From contig JBMDXS010000224.1 in assembly GCA_048595045.1 (NCBI GenBank), positions 1-60,866 of the forward strand: DNA of 60,866 nucleotides, read 5' to 3'. This DNA is from Acidimicrobiia bacterium. Lineage in GTDB: Bacteria > Actinomycetota > Acidimicrobiia > Spongiisociales > ZC4RG35. A program made the position numbers and the translations under genes. The notes under the pieces are model-generated. The model was given only the letters and a program-made list of their open reading frames with translations. It did not search any database and was not told where the DNA came from. Positions 1-60,866 of this stretch are shown here, piece after piece; position 1 is the stretch's first letter, and every line of letters begins with the position of its first letter.

Positions 1-2
1 AG

Positions 3-353
3 TGGACGGAACCCTTCGCCCGCACGATCGACACGGCAAAGAAGTACGTCGTGTCGAGCACCCTGGACCGGGTCGATTGGAACGCGGAGCTCGTGCGCGG
101 CGATCTCGGCGAGGCCGTCCAGCAGCTCAAGCAAGAGTCGGATGAGGGACTGTTCGTGGGAGGGGTGAAGCTTCCGATGGCATTGGCGGAGCTGGGATTG
201 ATCGACGAGTACGAGTTCGTGGTTCATCCAAGGCTTGTCGGCCACGGGCCGACCTTGTTCGCGGGTCTGACGACGCCTGTCGACTTGACGTTGGTGAGCC
301 GGTTGGAGTTCGGCTCGGGGGCGGTGGCGATGCGGTATGAGCCGAGTAAGTAG
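3..353 (+). CDS. Dihydrofolate reductase-family protein (RibD C-terminal-domain-like), 5' end cut by window edge
   Basis: Frame is open from nt 3. Translation ...KKYVVSSTLDRVDWNAELVRGDL...LFVGGVKLPMALAELGLIDEYEFVVHPRLVGHGPTLF fits the RibD_C/DHFR-like pattern (GLIDE..L.V.P...G.G..LF). Confidence 0.7.
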   Translation, partial: WTEPFARTIDTAKKYVVSSTLDRVDWNAELVRGDLGEAVQQLKQESDEGLFVGGVKLPMALAELGLIDEYEFVVHPRLVGHGPTLFAGLTTPVDLTLVSRLEFGSGAVAMRYEPSK

Positions 354-378
354 CCATCGAGCTTCCACTCCCAAACGC

Positions 379-1281
379 TCACCGACCTCGAAGCAAAGGT
401 AACTGGTCGCCGCAGACCTGCTCGAACACCCGATCCTCGTGTGCCATGTCACGCCAGGTCTGCGGCCAGTACAGGACGAACTCGTCGATTCCCACCGCGC
501 CATAGCGGCCCACCATGTCACCGAAGTATTCGACCGACTCCCATGGAGTGAGCGGTGGAAAGCAGACCAGGGAATGGCGGATGTCCCTCGGGTCGCGTCC
601 GACTTCAACACAAAGCTCTTCGAATCGGGTGCATCGGTCTCGTGTGGTCTCGAAGAATTGCTGCTCGCTTTCGATGTCGTACCCTCCCCACTGACTCCAC
701 GAGTCGGCCTTGGCGGCGGCAATCCGGAGCATCTTGGGGCCGTGTGCGGCGACCGTGATCGGGGGGCGGGGGGTCTGCACCGTGCCTGGCGTCATCTCCG
801 CGTCCCGACAGTGGTAGTAACGGCCCTGATATGTCGTGGTCTCGTTCTGCAACAGGCGATCGATCAACTCCACGAACTCCACGAAACGAGCCACCTGCTC
901 GCCCCGGCTCCAGGGCTGTACGCCTGCGGCCTCCGGCCGCACCGAAGGGTCACCCGCTCCGACGGCGACTTCGAGCCGCCCCCCCGAGAGATGATCGAGG
1001 GTCATCGCCGCCTTGGCGAACATCACCGGATTCCGTAGATACATGCTTGTGACCAGGGTTCCAACGCGGATTCGAGACGTGTTGAGCGCCATCGCCGCCA
1101 GGGTCGTGCTCCCCTCGAACATGGTCATGCCGGGATGGTCTGGCTCGTTGACGGCGTCGACGTTCCAGAGGACATCGAAGCCGGCTTCCTCGGCGCGAGC
1201 CCATCGCGCTTTCAGCTCGGGAAGCGGGTGATGCTGATACTGGTAGATGCAGAATCGGATCATCGTCGGCGTCAGAAGCAC
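379..1281 (-). CDS. LLM-class (luciferase-like) flavin/F420-dependent oxidoreductase
   Basis: 300-aa ORF. FDVLWNVD...TLAAMALNTSRIRVGTLVTSMYLRNPVMFAKAAMTLDHLSGGRLEVAVGAG is typical of the luciferase-like monooxygenase fold. Confidence 0.8.
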   Translation of the reverse strand: MLLTPTMIRFCIYQYQHHPLPELKARWARAEEAGFDVLWNVDAVNEPDHPGMTMFEGSTTLAAMALNTSRIRVGTLVTSMYLRNPVMFAKAAMTLDHLSGGRLEVAVGAGDPSVRPEAAGVQPWSRGEQVARFVEFVELIDRLLQNETTTYQGRYYHCRDAEMTPGTVQTPRPPITVAAHGPKMLRIAAAKADSWSQWGGYDIESEQQFFETTRDRCTRFEELCVEVGRDPRDIRHSLVCFPPLTPWESVEYFGDMVGRYGAVGIDEFVLYWPQTWRDMAHEDRVFEQVCGDQLPLLRGR

Positions 1282-1542
1282 GGGCGGGCGTGCTGGGGGG
1301 GCCAGTGCTCGCCACGCTCGACACCCTACTGCGCATGGTCTCGGGCAAATCGTGGATGGCGTGATCTAGGTTCGGCGTGGCCAGTACTCGCCGGCAGCTC
1401 GCTGTGTTCGATCACGCGGATCCTCGGCACAGTCGTGACCGTCGACACCGGATACTGGCCGATGCCTCTGCGAGTGCAACAGTGAGTCGAAAGCACCCGT
1501 ACGCGGTCGGGGCGCTCGGCTGGTTCGGCGTAACCTTCACCG

Positions 1543-2493
1543 ATGGTCGACGAGTCTTCCGTCGATCCAGGTGGGGTTCGCACCGCGGAGATCATTGCTG
1601 CCCTCTCTCTGGCCACCGATCTGGCGGTGGGCTTCCCCCTGGAGCATGGGTTACGAAGCGCTCTGGTGGGCATGCGGTTGTGCGATCGGCTCGGGGTTGA
1701 CTCTGAGACCGCCTTCCAGACCTATTTCCTCTGTCTTCTCTTCTATGTGGGCTGCAACGCCCCCACCGACGTGGGTTGGGATGTGTTCGGCGACGACGCC
1801 TCGCTGATCACTCATGCAGCTCCCTTCCGCTTCGGCACGCGAGCCGAGATGGCAAGGGGGATGACGCGTGCGGTGGCACCACCTACCGCTGCGCCCTACG
1901 TGCGGGCATGGCGGGTCGCGAGACACCTGCCTCGGTTGGCGCTCGGATTCTCCGGCGTGATAGCGGCGACGTGTGAGGTCGCCCGGATGCTCACTGATGA
2001 GCTGGGGCTGGGCAGGTCGGTCACGCAACTGTTCGCGTTCGAGTCGGAGCGTTGGGACGGCAAGGGGCTGCCCGACGGTGTCTCCGGGGAAGCGATACCT
2101 CTCGCCGTGCGCATCGCCCACGTCGCCCAAGACGCTGTCTTCCAGCATCTTCAGGGGGACCACCGTTTCGTCGCAGACGTGATTGGCCGGCGGGCGGGCG
2201 GGGCCTTCGACCCTCTCGTGCCACGCTCATGGCCGACGAGGCGACAGATCTGTTGGATCAGGGCCCTGCCCCCAGTGTCTGGGTCGACGTCCTGGCTCAC
2301 GAACCGCAGCCATGGTCGACCCTCGGGGGAGAGGCAATCGACCGGGCGCTGGCGGCCACGGGTCATTTCACAGACATGGCCATTCCTGAGATGGTCGGGC
2401 ATTCCAGCGGGGTCGCCCGAATCTGCGGCGCAGCCGCTCCCGCACTTTCGCTCGATCCGGAGGAGACGACGGTGCTCGTCCGCGCCGCCCTGA
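1543..2493 (+). CDS. HD-related (degenerate HD-GYP-like) regulatory domain; probably the 5' part of a frame-shifted HD-HD-LuxR gene
   Basis: Plausible protein sequence up to ...VIGRRAGGAFDPLV (about nt 2220). The remaining ~90 codons (PRSWPTRRQICWIRALPP...) are Arg/Ser/Trp-rich and look non-coding. Sense sequence resumes in another frame at 2229. Confidence 0.5.
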   Translation: MVDESSVDPGGVRTAEIIAALSLATDLAVGFPLEHGLRSALVGMRLCDRLGVDSETAFQTYFLCLLFYVGCNAPTDVGWDVFGDDASLITHAAPFRFGTRAEMARGMTRAVAPPTAAPYVRAWRVARHLPRLALGFSGVIAATCEVARMLTDELGLGRSVTQLFAFESERWDGKGLPDGVSGEAIPLAVRIAHVAQDAVFQHLQGDHRFVADVIGRRAGGAFDPLVPRSWPTRRQICWIRALPPVSGSTSWLTNRSHGRPSGERQSTGRWRPRVISQTWPFLRWSGIPAGSPESAAQPLPHFRSIRRRRRCSSAPP

Positions 2494-3119
2494 TACATGA
2501 CCTGGGGAGGGCAGGGGTACCGGTGCGCATCTGGGAGAAGACCGGCCCGTTGAGGCACGACGACTGGGAACTGGTCCGGCTGCACGCGTATCAGACAGAG
2601 CGTCTGCTGGCTCGATCCCCATTCCTCTCGGTCCTGGGCAAGGTCGCCGGTCTTCATCATGAGCACACGGACGGGTCGGGGTATCACCGAGGAGTGGGGG
2701 CAGCCTTCCTCGATCCGTTGGCCCGACTGCTGGCGGCAGCGGACACCTATCACGCCATGATCGAGGCCCGACCGCACCGGGTGGCACGCTCCCCGGCCGA
2801 GGCCGCGGAGATGCTCACCAACGAGGCTCGGGCCGGGCGTCTCGCCTCCGAGGCGGTCACCGCCGTTCTGGAGACCGCGGGACATGTCAGCCAGCCGGTG
2901 AAGCGACCCGCGGGGCTTACGGAAAGAGAGGTCCAGGTCGTCGGGCTACTCGCACGGGGTCTACAGACCAAACAGATCGCCCGCCGTCTCGACATCTCAC
3001 CGAAGACCGTGGACTTCCACATTCAGAAGTCGTATCGGAAGATGGGTGTCTCCACCCGAGCCGGGGCCACCTTGTTCGCCATGCAGCATGGTCTCACCAC
3101 CTGGGAGAACTCCCGATAG
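2229..3119 (+). CDS. HD-GYP-type HD domain fused to LuxR-family HTH (3' segment of the split regulator)
   Basis: ALIHDLGRAGV and HHEHTDGSGYHRG metal-site motifs. C-terminal LTEREVQVVGLLARGLQTKQIARRLDISPKTVDFHIQKSYRKMGV is a LuxR/GerE HTH. ATG at 2229 is the first in-frame start after the garbage-like upstream part. Confidence 0.75.
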   Translation: MADEATDLLDQGPAPSVWVDVLAHEPQPWSTLGGEAIDRALAATGHFTDMAIPEMVGHSSGVARICGAAAPALSLDPEETTVLVRAALIHDLGRAGVPVRIWEKTGPLRHDDWELVRLHAYQTERLLARSPFLSVLGKVAGLHHEHTDGSGYHRGVGAAFLDPLARLLAAADTYHAMIEARPHRVARSPAEAAEMLTNEARAGRLASEAVTAVLETAGHVSQPVKRPAGLTEREVQVVGLLARGLQTKQIARRLDISPKTVDFHIQKSYRKMGVSTRAGATLFAMQHGLTTWENSR

Positions 3120-3180
3120 GCAGGCGCCGGCCCATCTCATAGGTTGCCCAAAGCGGACGATTTCCGTCTTTGGGAGACCC

Positions 3181-4272
3181 ATGAATGAGCATGTCGAGAC
3201 CGTGATCATCGGCGGGGGGCAGGCCGGTCTGGCCGTTGGTCATCAGCTCAGGTCACGCGGCCTCCCCTTCCTGATCCTCGACGAGAATGAGCGGGTCGGC
3301 GACGTCTGGCGGCAGAGGTGGGACACCTTGAAGCTGTTCACCCCGGCTCGATACGACGGGCTGCCGGGAATGCGCTTTCCAGCCCCGGCCGACGGATTAC
3401 CCAGCAAGGACGAAGTGGCGGACTATCTGGAGGAGTATGCCCGGCACTTCGACCTCCCGGTTCGGACCGGGATCACGGTTGACCGGGTGTCGATGAAGGC
3501 ACAGAGGTTCGAGGTCTTCTCCGGTGCAGACAAATGGGCAGCCGAGAACGTGGTGGTGGCCACCGGGGCGTATCACCATCCTCGAATCCCGCCCTTTGCT
3601 GCACAACTCGACGAGGACATCGTCCAACTCCACTCCACCGAGTATCGGAATCCTTCCCAACTCCGGGAAGGAGGGGTGCTCGTGGTGGGCGCAGGCAACT
3701 CCGGTGCCGAGATAGCCCTCGACGTGGTGAGCCAGCATCAGGTGTGGCTCTCGGGCCCTGACACCGGCCAGGAGCCGACTCGTGCCGGGAGCGTCCCCGA
3801 CCGTCTCCTGACACCACTCATGTGGCTTGGCGCCACGCGCCTCACCGTGAACACCGCGATTGGCAGAAAGCTCCGCGACCGCTTCACCGACCCGCCTCGC
3901 GGTATCCCCCTGGGCCGTGTGCGGCGAAGGGACTTGATCGCCGCCGGTATCGAACGGGTCGCCCGAACCACAGGAGCGATCGACGGGTACCCGGTGCTCG
4001 AGGACGGCCGTCGCCTGGATGTCTCGAATGTCATCTGGTGCACCGGATTCGTCCCCGACTTTGGTTGGATCGACCTCCCCCTCCCGGTGCACAACGGAGT
4101 ACCAGTTCACGACCGGGGTGTCGTCGAACCCGTGCCTGGTCTCTACTTCGTGGGACTTCTCTTTCTCTACTCACTCAGCTCGGCGTTGATCGGGGGAGTG
4201 GGTCGGGACGCCGAGCACATCGCCGAGCACATCGCCAGCACACGAGCCCGCAGCCCATTGCCAACTCGTTAG
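3181..4272 (+). CDS. Flavin-containing / NAD(P)-binding monooxygenase-like oxidoreductase
   Basis: MNEHVETVIIGGGQAGL (FAD GxGxxG) and a second VVGAGNSGAEIA dinucleotide motif. Start moved from ORF-track 3046 to ATG 3181 because the upstream part overlaps the LuxR gene end and reads as junk. Confidence 0.75.
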   Translation: MNEHVETVIIGGGQAGLAVGHQLRSRGLPFLILDENERVGDVWRQRWDTLKLFTPARYDGLPGMRFPAPADGLPSKDEVADYLEEYARHFDLPVRTGITVDRVSMKAQRFEVFSGADKWAAENVVVATGAYHHPRIPPFAAQLDEDIVQLHSTEYRNPSQLREGGVLVVGAGNSGAEIALDVVSQHQVWLSGPDTGQEPTRAGSVPDRLLTPLMWLGATRLTVNTAIGRKLRDRFTDPPRGIPLGRVRRRDLIAAGIERVARTTGAIDGYPVLEDGRRLDVSNVIWCTGFVPDFGWIDLPLPVHNGVPVHDRGVVEPVPGLYFVGLLFLYSLSSALIGGVGRDAEHIAEHIASTRARSPLPTR

Positions 4273-4291
4273 CGATTCTTTTCGCGTTCAT

Positions 4292-4320
4292 TTGGATGAC
4301 CCGGAGACGTCGTGTATAAA
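4292..4320 (+). promoter_or_regulatory. Candidate sigma-70-type promoter (TTGGAT-17 nt-TATAAA)
   Basis: TTGGAT at 4292-4297 and TATAAA at 4315-4320 with a 17-nt spacer, inside a locally AT-rich patch 155 nt upstream of the DUF1761 gene. Confidence 0.35.
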
Positions 4321-4475
4321 TACTCCCGAAGCCCCGACGGCTCGAACTTCGGTTCTGAGTTGTTGGGGCTTCACTAATTCCCGCCTTACCCACTGCCCGC
4401 TCCCGCCAACTCCGATGAGTTTCACCCAAGCCCGGAGTCCAATCGGTTGATCGGTGCGACGAGACGGGTGGTGAA

Positions 4476-4865
4476 ATGGAGTTCGACTACCTGGCCATCG
4501 CCATCGCCGCGGTGGTGGCGTTCATCATCAGTGGACTCTGGTATTCAGTGTTCGGTGGAAGGCTCTCCAGGCTTCATCCTGCGTATGGAGAGGGAGGCTC
4601 GCCGTCGGCGTCGGATGCGATGGTCGAACTGATTCGGAATCTGGTCGTTGCCACCGTGGTGGCCGGCCTGGCCACACGACTGCCCGTGGAGACCTGGCCT
4701 GACGCCATCCTGCTTGGGGGCGCGCTCTGGGTCGGGTTTCCGCTGGTACTGCTGGCCGGATCGGTGTACCACGAAAAGGTTCCGGGGCCGCTGGCGGCGA
4801 TCCACGGCGGCGATTGGCTGCTGAAGCTCCTCGCGGTGACCGTGATTGTGAGCGTCTGGCCATGA
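4476..4865 (+). CDS. DUF1761-like small membrane protein
   Basis: [28 protein letters not shown]... N-terminus and four hydrophobic spans resemble the DUF1761 family as I remember it. Confidence 0.6.
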
Positions 4866-4881
4866 GACTAAGGAGCATGGG

Positions 4882-5181
4882 ATGGGTGAGACGAGCCCGA
4901 TGAACAAGAGCCGATTGGACAAGACGTTCGAGGCTGTGTTGGAGAAGAGCCCGAACCCCGGTGGCTGGACCTACGTCGTGATGTCCGATTCGGTGGAGTA
5001 CTTCGGCACACGGGGCCTGGTCAAGGTGAGCGGGACGATCGACGGAGAGCCCTTCCGGAGCTCATTCATGGCCATGGGGGATGGGACCCACAAACTGCCG
5101 GTGAAAGCGGAGGTACGGAGGGTCATCGGGAAAGAGGCGGGCGACCGGGTCGCCATCCACCTCGGGGAGCGTCTCGGCTGA
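4882..5181 (+). CDS. DUF1905-like protein
   Basis: [64 protein letters not shown] matches the DUF1905 pattern. 17 nt downstream of the DUF1761 gene. Confidence 0.6.
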
Positions 5182-5209
5182 CTGAGGACGGCCCGACCCC
5201 CCATGACGG

Positions 5210-6133
5210 TCAGTCCACAATCAGGACGGCCTTCCCGTTCACCTGACGGCCGGCGAGAGCCTCGAAGACGGAGTTGGCCTCGGTCCACGGTTTCTCCAGG
5301 CCGATGCTGGGATGGAGCTTGTCGTCCGCGATGAGATCGGCGAGGAGCCGGAGGTCATCGCCGAAAGCCGGCGGCTCACCGCTCTCATAGACGAAGAAGG
5401 CGACGATCTGTGCCCCGGCTCGGCCCCGGAAGTCGGCAAAGGAGATCTGGGATGGGGTGTCGGACGAGTTCCCGAAAAGGACCACCCGCCCGCCAGGGGC
5501 GACAAGACGCACGGCCGCTTCGAGGGAATGGCCGCCGGTGGACTCGAGGATGAGGTCGAAGGGCCCTTCGAGCTGGTTCGGATCGAAGGTGACGTCAGTG
5601 GCGCCGAGCTCTCTCAACCCAGCTGCCCTCTCAGCGTCACGGGCCACACCGGTGACGATCGCCCCGGCTCCGGCGGCCAACTCAACCGCGAAGCGGCCGA
5701 CTCCACCGGAGGCCCCGGATATGAGGACCTGCTTGCCGGCGAGGGGGTCGCCCAGGCGAAGCGCCCGAAGTGCGGTCATCCCGGCGATGGGGAGCGTCGC
5801 CGCCTGCGAGAAGGACACGTCGTCACCGATCGGAGCGATGTGTGATGTAGGCAGGGCGACCCGTTGTGCCCATCCCGCCTGTTCGGGCCAGGCCACCACT
5901 CGGGTGCCCGGCCCCGGGCCCGAGCCATCGGCGGCCCTCACCACAACCACACCGGCAACGTCTTGACCCGGTCTCCAGCCCTGGGGCCGTGCCTTGAGGA
6001 GACGTAACTCGCCGCGGTTGATCGCTACTGCCGCAATCTCCACGATCGCCTCGCTGGGACCGGGCTCCGGCTCCGGGACGTCGACGAGGTCCACGACCCT
6101 GCCGCCCCCTCCCCGGTTCACCAACGCTTTCAA
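5210..6133 (-). CDS. Medium-chain dehydrogenase/reductase (quinone oxidoreductase-like, zinc-independent type)
   Basis: 307 aa. NRGELRLL..., cofactor motif LISGASGGVGRFAVELA, C-terminal GKAVLIV. Confidence 0.8.
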   Translation of the reverse strand: MKALVNRGGGGRVVDLVDVPEPEPGPSEAIVEIAAVAINRGELRLLKARPQGWRPGQDVAGVVVVRAADGSGPGPGTRVVAWPEQAGWAQRVALPTSHIAPIGDDVSFSQAATLPIAGMTALRALRLGDPLAGKQVLISGASGGVGRFAVELAAGAGAIVTGVARDAERAAGLRELGATDVTFDPNQLEGPFDLILESTGGHSLEAAVRLVAPGGRVVLFGNSSDTPSQISFADFRGRAGAQIVAFFVYESGEPPAFGDDLRLLADLIADDKLHPSIGLEKPWTEANSVFEALAGRQVNGKAVLIVD

Positions 6134-6164
6134 TGCTCCCTTACCTCCATGAAGTCCACGCTAG

Positions 6165-6572
6165 TTAGCGGGCAACGACATGGGTCACCGGGACGTCGAG
6201 GGCCCTGCTCAGTCGATTGATGAGGTCGGCACCGAGCCATCGGGAGATCCCAGGTGGGAAAGTGGAGACGATGATGCGATCGAATTCCTCCACTTCGACC
6301 ACGTCCAGGATGGCCTGGTAGGGATCGGGGTCGCCGACCCTGGCATCAGTCACCTCCACGCCGGATGCTTCGAGGAGCCTGCGGGCCGAGTTCGCCTTCT
6401 CACGTGCGATCGCCCGGGATTCGCCCGTTGTCCAGCTGGTGAGATGCTTCACCGGCGTGGCAGGGACGAGGAGCACGACCTCGGAGTCGGTCGCGGCCGC
6501 AGACCGGACCGCCTCCAGGAACTCATCGGTCTCGGCGGTCTGATGGGCCACCGCGAGCAGACGTGTCATCAC
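6165..6572 (-). CDS. Universal-stress-protein-like (adenine nucleotide alpha-hydrolase-like) small protein
   Basis: LLAVAHQTAETDEFLEAV...VVLLVPATP...VGDPDPYQAILDVVEVEEFDRIIVSTFPPGISRWLGADLINRL...VPVTHV is a pattern seen in actinobacterial USP-like proteins. Confidence 0.55.
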   Translation of the reverse strand: MMTRLLAVAHQTAETDEFLEAVRSAAATDSEVVLLVPATPVKHLTSWTTGESRAIAREKANSARRLLEASGVEVTDARVGDPDPYQAILDVVEVEEFDRIIVSTFPPGISRWLGADLINRLSRALDVPVTHVVAR

Positions 6573-6827
6573 ACACCTCGTCTGATCGTGTCACCGTCGC
6601 GCCGACGGCGGGACCTGTCAAGGGTCGAGGAAGGTGTTACCCGGCCCGGCGCCGGCTTCGGATGGCGGGGCATGAGAGAAGCCCCGCTGACGTCTCCGCC
6701 CTCGGGGCTTCCCGGGAGTGGCCCACGATGTGGGGCGCTCCTTTGGTCTCGTGATCCGGCCGTTTCCAGCCTACGTGTCCGACCAAGCACCACGAACATA
6801 CACCCCGGCGTGCGGTGTGTCATCCCC

Positions 6828-7997
6828 CTAGATCAGTCTGCCCTCGTGCTCGTAAAGAGGCTCATTGGCCAGTATCCGCTCACCTCCGAGCCGGGCGAGG
6901 TCGAGTGTTGGAGACTGGCCGAGGATGCGCTCGGCCAGGTGGCGGCCCACCGCCGGGCATTGCTGGAACCCGTGTCCTGAGAAGCCGGTGGCGAGGAGCA
7001 AGCCACCGATCGTGGGCCACTCCCCGATGATCGCGTTCCCATCGAGGGTGTTTACGTCGTAGAGCCCTGCCCACGATGTCCGCACCTCCAGCGAGTCGAA
7101 GACTGGGACATTCCGGAGGAGCTCTGGCCAGATCACGTCATTGAACCGGCGCCGCCCTGCGGGGGTGAAGTCGAAACCGACCGGGTCCTCGGGCCGGGAC
7201 CAGGCCATCACCCAGGTGCGGTCGCTCTCCGGCAGCGCATACACCCCGGAGGGGAGGAAGAGGCTCGGCATCCCCGCGGTCTCCACCGTCGTGGAGACCA
7301 CGTAGACGGTGCGCATGGCGGGCACGACGGGGAGGTCGACCCCCAGTGGCCGGACCAGGTCTGCCGACCAGGCACCGGCAGCGACGAGCACTATCGGAGC
7401 AATGAGGTCGGATCCGGATCGAAGATGCACGCCTGTCACCCGCCCTCCCGCCTTGCTCACTGCCAGCACCTCGTCCTCCAGGTAACGGGCCCCGAGCTCG
7501 ATTGCCTTGTTCCTGTATCCGCGAAGCACGGCACCGGGATCGACGGAACCGTCGTCGACGCCCAGGGTCCCGCCCACGATCCCGTCTAGCTCCAGACCGG
7601 GGAATCGCTCTTCGATATCAGATGAGTCCAGCCACAGCACGTCGCAGGCGAGCTCTCTTTGCAGCTCGAGGCCCTCGAGAGCCGACTCCCGGTGAGCTTC
7701 GTCGGCCAGGAACAGGTTGCCCTGGTGCCTTGCGCCGATCTCGGGCCGGAAGGTGGCCGTCGACATGTCGTCGGCGAAGGTCCGGAGTACTTCCATCGTG
7801 TGCTGTGAGATCCGGATGTTCTCCTCGAGATTGAACTGGATGCGGACGTTGCCGTCGGAGAGGACGGTCGAGGCATGGGCGTAGGTGCTGTCCCTCTCGA
7901 TCACGACCACGGAGAGAGAGGGATCGGCCTTCATGAGGTGGTAGGCAGTCGACGACCCCATCGCTCCACCACCGACGATTACGACGTCGTGGCTCAT
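6828..7997 (-). CDS. FAD-dependent oxidoreductase, DAO family (sarcosine/D-amino-acid oxidase-like)
   Basis: [24 protein letters not shown] motif and C-terminal [14 protein letters not shown]. Start set at ATG 7997 (GGGGAG 8 nt upstream); the ORF-track start at 8018 is also possible. Confidence 0.8.
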
Positions 7998-8139
7998 GTG
8001 GCGCGCTCCCCGGGGCATAACCGCGGGAGCGAGACGGCGCCCGCGGCGACATGCCCTTCCACGCTCGCACCCGCGGACAAGACGTGGGGCGAAGCGGGGA
8101 CGAAGGTCGGGAAGCGACCTCCCATCGGCATGACCCCGG

Positions 8140-8907
8140 TCATATCAGCATGATCGACATGCAAGTGAGACCCCCGTCGGCCGCCTGGATCTCGGAGACA
8201 TCGATGGGCATGATCCCATGGCCCATGGCGGCTACGGCCGCTGCCGTTGCCGGTGCGTCGGCGGTGACCAGGACGGTCCTTTCATCGAGGGGCAAGGCAC
8301 TGAACCGATGACGTTCGTCGTCGTGCTCATACAGGACCCGGAGACCTTCCAACTTGCTCTCGTCGACACTCCGCGGCGTCACCACCACCGTCTCATCGTC
8401 GATGGGGAGCACCGCCGACTTGAGATGAAGGGCGTCCTCGACGTCGACCGTCACCACCGTATAACCCTGATGATGGGCAACCGCCCGCAACTGCCCTATG
8501 CCATCGTCGTTGGTCCTCGACGATCGGCCCACGTAGCAGACATCGTGGAGGAGGAACACGTCCCCACCGTCGAGTGTCCCCGGAGGACTCATCTCGACAA
8601 TGTCGAAACGGCGGGACAAGTACTCGGCCACTGGTGGAGTCTCGCCCCGACGCGACTCGGCGCCGGGGCGCGCGATGATGGCCACCGTGCCGACGATCAC
8701 CGCGGTGTCCTCGATGAAGACACAATCTGGATGCGCTTCGTCGGTTGGCACGACATGGACCACATGTCCGGACTTCTCGAGGACACGGCGGTACTCCCGA
8801 TGCTGGGCCCTGGCCAGGCGGAGGTCGATGTCGGCTCGACCATGGCGAACCAGCGCCTCTGGGAAGGAGTCGGGGACGGGGCGAATCAGGGCGGTTCGGT
8901 CCGTCAT
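8140..8907 (-). CDS. Dimethylarginine dimethylaminohydrolase (DDAH)-like amidinotransferase-fold enzyme
   Basis: 255 aa. [18 protein letters not shown], and a C-terminal catalytic-Cys context [11 protein letters not shown] typical of the DDAH / arginine-deiminase-related fold. Confidence 0.75.
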
Positions 8908-8931
8908 CGGGGTGGAATCGTATCCGGGGGT

Positions 8932-9657
8932 TCAGGCACCCCAGCAGGCTCGGGCGAAGTCGGCCATCGAGAAGTAGACATGATCGGGTACCGGCGGATC
9001 TTCAACGGGCATGGTTGCCCCCCATTCACCCCCGGCGGAGAGGTGCTGCCGATCGATCCAGACCGTGTCGAGACATGCCGCTTTGGCCGGGGCGTGGTCA
9101 TGGAACAAGCTCTGGGCCACGTGTAGCACCGACTCCGGCCCCACTCCGAACTCCCTGCCGAGGCGATCGAGCAAATAGTCGAAATTGGCTGGGTCCGGTT
9201 TGTAGGACCCGATGTCCTCGGCGGTGTAGACCGCGTCGAAGGTCACCTCCAGCTTCTCGTTGGAGGCAGAGAAGCTCTCCCGGTCGACGTTGGAGAGGAT
9301 CGCCAGGCGATACCCCTCGGAGAGGGCGCCAAGCGCCTCGGACGAGTCTGCGAAGGCCGGCCATTCGGGGACGGAGGCACCGAAGGAGTGGTCGAGTTGC
9401 TCCGTCGTGTCCAGTCGGAGCACCGTTGCCAAGTCGTGATGGACGGCCGCCAGCAGCTTCGGGTAGCCCACCGCCGGAGTAGCCGCCTCGTGTTCCGATT
9501 CGAGTCGGCCGAATTCGACCAACACCTCGGACCGTGAGACATGTGACGCGTTTGCGGTGAGCATCGGCTGTAGTGCCGCCCAAATGCCCGATTCCCAGTC
9601 GATGAGGGTGCCGTAGCAGTCGAAGCTGAGCACCTCGTAATCGAGTAGGGGCCTCAC
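8932..9657 (-). CDS. HAD-superfamily hydrolase (type II haloacid dehalogenase-like)
   Basis: Motif I FDCYGTLIDWE, LSNVD, SYKPD. Start proposed at GTG 9657, which forms a GTGA overlap with the stop of the upstream CoxL-like gene. The ORF-track ATG at 9693 would overlap it by 40 nt. Confidence 0.7.
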   Translation of the reverse strand: MRPLLDYEVLSFDCYGTLIDWESGIWAALQPMLTANASHVSRSEVLVEFGRLESEHEAATPAVGYPKLLAAVHHDLATVLRLDTTEQLDHSFGASVPEWPAFADSSEALGALSEGYRLAILSNVDRESFSASNEKLEVTFDAVYTAEDIGSYKPDPANFDYLLDRLGREFGVGPESVLHVAQSLFHDHAPAKAACLDTVWIDRQHLSAGGEWGATMPVEDPPVPDHVYFSMADFARACWGA

Positions 9658-11927
9658 GGATCTTGGCTCGTCGACTCGTGGATCGCTTGCCATACCCTCG
9701 ATTGGGTCAGCGGGAGGTCGAGCCGGTTGACCCCGTCGGGTCTCAGCGCGTCACGCACGGCGTTGAGGATGGCCGCAGGCACTCCGATACAGCCCGCTTC
9801 GCCGGCTCCCTTGGCCCCCAGCGGGTTGGAGGGCGCCGGGTGCACCAAGCGCCTGGAGACGAGTGGCATCGGCTGGGTAGCTGTGGGGATGAGATAGGTG
9901 ACGAGGTTGGTCGTCAGAGGCTGCCCGTCGTCGTCGTAGACGATCGACTCCAGAAGCGCCGAGCCAATCCCCTGCATGACCGACCCATGCAGTTGACCTT
10001 CCACGATCATCGGGTTCAGTACGTTGCCGCAGTCGTCGACCGCGACCAGCTGCAGCAACCCGACCTCACCCGTCTCTCGAAAGACCTCGACCACCGCTAT
10101 GTGAGACCCGTAGGGGAAGGTCTGGGCCTCGGGGTTGAAGATCTCATCGGCGGTGAGATCGATACCGAGGTCGTCGGCCCGTCCTGCGACATCGGCGAGA
10201 GCGAGCTCCGAGCCTGGCGACCCGACGACCCGGAAGGCTCCATTGACCAGTTCCAGGTCCGCCTCGGCCGCCTCGAGCATCTCCGACGCCACCTTGCGAG
10301 CCTGATCACGTACCTGCTCGGCCATTCGGAGCACGGCAGATCCGCCCAGCTGTGCGGAGCGGCTGCCATAGCTGCCCACAGAATCGGCCACCTCGTGAGT
10401 GTCGCCCGAGTAGAACAGGACCCGTTCCAAGGGCACAGAGAGCACATCGGCGGCGATCTGAGACCACACCGTTCGATGCCCTTGACCGGTCGGAGTGGAC
10501 CCGGTGCGGACTACGACCGACCCGTCGGTCAACAGCTCGACCTTCCCGTATTCACCCGTCCCCAAGGCCCCGCCGGCCCGTTCGATGAAGCTCCCGATTC
10601 CTATCCCGATCGGGTCGTCTCCGGTCCGCCGGCGTCTCGACTGCTCACTCCGCCAGCGATCGATCTCGACCGTCTCCAGGGCGAGGTCGAGGGCGGCCCG
10701 GTAGTCCCCCGAGTCGTACAGGGCGCCGGTATGAGTGCGATGCGGCCAAGAGGCAGGCTGGAGGAAACTCTTGTGGCGGACCGCCTCCGGATCCAGACCG
10801 ATCTCGGCGGCGAAGGCATCCACGGCAGTCTCTACGGCGATCGCCCCTTCAGGTCTCCCGGCTCCTCTGTAGGGCCCCGTGGGAGCCTTGTTCGTCACCA
10901 CGGCCCGTGCCGTCGCCTCGAAGTACTCGACGTCATAGAGACCTTGAGAGACATATTGGGTGAAGAAGGGAACCCGTGACCCCGCGTTGGGATAGGCCCC
11001 CATGTCGCCGAAGATCTCGAAATGAAGGCCACGGATCCGGCCGTCGGAGTCACCTCCGATGCGACCTCGCACGATGATGCCCCGACCATGAGTGCCGGTG
11101 ATCATCTGCTCCGAGCGGGTCTGGATCCAGACGACTGGCCGACCCATGCGATGAGAGAGTGCAGCCACCACCGCGTACTCAGGGTAGAACGGTCCTTTGG
11201 TCCCAAACGCGCCCCCGACGTCGGGTACACGCGCCCTGATCGCAGCCGGCTCGAGCCCTAGGAGCGGGCCGATCGTCTTGGGGAGACGGCCCGGCGCCTG
11301 ATGCCCGCACCAGATCTCGAGACCGTACGGTGCCGGCTTGGCCAGGATCGCCAGCGGTTCGATCGTCACCGGCGACAGCCGCGGGATCACAACCTCCATC
11401 TCGGCGGACCGCTCGTAGCTGGGCACGGGTCCCGGGCTCTTTATCGTGCGTTCCTCGACGAGATTGGTCCCGGTCTCGGGGAAGAGCAGTACGTCGTCGG
11501 CCTGGGCCGTCCGGGGGTCGGTCACAGGACGCAGAGGATCGACTTCGGGCCAAATTACCTCGGCGGCGTCGACGGCCTGCGCCGCGCTCTCCGCTACGAC
11601 AACGGCGAGCGGCTCTCCGACATATCTGACTCGGTCACGTGCCAGGGGAGGCTGACCCATCCCGACCGCGGTTGCGACTCCCGGCCCCCCGGGAGACGAC
11701 GGGAGATCGGGCAATGACAGTGTGTCTGCCCGATGGGCGGCGACGACTCCGGGCATGGAGAGGGCATCATCGAGAAGGGGAGATTCGAGGACGCCGTGGG
11801 CGATCGGGCTCCTCACGAAGACGGCGTGGAGGGTCTGGTCGTCGATCAGGTCGGCGACGTACGAACCGGTGCCGGTTACGAGGGGAAGGTCTTCCAGTCG
11901 CCGCTCGACGATCCCGACGCTTGACAC
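9654..11927 (-). CDS. Xanthine dehydrogenase-family molybdopterin-binding subunit (CoxL/CutL form-II-like)
   Basis: 757 aa. N-terminal VERRLEDLPLVTGTGSYVADL and active-site loop GPYRGAGRPEG (AYRGAGR-type, not the VAYRCSFR of true CO dehydrogenases). Confidence 0.85.
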   Translation of the reverse strand: MSSVGIVERRLEDLPLVTGTGSYVADLIDDQTLHAVFVRSPIAHGVLESPLLDDALSMPGVVAAHRADTLSLPDLPSSPGGPGVATAVGMGQPPLARDRVRYVGEPLAVVVAESAAQAVDAAEVIWPEVDPLRPVTDPRTAQADDVLLFPETGTNLVEERTIKSPGPVPSYERSAEMEVVIPRLSPVTIEPLAILAKPAPYGLEIWCGHQAPGRLPKTIGPLLGLEPAAIRARVPDVGGAFGTKGPFYPEYAVVAALSHRMGRPVVWIQTRSEQMITGTHGRGIIVRGRIGGDSDGRIRGLHFEIFGDMGAYPNAGSRVPFFTQYVSQGLYDVEYFEATARAVVTNKAPTGPYRGAGRPEGAIAVETAVDAFAAEIGLDPEAVRHKSFLQPASWPHRTHTGALYDSGDYRAALDLALETVEIDRWRSEQSRRRRTGDDPIGIGIGSFIERAGGALGTGEYGKVELLTDGSVVVRTGSTPTGQGHRTVWSQIAADVLSVPLERVLFYSGDTHEVADSVGSYGSRSAQLGGSAVLRMAEQVRDQARKVASEMLEAAEADLELVNGAFRVVGSPGSELALADVAGRADDLGIDLTADEIFNPEAQTFPYGSHIAVVEVFRETGEVGLLQLVAVDDCGNVLNPMIVEGQLHGSVMQGIGSALLESIVYDDDGQPLTTNLVTYLIPTATQPMPLVSRRLVHPAPSNPLGAKGAGEAGCIGVPAAILNAVRDALRPDGVNRLDLPLTQSRVWQAIHESTSQDP

Positions 11928-11991
11928 CTGAGCAACCGTAGTGTGAATCGTCCCGTGGTAACCGGGACCGTTGGCGGGATCGTGGCCCCGC

Positions 11992-12354
11992 TCAGGCCTC
12001 GACGATCACCCGATGGCTCATCCCGCGCTCGTAGTGATCGTTCAAACCGCCATCGTCGTCTTGTGCGACGATCCGGCAGCTGAACACATAAGAGCCAGGC
12101 GCAAGAGGGGCATCGAGGGTGGTGGCAGCCCCTGATTCGATCAGACCGGAAGCAGCCACGACGTGCCCATCCTCGGTCGTGACCACCAGAGTATGTGACC
12201 ACTCACCGACGTTCTCGACGGTGATGGAGTCGGTCCCGGCCGGGACACGCTCGGGCCCGCCCACGACCCATTCATCCAGTACATAGTGATCCGTCCCGGC
12301 ACCGGTCGCGCAAGCGACGACGACGAGGAGGAGGCAGCTAGCCAGTCGTCTCAA
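11992..12354 (-). CDS. Cupredoxin-like (putative type-1 copper) lipoprotein
   Basis: TTG start at 12354 gives M-RRLASCLLLVVVACATG (lipobox VVAC). Mature part ITVENVGEWSHTLVV...PGSYVFSCRIVAQDDDGGLNDHYERGMSHRVIV carries a His...Cys...His...Met ligand set. The longer 268-aa ORF-track version has a junk-like Arg-rich N-terminus inside the kinase gene. Confidence 0.6.
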   Translation of the reverse strand: MRRLASCLLLVVVACATGAGTDHYVLDEWVVGGPERVPAGTDSITVENVGEWSHTLVVTTEDGHVVAASGLIESGAATTLDAPLAPGSYVFSCRIVAQDDDGGLNDHYERGMSHRVIVEA

Positions 12355-13808
12355 CTCATCGCCTCCACCCGTTCTCTGACCGGGGAGGCGGGAATCGAGA
12401 TCTGGAAGGTGGTGCCCTCGGGAGAGGTTTCCACGGCGAGAGAGCCCTCGAGGGCCTCGACGATCATCCGCGCCATGTAGAGACCCAGGCCAGTGCCGGA
12501 GGAGAAGCTCGACTTCTCGAATTTCTCGAATATCCGGGGCAGGAACTCGTGGTCGATCCCGGGCCCGTCGTCGGTCACTGTCACGTAGATGGCACTGGCC
12601 GGCCTGTCTCCGACCTCGATCTGCGGGTCGACCTGAGGAGTGAGGGCACAGCCCACCGCGACCGATGTCGCTCCGTGGGTGAAGGCGTTGTCGACGAGGG
12701 AGCCCACGACCAGGCATAGGGCGCCGACATCGGTGTTGACGGTCCCGGAGACACCGTCCAGCTCGATCTCGACGCGAGCCGCGGGCTGGGCCAGACACAG
12801 GGCCTGGGTCATCTCCGCGATGGGGACATCGGTCAGCTCGTAGGACAGCCCGCGGTTCTCGATGCGGGCCACAGCCAAGATCTGGTCGATGATCTCCTGA
12901 AGTCTCGACCCGTCGGCGACCATCGCATCGAGCAGCGCCGTCTGATCGGCTTCGGCGAGATCTCTCGATCGGAGGAGCTCGGCTCCTGTCACGACACTCG
13001 TGAGCGGTGTTCGCAACTCGTGATTGATCATCAAGACGAACTCGGAGCGGATTCTGATCTTCTCCTCGGCGAGCGCCAGGGCCTCCTCCGCCTGATGCCG
13101 CGCCTGCTCGAGGCTGGCATTGGCCCGGCTCAGCTCGATCGAGTTGGTGCGGAGGATCTCAGACTCCCGGGAGATGGTTCGGTGACGCCGAGCCGCCCTG
13201 GTGTGACCGACGAGCACCGCGACGGCGAGGACCGCGAATATCGCCGCCAGACCGAGGAGCTGGATCGGAGTCGAGCCCGCGCCCGGTGTTGGGGTCCGTC
13301 GCCCCAGGAGTTGGGCGACGTCGTAGTGGATGAGGATGGATCTCTCCGGCCCGAGGGGCGCGACGACCTGGTAGAGGACACTCCCACTCGGCCATGAGAC
13401 CACGCCGTCCAGCTCGAGATCGGAGCCGATGGCGCCGGCCAACGCCATCAGGCGGCCCTCGGACGCCCCCATCGCGATCAACGGATCGTCGATCGATTCA
13501 CCCACGAGCGGGGCCGACGTGGAGGCGGCCACGACGCCGTCCCGATCGAGGATCGACAACGCTTCGACCCGCAACTGGTTCCGGGCTCGACGGACGCCGA
13601 GATCGATGTCTGCTGACGTGCTGACGATGTCGCGGGCCACCCCACTGTCCGCCAGGAATATCGCCCCCTCACCTGTCAGCCTCGTCGATTCCCTCTGCAC
13701 GATGGCGGCCCCGAGCAGCGCGGCCGCGGTCAGTGCGGCGCAGATTGCGCTGAGCACCATCCACCAGCTCGATGGTCTTCGGGCCAGATCACGTTGGACC
13801 CGTCTCAC
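12351..13808 (-). CDS. Sensor histidine kinase (two TM segments, periplasmic loop, HisKA + HATPase_c), no cognate response regulator adjacent
   Basis: H-box FVLMINHELRTPLTS, N-box LVDNAFTHG, G-boxes DDGPGID and GTGLGLYMARMIV. Two hydrophobic spans flank a ~160-aa extracytoplasmic segment. Confidence 0.85.
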   Translation of the reverse strand: MRRVQRDLARRPSSWWMVLSAICAALTAAALLGAAIVQRESTRLTGEGAIFLADSGVARDIVSTSADIDLGVRRARNQLRVEALSILDRDGVVAASTSAPLVGESIDDPLIAMGASEGRLMALAGAIGSDLELDGVVSWPSGSVLYQVVAPLGPERSILIHYDVAQLLGRRTPTPGAGSTPIQLLGLAAIFAVLAVAVLVGHTRAARRHRTISRESEILRTNSIELSRANASLEQARHQAEEALALAEEKIRIRSEFVLMINHELRTPLTSVVTGAELLRSRDLAEADQTALLDAMVADGSRLQEIIDQILAVARIENRGLSYELTDVPIAEMTQALCLAQPAARVEIELDGVSGTVNTDVGALCLVVGSLVDNAFTHGATSVAVGCALTPQVDPQIEVGDRPASAIYVTVTDDGPGIDHEFLPRIFEKFEKSSFSSGTGLGLYMARMIVEALEGSLAVETSPEGTTFQISIPASPVRERVEAMS

Positions 13809-13867
13809 CGGAGAAAAATCGGAATTTTCGGCGGATTTCTTGAGATGGGGCGGGCGGCCCGGGCCTG

Positions 13868-15673
13868 CTAGATCAGGTACCAGTCGAGGAATCGCTCCAA
13901 ACGGCGGAAGAAATGGAGCTGCGAATCGCGGCGAAGGACACCATGCCCCTCCTCGGGATAGGTGATGTACTCGTAGGTGGCGCCGACCCGGTCGAGACCC
14001 TCGACCAGCTCCTCGGCCTGTTTGGGATGGATTCGGCCGTCAATCTCGCCGTGTGCCAGCAATAGCGGGCGGGTGATTCGCTCGATCCGATGGATGGGGG
14101 ACCCGGCGTGATAAGCCCGACGATCATCCGACGGATGGCCCATTTGACGCTCCAAGTCCTCGCGCCCGATGCGGTCACCTTGAGCCCAGGAAGTGAGGAT
14201 GTCGATGTCCCCGGACTTGGAGGCACCGCAGGCGAACCGATTCTCGGGATGCACCAACGACGAGTGGACCAGGTATGACCCGTAGCTCGCACCGAAGATG
14301 GCGATCCGGGAGGGGTCCACCCAGTCCAATTCGCCCAGATAGACGGCGGCGGCCTGACAGTCCTCCACGTCACCAACTCCCCACTCACCGTGATTCGCCC
14401 TCTCGAATTCGAGCCCGTAACTGGTGGAGCCCCGGAAGTTGATCGCGAGCCAGGCGTACCCCTTGTCGACGAAATACTGGGCGTGACCGTCCCATTCGTC
14501 CCCGTAGTGATCGGTAGGTCCGCCATGGGGATAGACGACGGCAGGCACGGGGTTGGAGGTGTCCGCCGGCCTGAAGAGGAATCCCTCGATCTCGAGCCCG
14601 TCGTACGAAGTGAAGGTGACCCGCTCGATCTTGGAGTGTGGAGCGGATCGCACCGGGGCCGGGACTCCCTCGTAGAGCGTGCTCCTGGCCCCGTCCTCTC
14701 CCACCATGTAGATGGCTGGGGGGGAATCTGCTGCCTCGTGGATTGCGACCACGCCATTTGGCGTGACAAGGGGCCATCCCCAACTCCCGCCCGGCGCCAC
14801 GGTCTCCACCGACCCATCGTTATCGATCCGGACCAGGTCGGCCGTCCCTCTGGCGGTGGCGATCGCATACAGGCTCCGACCGTCCTCGCCCCAGGCCAGC
14901 GAAGAGAAGTCCCGGTTGCCCCCGGCCAGCTTCACGCTGCCATCGTTGTCGAGACCGGTCACGAACACACCTGCCCATTCACCGTCCTCCAAGGTGTAGG
15001 CAACCCGATCGCCGGCTACTGCATGGTTGCCCGCCCGACGATCGGGGTGACCGACCAGCGTGTGCCACGATCCGTCGGGCTCGATCATGACGATGTCGCT
15101 GCGGCTGAAGTCGGTCTTGGGGTAATAGGAGCAGAGGATCCGGCCATAGGCCATGGCCACCGGCCTGCCCACGTCCCCCTCGCCTGGCCCGATCGGTACC
15201 GGCCAGGCGTCATCGATGTCCACGATCGCCAGACGGGTGAAGCGGTCCCGATCCACGATCACACTGAGTCGTTGGTCGTCGATCCAGGTCCCGGAAGATC
15301 CGGCCATCAGACGTCGGACCGGTCCACCCGACGAAGGGACGAGCATGACGTTCCCCTCGTAGTCGAAGGCGATGGTCTGTCCGTCCGGGGACCAAACCGG
15401 GGCTGAATCATCCCAGAAGGCCACCGCGCCTCTATTCGAGGTGAGCCGCGTGAGGGCTCTGTCCTCGAGACCAATCGACCAGATGTCGGAGGTCCCTTCC
15501 AGGTCGAGCACGAACGCGACGGTGGACCGGTCGGGGCTGAGCGACGGATGATGGGGCCGAGCCGTGGCGAACACGTCCTCCAACCGCCAATGTCTGGGTG
15601 GCTCCAGATCGGGTCGGGGCTGGCTGGGGATGCCACCGACCAGGTCCTTGCCCACGAAGAGGGGTTTGCTCAC
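13868..15673 (-). CDS. S9-family serine peptidase (prolyl oligopeptidase / acylaminoacyl-peptidase-like) with N-terminal beta-propeller
   Basis: 601 aa. Repeated WSPDG-type propeller motifs (VWSPDGQTIAF), nucleophile elbow FGASYGSYL, and a C-terminal GEIDGRI...EGHG Asp/His region. Confidence 0.85.
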   Translation of the reverse strand: MSKPLFVGKDLVGGIPSQPRPDLEPPRHWRLEDVFATARPHHPSLSPDRSTVAFVLDLEGTSDIWSIGLEDRALTRLTSNRGAVAFWDDSAPVWSPDGQTIAFDYEGNVMLVPSSGGPVRRLMAGSSGTWIDDQRLSVIVDRDRFTRLAIVDIDDAWPVPIGPGEGDVGRPVAMAYGRILCSYYPKTDFSRSDIVMIEPDGSWHTLVGHPDRRAGNHAVAGDRVAYTLEDGEWAGVFVTGLDNDGSVKLAGGNRDFSSLAWGEDGRSLYAIATARGTADLVRIDNDGSVETVAPGGSWGWPLVTPNGVVAIHEAADSPPAIYMVGEDGARSTLYEGVPAPVRSAPHSKIERVTFTSYDGLEIEGFLFRPADTSNPVPAVVYPHGGPTDHYGDEWDGHAQYFVDKGYAWLAINFRGSTSYGLEFERANHGEWGVGDVEDCQAAAVYLGELDWVDPSRIAIFGASYGSYLVHSSLVHPENRFACGASKSGDIDILTSWAQGDRIGREDLERQMGHPSDDRRAYHAGSPIHRIERITRPLLLAHGEIDGRIHPKQAEELVEGLDRVGATYEYITYPEEGHGVLRRDSQLHFFRRLERFLDWYLI

Positions 15674-15718
15674 TTAGGGGTTTCTCCGAGAAGCGGGAAG
15701 ATAGCCCCCGGCTGTGGC

Positions 15719-16774
15719 TCAGCGGAAGGCGGCCAGCACAGCCATTACGTCAGGGCCGAGCGCTTCGAGGTTGTACCCGCCCTCCTGCACCAGGACTGTG
15801 GGTAGACCCAGTGTGGCCAGCCTCTGGCCGACGGCGGCGAACCCCTGGTTGCTGACACGAAGTGGGCTCTCGGGGTCCGAGGCGCCGGCATCGACCCCGA
15901 GCGACACGACCATGAACGAGGGCTTCAGAGCCGCCACGTTGGCGCATATCCGGTCGAGGGCCTCCAGGAACGCCCCGTCGTCACTGCCCGGGGGCAGAGG
16001 AAGATTGAGGTTGGCCCCGACACCGTCCGCTGTTCCCGTCTCGTCGGCAAAGCCACACCAGTGCGGGAACCAGCCCTCACCGGGATCGACGTGTATCGAG
16101 TGATAGTGCACGTCGTCGCGCTGGTAGAAGATCTGTTGCGTGCCGTTGCCGTGGTGGGCGTCGATGTCGACGATTGCGACCGGGCGCTCACTTTCCGACG
16201 CCAGCCAGTGGGCCGCCACCGCCACATTGTTCAGGTAGCAAGAGCCGCCGAAGTAGGAAGTGCCCGCATGATGACCGGGGGGGCGGACCGGCGCGTAGAC
16301 AGCCGGCGCGCCATCCTTGACGAGGCCCGCTGCGGTGAGGGCCCCGTCGACGGCGGAACATGCCCCTCGGTACGTGCCGGGGCCGATGGTGGTGGCGGTG
16401 TCCATGCAATACACACCGGCCAGGGCGGCGCGGCTCGTCGGCAGACGCGAGACGTATACGCCAAAGGCCTCAGGGTGGCGGAAGGCGTAGGGGACTACGA
16501 GGTCGGCCCCGGGGTAGTCCGGGTACCCGGCCTCCATCCATCTCTGATGGGCGGTCTCCAGGTAGTCGATCATGCCGGGCAGATGCACCGCTTCGATGGG
16601 GGCTCGCCCGTGGTCCTTGGCCGGGACCATCTCCACCCCGGCTTGTTCCAGCGCGATGCGGAGGGCGACCGCCCGGTCGGCTTCTTCGTCGCTGGGCATC
16701 TTCAGCCCGGCCCAGACCAACCAGTTGGCGTCGTGCGCCAGATAACCGTCCGACCACACCGAGACCAGGCTCAA
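15719..16774 (-). CDS. Histone-deacetylase-family amidohydrolase (acetylpolyamine amidohydrolase / AcuC-like)
   Basis: RPPGHHA, VDIDAHHGNGTQQIF, SLGVDA, EGGY motifs. ATGA overlap with the upstream aminotransferase stop (16771-16774). Confidence 0.85.
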   Translation of the reverse strand: MSLVSVWSDGYLAHDANWLVWAGLKMPSDEEADRAVALRIALEQAGVEMVPAKDHGRAPIEAVHLPGMIDYLETAHQRWMEAGYPDYPGADLVVPYAFRHPEAFGVYVSRLPTSRAALAGVYCMDTATTIGPGTYRGACSAVDGALTAAGLVKDGAPAVYAPVRPPGHHAGTSYFGGSCYLNNVAVAAHWLASESERPVAIVDIDAHHGNGTQQIFYQRDDVHYHSIHVDPGEGWFPHWCGFADETGTADGVGANLNLPLPPGSDDGAFLEALDRICANVAALKPSFMVVSLGVDAGASDPESPLRVSNQGFAAVGQRLATLGLPTVLVQEGGYNLEALGPDVMAVLAAFR

Positions 16775-18099
16775 GCCATTCCCGAGAGCGCGGCGACGAG
16801 CCGGTCGACGATCAGGTCGATCTCGTCGTCGAGAAGGGTGAGCGGTGGACCGATCAACAGGAGGTCACCATCGGTTCCGTCGACGGTACCGGTCGAGGGG
16901 TAGAGGAGGAGGCCGAGTTCTATCGCACGCTCCAGGACCTGCTCGGTGATCCGCGCCGACCGGGGGTAGGGCTGCTTGGAGTCCCGATCCCGGACCATCT
17001 CGACACAGATGAGGAGCCCGAGCCCTCGGACGTCGCCCACCAGTGTGTTCTCGGCGAGTGCCGTCTCGAGGCGACCGAGAAGCTTTTCACCCTGGGTGCG
17101 GGCACGATCGACCAGCCGCATATCGACGATCCGCTTCAGCACTGCAAGCCCGACCGCGGCCCCGACCGGGTGATGCGACCAGGTGAACCCGTGGATCAGA
17201 CCGCCGCCTTCTTCGATGACGTCATGCACCTGGCCGTCAGCGATCGCCAGCCCGAGCGGCCAGTATCCCGAGGACGCCCCTTTGGCCGAGACGAGCAGGT
17301 CGGGGTGAAAACCGAAATGATCGGACCCGAACCATTCCCCGGTGCGCCCGAACCCGGTCATCACCTCGTCGGCCACGATGAGGATGCCGTGACGCCGGCA
17401 GACGCGGGCGACTTCCTCCCAGTACCCGGCTGGCGGCACAGCGGCCCCGCTGGTGGCTCCCCCAATCGGCTCGGCCACGAAGGCTGCGATCCGTTCTGGC
17501 CCGGCCCTGGCGATCGCCTCCTCGAGCCGTTCGGCGTGGAAGATCGCACAGCCGTCGGGATGATCCGGGTTGGGGCATCGATACTCGCTCACCGCGGGCA
17601 CCCGCACCGTCTGGCCGAGCCAGGGCTCGTAGGGCCGTCGCAGAGTATCCCTTCCCGACACGTCGAGTGCGCCCCGCGTGTTGCCGTGATACGAGGAGCC
17701 ACGGGCGATCACGATCGAGCGATCCGGCTCTCCTCGGGCCAGGTGATAGGCCCTGGCCATCTTCAGCGCGGTCTCGATGGCCTCGGACCCGCCCGACACC
17801 GGGTACACCCGGGCGTCGTCCATTGGCACCAAGCCGGCAACGGCCGCCGCATACTCCTCGACCGGGGCGGTGGTGAACGCTGAGGCGTGCACCCACTCGA
17901 GAGTCTCTGCCTGGGCCGCCATGGCCGCCGCCATCCCCGGATCGCCGTGGCCGATCGGCGAGGCGATGGCCCCACCTGCCGCGTCGAGGTACTTCTTTCC
18001 GTTGGCATCGGTGATCCACGCGCCGGCCGCCTTCACCGCCATCGGCAGGGGTGTGCGGCTCCGGGTGAAGACAGACGTTTCGCTCATGGACCGCGGCAC
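16771..18099 (-). CDS. Class-III (omega) aminotransferase, PLP-dependent
   Basis: 442 aa. SGGSEAIETALKMAR, IVADEVMTGFGRTG, and PLP-lysine context DLLVSAKGASSGY. Confidence 0.85.
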   Translation of the reverse strand: MPRSMSETSVFTRSRTPLPMAVKAAGAWITDANGKKYLDAAGGAIASPIGHGDPGMAAAMAAQAETLEWVHASAFTTAPVEEYAAAVAGLVPMDDARVYPVSGGSEAIETALKMARAYHLARGEPDRSIVIARGSSYHGNTRGALDVSGRDTLRRPYEPWLGQTVRVPAVSEYRCPNPDHPDGCAIFHAERLEEAIARAGPERIAAFVAEPIGGATSGAAVPPAGYWEEVARVCRRHGILIVADEVMTGFGRTGEWFGSDHFGFHPDLLVSAKGASSGYWPLGLAIADGQVHDVIEEGGGLIHGFTWSHHPVGAAVGLAVLKRIVDMRLVDRARTQGEKLLGRLETALAENTLVGDVRGLGLLICVEMVRDRDSKQPYPRSARITEQVLERAIELGLLLYPSTGTVDGTDGDLLLIGPPLTLLDDEIDLIVDRLVAALSGMA

Positions 18100-18123
18100 G
18101 TTACGCCCCCGGTTAGCTTCCAG

Positions 18124-19254
18124 GTGGTGTCAGAGACTTCTGCGGTTCGGGCCCGGTTGCGGAATCTCGGCTTCGCCATTGGGACCATGGAAACCGGCCC
18201 CGAGAACGCCATCACCGATGTCCCCGGGGTCCTTGTCGGCCACTCCACGCTGATCCGGGACGAGCCAGAAGTGGTCCGGACCGGCATCACCATGGTTGTT
18301 CCCCGTGAGGGGGTATGGACCGACTATGTCTATGCCGGTAGTCATGTGCTCAACGGAGACGGCGAGATGACCGGTCTGATCTGGGTTGCCGAATCGGGCA
18401 TGCTCGGCTCCCCGATCGGCATCACCAGCACCTCTCAGGTGGGAATGGTGCGTGACTTCCTGGTTGCCGAGACCTACCGGCTCGGAGTGCGGGGAGGGTT
18501 CCACCTCCCCGTGGTCGGCGAGACGTGGGACGGGTGGTTGAGCACGCCGGGTTCCTTCCCGCTCACCTCACAGCACGCTGCCGAGGCGCTCGGGTCGGCA
18601 GTCTCCGGTCCGGTGGCTGAAGGCTCCGTCGGGGGCGGCACCGGGATGATTTGTCACGACTTCAAGGCCGGGATCGGCACCTCCTCCCGAGTCGCAGCCG
18701 CCGCCGGTATGACGTTCACGGTGGGCGTGCTGGTCCAGGCCAACTACGGGTCACGACCCGATTTGAGGGTCGATGGTGTCCCGGTGGGCCGTGAGATCGG
18801 CTACGACGTTGTGCCCTCGGCCTGGGACGACCCGCCAGTGGGCGGGTCGATCCTCACAGAGCCACCCAATGGGGGCTCGATCATCATCCTGATCGCCACC
18901 GACGCCCCCCTCCTCCCGGTGCAGTGTCGCCGGCTTGCCCAACGGGCGACCGTGGGTCTGGCCCGGGTCGGGGGTTATGGCCACGAGTCGAGCGGTGACA
19001 TCTTCATCGCCTTCTCCACCGGCAACCATTTGGGCGGGCCGCATGACGTCCCGTATCAGGTGACGACACTTCCGCTCGACTCCATGGACGAGATCTTCCA
19101 CGCCGCGGCGGATGCCACCGAGGAGGCGATTGTGAACGCACTATGTGGCGCCGCCACCATGACCGGGCGCGCCGGACATGTCGCCCATGCGCTCCCTCTC
19201 GACACCCTCGTCGAAGTGATGGGCCGGCACCGGACAGAAGACGAGCGGTCATAA
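18124..19254 (+). CDS. DmpA/BapA-type (peptidase family S58/P1) aminopeptidase
   Basis: ITDVPGVLVGHSTL...RTGITMV..., GGGTGMICHDFKAGIGTSS, and the GSIIILIATDAPL self-processing family pattern. Start set at GTG 18124, just beyond the divergent aminotransferase start at 18099. Confidence 0.75.
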   Translation: MVSETSAVRARLRNLGFAIGTMETGPENAITDVPGVLVGHSTLIRDEPEVVRTGITMVVPREGVWTDYVYAGSHVLNGDGEMTGLIWVAESGMLGSPIGITSTSQVGMVRDFLVAETYRLGVRGGFHLPVVGETWDGWLSTPGSFPLTSQHAAEALGSAVSGPVAEGSVGGGTGMICHDFKAGIGTSSRVAAAAGMTFTVGVLVQANYGSRPDLRVDGVPVGREIGYDVVPSAWDDPPVGGSILTEPPNGGSIIILIATDAPLLPVQCRRLAQRATVGLARVGGYGHESSGDIFIAFSTGNHLGGPHDVPYQVTTLPLDSMDEIFHAAADATEEAIVNALCGAATMTGRAGHVAHALPLDTLVEVMGRHRTEDERS

Positions 19255-19264
19255 TTCGGCCCCG

Positions 19265-20242
19265 ATGACTCACATCCTGGGGTTCGGTGGCTATGTGCCG
19301 GAGCGAGTGATGACCAACGACGAGTGGGCGGCGCTGGTCGACACCTCGGACGAATGGATCACCCAGCGGACCGGCATCAAACGAAGACGAGTAGCGGGCC
19401 CCGAAGAGTCCACTCTCACTCTCGCCGGGCAGGCCTCTGCCGTGGCCATCAAAGATGCCGGTCTCACCGCGGACGAGATCGATGAGATCATCGTCGCCAC
19501 CGACACACCCGAGGTTTACACCCCGGACACCGCCGCGCTCCTCCAGCACCTCCTCGGATGCCGAAATGTCCCCACCTATGACCTGGGTGGTTCCGGGTGC
19601 GCCGGCTTCGTCCAGGGCCTGGACGTGGCCCGGGCCAGGATCGCCTTCGAGCCCAAGACGATCCTGGTGGTCGGTGTCGAGCTGATCACGCGACTGATCG
19701 ACTGGAATGATCGGTCGACCGCAGTCCTCTTCGGTGACGCCGCGGGTGCGGTCATCCTTGGTCCCGAGCCGGCCCGGGCGACGGTGCTCGACATCGTCTC
19801 TGGCACCGACGGTTCTGCCGCCGGCATCCTGACCCTCGGCGTGGGCGGCACCCGGCATCCCTTCAACCAAGCGGCCATCGACTCCGGCGCATACAACCGT
19901 CTGGTCATGGATGGGCGGAGGGTGTTCACCGAGGCAGTGACCAGGATGAGCGCGGCGGTTTCGGAGGTGCTCGACCGAATCGGGAAGACTGTCGGAGACG
20001 TCGCACTGGTGATCCCCCATCAGGCGAATCTGCGCATCATCGACGCAGTGCGCAAGAAGCTGGGGGTGAATGAGGAGCGGGTCTACGTGAACATCCACGA
20101 GTACGGCAACACCGGGTCGGCGACAGTGCCCTTCGCCCTTTGGGAGTGCGTCGAGACCGGGCGGATCGAGAAGGGCGACCTGGTGGTGTTGACCGCTTTT
20201 GGGGCCGGCTTCCACTGGGCGGCCGCCGCTCTCCAGTTCTGA
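19265..20242 (+). CDS. fabH: Beta-ketoacyl-ACP synthase III (FabH-like KAS III), stand-alone
   Basis: 325 aa. SDEWITQRTGIKRRR, catalytic Cys in GGSGCAGF, His in IPHQANLRI, Asn in YGNTGSATVP, C-terminal AFGAGFHW. Confidence 0.8.
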   Translation: MTHILGFGGYVPERVMTNDEWAALVDTSDEWITQRTGIKRRRVAGPEESTLTLAGQASAVAIKDAGLTADEIDEIIVATDTPEVYTPDTAALLQHLLGCRNVPTYDLGGSGCAGFVQGLDVARARIAFEPKTILVVGVELITRLIDWNDRSTAVLFGDAAGAVILGPEPARATVLDIVSGTDGSAAGILTLGVGGTRHPFNQAAIDSGAYNRLVMDGRRVFTEAVTRMSAAVSEVLDRIGKTVGDVALVIPHQANLRIIDAVRKKLGVNEERVYVNIHEYGNTGSATVPFALWECVETGRIEKGDLVVLTAFGAGFHWAAAALQF

Positions 20243-20250
20243 ATGCAAAA

Positions 20251-20272
20251 GCCCCCGTCTTGCGACGGGGGC
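20251..20272. terminator. Bidirectional rho-independent-type terminator hairpin
   Basis: GCCCCCGTC-TTGC-GACGGGGGC (9-bp perfect stem) flanked by AAAA upstream and TT downstream. Lies between the convergent fabH-like (+) and response-regulator (-) genes. Confidence 0.6.
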
Positions 20273-20413
20273 TTGCCGGCTTCGAGAAGCCATTGCCTCC
20301 TCACCCCTCCGGGATGTGGCTCCGGGAGGAAGGTCCTCTTGCCCACCCACGGATATTGTTATCTGCGTTTCGCCAGCCGTGTATGGGGGATTCCCCCCAA
20401 TCGACATCCCTGG

Positions 20414-21064
20414 TCAACGTTCGTCGTCGGGACGAAGGTATCCCTCTTCATAGGCAAGGGCGGTCAGCTCATGACGGCTGGCGACGCTGAGCTTGTCGAA
20501 TATGTGGGCCATGTGGTTCTCGAGCGTCTTGACCGTGATCCCGAGTCGCTCGGCGCTTTCCCGATAGGTGTAGCCACGTGCGATCAAGTTGACCACCTCT
20601 CGCTCACGGGGCGTCAGCCGTGAGATCGGGGTCTCGCTGGTGATTCCCTCGTCGATGTCCAGCAGATAGGCGGCGACGTCGGGAGAGACCGGCCGGGCGC
20701 CCACGTAAGTCTGTCGGATCAGGTCGGGGAGGTCGGCACCAAGCGTCGTCTTGGTGATGTACCCGTCGACCCCGGCGTCGAGGAGTCGAGCAACGTCTTC
20801 CTTCGACGTGGAAACGGTCAGCGCCATGAAACGGACATCGGGGAAGTCCCTCCGGACGGCGGGGATGACCGCCGCCCCACCACCCCCCGGCAGCTTGACA
20901 TCGAGAACCACGAGATCGGGCAGCCGCTCCTTGATCAACTCGATGGCGCTGTCGACGTTGTCCGCTTCGCCGATGATGTCGAAGGACGGGTCGAGGATGG
21001 CCCGCATGCCGGCCCTGACCACGTCGTGGTCATCCACGAGGATCAAACGAAGCCGGTCGCTCAT
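20414..21064 (-). CDS. NarL/FixJ-family response regulator (REC + LuxR HTH)
   Basis: LRLILVDDHDVVRAG, DLVVLDVKLPGG, LTPREREVVNLIARGYTYRESAERLGITVKTLENHMAHIFDKL. Confidence 0.9.
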   Translation of the reverse strand: MSDRLRLILVDDHDVVRAGMRAILDPSFDIIGEADNVDSAIELIKERLPDLVVLDVKLPGGGGAAVIPAVRRDFPDVRFMALTVSTSKEDVARLLDAGVDGYITKTTLGADLPDLIRQTYVGARPVSPDVAAYLLDIDEGITSETPISRLTPREREVVNLIARGYTYRESAERLGITVKTLENHMAHIFDKLSVASRHELTALAYEEGYLRPDDER

Positions 21065-22176
21065 CTGCCCACGATTATCTTGATCTCGGTTCCAGACTCA
21101 GGCGCGGTGTCGATCTCGACCAGGCCGCCCACGCTCTCCACCCGGCGAGCCAGTCGTTCATGAACCCGGTTGCGCTGATCATCGTTGCTGAACCCGGTGC
21201 CGCTGTCTCGCACATGGATGTGGGCCTCGCCGTTGGCGAACTCGGAGTACAAGGAGATATTGCGCGACCCGGAGTGTTTGGCCGCGTTCGTCATTGCCTC
21301 CCGAGCCGCTTCTATCGCGGCGGAGAGATTGGGGCTGATCTGGGCGTCGTCTCGGATCACGGCCTCGATCTCGACCCGATGGGTGTCTTCGACCTCGTCC
21401 CTGACCGATAGCAGGCTCGCCCTGAAGCTCTCCCGGTACTCGGAGCGCCACTCCTCTATGTTTCGTCGCAGCTCACGCTCCTGGCGACGGGCCAGGTAGC
21501 GGGACTGACTCGGATCGTCCGCCCCCATCCGGATCGCGTGGAGAGTCTGCAGAACCGAGTCGTGGAGCCGGTCGGCCAAGACGGCGCGCTCCTCGTGGAG
21601 GACAACGGCTGCCTGCTCCGCGGCGAGCTCGTCCTGGGCGGCCTGGCGAGCCAGGTCGTAGTCGCGAAGCTTGTCGAATGTCCAGCCCACGATGGCTCCG
21701 ACTACGAAGAAGATCACGCTGCCCGCCGCCCGGACGGCCCCGAAACCGGCGATTATGTGGACCACCAACTGCTCGACCCCGAGCAGGAGGGCGGCGATCA
21801 GGGATCCGGGGAGGCCTCCGAGCAGCGCGCCCGTGAAGACATATGAGAGGGGGAGTCCGCCATGGAACAGCTCGGTCGCTCCAGAGGCCACTGAGGCCGC
21901 CCCGATGGCGAGCATTGCGAATGTATCCAGGGCGAACCACCACCAGCCGGCCATGAATCGGGGCTGTGTCCTCGAGATCAGCCACGTGAGGAATGTCCAG
22001 AAGACGGCCAGGCCGACTGACGCCCAAACGATCCAGATGCGAGGAGGAGCCTCCACCCTCAAGGTGACGGCAACCAGGATCAGCATCCAGATCAGCCCGA
22101 GGAAACGGAAAACCACCACCATCCGTCGCAGGGTTGCTTCGAGGTCGGCGCTTCCCCGTTTCGTGAAGCTGCTCAT
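21061..22176 (-). CDS. Sensor histidine kinase, HisKA_3 type, polytopic N-terminus
   Basis: ERAVLADRLHDSVLQTLHAI H-box and a NAAKHSG...DSGTGF ATPase. 4-nt overlap with the regulator start. Start moved to ATG 22176 because a terminator hairpin (22256-22279) abuts the ORF-track start at 22254. Confidence 0.8.
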   Translation of the reverse strand: MSSFTKRGSADLEATLRRMVVVFRFLGLIWMLILVAVTLRVEAPPRIWIVWASVGLAVFWTFLTWLISRTQPRFMAGWWWFALDTFAMLAIGAASVASGATELFHGGLPLSYVFTGALLGGLPGSLIAALLLGVEQLVVHIIAGFGAVRAAGSVIFFVVGAIVGWTFDKLRDYDLARQAAQDELAAEQAAVVLHEERAVLADRLHDSVLQTLHAIRMGADDPSQSRYLARRQERELRRNIEEWRSEYRESFRASLLSVRDEVEDTHRVEIEAVIRDDAQISPNLSAAIEAAREAMTNAAKHSGSRNISLYSEFANGEAHIHVRDSGTGFSNDDQRNRVHERLARRVESVGGLVEIDTAPESGTEIKIIVGR

Positions 22177-22255
22177 CACCCCCGAAGGTAGCGGGGCGGG
22201 GGGTCGGTTTGCCCTGGTGGTGGTAGAGATCTGAATGGCTCTTCTCGCAGTCAAA

Positions 22256-22279
22256 GGGGGACCGCTTCCGCGGTCCCCC
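22256..22279 (-). terminator. Rho-independent-type terminator (minus strand)
   Basis: GGGGGACCGC-TTCC-GCGGTCCCCC, a perfect 10-bp stem. On the minus strand it is followed by TTTGA. Lies downstream of the small membrane-protein gene. Confidence 0.5.
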
Positions 22280-22469
22280 GATGGTCCCCATTGTCGCTTC
22301 CAGGAACGGAGTGATGCCCTGAAGTGTCCCCGCTACCCCATCATCCGCCGGCCTGTCCGAAAGGGAATAGGGGTTTCCCCCCACAGGGTCTGACAGCAGC
22401 AACGGCCACCGTTAGCCGGTGGCCGTTGTGCGCAGGGCGCCGGGGCCGTTGTGGCCCTTCGCTCAAGCT

Positions 22470-22775
22470 CTACAAGGTCTGTCCGAGATAGAGGACGGCG
22501 ACCATCACCGCACCCAGACTGAGCAGGCGGGTGAGGCCGGGCCTCGACGCCGCCCGGACCGCCGTGGCGGCGAGGGTGGCACCAAGCAATACGAGGGGCC
22601 AGGCTCTCTCGGTGTAGATGGTCGCCACCATGAGCAGCAACACCGCCGAGCCGAGACCGAGAACGACCATGGCGACCCGTGTCGCCTTGCCGAGTGGATG
22701 AGCGGCCCATTGATCGAGGGTGCTTGTGCTCGTGATGGTCGAGGCCGTCATCGTGCCCGTACTGTCGGCATCCAC
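22470..22775 (-). CDS. Hypothetical small membrane protein (three hydrophobic spans)
   Basis: 101-aa ORF with spans VAMVVLGLGSAVLLLMVATI, WPLVLLGATLAATAV, LLSLGAVMVAVLYL. No family recognised. Followed by a perfect 12-bp hairpin at 22400-22428. Confidence 0.4.
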   Translation of the reverse strand: MDADSTGTMTASTITSTSTLDQWAAHPLGKATRVAMVVLGLGSAVLLLMVATIYTERAWPLVLLGATLAATAVRAASRPGLTRLLSLGAVMVAVLYLGQTL

Positions 22776-22936
22776 TCCAAATCTCTTGAGCCGGGGGCTT
22801 GCGTCGAGTGAACCGAAGTGCCGCCATTCCGATCAGAACGGTCAGCTATGACTCCCTACGAGGCTGGGCGGAGGCGCAGTACCGGGCTGCGGCTCATCGG
22901 CTTCGCCGCACCGAACGTCGCTTTCCGCACGATGCG

Positions 22937-23683
22937 TCAGGTGGTGCGGGAGTCTGGATGTCGCAGGTAGAGGCTCACCAAATCGACCGTCGCCGAGATG
23001 TGACTATTCGTCGGGGCCATGGCTGCATCGGCGTCCCTGCGCCGACAAGCCTCGACCATCGCTGCGTGCTCCTGATTGGCTCCCCCCATTCGCGCGGGCG
23101 CCTCTCGCAACGAGGCCGCGATGTAGATGCTGGACCGATTCCGTAGGTTGCGGATCGTGGTGGCCAGAAGAGGGCTACGAGCGGCTATGTCCATGTGAGC
23201 GTGGAACTTGCTGTTGAGCACGACCCATGCTCCGGGCTCGGTCACCTCCTCCATTCGACGACACAGTGCGGCGGCGTGCTCGATCTCTGTATCGGTGATG
23301 TTGGCAACGGTCTTGGCCATGCACACCGGATCGAGGAGCGAGCGAAGCTCGTAGACCTCGAGCAGTTCCGGCTCCGTCGGCTCGTGGACGATGAAGCCCC
23401 GATGCGGATCTGGGTCGACCAGACCCTCGGCGACCAGCTCGGCCATGGCCTCTCTCACAGGAGTGGTCGAAGTGCGCATTCTCTCGGCCAGTTTGGCCTG
23501 AAGGAGGCGCGTTCCTGGGAGAAGAGCGCCGGAGAGTATCTCGACCCTAAGACGCCCGGCGACCATCGCCTGGGCGGTGAGCCGTGTCAGGCTGTCGTCG
23601 ATTGCGGAGGCATCTTCCGAATCCGTGATCACATCTGGTCTGAGCATTCCAGGGCACTCTAAACCAAGCACCAAAACCGGCAA
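22937..23683 (-). CDS. GntR-family transcriptional regulator (FadR/FCD subfamily)
   Basis: N-terminal wHTH ILSGALLPGTRLLQAKLAERMRTSTTPVREAMAELVAEGLV followed by an all-helical FCD-like domain. ATG 23647 is an alternative start to the TTG at 23683. Confidence 0.8.
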   Translation of the reverse strand: MPVLVLGLECPGMLRPDVITDSEDASAIDDSLTRLTAQAMVAGRLRVEILSGALLPGTRLLQAKLAERMRTSTTPVREAMAELVAEGLVDPDPHRGFIVHEPTEPELLEVYELRSLLDPVCMAKTVANITDTEIEHAAALCRRMEEVTEPGAWVVLNSKFHAHMDIAARSPLLATTIRNLRNRSSIYIAASLREAPARMGGANQEHAAMVEACRRRDADAAMAPTNSHISATVDLVSLYLRHPDSRTT

Positions 23684-23775
23684 TGCTTCCTCGACAATCG
23701 ATTATATGGAAGATACGCTCCCATCCCTTGGTCTCGGCAGGGAGCAAACGGGTCTTTCGGCAGATTGGAGGTTGA

Positions 23776-25539
<1,764 letters not shown>

Positions 25540-25568
25540 TCGCAGGGTCAGGCTGGCCCGCGCATCTC

Positions 25569-26417
25569 CTAGACGCTGTCCTGTCGCCAGAAGATCAGCT
25601 TCTTGTCCAGCCACTCGAGGACGAAATAGAAGACGCCGCCGATCAGGCTGAGGATGATGATCACCGAGAAGACTCGGTCGATCCTCAGCTGGAAGTTGTA
25701 GGTGTCCAGCAGGAATCCGAGCCCCTCCGCGGCGCCAACGAACTCACCGACGATGGCGCCGATCAACGCGAATGTCAGCGCTGTCTTGATCCCCGCGAAC
25801 ATGAGGGGAGAGGCACTCGGCAGCGAGACCTTGCGGAAGATCTGCATCTTCGAAGCCTTCAGCGACCGCATCAGTTGGATCATCTCGTTGGGTACGGTCT
25901 CTAGCCCCACCATCGTGTTGATCAACACCGGGAAGAACCCGATGGCGATGGCCATCACGATCTTCGATGTCTGCCCGTACCCGAACCAGGCGATGAAGAG
26001 CGGGGCCAGGACGATCTTGGGTATCGCCTGGAACGCCACCACGAAGGGGTAGGTCAGACGCTTCAGCGGCTCGAAGACCCCGAGGACGATGCCCATTACC
26101 AGTCCGATCGTGGTGCCGATCAAAAAGCCCCAGAAGATCTCGTTGAGGGTGACCAGGAAGTGGCCCATGAAGAAGTCGGAGGTGACAAGGGTGTAGAGGG
26201 CGGCCATCGTCTCTGTGAAGGGGGGGAGGACGATCGGGGAGATGAGGCCGGCTCGGGGCAGGAGCTCCCACAACGCGAAGATGAGGATTCCCGTAGCCAA
26301 GGTTCCCAACCGCCACTTCCATTTCCCAGTTTCCAAGTCGAGCGGGACATCCTCGGTAGTGGGGGCGCCCGTCCGTCTCGCTTCGCTGGTCCGCAGGTCA
26401 GTGTTCTTGGTGGTCAT
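25569..26417 (-). CDS. ABC transporter permease (NitT/TauT / SsuC-like family)
   Basis: 282 aa, six hydrophobic spans, and an EAA-like loop MRSLKASKMQIFRKVSLPSASPLMFAGIK. Confidence 0.85.
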   Translation of the reverse strand: MTTKNTDLRTSEARRTGAPTTEDVPLDLETGKWKWRLGTLATGILIFALWELLPRAGLISPIVLPPFTETMAALYTLVTSDFFMGHFLVTLNEIFWGFLIGTTIGLVMGIVLGVFEPLKRLTYPFVVAFQAIPKIVLAPLFIAWFGYGQTSKIVMAIAIGFFPVLINTMVGLETVPNEMIQLMRSLKASKMQIFRKVSLPSASPLMFAGIKTALTFALIGAIVGEFVGAAEGLGFLLDTYNFQLRIDRVFSVIIILSLIGGVFYFVLEWLDKKLIFWRQDSV

Positions 26418-26427
26418 CTCGGTTCCT

Positions 26428-27222
<795 letters not shown>

Positions 27223-27341
27223 GCTTCGCTCACTCGTCTCGCCATTGCCATTCTGCTGGCTGCTCGGACAAAGCGAGTCCCGGCGCCGATAGCACGACGC
27301 CGGGACCTCTCATCGGTGGGCTGACGATCCCGCCCTCCGGA

Positions 27342-28529
27342 TCAACCCTCGTAGGTGACAGCTGCGACTTCCTCGGGATCGAAGTCGTTGATGGCAGGGA
27401 TCAGCGACTCCTCTAGCAGGACGTCGAGGTCTACTGCGCCGGGCGCGATGGCGCCTTCCTCCTCCGTGCCTTGTGACGCGAAGTCGAGATAGAGCTCCCA
27501 ACCCTCTCGATAATGGGTTCCATACGGCTCGCCCTCGAGAGCCGGAGGTGGCGTTTTCAGGTCGGCGGTCGCCTCCCAGAAGGCCTCGCCGATGGCCTCG
27601 TCTTCCCACAATTCGGGTTCGATGTCGCGGGTGAGCTGCTTGGCCTGATCCTGGTTGGCTACAACCCAGGCCTCACCCTTGGCTATCGCCCTGCCGAGCC
27701 CGGCGAGGAGCTCTTGGTTGGCCTCGAAGTAGTCGCAAGTGACGACAGGGGAAGTGGCCTGGAAGTACTGGAACTCCTCGGGCATCAGCTGGACGAGGGG
27801 CATGCCCGCAGCCTCGATCGATGCGACGTCGAAGATGCTCGACGAATAGGCCTGCGCATCCCCGTTCTCGAGGGCCTGGAACGTGACCGGGCCGCCCTCT
27901 CCGATTGGCAGGAGCTGGTAGTCCTCGCCTTCCTGCAGATCAACCGAGGCCATGATCGCTCGGATCAGTGGGATCTCCCCCCCGCCCGGCTCAGACACGC
28001 CGATGACGCCGCCGGCGAGGCCCTCCAGGTCGGTGATTCCGCTCGCCTCGGGCGTGGCCAGTCCGAACACGTTCTTGTATTGGATGGTGAACAGCTGCTT
28101 CAAGCAGTTGCCCTGGGCGAACCCTTGGGCGGTGGCCGGACCGGATGGGTTCCCGGCCTCCAGGTTGCCGGCGACGATCTGCTGCACGGTTGCGCTCGAG
28201 CCGGAGACGATAACGATCTCGACGTCGAGGCCCTCCTCTTCGAAGAAGCCCAACTCGTCGGCGGCGTAGAACTCGGCGTACTGGATCGCCCGCTGGTTGG
28301 TAAGGGCAAAGGTGATCGGCGTCAGTTCGCCGCTGGGCTCCTCCTCCGCTTGAGTCGTATCACTGCTTTCTTCGGCTTGGGTCGTATCGGTGGGCTCGGC
28401 GGCCCCCGTGGTGTCCGCCGCTGCCGCTGTTGTTGTGGTCTCGCTGTCTCCCCCGCAGGCTGCAGCTACCAATGCCAACGTCAACAAGAGCGCGAACCAC
28501 GTGCGCCCCCGGTTTGCCAGCGGTTTCAT
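27342..28529 (-). CDS. ABC substrate-binding lipoprotein (NMT1/THI5-like, NitT/TauT family)
   Basis: Start at ATG 28529 (GGAGGAG SD upstream) gives MKPLANRGRTWFALLLTLALVAAACGG with a lipobox, then an acidic Thr/Glu-rich linker and the binding domain. Confidence 0.8.
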   Translation of the reverse strand: MKPLANRGRTWFALLLTLALVAAACGGDSETTTTAAAADTTGAAEPTDTTQAEESSDTTQAEEEPSGELTPITFALTNQRAIQYAEFYAADELGFFEEEGLDVEIVIVSGSSATVQQIVAGNLEAGNPSGPATAQGFAQGNCLKQLFTIQYKNVFGLATPEASGITDLEGLAGGVIGVSEPGGGEIPLIRAIMASVDLQEGEDYQLLPIGEGGPVTFQALENGDAQAYSSSIFDVASIEAAGMPLVQLMPEEFQYFQATSPVVTCDYFEANQELLAGLGRAIAKGEAWVVANQDQAKQLTRDIEPELWEDEAIGEAFWEATADLKTPPPALEGEPYGTHYREGWELYLDFASQGTEEEGAIAPGAVDLDVLLEESLIPAINDFDPEEVAAVTYEG

Positions 28530-28644
28530 CTTGGTCTCCTCCTGTAGGAACCGTGACCGATCTGGGTGGCCAAGGCCCACCTGCATTGTCGAGATTATAT
28601 TATGTGGATTACACACTCGTCAACGCGGTCCTGAAGGCAGGCAC

Positions 28645-30510
28645 ATGGCAAAATCGGGCCGAAAGCTGACCACCGCCCAAGCCCTGGTCGAGTTCCTCAC
28701 CGTGCAACGGTCGGAGCGAGACGGGGAGACACGCCCCTTCTTCGGCGGCTGCTTCGGCATCTTTGGTCACGGCAATGTCGGCGGGCTTGGCCAGGCTCTG
28801 CACCAATATCGCCGAGACTTCCGATACATCCTCGGTCGCAATGAACAGGCCATGGTGCACGCCTCGGCTGGATTCGCCCGGATGAGCAACCGGCTGCGAT
28901 CGTTCGTATGCGCAACGTCGATCGGGCCGGGGGCGACCAACCTGGTCACAGGTGCAGCGGGGGCAACCATCAACCGGCTCCCGGTCCTTCTCTTACCGGC
29001 GGACATGCCCGCTTCCCGGGCCCCCCGGCCCGTCCTGCAGCAGGTCGAGCTGCCGTGGTCGTCGACTATCTCGGTCAACGACGCGTTGCGCCCGGTGTCC
29101 AAGTACTGGGATCGGATCGAACGACCAGAGCAGCTGCTCTGGTCGGCCCCGGAGGCAATGCGGGTCCTCACCGACCAGGCGGAGACAGGGGCCGTGACCC
29201 TGGCACTGCCCAGTGACGTCCAGTCCGAGTCTTACGACTGGCCGGAAGATTTCTTCCAGCCCCGCGTCTGGCACATCGCACGACCTCGGCCCGACCAGGA
29301 TGCGGTTGCCCGAGCCGTGCAGCTGATCCAATCCTCGACGAAGCCGATGATCGTGGCCGGCGGCGGGGTGATCTACGCCGAAGCAACCGCAGCCCTCGCC
29401 TCCATCGTGGAGCGGACCGGGATCCCTGTGGCCGAGACCCATGCCGGCAAGGGGTCGCTCCCTTTCGACCACCCCGCCAACGTGGGGCCACTGGGAGTCA
29501 ATGGAGTCCCCGGTGCCTTCGAGCTGGCCCAGGATGCCGATCTGGTGATCGGGATCGGGACCAGGTGGACCGACGTGACCTCGGTGTCTCAGACCGCTTT
29601 CGCCAATCCCGAGGTGCGGTTCGTCAATATCAACATCGCATCCTTCGATGCCCACAAGTTCGCCGGCCTTCCCCTGGTCGGAGATGCCCGAGCAGTCATC
29701 GAAGCCCTCGACGAAGCCCTAGGCGACCATGAAGTGGCCTCTGAACGCCGCGAACAGTCGAGCAGGCTGAACAAGGAGTGGGACGCCGAGATCGACAAGT
29801 ACACCGGCACGAAAAACCAGCCCTTGCCCTCCCAGGCGGAGGTGATCGGGGCGGTGAACCAGGCCGCCGGTCCCCGAGACGTCGTGGTGAACGCTGCGGG
29901 CAGCCTTCCCAACGATCTCCAGAAGCTGTGGCGATCCCGGGACCCTAAGAGCTATCACGTCGAATATGGCTACTCGTGCATGGGGTATGAGATCCCCGGG
30001 GGGATGGGGGCGAAGATGGCCGACCCTGAGCGCGAGGTGTTCGTGATGGTCGGGGACGGGTCGTACCTGATGATGCCGTCAGAGATCGTCACTGCGGTGC
30101 AAGAGGGCATCAAGCTGATCATCGTCCTGGTAGACAACCAAGGTTTCGCCTCGGTCGGCGCTCTGTCGAGGCGTCTCGGGATGGACGGCTTCGGAGCCGA
30201 CTACCAGCGGAGGGGGCAAGACGGGCTGCTCAGCGGAGGGCCGTTGCCTGTCGATCTCGCCGCCAACGCCGCCTCGTTCGGGGCGGGGGTCAGACGAGCG
30301 TCGAGCGTCGATGAGCTTCGAAGCGCCCTAGAGGAGGCTAAGTCTGCTGAGGGGCCGACACTGATCCACGTCGCCACCGACCCCGATGTTCATGTCCCCC
30401 GATTCTTCTGGTGGGACGTCGCCGTGGCCGAAGTGTCGACCTCGGAGACTGTCGGCCGGGCGCGTGAGGTATACGAAGTGGAGCGGGCGAAATCCCGCCG
30501 CTACCTCTAG
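28645..30510 (+). CDS. iolD: IolD-like thiamine-diphosphate-dependent 1,2-dione C-C hydrolase
   Basis: MAKSGRKLTTAQALVEFL...FGIFGHGNVGGLGQAL...GRNEQAMVHASAGFAR...SIGPGATNLVTGAA...LPVLLLPADMPASRAPRPVLQQVE...NDALRPVSKYWDRIERPEQL is collinear with Bacillus IolD as I remember it. Start at ATG 28645, not ORF-track 28390. Confidence 0.8.
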   Translation: MAKSGRKLTTAQALVEFLTVQRSERDGETRPFFGGCFGIFGHGNVGGLGQALHQYRRDFRYILGRNEQAMVHASAGFARMSNRLRSFVCATSIGPGATNLVTGAAGATINRLPVLLLPADMPASRAPRPVLQQVELPWSSTISVNDALRPVSKYWDRIERPEQLLWSAPEAMRVLTDQAETGAVTLALPSDVQSESYDWPEDFFQPRVWHIARPRPDQDAVARAVQLIQSSTKPMIVAGGGVIYAEATAALASIVERTGIPVAETHAGKGSLPFDHPANVGPLGVNGVPGAFELAQDADLVIGIGTRWTDVTSVSQTAFANPEVRFVNINIASFDAHKFAGLPLVGDARAVIEALDEALGDHEVASERREQSSRLNKEWDAEIDKYTGTKNQPLPSQAEVIGAVNQAAGPRDVVVNAAGSLPNDLQKLWRSRDPKSYHVEYGYSCMGYEIPGGMGAKMADPEREVFVMVGDGSYLMMPSEIVTAVQEGIKLIIVLVDNQGFASVGALSRRLGMDGFGADYQRRGQDGLLSGGPLPVDLAANAASFGAGVRRASSVDELRSALEEAKSAEGPTLIHVATDPDVHVPRFFWWDVAVAEVSTSETVGRAREVYEVERAKSRRYL

Positions 30511-30538
30511 TGATCCTGGAACTGACAAAGGAGTAGGA

Positions 30539-31450
30539 ATGACCACCACAGTCGGGGTGATCGGTCTGGGGAATATGGGTGGGGCCATCGCCCAGAACCT
30601 CCTCGCCGCGGGGTTCCAGGTCGTCGGGCTCGATATCGATCCCGAGAGGATGAAGGCTTTCACGGGCAGTGGGGGCAAGCCCGCCGCCTCGCCGACGGAG
30701 GTGACCCAGGAGGCCGACATCGTCATCCTCTCCTTGCCCAATGTCGCCGCCCTGGAAGAGGTGGTTCACGGCTCCGGAGGTTTGGTGGAAGGAGGAAGAC
30801 CCGGGATCATCTGCATCGAGAGTGGGACCTTCCCGCTCGCCGCGAAGATGGCCGCCGCCGGGGCCCTGGAGGCGAAGGACATCGCCCTCCTCGACTGCAC
30901 GGTCAGCGGGACCGGGAGTCAGGCGCGGAGCCGCGACATCGTCCTCTATGCCAGCGGTCCTGCTGAGCTCGTTGCCAGGTGCCGGTCGGTGTTCGAGGCG
31001 ATCTCCAAGGATGCTCCCTGGGTCGGCGAATTCGGAGCGGGATCGGTCATGAAGTTCGTGTCGAACCTCCTTGTTGCGGTGCACACCGTCGCCGCGGCCG
31101 AGGCCCTCACCTTGGCAGACAAGTGCGGGCTCGACCTCGGGGCCGCGCTGGAGCTGCTCGCTTCGGGGGCGGGCAACTCTCGGATGTTGGAGGTCAGAGG
31201 GCCACTGATGGTGGCTGGCGACTACGACGTGGGGTCGGCCACGGTCGACACCTTGACCAAGGACACCGAGATCATCCTCGGATTCGCCGCGGACCAGGAC
31301 TGCCCAGTGCCGCTGCTCTCCACGGCGGGGTCATTCCTGCGTTCGGCAGCCGCGAATGGGTGGCATGACCAGGACCCGGCTGTCGTCATGCGAGTGCTCT
31401 CTTCCCTTGCCGGCATGCCCGATGAGACGAAGGTGAGACTCAATGGCTGA
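30539..31450 (+). CDS. NAD(P)-dependent 3-hydroxyisobutyrate-dehydrogenase-family oxidoreductase
   Basis: MTTTVGVIGLGNMGGAIAQNLLAAGFQV Rossmann motif, AAGGAG SD upstream, and a KFVSNLL catalytic-Lys region. Confidence 0.8.
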   Translation: MTTTVGVIGLGNMGGAIAQNLLAAGFQVVGLDIDPERMKAFTGSGGKPAASPTEVTQEADIVILSLPNVAALEEVVHGSGGLVEGGRPGIICIESGTFPLAAKMAAAGALEAKDIALLDCTVSGTGSQARSRDIVLYASGPAELVARCRSVFEAISKDAPWVGEFGAGSVMKFVSNLLVAVHTVAAAEALTLADKCGLDLGAALELLASGAGNSRMLEVRGPLMVAGDYDVGSATVDTLTKDTEIILGFAADQDCPVPLLSTAGSFLRSAAANGWHDQDPAVVMRVLSSLAGMPDETKVRLNG

Positions 31451-32174
31451 TTCGAAGGTGGCCATCGTGACCGGGGCGGCCGGAGGCCTGGGCCACGCGA
31501 CCACGATCGCGCTGCTCGAGAACGGATATCGGGTTGGGGGGCTCGATGTGAACCACGCCACCCTCGAGTCCGTGGCCGAGGAAAACCCCGATTCGCTCTC
31601 GCTGGAGATGGTCGACGTGACTTCGGCCGAACAGATCGAGGCCGGGCTGGCTCGGGTAACCGAGAGGTTCGGGACTCCGACCACCCTGGTCAACATTGCC
31701 GGCACGAACCGAATCGCACCCCTCACCGAGACGACCGAGGAAATCTGGGACCTGCTCATCGACCTCAACCTGAAGGGCACCTTCCTCTGCTGCCGTGCGG
31801 TCGTGCCCCTCATGCGGGAGGCAGGAGAGGGACGCATCGTCAACCTGACCTCCAACATGGGGCTGCGGCCGGAGGCCCAACAGGTCGGCTATGCCTCGTC
31901 GAAGGCCGGAGTGGTCGGGCTGACTCGGGCCCTCGCGTTGGAACTGGCGCCGGACAACATCACGGTCAATGCGGTCGCCCCAGTGATGACGCTGACTGAG
32001 CGGGTGGCTGGACTTCCCCAATGGTGGAAGGACCTCCAGTTGTCCAAGATCCCGTTCGGCCGCTACGGGACGGTCGACGACACCGTCAACACGATCCTCT
32101 TCCTACTTTCGGAAGGCGGTTCCTTCTATACGGGGCAGGTCCTCTCTCCCAACGGCGGGGACAACATGCCATGA
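31443..32174 (+). CDS. Short-chain dehydrogenase/reductase (FabG-like)
   Basis: VAIVTGAAGGLGHA (TGxxxGxG), NIAG, and YASSKAG (YxxxK). 8-nt overlap with the upstream gene. Confidence 0.85.
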   Translation: MADSKVAIVTGAAGGLGHATTIALLENGYRVGGLDVNHATLESVAEENPDSLSLEMVDVTSAEQIEAGLARVTERFGTPTTLVNIAGTNRIAPLTETTEEIWDLLIDLNLKGTFLCCRAVVPLMREAGEGRIVNLTSNMGLRPEAQQVGYASSKAGVVGLTRALALELAPDNITVNAVAPVMTLTERVAGLPQWWKDLQLSKIPFGRYGTVDDTVNTILFLLSEGGSFYTGQVLSPNGGDNMP

Positions 32175-32548
32175 GCGACTACTTGGTCAGGCGCGGCGTG
32201 GTCGACCCGGCCGCCGGTTCCCCCCAAGACTGGGGGTGGCTCAACTTCCTCGCCGACGAGGAGATCACCTCGATTCCGGGCGTCACGGTGGGTACCGCTC
32301 TGATCGAACCGGGAGCGGAGAACCCACTACATATCCACCCGAACTGCGCCGAGATAATCCTCTTCTTGGCCGGCAACGTCGAGCACGCCGTTGGTCCTGA
32401 CACGGTGGAGCTGGCCATGGGCGATATGTTGATCGTGCCGGCAGGCATGGCCCACAATGCCCGCAACGTCGGCTCGGAGCCGGTCGAGATGATCGTGATC
32501 TACAACGCGGGTCGGCGTGGTTATCAACTTGCCGAGCGAGGGTCATAG
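32171..32548 (+). CDS. Cupin-domain protein
   Basis: ATGA overlap with the SDR stop. GAENPLHIHPNCAEIILFLAGN...GDMLIVPAGMAHNARN is the two-motif cupin signature. Confidence 0.65.
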   Translation: MSDYLVRRGVVDPAAGSPQDWGWLNFLADEEITSIPGVTVGTALIEPGAENPLHIHPNCAEIILFLAGNVEHAVGPDTVELAMGDMLIVPAGMAHNARNVGSEPVEMIVIYNAGRRGYQLAERGS

Positions 32549-32686
32549 CCACCTCGGAATCTCCTGTCCCAAGGAGGACCCCAACCGAGACCACCCGGAA
32601 GTTGGGACGGGCTGACCCGGCGACCGATACGCTCATCTCGTCGCGCCCAGAGCGGAGGCGTCGCCCTCCGTTCGCACGCGGTGCTG

Positions 32687-35422
32687 TCACCAGCGGGAGA
32701 GGAGCCAGAGCTCGGGCTCGAACTCGCCCGAGTCGATGTCGGCGAATAATGACACCGCCTTGTTCAGGGCATCCCGCGCCTCGGCTTCACGGCCGGCGCG
32801 GTGATGGAGGTCGGCGAGATGGTCCCAGAGCGCCGCCTCCCGATGACGATGTCCGGTACGGTCGGCGATCGAAATCGCCTCCTCCACGAGCCGGACGGCC
32901 GTCGGGCTTTCGCGGCCCTCTGAGAGGAGACTCGCCTTGTTGTTGAGTGCCGCCATCCGGAGGAGATCGTCGGTTCCCGCCAGTCTGAGGGCCTCATCGG
33001 CATGCACCAACGCCTCCTTGCTGTTGCTGCTGACAACGGCGAGGATGTTGCGCACCCTGGATCGGTGAGCGGGGCTGTCGTCGTCCTCGGCTGCCGATCG
33101 GGCCCGCTCCGCCAGCTCGGCCGCCTTGGTCGCGTCCCCAACCCGATGCGCCAGCAATGCCCAGTCGGCGAGCACCTCGGCCGGCGCCGGGTGGGTGAGG
33201 AGCGCTTTCTCGAAGTGCGCCTCGGCGTCGTCGAAACGTCCGAGCAGGCGTTCTACATCGCCGGTCCGATGCTCGATGACGCCTGCTGAATCCGGTCCGG
33301 CATGTGCCGACGCCAGAGTGAGCTCACGTCTGGCCCGGTCGTACTCCCCGGCCGCCATGGCGATCTCGGCGAGGGCCAGTCGGGCGCCGGCGACGTCTGC
33401 ATCACCGACGGCCAGGGCGATCTCGTAGAACTTCCGGGCCGATTCGTTGGCATACACGCTCCGAGAAAGGTCCCCGGCCAGGTGGTACCACTCCGCAGCC
33501 TCGTCGTCGCCGGCCGCCTGATACTGACCGGCGACGGCAGCGGCCAGCCGGGCGTCCGAACGGGCGTGCCCCCGCTCGGACAAGGCGCGGGCCGCCCTGC
33601 GGTGGAGCAGCCGCCGACGAACCATCGACGTCGCTTCGTAAGTGACTCGCTCCAGGGCGTCGAGAGTGAATGCGAGGCCATCGGACTCGGGTATCTCCCG
33701 TAGGAGACGGGCGGCCACTAGCTCCTCGACGGCTTCGACCACCTCCTCCTCACTCCGACCGCTCGTCTCGCGCAGGAGGGTGGCATCACAGATGCCGTTC
33801 AAGGCCGCGGCGGCGGTGAGGATCTGACGGGCGAGGTCGCCGACCTCGAGTAGCCGCGCCTCCATGTAGCGGGCTATTCCAGGAGTCGCTGGATCCGCGT
33901 CCGCAGCCAGGGCCTCGTTGATCAGCAGAGGAACCCCTCCGGTCTGTTCGAGCAATCGGGCAGCTTCGCTGTCGTCGCCATCGGTCAGTGGGATCAGGTG
34001 CTGGAGGGCCAGGGGCTGGACCTCGACCCTCTCGGCGGCTCCGGACATCATCTCAGCAACCGGCAGAAGGAGATCGTCCTCGGTCCTGGCGGCGAGCACC
34101 ATCAGGACGGGGAGGTTCCCGATGCGTCGGGCGAGGTAGGAGAAGAGCGAGGCCGATGCCTGGTCCATCCACTGGACGTCGTCGAGGATCACGACCAGTG
34201 GACGCCTCGCGGTGAGAGCCGACATAGCGGTGAAGATCCCCTCCAACAGCCTGAGCTCACCGAATCGATCGGGCGTCGCCGTGGCTTCACCGGTCTCGAG
34301 CCCGGGCACCAGCCTCCCCACCTCGTGGACCGCCCAATCCGGGATCTCATCCCTGTTCCCATCGATCATCGGGGCTGCCCCGGCCAGGACCTGGGTGGCC
34401 ACACCATAAGGCAGGTCTTGCTCCATCCTGAAGGCCCGGCCGATCAGGATGCCGGCCTCACGACCGGCAGCCGATGCGAATTCTTCGAGGAGACGGGTCT
34501 TCCCCATCCACGGCGCCCCGGTCATCGACAGCACGCATCCCTGCCCGGCAGTGGCCCGGCGCATCGTCCGGCCCAGTAGTCCCAGCTCATCCTCTCGATC
34601 GATGAGGTCGGGCTGCTGCACGGTCCTGACAGGTGTCTCCGCCTTGACCCGGCGTGGAGCCCCCGGGGCCGGGGGCAAGTCCTCGTCGAGTATGGCCTCG
34701 TACAGCTCGGTGGTCTCTTCGAGCGGTGCCACCCCCAGCTCCTGCTCGAGAACGGTGACACATGCGCGATAGGCCTCGATGGCACCGGGCCGGTCACCCG
34801 ACCAGGCATGGAGAAGCATGAGGAAGCGGTGAGCCGGTTCGTGGAGGGGGTCCAACTCCAGCCAGCGGGTCACCGCCGTGATAGCACCCGGGTAATCACC
34901 AGCGGCGGCCAGGGCAGTGCCCAGCCGGTGGCAGGTCTCCCCAATCCGGATCCGCACCGTTTCGGACATATTCCGGACCCAGTCCTCGAACTCGGGGGAC
35001 GCTTTCAACGAGAAGCCCTCGAGGAACTCACCCCGGTAGAGGTCGGAAGCATTGCGCAGATGCGGGATGCAGCGGTCGCAGACATCGCGCGGGTCATGGC
35101 CGTGGTCCCGGGTGGCGGCGATCTCGGCTTCCAGGATGTCGAGGTCCGACCGCGTCGGCCCGATCAGCGTGACCAGGTTGCGGTCCGCCGCGATCAGATC
35201 GGACCGGGTGGCTCCCCGAAGGGCGGAGAGGGTGCGTCTCAGGGTGGCTCGGGCCCGTTCCTGTGATGCATCGGCCCAGAACAGGGCCGCCAGCGAGTCC
35301 CTCGATCCCGACCTCTCAACCGTCAGAAAGGCGAGCAGGGCGATGGCCTTGCGGGTATCGACAACGACCGGCTTTCCGTCGAGGAGGACCTCGGGACGTC
35401 CCAAGAGATTGATTTCGAGCAA
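32687..35422 (-). CDS. SARP/AfsR-like regulator: OmpR-type wHTH + BTAD + P-loop NTPase + TPR repeats
   Basis: MLEINLLGRPEVLLDGKPV...RKAIALLAFL (wHTH), the BTAD helix region (...HRFLMLLHAWSGDRPGAIEAYRACVTVLEQELGVAP), Walker A MTGAPWMGKTRLLEEF, Walker B VVILDDVQWMD, and a long C-terminal TPR-like region. Confidence 0.85.
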   Translation of the reverse strand: MLEINLLGRPEVLLDGKPVVVDTRKAIALLAFLTVERSGSRDSLAALFWADASQERARATLRRTLSALRGATRSDLIAADRNLVTLIGPTRSDLDILEAEIAATRDHGHDPRDVCDRCIPHLRNASDLYRGEFLEGFSLKASPEFEDWVRNMSETVRIRIGETCHRLGTALAAAGDYPGAITAVTRWLELDPLHEPAHRFLMLLHAWSGDRPGAIEAYRACVTVLEQELGVAPLEETTELYEAILDEDLPPAPGAPRRVKAETPVRTVQQPDLIDREDELGLLGRTMRRATAGQGCVLSMTGAPWMGKTRLLEEFASAAGREAGILIGRAFRMEQDLPYGVATQVLAGAAPMIDGNRDEIPDWAVHEVGRLVPGLETGEATATPDRFGELRLLEGIFTAMSALTARRPLVVILDDVQWMDQASASLFSYLARRIGNLPVLMVLAARTEDDLLLPVAEMMSGAAERVEVQPLALQHLIPLTDGDDSEAARLLEQTGGVPLLINEALAADADPATPGIARYMEARLLEVGDLARQILTAAAALNGICDATLLRETSGRSEEEVVEAVEELVAARLLREIPESDGLAFTLDALERVTYEATSMVRRRLLHRRAARALSERGHARSDARLAAAVAGQYQAAGDDEAAEWYHLAGDLSRSVYANESARKFYEIALAVGDADVAGARLALAEIAMAAGEYDRARRELTLASAHAGPDSAGVIEHRTGDVERLLGRFDDAEAHFEKALLTHPAPAEVLADWALLAHRVGDATKAAELAERARSAAEDDDSPAHRSRVRNILAVVSSNSKEALVHADEALRLAGTDDLLRMAALNNKASLLSEGRESPTAVRLVEEAISIADRTGHRHREAALWDHLADLHHRAGREAEARDALNKAVSLFADIDSGEFEPELWLLSRW

Positions 35423-35450
35423 AACCCGTCACCTCATCGTTGCATCGGGC

Positions 35451-35538
35451 AACGTAGCGTTGGCGTTACGACGTAGGGAAAACCGACGCAGATCGGAACG
35501 TATGTTGTTCCCTGACGTTCACCGTTTCACTTACGTAA
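35451..35538. promoter_or_regulatory. Divergent promoter region with four ACGTA copies (candidate regulator-binding sites)
   Basis: ACGTA at 35452, 35471, 35498 and 35533, the last within the palindrome TACGTA. All fall within the 142-bp gap between the SARP gene and the sensor operon. Confidence 0.35.
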
Positions 35539-35564
35539 CGCTGCGATGCCAATCTGCGTCTCGC

Positions 35565-36764
35565 ATGAGGGATGGAGAGGCAGGGGCGGCGGGCGTCGGG
35601 GCCAGGAGGGCGTTTGTGGTGGCGCTCGTCGGAGTGGTTCTCCTCGCGGTTCGGATCGTCGGTGGGATGGTCGGATGGCTGGATCCCCTGTCCTTCGATA
35701 CTGAGACCTGGGGAAACCTGATGACGATGACCCTTTTTCTCGTCCTCGGCCCCCTCGTCTTATGGAAAGCAAACGGGAACCGCGTCGGTTGGGTCTTTTC
35801 CGGCATCGGGCTGTTCATTGCCGGTTCGGCGATAGCCGGCGGTCTGGCCGACCGGGGGTATCTGGCGTTCTCCGCCATCGGGGGAGGCTTGTGGCTCGGG
35901 TGGATCATCGGTGTTGGAACCCTGGTCCTTTGGTTTCCCACGGGCGAGGTTCCGTCCCGACGATGGCTATGGCTGCAGTGGCTCGGCTTAGCCCTGGTGG
36001 CCCTCACCTTCATCAGCTACTCCTTCACCGATCAGCTCTGCGCCGATTTCTCCGACGGGGAGTGTCTGCAGTGGGTGAGCAACCCAATCGGCATTCGGGG
36101 GATGCCCAACCCGGAGTTCGGTTGGCTGTCCGGCCCGCTGTTCGCCCTGTATCCCGTCTTCATGGGTGGCGCCGTCTTGTCGTTGTTCATGCGGTACCGG
36201 AAGGCGAAGACCGTGGAGCGGCTCCAGCTGAAGTGGTTCCTCCTGGCATGCGCTTCCTTCGTCGCCGCCCTGGGGACCGAGATCTTCTTGGAAGGCATCG
36301 GAATCGCCCAGCCACCACTCCTGGTGGATCTATGGATCGACCTATCGATCATCGCCATACCGATCGCGGCGACGCTCGCGATCCTGCGATACCGGCTCTA
36401 CGAGATCGACCGGATCATCTCCCGGACCGTGTCCTATGCGATCGTGATCGCACTGCTGGGCCTGGTCTACGCCGTGGGTCTGACCGGGCTCACCTCCCTG
36501 CTCGACGCGGACTCCCCATTGGCCGTGGCTGCCTCCACATTGGCCGCGGCCGCTCTCTTCAACCCTCTGCGGCGACGAGTCCAGGGTATGGTCGACCATC
36601 GGTTCAATCGCACCCGATATGACGCGGAGCGAGTCATGACCGGGTTCACCGACACACTCAGGGATGAGGTCGATCCGGAGAAGGTGGTGGGGGGCTGGGT
36701 CTCGGTGGTCAACGAGACCATGCATCCTGCATCGGCCGGAGTGTGGATGCGAAGCCGGTCATGA
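35565..36764 (+). CDS. Polytopic membrane sensor-like protein, paralog 1 (no catalytic domain)
   Basis: About 9-10 hydrophobic spans, then ERLQLKWF..., LRYRLYEIDRIISRTVSY, and the tail ALFNPLRRRVQGMVDHRFNRTRYDAERVMTGFTDTLRDEVDPEKVVGGWVSVVNETMHPASAGVWMR. Start is uncertain (ATG 35565 or 35502); ORF-track 35052 overlaps the SARP gene. Confidence 0.7.
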   Translation: MRDGEAGAAGVGARRAFVVALVGVVLLAVRIVGGMVGWLDPLSFDTETWGNLMTMTLFLVLGPLVLWKANGNRVGWVFSGIGLFIAGSAIAGGLADRGYLAFSAIGGGLWLGWIIGVGTLVLWFPTGEVPSRRWLWLQWLGLALVALTFISYSFTDQLCADFSDGECLQWVSNPIGIRGMPNPEFGWLSGPLFALYPVFMGGAVLSLFMRYRKAKTVERLQLKWFLLACASFVAALGTEIFLEGIGIAQPPLLVDLWIDLSIIAIPIAATLAILRYRLYEIDRIISRTVSYAIVIALLGLVYAVGLTGLTSLLDADSPLAVAASTLAAAALFNPLRRRVQGMVDHRFNRTRYDAERVMTGFTDTLRDEVDPEKVVGGWVSVVNETMHPASAGVWMRSRS

Positions 36765-37876
36765 GAAGGGTCTGGATCCTCGCTCTTCTCCTGATCTCGG
36801 TGGGGGGAACGCTCATGGGGGTATTCAACGGGCCGCTCGCCGCCGCCGGTGACAGGCTCTGGCCCCTGAGCTGGATGTCGTGGCCCCTGGTCGGTGCGAT
36901 CATCCTCTTCCGCAGGCCGGGTAACAGGATTGGGATCGCCTGCATGTCAATCGGCTTGGTCTGGGGGATCGCCTTCGGCCTCCAATCCACAGTCCTCGAC
37001 GTCTCCGCTGGCGCCGCTGCCTGGATGGAGCTCGTCTACACGGTTCTCGGAGTCGTCCCGTGGCTGATCATCGTCTGGCTGCTGGCCAACTTCCCAACCG
37101 GGGTGCCGGCAGGAAGTCTCGAGCGCATCGTCAACCGTGCACTGGTGCTGGTCGGTGCTTGGGCCACCCTTGGTTTCATTTTCAGTCCTGCACCTCTTTC
37201 CGACACGGGGCTGGCCAATCCCTTATCCGTCTCGGCACCGGTCCTGACAATGATCACGAGCGATGGCGGCTTCTTGGTCGTCGTGGTTCTCGCGGTCACG
37301 GCGGTGATCAGCCTGGTAATTCGTCTCCGACACAGCTCCGGGATCGAACGTCTCCAATTCAGATGGTTGGCGCTCGGAAGCTCGCTTTTTGTTGTGATCT
37401 CGGCATTGGGTCAGTTCATGCCCGAAGACTCGGCGGGTGAGCTCCTCTGGCTGCTGGGCGGGTCGGCGATCCCGTTATCGATCGGGGTTGCGGTGATCAG
37501 GTACCGGCTGTTCGAGATCGATCGTCTCCTGTCCCGGACCGTTGGCTATGTCGTAGTCGTCGCCGCGCTCGGCGTTATCTACTTCGCGGTCGTGGCGTTG
37601 CTCACCTCGATCCTGTCCGCCGACAGCAGTCTCGCGGTGGCGGGCTCCACCCTCGCTGTGGCAGCACTCTTCAACCCGCTGCGTCGTCGGGTCCTGGCAG
37701 GAGTCGATCGACGCTTCAACCGCTCCCGTTATGACGCAGAGCAAGTCATGACCAGGTTCATCGGAAACCTGAGGAATGAGGTAGATCCCGGACGGGTTCT
37801 GGGCGGATGGGTGTCGGTGGTCAACGAGACCATGAGGCCGGCATCGTCGGGGTTATGGGTGCGGGAGACCCGATGA
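36761..37876 (+). CDS. Polytopic membrane sensor-like protein, paralog 2
   Basis: ATGA overlap with paralog 1 (36761-36764). ERLQFRWL, IRYRLFEIDRLLSRTVGY, ALFNPLRRRVLAGVDRRFNRSRYDAEQVMTRF...EVDPGRVLGGWVSVVNETMRPASSGLWVR. Confidence 0.7.
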   Translation: MRRVWILALLLISVGGTLMGVFNGPLAAAGDRLWPLSWMSWPLVGAIILFRRPGNRIGIACMSIGLVWGIAFGLQSTVLDVSAGAAAWMELVYTVLGVVPWLIIVWLLANFPTGVPAGSLERIVNRALVLVGAWATLGFIFSPAPLSDTGLANPLSVSAPVLTMITSDGGFLVVVVLAVTAVISLVIRLRHSSGIERLQFRWLALGSSLFVVISALGQFMPEDSAGELLWLLGGSAIPLSIGVAVIRYRLFEIDRLLSRTVGYVVVVAALGVIYFAVVALLTSILSADSSLAVAGSTLAVAALFNPLRRRVLAGVDRRFNRSRYDAEQVMTRFIGNLRNEVDPGRVLGGWVSVVNETMRPASSGLWVRETR

Positions 37877-39018
37877 GAAGCATGTCGGTCCGCGTCATGC
37901 TCGCCCTCTGGGTTCTGGTAATGCTGTCACTGGGCCTGGTTTGGTTGGTTCTCCAGGAGACCTACGACTCGACAGCGGGCGTTCTGTTCGGCGCCTGCTG
38001 TGCCCTTGTGGTCGGGGCGATCCTTACCGCTCGTGTGCCCGGGAATGCAGTCGGGCCGCTGTACTTGATCGCTGGGTCGGCCTGGGTCCTGTATTCCAGT
38101 GGGAGCGCCTACGGGCTCGCCTCCCTGGGCGGCGCCGAGCCCCTGCCGGCTGCTTATTTCTTCGCATGGCTGGGGGGATGGACCGGCGCATTGCTTCCGC
38201 TGGGCATCGCTGCCGTGATCATGATCTTCCCCACGGGCAAGCCTGTCGGCTGGTGGCGGGTGTGGCTGCTCGGGCCTATCGCAGGGGCAATCTCGTCGGT
38301 GACAGGAGCGATCATGATCTGGGGTGAGCCTCTCACGACCCTTACCGACCAGGATCTTCTAAGCAGCATCGGCAGCTATCGCTTCATCGATGCAGCTTTC
38401 ATCATCGGCTTCATCTCTGCCATACCCGCAGCTTTCTCGGTCATCGCCCGATATCGGAGGGCAACAGATATCGAGCGACACCAGATCAAGTGGCTGCTCG
38501 CCGCAGCCAGCCTGTTTGCCCTCTCCTATATCTCCGGGGCTATCACCGAAGACACGAACGAGTTGTCGTGGTGGCTGTTGTCCTTCGCCTTGGCCGCCAT
38601 TCCCATCTCCATCCTCTTCGCGGTGCTTCGTTATCGCCTCTACGACATCGACCGGATCCTGTCCAGGACGGTTTCCTACCTGATCGTCCTCGGCGTCCTG
38701 ACCGGTGTCTATATGATCGGGCTCAGCGTCCTGTCGTCCCTCTTCTCGGAGTCCTCCTTGACTGTCGCGGCTTCTACCCTGGCCGCTGCCGCCCTCTTCA
38801 CACCGCTGCGGCGACGGGTCCAGGCCGGGGTGGAGAGGAGATTCAACCGTTCGCGCTATGACGCCGAGCAGGTGATGGATGGGTTTTCCGGCTCGCTCCG
38901 CCAGGGTCTCGACCCAAACAAGCTGGTGGAGGGCTGGGTCGGTGTCGTGTCCGAGACGATGCAGCCAACGTCGGTCTCTGTTTGGATTCGTAACGATTTC
39001 GGGACGTTGGAGGGATAG
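37873..39018 (+). CDS. Polytopic membrane sensor-like protein, paralog 3
   Basis: ATGA overlap with paralog 2 (37873-37876). ERHQIKWL, LRYRLYDIDRILSRTVSY, ALFTPLRRRVQAGVERRFNRSRYDAEQVMDGF...GLDPNKLVEGWVGVVSETMQPTSVSVWIR. Confidence 0.7.
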   Translation: MRSMSVRVMLALWVLVMLSLGLVWLVLQETYDSTAGVLFGACCALVVGAILTARVPGNAVGPLYLIAGSAWVLYSSGSAYGLASLGGAEPLPAAYFFAWLGGWTGALLPLGIAAVIMIFPTGKPVGWWRVWLLGPIAGAISSVTGAIMIWGEPLTTLTDQDLLSSIGSYRFIDAAFIIGFISAIPAAFSVIARYRRATDIERHQIKWLLAAASLFALSYISGAITEDTNELSWWLLSFALAAIPISILFAVLRYRLYDIDRILSRTVSYLIVLGVLTGVYMIGLSVLSSLFSESSLTVAASTLAAAALFTPLRRRVQAGVERRFNRSRYDAEQVMDGFSGSLRQGLDPNKLVEGWVGVVSETMQPTSVSVWIRNDFGTLEG

Positions 39019-39027
39019 AAAAAGGGC

Positions 39028-40659
39028 ATGGTTCAGCTGATGAGACGACGCAGAGCTGAGGGGACAGACGCGGCCCCGGTCGAGGAGACCGCGCCGGAGT
39101 CGAAGACGAGGCTCATCGACGCCATCCCGATCCCGATGGGGGATCCCCTCGAGACACTGCTCCTGTCCTCCGGAGGCCCGGTGGTCCTGCGGGATCTCGA
39201 ATTCGAGTCGGCCACCCTCGACGGTTTACGCGAGTCCGGTGTGGAGCTGGTCGTGCCGCTGATCGGCCAGGGCGAGCTTCTTGGCGCGTTGTATCTCGGC
39301 CCCCGCCTCTCCGACCAGCCCTATTCGACAGATGATCGGCGTCTGTTGGGGAGCCTTGCCTCTCAGGTGGCGCCGGCCATGAAGGTGGCCCAATTGGTCA
39401 GAGAGCAACAGGCGGAGGCCAAGGAGCGGGAGCGCATCCAGCAGGAGCTCCAGGTCGCCGCACTGATCCAGCAGACCTTGCTGCCAAAGGAGTTGCCCGC
39501 CATCACCGGATGGCAGGTCGATGCGTTCTACCGACCGGCACGCGCCGTCGGAGGCGACTTCTACGACTTCATCGACCTCGAAGACGGGCGGCTCGGCGTC
39601 GTCATAGGCGATGTCACGGACAAGGGTGTGCCCGCGGCACTCGTGATGGCTACCTGCCGGTCGATGCTCCGGGCGGCGGCGCAACGTCATTCCTCGCCTT
39701 CGGCGGTTCTGGCCGAGGTGAACGACTCCCTTGTTCCGGAGATCCCCCCGGCCATGTTCGTCACCTGCCTCTACGCCATCATCGATACCGGGGCCGGCGA
39801 GATCGTCTTCGCCAACGCCGGACACAACCTGCCATATGTGCGTAGCAACGGCGGGGTGATCGAGCTGAGGGCGACGGGGATGCCGCTCGGGCTCATGCCG
39901 GGGATGAGTTATGAGGAGACGAGTTACGGGATGGGTGCCGGCGAGGTCATGGTCCTGACCAGCGACGGGATCACCGAGGCCCACAGCCCCGAGGGCGAGA
40001 TGTACGGATTTGCCCGGCTCATGGGACGGGTCGGCAAGAAGACCTCCGAGGACGACATGCTCAACGAGGTGGTCAACGACCTGGAGAAGTTCACCGGCCC
40101 GGATGCAGAGCAGGAAGACGACATCACTCTCGTGGTCGTCAAACGGACCTACTCCGCCGAGGATGCGGCCTCGACGTTCCTCCCTCTGGAAGGGGGCGTA
40201 GCGCCGCAGGATGGGGGGGAATCCGAAAGCCCGCAGGTCCTGGCGAGATTCAGTGTTCCCAGCGAAGAAGGCAACGAACGGATCGCCATAGCCAAGGTGA
40301 CCGCCGCCATCGCCTCACTGGCGCTTCAGCCCGACCGTCTCGAGCGCCTCAAGACCGCGGTTGGGGAGACGGTGATGAACGCAATAGAGCACGGCAACGA
40401 GTTCCGTGCCGATCTTGATGTAGAGGTCGAAGTCTGCGCCAACGACGACACCGTGAGTGTTCTCGTCACCGATCAAGGCGGTGACAAGGTGATCCCCGAG
40501 GCGGCGGTCCCCGACATCGAAGCCAAGCTGGCCGGTGAGCAGACCCCGCGTGGTTGGGGCCTGTTCCTCATCGAGCGAATGGTCGACGAGGTCAAGTCGA
40601 CGAGCAACGGCGGGGCACACACCGTCGAGCTCGTCATGAACCGGGAAGGAGCCCTCTGA
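39028..40659 (+). CDS. PP2C/SpoIIE-family protein phosphatase fused to an RsbW/SpoIIAB-type HATPase (anti-sigma-like Ser kinase) domain
   Basis: PP2C motifs AVGGDFYDF, GDVTDKGVPAALVMA, LTSDGITEA, DDITLVVVK. C-terminal HATPase with N-box ETVMNAIEHGN and G-box GWGLFLIERMVDEV. The N-terminal ~130 aa carries only a GAF-tail-like stretch (VVPLIGQGELLGALYLGPRLSDQPYSTDDRRLLGSLASQVA). Confidence 0.85.
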   Translation: MVQLMRRRRAEGTDAAPVEETAPESKTRLIDAIPIPMGDPLETLLLSSGGPVVLRDLEFESATLDGLRESGVELVVPLIGQGELLGALYLGPRLSDQPYSTDDRRLLGSLASQVAPAMKVAQLVREQQAEAKERERIQQELQVAALIQQTLLPKELPAITGWQVDAFYRPARAVGGDFYDFIDLEDGRLGVVIGDVTDKGVPAALVMATCRSMLRAAAQRHSSPSAVLAEVNDSLVPEIPPAMFVTCLYAIIDTGAGEIVFANAGHNLPYVRSNGGVIELRATGMPLGLMPGMSYEETSYGMGAGEVMVLTSDGITEAHSPEGEMYGFARLMGRVGKKTSEDDMLNEVVNDLEKFTGPDAEQEDDITLVVVKRTYSAEDAASTFLPLEGGVAPQDGGESESPQVLARFSVPSEEGNERIAIAKVTAAIASLALQPDRLERLKTAVGETVMNAIEHGNEFRADLDVEVEVCANDDTVSVLVTDQGGDKVIPEAAVPDIEAKLAGEQTPRGWGLFLIERMVDEVKSTSNGGAHTVELVMNREGAL

Positions 40660-41000
40660 TGGAGAGCGTTTTCGAGGCGACGGTGTCCAGGACCGGGGAC
40701 GGTTCGGTCGTGGTCATGAGTGGGACCGTCAACCGGGCGGCGAAGGAAGCCCTGGAGAGCGCGTACGAGGAAGCCGCATCCGGGCCGGGGAGGATCCTGA
40801 TGGACTTCCGGGATGTCGACTACATCAACTCGACGGGGATAGCGGTCATCGTCGGGGTGCTGGCGATCGCCCGGGCCGAGCAACGCGAGGTCGCGGCATT
40901 CGGGCTGACCGATCATTACCGGGAGGTGTTCACCATCACCCGGTTGTCCGATTTCATGACCATCTACGACAACGAGACGGCTGCAGCCGCGGCCGGGTGA
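40659..41000 (+). CDS. STAS-domain anti-sigma-factor-antagonist-like protein 1
   Basis: ATG 40659 overlaps the upstream TGA (TGATG). VVVMSGTVNRAAKEALE...ILMDFRDVDYINSTGIAVIVG...FGLTDHYREVFTITRL keeps the conserved phosphorylatable Ser/Thr position. Confidence 0.8.
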   Translation: MESVFEATVSRTGDGSVVVMSGTVNRAAKEALESAYEEAASGPGRILMDFRDVDYINSTGIAVIVGVLAIARAEQREVAAFGLTDHYREVFTITRLSDFMTIYDNETAAAAAG

Positions 41001-41011
41001 GGAGAGGACCC

Positions 41012-41362
41012 ATGCCAACAGCCAACACGACCATGAACGTTCGGGAGGTGGCCCCCCGGGTTCGAGTGATCGACATCTCTGGAGAGATCACCGCCTTCTC
41101 CGAGAAGGAGATCTCGACCGCCCACGAAGCGGCGGCGGAGGGCGGGGTCGACGCCGTGGTGCTCAACTTCGAAGGGCTCGAGTACATGAACAGCGGTGGG
41201 ATCGGGTTGCTGGTCACCACTTTGATCAGAGCCCAGCGAAGCGGTCATCGCCTGATGGCCTACGGACTGACCGACCACTACAGCCAGATCTTCTCGCTGA
41301 CACGTCTGGATGAGGCGATCGAGATCTTCGACGACGAGGCCGCCGCGCTGTCCGCGGTATGA
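41012..41362 (+). CDS. STAS-domain anti-sigma-factor-antagonist-like protein 2
   Basis: GGAGAGG SD 5 nt before ATG 41012 (GTG 40997 is an alternative). VIDISGEITAFSEKEI...VVLNFEGLEYMNSGGIGLLVT...YGLTDHYSQIFSLTRL. Confidence 0.8.
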   Translation: MPTANTTMNVREVAPRVRVIDISGEITAFSEKEISTAHEAAAEGGVDAVVLNFEGLEYMNSGGIGLLVTTLIRAQRSGHRLMAYGLTDHYSQIFSLTRLDEAIEIFDDEAAALSAV

Positions 41363-41432
41363 ACCGGGCGCCGAAATTGGGAGCCTGAGCGTCGAAGACC
41401 GTCGCTCTCGATCCCAATTTCGCAAGAGAAAG

Positions 41433-41459
41433 GCCGGGCCGGCGGGGCCCGGCCTTTTC
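41433..41459. terminator. Bidirectional rho-independent terminator
   Basis: GGCCGGGCC-GGCGG-GGCCCGGCC followed by TTTT and preceded by AAA. Lies between the convergent STAS2 (+) and CrtI-like (-) genes. Confidence 0.65.
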
Positions 41460-41472
41460 GCGGGCCGGGGTG

Positions 41473-42867
41473 TCAGCCCTTCAGGGCGGCCCGGGCCGCG
41501 TAATAGCCGCACATCCCGTGGACACCGGCCCCCGGCGGGGTCGCCGAGGAGCAGAGGAAGAGGCCGTCGCCGATGCGGTAGGGCGCGGTGGACCCGAGCT
41601 GGAACACCTTCTTGACCCCGAACCCGCCACCGGCGATGTCACCCTTGATGTAGTTGGGGTTGTGGGCCTCGAACTGGCCGGCGTTCATCGTGTGACGCTC
41701 CAGGATGAGGTCTCTGAATCCGGGTGCGAACCGCTCGACCTGTCGCTCTATGACTTCGGTCATGTCGACAGCCGACCCCGAAGGAACGTGGCAGTAGCCC
41801 CAGGCAGTGTGCTTGCCTTCCGGTGCCCGGGTCGGATCGAAGCGGCTCTGCTGGGCGAGGAGGACGAACGGTCGGTCCGGGTGGTTTCCCGAATGCACTT
41901 GATCCTCGGCTGCTAACACCTCCTCCCACGTCCCTCCGACATGGACAGTTCCCGCCCTGGTACTCCACTCGTCGGCCCATGGGATGGGGCCGTCGAGCGC
42001 CCAATCGACCTTGAACACGGCCGGCCCCGTCTTCCAAGCGGTCAGTCGACGTCGCTCCCATGGGCTGACGCGAGCACCACCAATCCGGATCGCGGCACGT
42101 GGCATGACGTCGAGGATCGTCACAGGAGCTGCGGGCAGCTGGTCGATCGATCCGACCATGTGCCCGGTCTCGATCGTGCCACCATGGTCGACGATCACCT
42201 TTGCCAGGGCCTCGGCTATCCGTTGGGACCCACCCTTGACCATGGGCCATCCATAGGCGTGAGCCGACACACCGAACAGCAATGCCACTCCTCCGGTCAG
42301 AGGTGAGCTGAATGGGGCAATGGCGTGGGCGGCGAGCCCGGCGAGGACACCGCGCGCCTCGGTCGATGTGAACCCGGAGGCGATGATCGAGGCCGGCAGG
42401 GCGCCGCGGCTCGCCAGCTTCACGAAGCTCCCCGGGTTGTCCGGTACGAGGGTCATCGGGCCGAGGAAGTCTTCCATCACGGCATCGGCCGCTTCGACCA
42501 GCGGACCGAGGATGCGCCGATAGTGGCGGGCATCCTCCCCGAAGCGGCGGGCCGTCGCCTCGACGTCTCGCTCGACGACCCCGACCCGGCCCCCGCCGAG
42601 GGGATGGGCCAGGGGGACGTCGGGATGGACCCACTCGACCTCGAGACCGAGGTCTCGGAAGAACGGCGAGCCGACCCCGAGCGGGTGGATCGCCGAGCAG
42701 ACGTCGTGGGCGAAGCCGGGAAGGGTGAGCTGCTCGGTTCTCGTGCCACCGCCGATCTCTCCGGCTTGCTCGACGACCAGGACCCTTCGCCCGCGTCGTG
42801 ACAGCTCCGCCGCGGCAGAGAGCCCATTGGGGCCGGCTCCGACAACTACCGCGTCGTACTCGGACAT
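41473..42867 (-). CDS. NAD(P)/FAD-dependent oxidoreductase, phytoene-desaturase (CrtI)-like family (second copy)
   Basis: YDAVVVGAGPNGLSAAAELSRRGRRVLVVEQAGEIGGG. 464 aa. C-terminal LFLCSSATPPGAGVHGMCGYYAA. Confidence 0.8.
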   Translation of the reverse strand: MSEYDAVVVGAGPNGLSAAAELSRRGRRVLVVEQAGEIGGGTRTEQLTLPGFAHDVCSAIHPLGVGSPFFRDLGLEVEWVHPDVPLAHPLGGGRVGVVERDVEATARRFGEDARHYRRILGPLVEAADAVMEDFLGPMTLVPDNPGSFVKLASRGALPASIIASGFTSTEARGVLAGLAAHAIAPFSSPLTGGVALLFGVSAHAYGWPMVKGGSQRIAEALAKVIVDHGGTIETGHMVGSIDQLPAAPVTILDVMPRAAIRIGGARVSPWERRRLTAWKTGPAVFKVDWALDGPIPWADEWSTRAGTVHVGGTWEEVLAAEDQVHSGNHPDRPFVLLAQQSRFDPTRAPEGKHTAWGYCHVPSGSAVDMTEVIERQVERFAPGFRDLILERHTMNAGQFEAHNPNYIKGDIAGGGFGVKKVFQLGSTAPYRIGDGLFLCSSATPPGAGVHGMCGYYAARAALKG

Positions 42868-42916
42868 TCACCCACGATTGTGCCCCACTCCCGTTACGAC
42901 ATGGTCACCGACCCGG

Positions 42917-43678
42917 ATGATGGGAACCCGGGGATCTCGTAACGGTGGCGGAACGCGGGCATGGTTCATTGACGGGATCGGAGAAAGGAACGAGTTGACC
43001 GAGCCAAGGGATTCGGAGAGCTGGGCGCAGCCGGTCGACGCCTTCCACGTGGGGGAGGTCGCCGAGGGAGCACGCAAGGGAAACGTCGAGGGGCGAAAGC
43101 CGACCGGGCCGCTCCAGGGCTTCGGCCAGTTGTGGCAGAAGAGCTATGAGGTGCGGGTCCCCGGGCCCACACCCGAGGAGCTGATCGCCAGCTGGAAGGC
43201 CAAGTTCGGCGACTTCTGGCCCGACTACAACAAGTTCTATGCCCCAGCCGGCGGCATTTCGCCCGGTGAGGTGGCCGTGATCGGGGGTGGCAAGGGCCCG
43301 GCCAAGGTGACGACGGGTGTCAGGGTGATCTATGCCGACGAGCGCTCGTGGTCATACATGACCCCGGAGGGCCATCCCTGGGCGGCGATCATCACCTTCA
43401 GCGCCCACGACGGGGACGATGGGGCCACCGTGGCCAGGATCCATCTCTTGGTTCGCGCCAACGATCCCCTCTACGAGGTGAGCTTCAAGCTGTTCACTTC
43501 ACGAATGGAGGACAGGATCTGGAACCACACCTTGATCCAGGTGGCCTCCCATTACGGCGTCGAGGAACCGGTGGTCGAGACGACGGTCCTCCTCGTGGAC
43601 AAGAAACGACAGTGGGGTCAGTTCTCCAACATCTACAAGAACTCCGCCGTTCGGACCATGCTGCGACGGGATCGTTAG
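42917..43678 (+). CDS. Hypothetical protein (tentatively DUF1990-like)
   Basis: Coding-looking ORF. ERSWSYMTPEGHPWAAIITFSAHDGDDG loosely resembles the F.YGTL.GHP... core I recall for DUF1990. Start at ATG 42917, just beyond the divergent gene start at 42867. Confidence 0.5.
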   Translation: MMGTRGSRNGGGTRAWFIDGIGERNELTEPRDSESWAQPVDAFHVGEVAEGARKGNVEGRKPTGPLQGFGQLWQKSYEVRVPGPTPEELIASWKAKFGDFWPDYNKFYAPAGGISPGEVAVIGGGKGPAKVTTGVRVIYADERSWSYMTPEGHPWAAIITFSAHDGDDGATVARIHLLVRANDPLYEVSFKLFTSRMEDRIWNHTLIQVASHYGVEEPVVETTVLLVDKKRQWGQFSNIYKNSAVRTMLRRDR

Positions 43679-43724
43679 CCACCCCGTGACGACGGTCTTC
43701 GGCCTCCGTAGTCATGACACACGA

Positions 43725-43752
43725 ATCGGGCCCCCGTTGCCGGGGGCCCGAT
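43725..43752. terminator. Bidirectional terminator hairpin
   Basis: ATCGGGCCCCCG-TTGC-CGGGGGCCCGAT, a perfect 12-bp stem between convergent genes. Confidence 0.6.
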
Positions 43753-43776
43753 CCACCATCCGCGAGGCGTTGGTTC

Positions 43777-44316
43777 CTACAGAAGGACGGCCCTCTTGCG
43801 GATGTACAGGAACACGAAGCCGGTGAACATCAGTGTCAACCCGATCACGACCGCGAAAGCGGACAGTGCGTAGGAGACGATTCCCAGCCCAAGAGTGGTG
43901 GTCAGGGTCGTGGCGGGGATCCAGGATGCCCTGGCCTCGTTGGGCCCCATGACCTGCTCGCCGTTCTCGTCGAGGACGGCGGCGCCGTTCTCGTCCAGCA
44001 CGGGCACTTCCCGTGGCATCTGCGCGTAATACAGGCCCTCGGTGTTATCCAGCTGGTGGTGGGTGATGATGTCGGCCTGGGCCCACATCGTGAACGGGCC
44101 TCTCACCGGTGTCTCCGGGATGACGGCGTCATCGGGTGTGGTCACGTCCTGAGCAACGGCCTGATCCCACGTGTACCAGGCACCGAAGATGCCCCCGGCG
44201 AATGAGCCAAGTCCGACGGCCAGCGACAGGATGGCGGCGGTGAGCAGGACAAAAGGCTTGCGGGGAGGGCTGATCTCTTCGGTAGCGACCAGCTTCTCCC
44301 GATCGATAGCAGTCAT
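43777..44316 (-). CDS. Hypothetical bitopic membrane protein (N- and C-terminal TM, extracytoplasmic middle)
   Basis: 179 aa. TM FVLLTAAILSLAVGLGSFAGGIFGAWY and TM LGLGIVSYALSAFAVVIGLTLMFTGFVFLY. No family recognised. Confidence 0.6.
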   Translation of the reverse strand: MTAIDREKLVATEEISPPRKPFVLLTAAILSLAVGLGSFAGGIFGAWYTWDQAVAQDVTTPDDAVIPETPVRGPFTMWAQADIITHHQLDNTEGLYYAQMPREVPVLDENGAAVLDENGEQVMGPNEARASWIPATTLTTTLGLGIVSYALSAFAVVIGLTLMFTGFVFLYIRKRAVLL

Positions 44317-44438
44317 TAGGTGCCTCCTTCTTGTAGGACCAACTGCCTTATCTGCTCATCCTCGGCGCTTGTGAAAGACTGCACGAGAGTCTTAGGTCCC
44401 GAAGACCAGGGACCGAAAGTCCTGCTACAAACGCCGGC

Positions 44439-45212
44439 ATGCGACTCGCCGGGCATGTGGTGGTGGTAACCGGTGCCTCCGGGATCGCGGCCGCCGGGGC
44501 TCGGCGGTTCGCCTCCGAAGGTGCATCGGTGTTCATCATCTCGATCGACGAGGATCAATGTCGTGACCTGGCGGCCGAACTCGGGCACGCCGGCCCGGTC
44601 GGTTGGTCGGTGGCCGATCTCACCGACGAAGCGTCCACGGTCTCCGCGTTTGCCGCATGCGCCGATCGTTTCGGAGGCGTGACCGGTCTCTTCGCCGTGG
44701 TTGGCGCCAGTGGGCGCGGCCATGGTGATGGGCCGCTGGATCAGATTCCGCTCGAGGGCTGGCGTCACACCATGGACATCAACACCGTGCCTCCGTTTCT
44801 CGCCGCTCGTGAGGCGGTCAAGATGATGAAGCGGCCTGGTCGCGGAGGATCGGTGGTCCTGATCGGCAGCATCTCCGCCATGCATCCATCGCAGTTCTTC
44901 GTGACCCACGCCTACGCGGCGGCCAAGGGAGCGGCGATCTCTCTGACCAGGTCACTGGCCTCCCACTACGCATCCGACCGGATCAGGGTCAACCTGATCG
45001 CACCGGGGCTGGTAGAGACGCCCATGTCCACCCGTGCTTCCTCGGACCCGGCCACAGTCTCCTACGCCCGCGAGAAGCAGCCCCTGGCCGGCGGTTTCCT
45101 CGATGCAGCGGACATCGCTGCAGCAGCCGTCTTCTTGCTCTCCGACGAGTCGAGGCAGATCACCGGGCAGGTGCTGGAGGTCGACGGCGGATGGGGTGTC
45201 ACCGAGGTATGA
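44439..45212 (+). CDS. Short-chain dehydrogenase/reductase
   Basis: VVVVTGASGIAAAGA, YAAAKGA (YxxxK), and PLAGGFLDAADIAAAAVFLLSDESRQITGQVLEVDGG. Confidence 0.85.
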   Translation: MRLAGHVVVVTGASGIAAAGARRFASEGASVFIISIDEDQCRDLAAELGHAGPVGWSVADLTDEASTVSAFAACADRFGGVTGLFAVVGASGRGHGDGPLDQIPLEGWRHTMDINTVPPFLAAREAVKMMKRPGRGGSVVLIGSISAMHPSQFFVTHAYAAAKGAAISLTRSLASHYASDRIRVNLIAPGLVETPMSTRASSDPATVSYAREKQPLAGGFLDAADIAAAAVFLLSDESRQITGQVLEVDGGWGVTEV

Positions 45213-45213
45213 G

Positions 45214-45828
45214 GTGAAACGAGTGGTACTGCCCGGTCGGATACGTGAGCGGCGAGTGATCGCGGTTGGCCGCGGCGTGAGGCCGGACAACGCACCAGGA
45301 CTGGCCCGAGCGCTGTTGGAAGGAGGGATCGGAGTGCTCGAGGTCACGGTCGAGGAAGAAGGAGGGATCGCGGCATTGGCAAGCCTCGACGATTCAGCGA
45401 TGCTCTTGGGAGCCGGCACGGTCACCAGCATCGGGCAGGCGGCGGCGGCGGTGGACGCAGGCGCAGCCTTTCTGGTTTCCCCGCACTACGACCCCTCGTT
45501 GACTGCTTGGGCGGCGAGCCGGGGAGTGCCGTTCATCCCGGGTGGCCTCACGCCCACCGAGATACATGCCGCTTGGGCGTCGGGAGCCCCAGCCGTGAAA
45601 GTGTTCCCGGCCTCGATCGGAGGGCCGGAAGGCCTGGCTGCGATCAAAGGGCCATTCCCCGATATCGATCTGATCGCCACTGGTGGCATCAGGGCCCGGA
45701 ACGCGAGGGCCTATCTGGATGCTGGCGCGTTAGGTGTCGGAGTGGGTGGGTGGCTGACCGAGCATTCGGATCTGGACGTGGTGATCGAGCGCGCCGGCGC
45801 ACTCGTCGCTGCGGTCAAATCTGTCTAG
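45214..45828 (+). CDS. KDPG/KHG (Eda-type) aldolase-like protein
   Basis: GTG 45214 lies 1 nt after the SDR stop. LLEGGIGVLEVTV..., FLVSPHYD, IPGGLTPTEI, and the Schiff-base Lys context APAVKVFPAS. Confidence 0.7.
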   Translation: MKRVVLPGRIRERRVIAVGRGVRPDNAPGLARALLEGGIGVLEVTVEEEGGIAALASLDDSAMLLGAGTVTSIGQAAAAVDAGAAFLVSPHYDPSLTAWAASRGVPFIPGGLTPTEIHAAWASGAPAVKVFPASIGGPEGLAAIKGPFPDIDLIATGGIRARNARAYLDAGALGVGVGGWLTEHSDLDVVIERAGALVAAVKSV

Positions 45829-45889
45829 ATGCCCGGCCCAGGGGCGGCTTGCGTACGTCGACTTCGTCACGGTCCACCGTTCCGGAGGG

Positions 45890-46294
45890 CTACTTCCAGG
45901 GCTTCGGAAAGACCAGCAGGGTCCAACCGGCGATACCCACGATGAGAACGAGTCGCAAGATCAGAGGCCAGGAGGTCTGCCAGATCCACATGCCCAGCAT
46001 CACGGGGAGGAAGAGAAGCCAAATTGCCCCTTCCAGAAGCCACGGCAGGTCGCGAATCCAGGTCCACACGGCATCGATGCTCCCTTGGCTCCAAACAAGT
46101 GCTGCCCCGAAGCCGAGCCATATCAGTGCAAACAGAACGAACAGAATTCCACTGTTGACCAGGAATCCAATGCCGGTGCCCAGACCGTTCGCCAGTCGGT
46201 CGATCAGCGTCACGGCATTGCCTCCTCCGTCGTTTTGCTCACCGTCTGCAGGCCACGAACCGGGGCCCGGAACCGACGCTTCATCTCCTGCCAT
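45890..46294 (-). CDS. Hypothetical membrane protein (Trp-rich, about four spans)
   Basis: 134-aa ORF with spans GIGFLVNSGILFVLFALIWLGFGAALVW, AIWLLFLPVMLGMWIW, LILRLVLIVGIAGWTLLVF. Confidence 0.5.
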   Translation of the reverse strand: MAGDEASVPGPGSWPADGEQNDGGGNAVTLIDRLANGLGTGIGFLVNSGILFVLFALIWLGFGAALVWSQGSIDAVWTWIRDLPWLLEGAIWLLFLPVMLGMWIWQTSWPLILRLVLIVGIAGWTLLVFPKPWK

Positions 46295-46439
46295 AAGGCA
46301 GAGTCGACCGCTTCGAGTCTCTCTTTCCTAGGGTCGAATGACCCATGGGCGAAAATCCGTCGTGGTGACCAGCCCACCCGCGCTCTCAATGCCGCGGCCG
46401 GACTTGTCTAGAGCACGCACGGCCGACGACACTCCCCGG

Positions 46440-47144
46440 ATGCTGCCCACCGGTCTCACAGTCGACGACGTCAGCTACGAGAAGCTGGCGGGGTCAATCG
46501 ACCATTCCTTGTTGAAACCCCAGCTCACCCTCACCGAAATCGTGGAGGGCTGCGCCCTGGCCGCTCGATACCAGGTGGTGTCTGTGTGCGTTCGGCCGGC
46601 CGATGTGGCACTGGCGGCCAAGGAACTGGACGAGACGGGGGTCTCGGTCGGCACCGTCGTGAGTTTCCCTCATGGCGACAGCGCCACGGCCACCAAGGTC
46701 CACGAGGCAACCGGCGCCATGGAAGACGGGGCGGTCGAGCTGGACATGGTGATGAACATCGGTTGGCTCCTGTCCGGGGAGCATCAGGCAGTGCAGGACG
46801 ACATCGCTGCGGTGGTCGGCACGGCCGGCGGAAGCGCCATCGTCAAGGTGATCCTGGAGAACGCCTATCTCACGGACGAGCAGAAGATCGTCGCTTGTCG
46901 ACTGGCCGAGGCTGCAGGCGCAGACTACGTCAAGACATCGACCGGGTTCGCCCCGACCGGGGCAACGGTCGAAGACATTCGGCTCATGCGCTCCAGCGTC
47001 GGACCGATGGTGAAGGTCAAGGCCGCACACGGCGTGCGGACCCTCGACGCACTGCTGGCGGTGATCGAGGCGGGCGCAGACAGATGTGGCGCCACTGCCA
47101 CGGCCACGATCCTCGACGACTATCGGTCCCGCGTCAGCGGCTGA
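46440..47144 (+). CDS. deoC: Deoxyribose-phosphate aldolase
   Basis: IDHSLLKPQLT, VCVRP, KVILE, and catalytic Lys in DYVKTSTGF. Start chosen at ATG 46440 (family-typical length); upstream ATGs at 46338 and 46389 are possible. Confidence 0.8.
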   Translation: MLPTGLTVDDVSYEKLAGSIDHSLLKPQLTLTEIVEGCALAARYQVVSVCVRPADVALAAKELDETGVSVGTVVSFPHGDSATATKVHEATGAMEDGAVELDMVMNIGWLLSGEHQAVQDDIAAVVGTAGGSAIVKVILENAYLTDEQKIVACRLAEAAGADYVKTSTGFAPTGATVEDIRLMRSSVGPMVKVKAAHGVRTLDALLAVIEAGADRCGATATATILDDYRSRVSG

Positions 47145-48034
47145 GCAGCGGCCAGAGCCGCGCCGTGTGCCCCCGACCATTTGCCGAGTTGGGACGCCAC
47201 GACATCGATCCGTTCCGCAGGCACCAGGGTGACCCGCTCTCGAATCGTCCTGCGAATCGGATCGAGCACGAGATCGCCGGCGTCGGCGATGCCTCCTCCG
47301 ATCACGATGCGGTCGGGCCCGATGAGCGTCACCACGTTGGCCAACCCGATCCCGAGGGCTTCTGCCACCGCTTCGATGGCGGCGACACTTCCCGCATCCC
47401 CACCCGCGGCTGCCCGATAGACCTCTTCGGCGCTCTCCTTGCCGGCAAGGGCGGTCAGGACATCGGCCCGGGACATGGACTCGACACAGCCTTTGTTCCC
47501 GCATCCGCACAACGGCCCGTCGGGTTCGATGATCTGATGCCCGATCTCGCCGGCGACCCCGAATGCTCCAAGGTGAAGCCGCCCGTCGATCATGATCCCA
47601 CCCCCGATCCCTGTTCCCAACGTGACGCACGCCACGATCCTGAATCCCTTGCCCGCGCCCACGAGGCCTTCGGCCAGTGTGAATGCGCGTGCGTCGTTGA
47701 CCATCGTGACCGGGATGCCGAGGGCGTGTTGGATCGTCGCCCGTAGGGGGAAACCCTCCCAACCACCCGGCAGGTTGGGGAAGAGCTCGATGACGCCGGT
47801 GGCGGAGTGGAACAACCCTGGCACCCCGAGACCGACCTGACCGATTCCACTGTTCTCACCGAGATGAGACCGTGCGGCCCCAATGAGGTTGTCGGCCACG
47901 TGCGCGGGGCCTTCTGTTGCCTCGGTGGGGTACTCCCAGGTACCTGCGGCCCGGAATGTGTCGCAATCCGGCTCGAGCAGGACCACTTTGATGTTGGTCC
48001 CCCCCAGGTCGAGCCCCAGGAGAGGCCCGCTCAT
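47120..48034 (-). CDS. ROK-family sugar kinase (glucokinase-like)
   Basis: LGLDLGGTNIKV ATP motif, GTGIGGG, and zinc motif GHQIIEPDGPLCGCGNKGCVE. No N-terminal HTH. Confidence 0.8.
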   Translation of the reverse strand: MSGPLLGLDLGGTNIKVVLLEPDCDTFRAAGTWEYPTEATEGPAHVADNLIGAARSHLGENSGIGQVGLGVPGLFHSATGVIELFPNLPGGWEGFPLRATIQHALGIPVTMVNDARAFTLAEGLVGAGKGFRIVACVTLGTGIGGGIMIDGRLHLGAFGVAGEIGHQIIEPDGPLCGCGNKGCVESMSRADVLTALAGKESAEEVYRAAAGGDAGSVAAIEAVAEALGIGLANVVTLIGPDRIVIGGGIADAGDLVLDPIRRTIRERVTLVPAERIDVVASQLGKWSGAHGAALAAAQPLTRDR

Positions 48035-48078
48035 TGGTCGGTTCTCCCCGGTTCACATGATGCGTCATTCACCAGGCC

Positions 48079-48088
48079 TGTATATACA
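48079..48088. promoter_or_regulatory. Perfect AT-rich palindrome TGTATATACA in a divergent promoter gap
   Basis: Lies in the 79-bp gap between the ROK kinase (-) and the SIS gene (+). It is the only AT-rich patch there. Confidence 0.3.
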
Positions 48089-48113
48089 TCCCACCAATGC
48101 AGGTGACGGAAAG

Positions 48114-48905
48114 ATGACGGCGGACCCAGGGCCGGGAACGTGGATCGACGAGGCGCGGGCCATCCTCGATCACATCGAAGGCTCGCAGATGGACGCCATC
48201 GAGGAGCTGGCCGGCTGGTGCACCAACGCCATCGAAGGTGCGGGGCTGGTCCATCTGTTCGGCTCGGGTCACTCACGGATCCCGCTCGAGGAGATGTTTC
48301 CACGCTATGGCTCCTTCTCCGGATTTCACCCGATGGCGGAACTATCGATGACCTTCCACACCGAGGTGGTGGGCAGTAACGGCCAGAGGCAGGCCATGTT
48401 CATCGAGCAGGTGGAGGGTCTCGCCGAAGTCATCCTTTCCAACTTCGACTTCGGTCCTGCAGACGTCATGATCGTGTTCAGTGCCAGCGGCCGTTCCGCG
48501 GTGCCGATCGAGATGGCCATGGGGGCAAGACGCCGAGGGTTGAGAGTCGCCGCAGTTACCTCCATCGCCGAATCGATTGCAGCCGACCCGACTCACACGA
48601 GTGGGACACGTCTCTTCGACCATGCTGACCTGGTCATCGACATCGGGACGCCGCCCGGCGACGCCCTGGTCCATGTTCCCGGGCTTCGCACCCCGGTCGG
48701 ACCCGGATCGACGCTGGCCAACGCCGCTGTCGTAAACGAGTTGAAGGTACGGGTCGCCGGCCGTCTCGTAGAGCGTGGGCTCGCACCGGCGGTCTTGACC
48801 AGCCCATCGTTGGTGGGCCCCAGCGAGTCGCATCGTCTCTTCGACCGGGCCTACTCGGACTATGCGGAGCGTTTGGCCCGGGTGTTGCGCAAACCGGCCG
48901 ATTGA
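48114..48905 (+). CDS. SIS (sugar isomerase) domain protein, UPF0309-like
   Basis: LVHLFGSGHSRIPLEEMFPRYGSF and VMIVFSASGRSAVPIEMA. Start at ATG 48114. Confidence 0.7.
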   Translation: MTADPGPGTWIDEARAILDHIEGSQMDAIEELAGWCTNAIEGAGLVHLFGSGHSRIPLEEMFPRYGSFSGFHPMAELSMTFHTEVVGSNGQRQAMFIEQVEGLAEVILSNFDFGPADVMIVFSASGRSAVPIEMAMGARRRGLRVAAVTSIAESIAADPTHTSGTRLFDHADLVIDIGTPPGDALVHVPGLRTPVGPGSTLANAAVVNELKVRVAGRLVERGLAPAVLTSPSLVGPSESHRLFDRAYSDYAERLARVLRKPAD

Positions 48906-48913
48906 ACGCCTGT

Positions 48914-48934
48914 GCATAAGTTCGAGACTTATGC
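48914..48934. promoter_or_regulatory. 21-bp palindrome GCATAAGT-TCGAG-ACTTATGC next to a TTGACA box (candidate ROK-repressor operator)
   Basis: Perfect 8-bp arms at 48914-48921 and 48927-48934. TTGACA at 48937-48942. Located 55 nt upstream of the ROK regulator start. Confidence 0.4.
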
Positions 48935-48988
48935 TCTTGACACGCGCAAAAGTGTCTGGCATGGTGGACAAACTGGAGGCGTCAAGCA

Positions 48989-50182
48989 TTGGTGAGTAAC
49001 ACCGAGAAGACGCAGGTCCCGGAGCCGGATCGTCCCGGCGATCTGCTCAACCTGATCCGCACCGGGAGGGCCCGCACTCGCGGCGAGCTCGGTGAGGTGA
49101 CCGGTCTGGCTCGGTCCACCGTTGCCCAGCGAATCGACGCCCTCATCGAGGCCGGGTTGGTGGTCGAGGTCGGTGGCGCACCGTCGACCGGTGGCCGGCC
49201 CCCCTCACTGCTCGGCTTCAATGCCGAAGCCGGCGTCATCCTGGCTGCGGACCTCGGGGCGACGCATTCCAGGATTGCCGTGTGCAACCTCCTGGCCGAA
49301 TCACTGGTCGAGACGACCGCCGAGATCGACATCAACAGAGGTCCGGATGAGGTACTCGGCTGGCTCGTCGACACGTTCGACCGGCTGCTCGACGAGATCG
49401 GCAGGGCACCGTCCGAGGTGCGTGGCGTCGGAATCGGCGTGCCCGGGCCGGTGGACTACATCCGTGGAATGGCAGTCAACCCGCCGATCATGGCCGGCTG
49501 GCACATGCACCCGATCAAAGACGGCTTCGTACAGCGATACGACGCCCCGGTGCTGGTCGACAACGACGTGAACATCATGGCCCTGGGGGAGTACTGGGTC
49601 ATGGAGCCCAAAGTGGACGACTTCGTCTTCGTCAAGGTCGGCACCGGTATTGGCTCCGGGCTCATCCTTGGTGGTGTCCTCCATCGCGGCGCCAACGGTG
49701 CTGCCGGGGACATCGGCCACGTGCGAGCGACCTCTGAGGATGTGGTGTGCCGATGCGGTAACAACGGCTGTTTGGAGGCCTTGGCCGGGGGGGCCGCCCT
49801 GGCTGCCCGACTGCGGGAGTCGGGCCTCGACGCGATAGGTGGCCGCGATGTGGTCCGACTCGTCGAGAGGGGTAACGAGGCTGCGACGAGGGCGGTGAGA
49901 CATGCCGGCCGTCTCATCGGCCAGGTACTGGCCTCGATGGTCAATCTGCTCAATCCGTCGCTGATCATGGTCGGCGGGGACCTGGCCCGGGCCGAGCAGC
50001 AGCTCCTGGCAGGCATCCGGGAGATCGTTTACCAGCGGTCGACCACTCTGAGCACTACCGACTTGACCATCGCGGTGTCCTCCCTCGGAGACAGGGCCGG
50101 TGTCATCGGCGCCGCTGCCATGGCCATCGACCACATCCTGACCCCCCGTGCCATAGACGAGGCCTTGGCCGGCATCGCTTGA
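48989..50182 (+). CDS. ROK-family transcriptional regulator (NagC/XylR-like)
   Basis: N-terminal wHTH LLNLIRTGRARTRGELGEVTGLARSTVAQRIDALIEAGLV followed by a ROK domain with CRCGNNGCLEA. TTG 48989 or GTG 48992, after GGAGG at 48975. Confidence 0.8.
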   Translation: MVSNTEKTQVPEPDRPGDLLNLIRTGRARTRGELGEVTGLARSTVAQRIDALIEAGLVVEVGGAPSTGGRPPSLLGFNAEAGVILAADLGATHSRIAVCNLLAESLVETTAEIDINRGPDEVLGWLVDTFDRLLDEIGRAPSEVRGVGIGVPGPVDYIRGMAVNPPIMAGWHMHPIKDGFVQRYDAPVLVDNDVNIMALGEYWVMEPKVDDFVFVKVGTGIGSGLILGGVLHRGANGAAGDIGHVRATSEDVVCRCGNNGCLEALAGGAALAARLRESGLDAIGGRDVVRLVERGNEAATRAVRHAGRLIGQVLASMVNLLNPSLIMVGGDLARAEQQLLAGIREIVYQRSTTLSTTDLTIAVSSLGDRAGVIGAAAMAIDHILTPRAIDEALAGIA

Positions 50183-50257
50183 AAGGACTCTTCCCGCCAC
50201 CGCGGGATGATTGGAAAGAGGCCGTGAAGACGGCATAGACAAGGAAGAGGAGGAAGG

Positions 50258-51295
50258 ATGAAGAGAAGGACAGGACTGCGGGCCGCAGCCCTGGTTGGTG
50301 TCTTCGCCCTGATCGCTGCTGCCTGTGGCGGTGGCGATAGCGCCGAGGACGAGACTTACACCATTGGGGTGAGCAACACTCTTGCCGGCAACGGCTGGCG
50401 TGAGCAGATGATCTGTGCGATCAAGGCACAGGCCCTGGCCAGTGGGGTCGTGGACGCGGTGGTTCTCCAGAACGAGAACACCGACACCACGGGCCAGATC
50501 GGCCAGATCGAAGCCCTGATCTCACAGGGCGTCGACGCCATCATCATCAACCCCACTGAGCGGGAAGGTCTCAACTCGGTGATAGAGGAGGCCATCAGCC
50601 AAGGCATCGTGGTGGTAGCGGTGGACCAGGCCGTGACGGCCGAGGGCGCCTTCGTGGCCACAAACGACCAGGTCGCCTATGGCGAGCTGGGTGCCCGCTG
50701 GCTCTTCGATCAGCTCGGAGGTGAGGGCAACGTAGTGGAGATGCGCGGCATCGACGGTGTGCCTGCGGACACCGACCGTCACGCCGGGTTCGAGGCGGCT
50801 CTGGCCGACTATCCGGGCATCACCGTGTCCCAGGAGACGTTCACCGGCTGGGACCCGACCACCGGCGGCCAGCAAGCGCTGGACATCATCAGCGCGGGCG
50901 ACGTGGACGGCATCTGGACCTCGGGCATCGACTACACAGTCGTCGAGGCCTTCCAGAGCGCCGGGGCCGAGTTCGTGCCGATCGTCGGAGCCGACAACAA
51001 CGGCTTCATCGACCAGCTGATCAATGTCGAAGGGCTGACCGGTGCCGCGGTCACCAACCCACCGGCCATCGGTGGTGTGGGAGCCGCGATAGCAATCCAA
51101 GCCCTGACCGGTGAGGAGCCGGACCAGGTGGTGACCCTGACACCGGAGGTCTTCGCCTCCGATGACCAGGCCAGCCTGGAGGAGCTCTTCGACCCTGACC
51201 AGCAGGTCGGTTGGAGCACCTACGTCGAGATCGAGCCCTACACCACCTACGAGGCCTCACAGGTCTCCGACTGTGTCGGACCTGGCGAGGAGTAG
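50258..51295 (+). CDS. Sugar ABC transporter substrate-binding lipoprotein (CUT2 / RbsB-like)
   Basis: Signal/lipobox LIAAACGG. Periplasmic-binding-protein type I pattern ([16 protein letters not shown]..., [13 protein letters not shown]). Confidence 0.85.
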
Positions 51296-51316
51296 GGGCC
51301 CATCGATTGACAGGGA

Positions 51317-52855
51317 ATGGGGCCGGGCAGCGGGCGCCCGGCCCCGTTTTCAGCGAGTATCCACTCTGTGACGACTGAGCCAGGCGTAAGGCCACTTCTC
51401 TCCACGCGCGCCGTCGCCAAGAGCTTTGGCAACGTGATCGCGCTTCGTTCGGTCGAGCTCGATGTGGCTCCCGGCGAGATCCACGCTTTGCTCGGGGCCA
51501 ACGGGGCCGGCAAGTCCACCCTGGTCAAGATCCTTTCCGGCGTGCATCAGGCCGACGCGGGTGATGTCGAGGTCGAGGGCGAACCGGTCCGCCTCTCCAC
51601 TCCTGCCGCTGCGGTCGAGGCAGGGTTGGCAACGGTGTTCCAGGACCCGGCTCTGATCCCGGACCTCACGGTCGGACAGAACCTGCGGCTGACCGGGATC
51701 GATGAGGGCGAGGTCCGCGAGTGGCTGGAGCGGATGGACGGAGCCAGCCTCGATTTCGATGCCTTGATCAGAGAGCTGCCGCTTCCTCTCCTCCGTCTGC
51801 TCGACCTTGCCCGGGCGCTCGCACTGGAGCCCTCGCTGCTGATGCTGGACGAGATCACCGCCGCGCTTCCCGCCGATCAGGCGGAGCACGTCTTCACAGT
51901 CATGGAGGAATGGAGGAGCCGTGGCAACTCGGTGCTGTTCATCACCCACCGACTGGGCGAGGTGATGCGGATGTGTGATCGCGCAACCGTGCTGAGGGAT
52001 GGCCGAACCGTGGCCTCCGTGGCTCCCCAGGAAGTCGGCGAGTCGGGTCTGGTGGAAGCGATGCTCGGTGAGGTCGTCCATGCCGAAGCCGGCGCGGTGA
52101 GAACGGGTCGTGCCGGTGTGGGCCAGGTCTTGCTCGAGGCCGTCGACATCGGATCCGGGGACAAGGTGAATGGTGTCTCGTTCCGACTCCACGCCGGTGA
52201 GGTACTGGGGCTGGCGGCACTGGAGGGCCAGGGCCAGGACCGGTTGTTCGAGGTCCTGGCCGGTGACAGGCGGCCCGATCGCGGGGAGGTCCTGGTCAAA
52301 GGCGAGTCGCTCCGGGCGAGATCGCCCTACGACGCCGTGGCCCGCGGCGTCGTCCTGGTGCCACCGGATCGACTCCTCGCCCTCCTTCCTCAGCGCCCGG
52401 TCCGTGAAAACCTGGGGCTTCCCCTGTATGACCGGATCAGACGTTGGTTCTCGGTGGCTCGAGACGAAAAAGAGAGGGTGGCTGACGCCATCGACCGGCT
52501 ATCCATCGACACCCGCGCCGCTCGGCAGGCAGGGCGCCTTTCGGGTGGGAACCAGCAGAAGGTCGTCCTGGGTCGTTGGCTCACCGCCGGGTTCCAGGTC
52601 TTGCTCTGTTTCGACCCGACCCGGGGGATCGACGTCAAGACCAAGGCCCAGATCTATGACCTGATCCGCGAGCTGGCAGCCGATGGCGCTGCAGTCCTCC
52701 TCTATACGAGCGAGCTCGCCGAGATCCCTCTGGTCTGTGACCGCGTCCAGGTTCTCTACCGCGGCGCCATCGTCGACGAGCAACCTGCCGAGAGCGCCAC
52801 CGAGGAGTCACTGCTCACCGCGGCACACGGCATCAGGTCGGAGGAGGTGGCATGA
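51317..52855 (+). CDS. Sugar ABC transporter ATP-binding protein (tandem ABC domains, CUT2)
   Basis: Walker A GANGAGKST, Walker B LLMLDEITAAL, second signature LSGGNQQKVVLGRWL. GTG 51368 is an alternative start. Confidence 0.85.
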   Translation: MGPGSGRPAPFSASIHSVTTEPGVRPLLSTRAVAKSFGNVIALRSVELDVAPGEIHALLGANGAGKSTLVKILSGVHQADAGDVEVEGEPVRLSTPAAAVEAGLATVFQDPALIPDLTVGQNLRLTGIDEGEVREWLERMDGASLDFDALIRELPLPLLRLLDLARALALEPSLLMLDEITAALPADQAEHVFTVMEEWRSRGNSVLFITHRLGEVMRMCDRATVLRDGRTVASVAPQEVGESGLVEAMLGEVVHAEAGAVRTGRAGVGQVLLEAVDIGSGDKVNGVSFRLHAGEVLGLAALEGQGQDRLFEVLAGDRRPDRGEVLVKGESLRARSPYDAVARGVVLVPPDRLLALLPQRPVRENLGLPLYDRIRRWFSVARDEKERVADAIDRLSIDTRAARQAGRLSGGNQQKVVLGRWLTAGFQVLLCFDPTRGIDVKTKAQIYDLIRELAADGAAVLLYTSELAEIPLVCDRVQVLYRGAIVDEQPAESATEESLLTAAHGIRSEEVA

Positions 52856-53859
52856 CCGCTGAGACCGCAGGGCGCTCGACGCGGTTCGATTGGTCCACCT
52901 GGCTTCGCCGGCGGGGGTGGACGGCAGGTGTCTGGGTCCTTCTGCTTCTCATGATCGTCTGGTACTCGGCTCTGATCCCCAAGTTCGGCGGCTTTCAGAT
53001 CGCGTCGATCTCCAAGAACAGCCTGCCCCTCGTTTACCTGGCGATCGGGCAGGCGGTCATCGTGATCGCCGGAGGAATCGATCTCTCGGTCGGAGCGATG
53101 TTGATCCTCTCCAACTCGATCGCCGCCCAGCTGATGTTCGAGCAGCCATTCGGAGTCACCCTGGCTATCTCAGTCCTGGTGATCCTGATCGGGGCCGTGA
53201 TCAACGGGGTGGTGGGCTGGATCATCACCGTTTCCCGAGTTCCCGACATCGTGGTGACTCTGGCGACGAGCTTCATCCTCTCCGGCGTTGCCCTTCTGGT
53301 GCTCCCCTCCCCGGGCGGGGGCACCAGCGACGGCTTCAGGGCCATGTTCACCGGCTCCACCACCGGGAGCGGCTCCAATTTCTGGCCCTCCCTGGTCGCC
53401 ATCGCGATCCCGATGGCGCTTGCCGCCTGGTGGATGAAGAACACTCGCACCGGGCTCTCGCTCTACGCGACCGGGTCGAGCCCCACGGCCGCCTACCTGT
53501 CCGGAGTCCGGACCGCCCGCGCCAAGATCGTCTCCTACGCGGTAGGTGGCGGGTTCTCGGCATTGGCCGGCCTGTCCGCCCTGGCCATCACGGGCTCCGG
53601 TGAATCCCGGGCCGCGACAGGGTCCCTCTTCACCCTTCGATCGGTGGCTGCAATCGTGCTGGGCGGTGTTGCCCTCACCGGTGGGATCGGCTCGGTGGTC
53701 GGCGCCGCCGCCGCCGGGATCATTCTCTTCACCCTGTCCCCGATCCTGAGCGCCATGGGCATCGACCCCAACACCGCACAGGTGGTGCAGGGTGTCCTGA
53801 TAGTGGTCGTGATGATGGTGGCCGGGATCATCGAGCTGAGGAGGCAGAGAGCCGGATGA
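52852..53859 (+). CDS. Sugar ABC transporter permease (CUT2, RbsC-like)
   Basis: 4-nt overlap with the ATPase gene. GGIDLSVGAMLILS motif and multiple hydrophobic spans. Confidence 0.85.
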   Translation: MTAETAGRSTRFDWSTWLRRRGWTAGVWVLLLLMIVWYSALIPKFGGFQIASISKNSLPLVYLAIGQAVIVIAGGIDLSVGAMLILSNSIAAQLMFEQPFGVTLAISVLVILIGAVINGVVGWIITVSRVPDIVVTLATSFILSGVALLVLPSPGGGTSDGFRAMFTGSTTGSGSNFWPSLVAIAIPMALAAWWMKNTRTGLSLYATGSSPTAAYLSGVRTARAKIVSYAVGGGFSALAGLSALAITGSGESRAATGSLFTLRSVAAIVLGGVALTGGIGSVVGAAAAGIILFTLSPILSAMGIDPNTAQVVQGVLIVVVMMVAGIIELRRQRAG

Positions 53860-54851
53860 CCATCTCGAATACCCCGATGATCGAGATGGAAGTCCTGCCC
53901 GACTCGAAGTGGCGGACCGCCCTCCGCGATCATCCCCTGCTCGTTCTGGGGATCGTCCTCATCGCCTTGGTGATCGCCACCGCGATCATCGAGCCCCGTT
54001 ATCTCAGCGTCAGTGGCTTGCGCAACACCGTGCTGATCGCTGCCCCATTGGGCATCATGGCTGCCGCGCAGACCATCCTGATGTTGACCGGGGGAATTGA
54101 CCTCTCGGTAGGCATGATCGCCACCGCTGCCGCCTACGTCGCAGGCAACCAGTCTCCCAATGGCGCTGCCATCGCGATCGTCCTCGGGCTTCTGGTGGGG
54201 GTCGTCGCCGGCAGCGTCAACGGGGTAGGAGTCGGCGTGTTCCGGGTCAACCCGTTGATCATGACCCTCGCCATGTCGGCCATCCTGCTCGGGCTGTTCA
54301 CCGCCCTCTCCTTCACCGTGCTCCAAGGGTCGACCACGGTGGCTCAATTCATCAAGACCATCGGTGGGGGGTCCTTTCTCGGCAACCGAATCCCCTACAA
54401 CGCTCTGGTCTGGGCCGCAGTGTCTCTGCTGATCATCTATGGCCTGCGTCGCACCGGCCTGGGTCGTCTCCTCTATGCGGTTGGTGACAATCCGATCGCG
54501 GTTCGGTTGGCGGGGATCCGGATCTGGCAGGTCCAGATCGCCGCCTACGCCATCGCGGGTCTCCTCGCCGCCCTCGCCGGCATCCTGCTCGCGGGTCGGA
54601 CAGGAGCGGTGGACCTCCAACTGGCGGTCAACTTCCTCCTTCCATCGGTGGCGGCGGCGGTCATCGGCGGCACCTCGATCTTCGGTGGGATCGGCTCCTA
54701 TAGCGGGACGATCCTGGGCGCTCTCATCCTCGGAGTGCTGACCACCATGCTCACCTTCCTCGATGCCGGCCAGGCGATCCAGCAGATCGTGTACGGGGGG
54801 ATCGTCCTCGGTCTGGCCTGGCTGTACGCGCGGGTCACCGGAACCTCATAG
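53856..54851 (+). CDS. Sugar ABC transporter permease (CUT2, second subunit)
   Basis: 4-nt overlap with the upstream gene. GGIDLSVGMIATAAAY motif and multiple hydrophobic spans. Confidence 0.85.
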   Translation: MTISNTPMIEMEVLPDSKWRTALRDHPLLVLGIVLIALVIATAIIEPRYLSVSGLRNTVLIAAPLGIMAAAQTILMLTGGIDLSVGMIATAAAYVAGNQSPNGAAIAIVLGLLVGVVAGSVNGVGVGVFRVNPLIMTLAMSAILLGLFTALSFTVLQGSTTVAQFIKTIGGGSFLGNRIPYNALVWAAVSLLIIYGLRRTGLGRLLYAVGDNPIAVRLAGIRIWQVQIAAYAIAGLLAALAGILLAGRTGAVDLQLAVNFLLPSVAAAVIGGTSIFGGIGSYSGTILGALILGVLTTMLTFLDAGQAIQQIVYGGIVLGLAWLYARVTGTS

Positions 54852-54860
54852 GAAGAAGAC

Positions 54861-56015
54861 ATGGCTTACGGCGATATCAAGGCAGGAGTGGTCGGGATCG
54901 GTTTCATCGGCGTCGCCCACGTCGAGGCCCTCCGCCGGCTCGGGGTCGAGGTCCGTGGAGTGGTGGGGTCGAGCCCGGAGCGGGCCAGGGCAAAGGCGGA
55001 AGCCGCCGGGCTCCCCCCTGTGTACGACTCGGTGGAGGAGCTGGCCGAAGACCCCTCGATCGATGTCGTGCACATCACCAGCCCCAACCACGCCCATGCC
55101 GATCAGGTGAGGACCTGTCTCACGGCGGGTAAACACGTCGTCTGCGAGAAGCCCCTCGCCCTCGGGGCAAAGGACACGGCCGATCTGGTAGCCAGGGCAG
55201 AGGAGAGCGGTCTGGTCAATGCGGTGTGCTTCAACAGCCGGTTCTACCCGCTGAACCACCAGGCTATGTCGATGGTCGCGGCGGGTGAGATCGGCGACGT
55301 GCGCCTGATCACCGGTTCCTATCACCAGGACTGGCTCTTGCGGGACACCGACTGGAACTGGCGGCTGCAGCCCGAAGAGGCTGGTGAGTTGAGAGCGGTG
55401 GCCGACATCGGCTCCCATTGGCTCGACCTGACGCGTTTCATCTCGGGAAGGAGAGTCGAGGCGGTGATGGCCGACCTCCACACCCTCGTTCCAATTCGTC
55501 GACACCCGGCCGGGCCCGTGGAGACCTTTGCCGCCGTTGACCCGGATCAGGAACTGGTCGAGGAGGTGATGACCAGCGACGACGCCGCTGGGATCTTGCT
55601 CCGTTACGAGGGAGGGGCGAGGGGCGCAGTGACGATCTCGCAGGTCTCGGCCGGACGTCGCAACTCGCTCGCATATGAGATAGCGGGGAGTGCCTCCGCA
55701 CTGGCCTGGACATCCGAGCGTCCAGACGACCTCTGGATCGGGCACCGCGGTCGCCCCAACGAGCTGCTTCATCGTGACCCCGCGTTGGCCGGTCCGGAAG
55801 CGGCCGCCCTGATCGCCTATCCAGGGGGCCACCTCGAGGGCTTCCCGGACACCTTCCGGGCACTGTTCAGCCGTGTCTACATCGACGTGATGGATGGGGG
55901 CCCGGCGTCGACTCCCGCCTACCCGACGTTCGGCGACGGCCACGACGCGGTCCTGGTGACCGATGCGGTGGCCCGAAGCAACATCGAGCAACGCTGGGTG
56001 ACCGTCCAGCGATGA
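54861..56015 (+). CDS. Gfo/Idh/MocA-family NAD(P)-dependent sugar dehydrogenase
   Basis: KAGVVGIGFIGVAHVEAL Rossmann motif and VVCEKPLA. Confidence 0.85.
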   Translation: MAYGDIKAGVVGIGFIGVAHVEALRRLGVEVRGVVGSSPERARAKAEAAGLPPVYDSVEELAEDPSIDVVHITSPNHAHADQVRTCLTAGKHVVCEKPLALGAKDTADLVARAEESGLVNAVCFNSRFYPLNHQAMSMVAAGEIGDVRLITGSYHQDWLLRDTDWNWRLQPEEAGELRAVADIGSHWLDLTRFISGRRVEAVMADLHTLVPIRRHPAGPVETFAAVDPDQELVEEVMTSDDAAGILLRYEGGARGAVTISQVSAGRRNSLAYEIAGSASALAWTSERPDDLWIGHRGRPNELLHRDPALAGPEAAALIAYPGGHLEGFPDTFRALFSRVYIDVMDGGPASTPAYPTFGDGHDAVLVTDAVARSNIEQRWVTVQR

Positions 56016-56027
56016 GGAGGAGATGAG

Positions 56028-56942
56028 ATGAAACTCGGTCTTCTGACCGCACCTTTCCCCGGCACACCACTCTCCGAGGTCGCCCGGTGGACCGCGGACA
56101 ACGGCTTCACCACTATCGAGATCGCCGCCTGGCCCGCCTCGAGTGGGGACTCCCGCCGGTATGCGGGGACCAGCCACGTCGACGTCGACGACCTCTCGGA
56201 GACCCGGGCCGGCGAGATCGTGGGCGAGATGACCCAACTCGGCCTCGAGATCTCCGGCTTGGGCTACTACCCGAATCCACTCCATCCCGACGCCGAACAT
56301 CAGAGGATGGTGATCGACCATCTGAAGAAGGTGATGGCCGCTGCCTCGAAGATGAGGGTCCCGGTCGTGAACACCTTCATTGGAGCAGACAGCGCGAAGA
56401 GCCAAGACGAGAACTGGGAGTCGGCCACCAGAGTCTGGCCCGAGATCGTCACCTGGGCCGGGGAGCACGGGATCAAGATCGCGATCGAGAACTGCCCGAT
56501 GATCTTCTCCAGAGACGAATGGCCGGCGGGGCACAACCTCGCCTACAACCCAAAGATCTGGCGTCGGATGTTCGAGGAGTTCGGAGAGACGATCGGTCTC
56601 AACTTCGATCCTTCCCACCTGGTGTGGCTGATGATCGATATCGAGCGCGCCATCGACGAGTTCGGGGAGCGGTTCTATCACTTCCAGGCAAAAGACGTGA
56701 TGATCGACCGCAACGGGCTGTATGAGAACGGCAGCCTGTCCTCGGGCATGGGATGGCAGATCCCGCGTCTGCCCGGCCTCGGCGATGTGGACTGGGCAAT
56801 CGTGTTCCGGGCCTTGTATCGGGCCGGTTATGACGGGCCGATCATCATCGAGCACGAGGACCGAGGCTTCGAGGAGACCGATGAGCTCATCAAGCGTGGC
56901 TTCCTCCTCGCCCGTGACGTCCTGAGCCCGTACGTGAAGTGA
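56028..56942 (+). CDS. Xylose-isomerase-like TIM-barrel sugar (phosphate) isomerase/epimerase
   Basis: IAIENCP, HFQAKD, IIEHED metal-ligand-type motifs. 304 aa. Confidence 0.8.
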   Translation: MKLGLLTAPFPGTPLSEVARWTADNGFTTIEIAAWPASSGDSRRYAGTSHVDVDDLSETRAGEIVGEMTQLGLEISGLGYYPNPLHPDAEHQRMVIDHLKKVMAAASKMRVPVVNTFIGADSAKSQDENWESATRVWPEIVTWAGEHGIKIAIENCPMIFSRDEWPAGHNLAYNPKIWRRMFEEFGETIGLNFDPSHLVWLMIDIERAIDEFGERFYHFQAKDVMIDRNGLYENGSLSSGMGWQIPRLPGLGDVDWAIVFRALYRAGYDGPIIIEHEDRGFEETDELIKRGFLLARDVLSPYVK

Positions 56943-56955
56943 CGTCTTCACCAGA

Positions 56956-58290
56956 TTGGGATCGGGAGATGCGATATTCGACACCGTGGCTCCCAATTTC
57001 GACGTAGTCGTAGTCGGATCCGGCTCGGCTGGATCACCGGCCGCGATCGCATCGGCCCGGGCGGGTGCCCGAACGCTGCTCGTCGAGAAGCTCCCTTTCC
57101 TCGGTGGCAACTCGACCGCGGTGCTCGACACGTTCTACGGCTTCTACACCCCGGGTGAGCGGGCGATCAAGTTGGTGGGTGGCGTAGCCGACGACGTGGT
57201 CGGCCGTCTCCGTCGCCTGGGTGAGGTGGTGGAGCGACCCAATACCTACGGGGCCGGGACCGGGGTCACCTATCTGGCGGAGCATCTCAAGGTGGCGTGG
57301 GAACAGCTGGTCCTGGAGGCCGGCGTCACCGTGCTACTGCACGCCTTCGTCCAGGATGTGGAAGTCGAGGACGGTCGCGTCACCACGCTCGTGGCCGCTA
57401 CCAAGGCCGGGCTGATGAAAGTCGACACCACCGTCGTCGTGGATGCCTCAGGCGATGCCGACGTGTGCCATCACGCCGGATTCGGTTACGAGCTGGCCGG
57501 GGAGATCGATTCGGCCCAGACCCTGACCACCACCTTCCGAATGGTCAACGTCGATCACGAGCGCAGGCGAACCATCGACAAGGCCCGTTTCCACGAGTTG
57601 ATGGAGGAGGCGGCGGAGTCGGGTGACTACCAGCTGCCCCGGCGAGAGGGGAGCGATCACATAACCCCCATCCACGGCATGACCGCCACCGTCATGACCA
57701 GGATCGAGCACGTCGGCCACGACGACGCCGGCCAAGTGATCAACGCCACCGATCCGGAGGTTCTCACTCGTGCCGAGATCGAGGGGCGGCGTCAGGCGCT
57801 CGAGTACGCCCGCTTTCTCGTCGATCGTGTGCCCGGTTACGAGAGGGCCTCCCTGGCCTCCCTGAGCAGCCAGATCGGCCTGCGGGAGACGAGGAGGGTT
57901 TACGGCGACTATCGAGTGACGAGAGATGACGTGTTGTCTGCCCGCCAGTTCGACGACCAGATTGGGCTATGTGGGGCGCCGATCGAGGATCACATCCCGG
58001 GCGAGACGACGACCTGGGAGTACCTCCCCGAGGGCACCGCCGTGGGCATCCCGTTTCGCAGCCTGGTTGCCCGGGACGGTTCGAACGCCCTCGCCCCGGG
58101 TCGGTGCTTCTCGGCTACCCACGACGCGCAGGCATCGATCCGGTCGATGGCGCAATGCATGGCGATGGGCCAGGCCGCCGGGCTGGCCGCGGCGATAGCG
58201 GCGGCGGGTGGGGGCGAGGTCAGATCCGTCGACCCCGGTCGGCTCCGTGATGGGTTGCGGGCCGCCGGGGCGATCCTCGAGATGTCGTGA
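56956..58290 (+). CDS. FAD-dependent oxidoreductase (GIDA/FAD_oxidored-like family)
   Basis: DVVVVGSGSAGSPAAIASARAGARTLLVEKLPFLGGNST. TTG 56956 or GTG 56986 start. Confidence 0.75.
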   Translation: MGSGDAIFDTVAPNFDVVVVGSGSAGSPAAIASARAGARTLLVEKLPFLGGNSTAVLDTFYGFYTPGERAIKLVGGVADDVVGRLRRLGEVVERPNTYGAGTGVTYLAEHLKVAWEQLVLEAGVTVLLHAFVQDVEVEDGRVTTLVAATKAGLMKVDTTVVVDASGDADVCHHAGFGYELAGEIDSAQTLTTTFRMVNVDHERRRTIDKARFHELMEEAAESGDYQLPRREGSDHITPIHGMTATVMTRIEHVGHDDAGQVINATDPEVLTRAEIEGRRQALEYARFLVDRVPGYERASLASLSSQIGLRETRRVYGDYRVTRDDVLSARQFDDQIGLCGAPIEDHIPGETTTWEYLPEGTAVGIPFRSLVARDGSNALAPGRCFSATHDAQASIRSMAQCMAMGQAAGLAAAIAAAGGGEVRSVDPGRLRDGLRAAGAILEMS

Positions 58291-59192
58291 CCGGCTTCGC
58301 CCGAACTGTGCTCGGCGACATCGAGGCCGACCGGCTCGGGACCGTGCTGGCCCACGAGCATCTGATCATCGACAGCCCGATCGTGGCCGCGAGCATGCCA
58401 CACATCCATCTGCCCTCGGTCGATGAGGCGGTTACGGAGTCGAAGCTGATGATGGAGGCCGGGGTGGGAACCGTGGTGGACGCCATGCCGGCCGGCTCCG
58501 GTGGCCACCGCGGCCGGCTCGCCGAAGTGTCTCGACAAGTCGGCCTCAACATCGTCGCCACCACGGGCATGCACACGGCGCGCTACTACGAGCCGGGTGA
58601 CCGGCATCTCGGCGACCCGGCCCCAGAGTTGGCCCTTAGCTTCATCCGAGAGATCACCGGCCCTTCCCCAACGGCGGGCGTGATCAAGGTGGCCACCATG
58701 GGTCTCGACCCCAGCGAGCAGGAACTTCGCCTCTTCGAGGCGGCTGCGATGGCCGTCGTGGCCACCGGTGCTCCGGTGCTGACCCATTGCGAAGATGGCG
58801 TGGGTGCCATGGCCCAGATCGAATTGCTCAGCCGCCTCGGCATCCCGTTGTCACGGGTGTGCATCTCCCACACCGACAAGGTGGCGGACCGGGGTTATCA
58901 CCGAGCCCTCCTGGACGCAGGAGCCTTGCTCTGTCTCGACCAGGGCTTGCGGGAGAGCGAGCGGACAGCGGCTCTGGTGGTGGAGTTGGTCGCCGATGGG
59001 TACGGCAACCAGCTGCTCATCGGCACCGACGCGGCCCGTCGAACACTGTGGTCGAGCCTCGGCGGTTCGCGCGGGCCGGGGTGGATGAACGGCGGGTTCC
59101 GAGCCCTCCTCGCGCACCGCGGCTTGGAGGATGAACAGATCGTCAGGTTGTTCGTGGACAACCCGGCCCGATGGCTGACCAGATCCGGCTAG
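58287..59192 (+). CDS. Phosphotriesterase-related (PTE/PHP family) amidohydrolase-fold protein, possibly a lactonase
   Basis: GTGA overlap with the upstream gene. Metal ligands all present: LAHEHLII (HxH), GVIKVAT (bridging Lys), VLTHCE, CISHTD, IGTDAAR. Confidence 0.75.
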   Translation: MTGFARTVLGDIEADRLGTVLAHEHLIIDSPIVAASMPHIHLPSVDEAVTESKLMMEAGVGTVVDAMPAGSGGHRGRLAEVSRQVGLNIVATTGMHTARYYEPGDRHLGDPAPELALSFIREITGPSPTAGVIKVATMGLDPSEQELRLFEAAAMAVVATGAPVLTHCEDGVGAMAQIELLSRLGIPLSRVCISHTDKVADRGYHRALLDAGALLCLDQGLRESERTAALVVELVADGYGNQLLIGTDAARRTLWSSLGGSRGPGWMNGGFRALLAHRGLEDEQIVRLFVDNPARWLTRSG

Positions 59193-59866
59193 AGGTCGGC
59201 AGCGGCGGCGGAGTCGGCCAGGACGACTGCGTTGTGGTGCTCCCGCAGGAAGCTGGCCGGGATCTCCGGCCCGATCGGTCCCGTGATGACCCGGTCCAGT
59301 ATCCCGGCTTTGTGCCCGCCGGTGACAACCAGCCACAACTCCCCAGCCTGCAGCAACTCATACATCCCGACCGTGATCCCCCAGGAGGGTCGGGTGGACG
59401 CCCCGTAGGCCCGCGCCCCATCGGCTGTCGTCTCGTGGAGCCGCACGACGCGAGTGCGGGACACCCGGGTGGAGCCGGGCTCATTCATCCCGACGTGGCC
59501 GTTGCGACCTAGGCCAACGACGGCGAGATCGAGGACGCCTCTCGTGATGAGCTTCCCGTAATCGGTGGCGGCCAGTTCGGGGTCGGCGGCGTCGACATCC
59601 GGTCCATGGAACGGCACCCCCGGAAGGTCGCGACGAAGCATGGCGGCGCACCGTGCGGGGTCGTCCTCGGGCAGGCCACCGAACTCGTCGAGAAGGAACA
59701 CCTCGGGGGCACCGGCCACCATGGTGCTCCCGTAGACGGGACTGGTCGTCGCCCCGGTGGCAAGACAGACCCGTTTGCCTGGGTCGGCTCCCAACACCGC
59801 TGCCAGTCTGGCGCCGACCCGCATCGGCCACTCACCGCTGGGGATGACCTCGAGGTCGAGACTCAA
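59189..59866 (-). CDS. Glucosamine-6-phosphate deaminase / 6-phosphogluconolactonase-family (NagB/Pgl-like) protein
   Basis: [39 protein letters not shown] start at 59866 forms a TTGA overlap with the upstream stop. The ORF-track 283-aa version has a junk-like N-terminus. Confidence 0.65.
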
Positions 59867-60866
59867 CCCGAAACGACGACGTCGAACACCGATCCGGTGT
59901 CCTTGTCGCTGAGGATCAGTTTCCGTCTCCCGTCGGGGAGGGTCTCCTCCTTGACGATGGCGTGCCCTTCGTGGGTAGGAGCGGTCTTGCCGATCTTCGG
60001 CGTGGACCCTGCTCTCCATTCCATCTCTACTGGCTCCCATTGCCGTGATGCAGCCGATGAGTACGCGGCGTCCATGATGGCGTTCACCACGTACCCGTCG
60101 TAGATGGTCTCCCGCGGTGCCCGATCCGCCTCGAGCGAGTCGAACATGTCGGCGAACATTGCGGTGTACCCGAGTTCGCTGATCTCGTCGCCCACGGGGA
60201 ACAGCCAGCCCTCGGTCGACTCCAACTTCTCTGCCACATAGCCGCCGCCTCCACCAGAGCTGTACATCTCATACCCGGTGCGGAGGAAGTGATTGAGCCA
60301 GATGGTCCCTTCCGTGCCGGCCACCTCGTCCCGGAGGTCCATGCCGCCCCGGAAGGTCCAGCTCACCTCGAACTGACCCAAAGCGCCCGATTCGAAGCGG
60401 ATGAGCACCACCGCGTTGTCCTCGGCCTCGATGGGGTGGACCAGGGTGTCGGCCCAGGCGATCACCTCCATCGGCCGGTTGCCTTTGCCAACGAAGTTGC
60501 GGATGATCTCTATGCAATGACAGCCGAGGTCGACGATGGCGCCACCTCCGGCCATCTCCTTGTCCCAGAACCAGGCGGAGTGGGGCCCGGGGTGGGTCTC
60601 GCGTGACCGGACCCATGTGACGTCACCGATCGCACCCGATGCGACCGAGTCGACCGCCTTCATGGTCTTGGGGGTGTAGACCAGGTCCTCGAGGTAGCCG
60701 CCGAAGATCCCGGCCCCCTCCACGACATCGAGGATGCGCTTGGCCTCAGTCGCATCCCTGGCCAGCGGCTTGGTGACCAGGACCGCTTTGCCTGCGGCGG
60801 CGGTGAGGGCGATCGCCTCCTCGTGGAGGAAGTTGGGCAGGCCGACCACCACCACGTCGGTATCGG
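59863..60866 (-). CDS. Gfo/Idh/MocA-family oxidoreductase, 5' end beyond the window
   Basis: The frame stays open to the window edge. ...[27 protein letters not shown] and C-terminal dimerisation-domain-like sequence. Confidence 0.8.

Follow-up and report, generated by a model that had tools for sequence, protein, structure and literature searches.

A membrane-bound sensor phosphatase/kinase putatively split by gene fission, with a GAF domain divided between genes, in a STAS partner-switching locus of an Acidimicrobiia bacterium

Our analysis points to a GAF domain that is cut in two. In a six-gene locus of an Acidimicrobiia bacterium, at positions 35565 to 41362 of a 60,866-nucleotide stretch of DNA (the window), the first helix and strand of this domain are, judging by homology, on the tails of three membrane proteins (genes 1 to 3), and the remainder is on a phosphatase/kinase (gene 4) that is followed by two STAS proteins (genes 5 and 6). 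We consider it reasonably probable that a membrane-bound sensor phosphatase/kinase, divided by gene fission, drives a STAS partner switch here, with the mechanism and the promoter proposed below. We found no published description of such a split-sensor arrangement.

The six genes listed in a preliminary description of this DNA are real and were correctly placed, all on the forward strand. Genes 1 (35565 to 36764; 399 amino acids), 2 (36761 to 37876; 371 amino acids) and 3 (37873 to 39018; 381 amino acids) encode polytopic membrane paralogues and are joined by ATGA overlaps at 36761 to 36764 and 37873 to 37876. A 9-nucleotide gap precedes ATG 39028 of gene 4 (39028 to 40659; 543 amino acids), which meets gene 5 (40659 to 41000; 113 amino acids; Pfam STAS, 2.6e−10) at TGATG (40657 to 40661), and GGAGAGG (41001 to 41007) precedes the ATG of gene 6 (41012 to 41362; 116 amino acids; Pfam STAS, 2.8e−13). 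The GC-rich hairpin reported downstream of gene 6 is also present (41428 to 41458, not assigned to a strand; −27.8 kcal/mol, z = −2.45), with TTTT (UUUU in RNA) directly after it; it is absent from the output of a stricter terminator scan that requires at least 5 T. Lying between gene 6 and a convergent oxidoreductase gene, it is a probable bidirectional terminator.

The origin of the membrane proteins is indicated by natural fusions. In related organisms a single polypeptide combines a membrane part of about 10 helices with a GAF domain and a PP2C domain, sometimes also with an RsbW-type kinase, and a STAS gene follows. In these fusions the model of the membrane family and the model of gene 4 abut, as in P0478, where they cover residues 13 to 396 (E = 1.9e−108) and 402 to 750 (E = 3.4e−173), respectively, and Pfam GAF is matched end to end (model positions 1 to 133 in P0418 and 1 to 130 in P0461). 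P0461 is a 7TM-GAF-PP2C-kinase protein of 1,008 residues, kinase included, encoded on a 39.6-kb contig with a STAS gene directly after it. By homology to these proteins, genes 1 to 3 are not the kinase-less sensors of the preliminary description but the N-terminal portions of sensor phosphatases of the 7TM-GAF-PP2C(-kinase) type, with the cut inside the GAF domain. They indeed have no catalytic domain recognizable by Pfam, and no HisKA/HATPase remnants of a degraded histidine kinase; gene 2 gave a HisKA_7TM match below the threshold (23.6 bits; cutoff, 28.6). For gene 3, AlphaFold models about 10 membrane helices with confidence (pLDDT 82 to 96); both termini are placed inside. Gene 1, whose start MRDGE is kept in the orthologues of loci L001 and L020, belongs to a very large family with mostly unnamed members.

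Gene 4 begins with a basic leader (residues 1 to about 30) that the fused relatives lack. It continues with the C-terminal part of a GAF domain (residues 32 to 118; nucleotides 39121 to 39381), a helical linker, a PP2C/SpoIIE domain (residues 186 to 373; 39583 to 40146; Pfam SpoIIE, E = 1.5e−51) and an RsbW-type HATPase_c_2 domain (residues 416 to 535; 40273 to 40632; Pfam, E = 2.8e−18). The protein had been thought to lack a sensor domain; it in fact holds the C-terminal two-thirds of one, and alone it matches only positions 46 to 132 of the Pfam GAF model. Its top Foldseek match is 3ke6, the RsbU and RsbW domains of Rv1364c (E = 3.5e−14). Nor is the fusion of kinase and phosphatase the defining oddity it was taken for: Rv1364c and HsbR/CrsR are precedents, and a sister clade encodes the kinase as a separate gene.

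Where, then, is the start of the GAF domain? Extension of the GAF match and homology to the GAF start of the natural fusions place its predicted first helix and first strand on the conserved, cytoplasmic, C-terminal tails of gene 1 (36672 to 36761; DPEKVVGGWVSVVNETMHPASAGVWMR), gene 2 (37784 to 37873) and gene 3 (38911 to 39015). When any of the three tails is joined to the N-terminus of gene 4, the Pfam GAF match reaches model position 12 or 13, with a score gain of just 2 to 5 bits, and that of GAF_3 reaches position 2; with the gene 1 tail, Pfam GAF is matched from position 13. A profile of paired tails and gene 4 N-termini matches solved GAF domains only, weakly (E = 1e−3 to 1e−2), and individual PDB alignments span the junction. 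In two AlphaFold runs on artificial fusions, confidence in the tail and GAF region was low (pLDDT below 50 in run 1, averaging 52.7 in run 2).

The lack of a confidently complemented GAF domain in these models is a point in favor of an ordinary Rsb-like switch that happens to sit beside membrane proteins (anchors, transporters or sensors of something different), the tails being leftovers of the fission and the GAF part of gene 4 working, or being inert, alone. To this explanation we assign a minor but appreciable probability. It has difficulty with the tail, where conservation among the paralogues is highest (59 to 66% identity from RYRLYDID to the end versus 28 to 34% in the membrane part) and whose end point is shared by 222 copies from two phyla, a constancy that a leftover would lose. 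In addition, a GAF fold would probably be unstable by itself if the first strand, which helps to form the sheet, were missing. The neighborhoods weigh on both sides. In the comparison set of 80 related loci that we fetched, membrane-gene adjacency was scored in 79; against an ordinary switch, tandem paralogues directly precede gene 4 in 50 of these. In the other 29 the gene directly upstream is not a membrane gene, and in 13 loci no membrane gene lies within 10 kb, so that gene 4 may work without a neighboring partner, or with distant ones. An internal promoter-like box, described below, could likewise uncouple the expression of gene 4 from genes 1 to 3.

The split form itself is widespread. 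All 80 related loci have two STAS genes after gene 4, and the tandem membrane genes before it number from 0 to about 8; such arrays occur in Acidimicrobiia, Thermoleophilia, Nitriliruptorales and Chloroflexota. The arrangement of gene 4, two STAS genes and membrane genes is thus not unique to this contig, and it is far beyond chance. Among the reading frames of these loci and the window, 222 bear the tail and 82 the C-terminal GAF part, and none carries both; the membrane homologues all end within about 35 residues past the same strand. Considering that fused relatives exist and that genes 3 and 4 share a frame in the window, separated by a single TAG and three codons, one might suspect a decaying pseudogene, that is, a fused 7TM-GAF-PP2C-kinase gene that a nonsense mutation has broken and that degraded duplicate fragments precede. 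We find this hardly credible, and it is already contradicted by the intact reading frames of the split form in 80/80 genome loci and in metagenome relatives, from Actinomycetota and Chloroflexota. Neither the serines nor the catalytic motifs vary, and orthologues of gene 1, gene 2 and gene 3 are each kept in related genomes. On this comparative evidence, the split form is not decay.

The shared frame would also permit read-through of the TAG at 39016 to 39018 into a 927-residue gene 3-4 sensor, with genes 1 and 2 as truncated duplicates, which we regard as very improbable. The last membrane gene ends in TAG in 15 of 44 loci, which would suit such a mechanism, but it shares the frame of gene 4 in only 8 of the 44, not above the one-in-three chance, and in eight loci a 4-nucleotide overlap between the two forces a frame change. 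Moreover, the TAG belongs to a conserved TAGAA element that is kept where it is intergenic, and gene 4 homologues have a conserved N-terminus and start of their own. Nearly all of the best 120 database homologues of gene 4 (68 to 96% identical) are about 520 to 560 residues long, the unfused length.

Genes 4 to 6 are, by their sequences, a standard RsbU/RsbW/RsbV-type set, in which gene 4 fuses the PP2C and kinase functions and two STAS proteins follow. This part of the preliminary description, a phosphatase/kinase/STAS phospho-switch, is borne out: the HMM searches matched SpoIIE and HATPase_c_2, the motifs of gene 4 are intact, and both STAS proteins keep a predicted phosphorylatable serine. 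Ser58 of gene 5 (codon 40830 to 40832) aligns with RsbV Ser56 in 6m36_B and is invariant in 72/72 orthologues; Ser61 of gene 6 (codon 41192 to 41194), aligned to RsbV and TM1442, is invariant in 81/81. As had been noted, no sigma factor was found in the window. Among the 80 related loci, a sigma factor lies within 10 kb in only 3, and the orthologous loci are not accompanied by a sigma/anti-sigma pair.

The gene packing is as first described, but to call the locus one unit is too simple because a promoter-like box inside it precedes gene 4. This box (38988 to 39021, forward strand) comprises a 22-bp direct repeat (TCGTAACGATT, 38988 to 38998; TCGGGACGTTG, 38999 to 39009), a 6-bp spacer and a −10-like TAGAAA (39016 to 39021), the TAG of which is the gene 3 stop. 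It is embedded in the 3′ end of gene 3, and the final codons of that gene (RNDFGTLEG, TAG) share nucleotides with the box and with the −10-like element. Scored with a matrix built without the window, the box reaches 44.3; the highest score among 10 shuffles is 12.2. From the 6 nucleotides between TAGAAA and ATG 39028, the gene 4 mRNA is predicted to be leaderless or nearly so. A box is found 5′ of gene 4 in 74 of the 80 loci, in coding and intergenic positions alike, and in 54 of these 74 a hexamer beginning with TA follows after exactly 6 bp. A second box (TCGTAACGGTG / GCGGAACGCGG, 6 bp, then TTCATT; 42937 to 42970, forward strand; score 23.0, against the shuffle maximum of 12.2) is upstream of C5, a 227-residue protein (42995 to 43678, forward strand; TTG start after GGAGAAAGG, located by tblastn of homologues from other loci) that has no match in Pfam, NCBIfam or PDB. 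C5 is present in 43/80 loci, and in 7 other loci its homologues are preceded by boxes. The convergent gene C4 (41473 to 42867, reverse strand), for a 464-residue FAD-dependent CrtI/amine-oxidase-like oxidoreductase (Pfam; NCBIfam matches below cutoff only), is present in 45/80 loci in either orientation.

The geometry of the gene 4 box is identical to the rule for SARP target promoters (PMC10936776). A large SARP-type regulator, C2, is encoded divergently (32687 to 35422, reverse strand, start codon uncertain). Its Pfam matches, BTAD (1.6e−19), AAA_16 (NOD-like ATPase; 7.9e−18) and TPR, resemble the architecture of AfsR, which is also its top NCBIfam match, far under the cutoff. A C2 homologue is divergent and adjoins the array in 55/80 loci. 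The early suggestion of a link to this regulator thereby gains support, and C2 is probably the activator of both boxes, a candidacy based on geometry and synteny. Boxes of SARP geometry before gene 4 and a downstream gene point to an AfsR-like controller and to a locus that is not one simple operon. That the CGTAACG...GGACG box is instead an RNA-level signal, for instance in translation control of gene 4, or a DNA site of an unrelated protein, seems rather unlikely to us. Any transcript from upstream would carry the element, and a standard sigma-70 scan finds no promoter there (TAGAAA lacks the final T); the promoter, like its activator, is deduced from geometry and synteny. Nevertheless, conservation takes the form of two 11-bp direct repeats, about 8 bases being conserved in each, and not of a hairpin, and an Rfam search gave no match. 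The distance from box to hexamer is fixed, whereas that from hexamer to start codon varies, long ones gaining a Shine-Dalgarno sequence, and boxes also precede unrelated genes of the cluster.

Taken as a split sensor, the locus suggests the following model. Sequence and comparison show that in the lineage of the window the gene for such a polypeptide is cut inside the GAF domain, just past the first strand of this domain. The membrane part, carrying helix 1 and strand 1, has multiplied into the tandem array of genes 1 to 3, and the remainder (GAF C-terminal part, PP2C and kinase) is gene 4, with the two STAS genes behind it. We hypothesize that each membrane protein docks on the gene 4 protein and supplies the missing helix and strand, so that the GAF domain is completed in trans and the enzyme is held at the membrane. 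The signal would pass from the rebuilt GAF domain through the long helical linker to PP2C, as in RsbU and SpoIIE, and shift the balance between PP2C and the C-terminal kinase, which would set the phosphorylation of Ser58 and Ser61. A target encoded elsewhere may then be bound either by the STAS proteins in their unphosphorylated form or by the kinase domain, as an anti-sigma factor. Genes 4 to 6 and the downstream C5 would be transcribed from the box promoters, probably activated by the AfsR-like regulator. The membrane proteins, previously named as the only candidate inputs, are likely the inputs, and with their divergent membrane parts and near-identical tails the three paralogues may be alternative inputs that compete for one enzyme.

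Downstream of three tandem membrane protein genes (genes 1 to 3, 35565 to 39018, + strand), gene 4 (39028 to 40659, +) encodes a PP2C phosphatase fused to an RsbW-type kinase. The preliminary description saw no sensor domain in gene 4, but three Pfam GAF models match its residues 32 to 118. The matches cover model positions 46 to 132 (GAF), 64 to 135 (GAF_2), and 49 to 127 (GAF_3); they start at model position 46 to 64, and the first third of the domain is missing from gene 4. No Pfam GAF model matches genes 1 to 3 alone, and a complete GAF fold (PF01590 and relatives) is absent from every single polypeptide of the window. The C-terminal ~60 residues of genes 1 to 3, here called the tail, carry the pattern FNRSRYDA ... 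LDPxxVVxGWVxVVxETMxPxSxxVWxR and are predicted to form a helix followed by a strand, resembling the start of a GAF domain. When any of the three tails was artificially joined to the N terminus of gene 4, the Pfam GAF match reached back to model position 12 to 13 and the GAF_3 match to position 2, with a small gain of 2 to 5 bits of Pfam GAF score. A profile of tail and gene 4 pairs from the same locus matched only solved GAF domains, and single PDB alignments spanned the junction (5w10, 3eea, 4mcw, and 6oap), all at weak E-values of 1e-3 to 1e-2. We therefore read the tail and the N terminus of gene 4, on sequence evidence, as the probable two parts of one complete GAF domain, with the predicted cut point in the loop after GAF strand 1. 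AlphaFold2 modeled the membrane domain, PP2C, and kinase confidently in an artificial fusion of genes 3 and 4 (924 amino acids); in the tail and GAF region of this fusion the pLDDT was below 50, from a shallow, unpaired alignment. With a cleaner, likewise shallow and unpaired alignment, the tail plus residues 1 to 200 of gene 4 reached a mean pLDDT of 52.7. A tblastn search of plasmids with the junction as the query returned no match.

Natural proteins with the unsplit form also exist. We searched 1.84 billion representative proteins with residues 25 to 140 of gene 4. The segment lies at the N terminus in most close matches and is internal in P0461 (1008 amino acids), P0418 (816 amino acids), P0478 (758 amino acids), P0488 (773 amino acids), and two fragments. 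In P0478 the membrane family profile covers residues 13 to 396 (E-value of 1.9e-108) and abuts the gene 4 profile at residues 402 to 750 (3.4e-173). In P0461 the membrane family profile (153 to 487) is followed by the gene 4 profile (503 to 1007; 5e-224), HATPase_c_2 included. P0461 was called as a gene on a JGI contig of 39.6 kb, where a STAS gene comes directly after it; gene 4 is 50% identical to P0461 over 520 amino acids. The Pfam GAF domain runs end to end in the fusions, from model position 1 to 133 in P0418, 1 to 130 in P0461, and 3 to 133 in P0478, and a more distant fusion of 763 amino acids (L139) shows the same colinearity. Because the family profiles abut and the GAF domain is complete in the fusions, the locus is very probably a domain-fission variant of a fused 7TM-GAF-PP2C-kinase sensor. 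The unsplit 7TM-GAF-PP2C(-RsbW kinase) proteins P0461, P0478, and L139, which are uncharacterized, run colinear with genes 3 and 4 taken together and share with them the membrane family, the RYRLYDID motif, the FxRxRYDA tail, the GAF domain, the linker, and the PP2C domain; P0461 also shares HATPase_c_2 and the adjacent STAS gene. They differ in being one polypeptide with a complete GAF domain (Pfam 1 to 133) and a single sensor, whereas the window has the cut after GAF strand 1, a multiplied membrane half, an extra basic leader of ~30 residues in gene 4, and two STAS genes.

This leader (39028 to 39120, residues 1 to 30 of gene 4) is absent from the fusions and conserved in gene 4 homologues (P0243 to P0360). 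It reads MVQLMRRRR here and in Acidimicrobiia and MNSIAQGWRRVLGR in Chloroflexota; outside Acidimicrobiia it reads MNSIAQGWRRVLGR or MSAWPQSIARVIRR. Judged by these sequences, the basic leader appears specific to the split form. A low-confidence model placed the leader as a strand beside the tail strand.

Two further candidates for natural fusions were rejected: the nearest DNA relatives of P0241 are split and it has no contig on record, and P0242 is a frameshifted product. Fragmented or frameshifted membrane and gene 4 copies, or gene calls extended upstream, were seen in P0242, P0083, and the long-read assemblies L020, L021, and L072; such copies look like assembly or calling errors, which are able to mimic fusions. 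The contig of the unsplit 1008-residue sensor (L150) carries a phage-type integrase gene (5712 to 6713) 1.3 kb upstream of the sensor gene and two GTAACG repeats 12 nucleotides apart (7209 to 7240), ~170 nucleotides upstream of the small gene that precedes the sensor. Giant proteins of 1300 to 3950 amino acids (P0361, P0363, P0365 to P0368, and many more) contain 6 to 19 tandem GAF segments that are ~30% identical to the GAF part of gene 4.

Is the split a product of decay on one contig? The evidence shows a split that is real and old. The closest database relatives come from Acidimicrobiia metagenome-assembled genomes, and nearly all of the 120 best gene 4 homologues (68 to 96% identical) are ~520 to 560 amino acids long, the unfused length. 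A scan for related loci, with one genome per species, found at least 497, of which we kept 80 from Acidimicrobiia, Thermoleophilia, Gaiellaceae, Nitriliruptorales, and several Chloroflexota classes. The arrangement thus recurs beyond this contig, and in 80 of 80 loci gene 4 is followed by a STAS gene of the gene 5 type and then one of the gene 6 type. Among the reading frames of the 80 loci and the window, 222 bear a tail and 82 the C-terminal part of the GAF domain, and none bears both. The array of membrane genes directly upstream varies in size, with no member in 29 loci, one in 17, two in 14, three in 4, four in 8, and 6 to 10 in 7, the highest counts being possibly inflated by frameshifted assemblies. 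Four loci whose gene 4 is 82 to 86% identical to ours (L001, L003, L020, and L021) have eight upstream membrane copies, and individual copies resemble one or another of genes 1 to 3 most closely, which argues that the paralogues are old and that the arrays change by gain and loss. Another explanation would be a fusion protein made by read-through, since genes 3 and 4 share a reading frame, with only a TAG codon and three codons for KKG between them (39016 to 39027). However, the last membrane gene is in frame with gene 4 in only 8 of 44 loci; on these frame statistics we reject read-through, which is not conserved as a programmed event, and take the in-frame TAG of the window as a coincidence.

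The membrane proteins belong to a broad family, with 7036 database clusters at an E-value of at most 1e-5, that has no name in NCBIfam. Pfam finds no catalytic domain in genes 1 to 3, as the preliminary description had held. Gene 2 has a sub-threshold match to the membrane region HisKA_7TM (PF16927), which spans model positions 13 to 222 of 224 at 23.6 bits against a cutoff of 28.6. Genes 1 and 3 have no Pfam match to this model, and neither Pfam nor NCBIfam detects a HisKA or HATPase_c domain or a remnant of one in the three genes. Moreover, the unsplit relatives run on into GAF-PP2C and not into a kinase core. Genes 1 to 3 are not decayed histidine kinases and read instead as the membrane half of a fissioned sensor. 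In a Foldseek search the full model matched structures by its PP2C and kinase domains alone and had no match for the membrane domain.

Conservation among the paralogues is concentrated in the tail. Their membrane parts are 28 to 34% identical, versus 59 to 66% from RYRLYDID to the end, the pattern that a common docking partner would give. All full-length homologues of the membrane family end within ~35 residues of the tail strand. The tail is predicted to be cytoplasmic by the positive-inside rule applied to a confident 10-helix model. This location, the tail-biased identity, and a cut point that is identical in two phyla lead us to favor, by a small margin, a reassembly of the two halves in trans, with the membrane proteins as alternative inputs. 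Taken further, the locus would encode a plug-and-socket sensor whose GAF domain comes from two genes and is assembled in trans. The membrane receptors of a variable tandem array (3 here, up to ~8 elsewhere), each with the same helix-strand plug, would compete for a single PP2C/kinase socket, and inputs into one STAS phospho-switch could be swapped or mixed by a change in the receptor genes that a cell carries or expresses. Such a scheme would be the bacterial equivalent of alternative first exons. We consider the case for this fuller scheme evenly balanced.

We are highly confident that the module is a PP2C/kinase/STAS switch, and HMM searches of genes 4 to 6 bear out the domains first read by eye: SpoIIE and HATPase_c_2 in gene 4 and STAS in genes 5 (40659 to 41000, +) and 6 (41012 to 41362, +). 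The PP2C domain (PF07228, E-value of 1.5e-51, residues 186 to 373 of gene 4) has the motifs GGDFYD, GDVTDKG, TSDGITEA, and DDITLVVV, including the metal-binding Asp, and the kinase domain (HATPase_c_2, PF13581, 2.8e-18) has the N, G1, and G2 boxes NAIEHGN, DQGGD, and GWGLF. The best structural match of the gene 4 model in Foldseek was 3ke6 (E-value of 3.5e-14, 393 aligned columns), the fused RsbU and RsbW domains of Mycobacterium tuberculosis Rv1364c; further matches were to the PP2C domains of RssB, SiaA, SpoIIE, and RsbX and, for the C-terminal domain, to SpoIIAB/RsbW. Ser58 of gene 5 and Ser61 of gene 6 align with RsbV Ser56 and are on that basis predicted to be phosphorylatable. This serine is invariant in 72 of 72 gene 5 and 81 of 81 gene 6 orthologues, within Y(I/M)NS(T/G)GI. 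The three defining features of partner switching of the RsbU/RsbW/RsbV type are thus present, and a linked target is not. The fusion of kinase and phosphatase, initially listed among the unusual features of the locus, is not shared by all relatives. In a sister clade from soil metagenomes (L083, L095, L096, L101 to L104, L108, and L109) the enzyme is encoded by two genes, one for the C-terminal GAF part plus PP2C (~390 amino acids) and one for a separate RsbW-like HATPase_c_2 kinase (~150 amino acids), followed by two STAS genes and preceded by up to five membrane genes; hence the fusion is a lineage option and not the essence of the module.

The preliminary description had found no sigma factor in the window, and our search of its reading frames found none either; among the relatives, a sigma-70-family frame lies within 10 kb in only 3 of the 80 loci. 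Both results come from phmmer with approximate RpoE and SigB queries, a search of modest sensitivity. No sigma cluster appeared among the conserved neighbors of the 80 loci. All NCBIfam scores of the module were far below the equivalog cutoffs.

By mechanism and domain content, the locus is a partner-switching module, and unlinked targets have precedents in this class. In HsbR-HsbA of Pseudomonas aeruginosa and CrsR-CrsA of Shewanella oneidensis, one protein combines a sensor, PP2C, and a GHKL kinase/anti-sigma domain; HsbR and CrsR set the phosphorylation of a STAS partner, and the targets RpoS, FlgM, and HsbD are encoded elsewhere (PMC6482189). The absence of a linked sigma gene is normal for the class. 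Gene 4 and HsbR/CrsR have the same order, PP2C and then kinase, and neither operon includes a sigma gene. HsbR/CrsR take their input from a phosphorelay through a receiver domain, whereas in the window a partial GAF domain and separate membrane proteins would provide it; the window also has two STAS proteins, and the phyla differ. Pfam finds no Response_reg in gene 4, the partial GAF domain occupying that position, and without a receiver domain gene 4 does not belong to the HsbR/CrsR family. Like gene 4, Rv1364c places an RsbU-type PP2C ahead of an RsbW-type kinase. Rv1364c is a soluble protein tied to SigF that carries PAS at its N terminus and a fused STAS domain at its C terminus, and none of these features applies to the window; lacking the PAS and the fused STAS domain, gene 4 is not an Rv1364c orthologue. 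The RsbU/RsbW/RsbV system of Bacillus and SpoIIE/SpoIIAB/SpoIIAA rely on the three activities and the phospho-serine logic that are predicted here. In SpoIIE, 10 membrane helices and a regulatory region accompany the PP2C domain. The window differs from the Bacillus systems in having no linked sigB or sigF and an input that is neither RsbT/stressosome nor FtsZ. Control of PP2C through an N-terminal regulatory domain and a helical switch (PMC8080068) would be the expected mechanism here.

The six genes are on the same strand and joined as first described, with ATGA overlaps at 36761 and 37873, a 9-nucleotide gap before ATG 39028, TGATG at 40657, GGAGAGG before ATG 41012, and, 3' of gene 6, a hairpin (-27.8 kcal/mol, z = -2.45) followed by four U. 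They nevertheless probably do not form one simple operon, since an internal promoter-like box precedes gene 4. The box has the form tCGTAACGnTT, yCGGrACGnnn, 6 bp, TA(G/C)AAn. Of the 80 loci, 74 have it before gene 4, regardless of whether the stretch is a spacer or still codes for the last membrane protein. The distance from the two 11-bp direct repeats over 6 bp to the hexamer that begins with TA is fixed in 54 of the 74; the distance from the hexamer to the start codon varies, and a Shine-Dalgarno sequence is present when it is long. The box accounts for the conserved RNDFGT ending of gene 3-type proteins and for the TAG with which the last membrane gene often stops. The window has sites at 38988 to 39021 and at 42937 to 42970. 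A matrix built without the window, with a maximum of 12.2 over ten shuffles, scored 44.3 at 38988 to 39022 (gene 4) and 23.0 at 42937 to 42971, just before a gene for a 227-residue protein. Elsewhere among the loci, the box also stands before membrane genes in 22 cases and before homologues of the 227-residue protein gene in 7. A CGTAACG half-site lies before gene 1 (35522 to 35565) and is kept in L001 (~880 to 930) at a similar spacing to the ATG, but a box there scored -0.4, within noise, and a third promoter is at most possible. A putative box before a neighboring oxidoreductase gene (6.5) was also noise. Scans for sigma-70 promoters and terminators gave nothing above chance, and Rfam had no match in the entire window.

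The geometry of the box is that of SARP-dependent promoters. SARP regulators recognize a pair of direct repeats spaced by one turn of the helix and contact ~8 bases in each, and the 22-bp box of the afsS promoter ends 6 bp before the -10 hexamer (PMC10936776). The window box likewise has two 11-bp repeats, ~8 conserved bp in each, and 6 bp to the hexamer, but its repeat sequence (CGTAACG) differs from the AfsR/SARP-dependent promoters of Streptomyces. The boxes here occur in Acidimicrobiia and Chloroflexota, at signaling genes and not at antibiotic clusters. A suitable regulator is encoded divergently from the array (32687 to 35422, -). Its Pfam domains BTAD, AAA_16, and TPR give the large-SARP layout of BTAD, NOD ATPase, and TPR, and its best NCBIfam match is AfsR (residues 5 to 314), at a score of 53.6 versus an equivalog cutoff of 1430, so that the protein has the same architecture and is not an orthologue. 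We think it fairly probable that the box acts as a promoter under the control of this regulator, which would then activate transcription before gene 4 and before the 227-residue protein gene; in the window, the mRNA of gene 4 would have little or no leader.

The genes of the 80 loci, called crudely and then clustered, showed a recurrent order: divergent regulator, membrane array, gene 4, two STAS genes, and then conserved neighbors. A divergent ~920-residue protein with BTAD, AAA_16, and TPR was present in 55 of 80 loci. The oxidoreductase, a CrtI-like FAD enzyme (41473 to 42867, -), recurs in 45 of 80 loci in either orientation, and the 227-residue protein (42995 to 43678, +), which has its own box and no match to a family, NCBIfam, or the PDB, has homologues of ~230 to 250 amino acids in 43 of 80. 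Both are candidates for the output or regulon of the switch; other candidate outputs are the AfsR-like regulator and a sigma factor encoded at a distance.

Searches of open-access papers and preprints found no description of this arrangement and no mention of a "split GAF". Compared with anything we found, the new elements are the fission inside a GAF domain, membrane halves that have multiplied into arrays with one common plug, the putative dedicated SARP-type box, and the breadth of the unnamed membrane family (7036 clusters). Partner-switching modules are common, and the route by which signals enter them is often obscure. If our proposal is true, a small-molecule or signal domain would be naturally divided inside its fold, with a membrane protein and a soluble enzyme each supplying one part of the restored domain, and one enzyme would serve an array of genes whose receptor products are interchangeable. 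For engineers of split-domain proteins, the helix-strand plug might be a natural template. The unnamed membrane proteins of 370 to 390 amino acids, a very large family, would gain a function. Moreover, the regulator, the box, the enzyme, the two STAS proteins, and the two conserved neighbors would form a testable regulon in Acidimicrobiia, Thermoleophilia, and Chloroflexota, groups with almost no experimental signaling biology.
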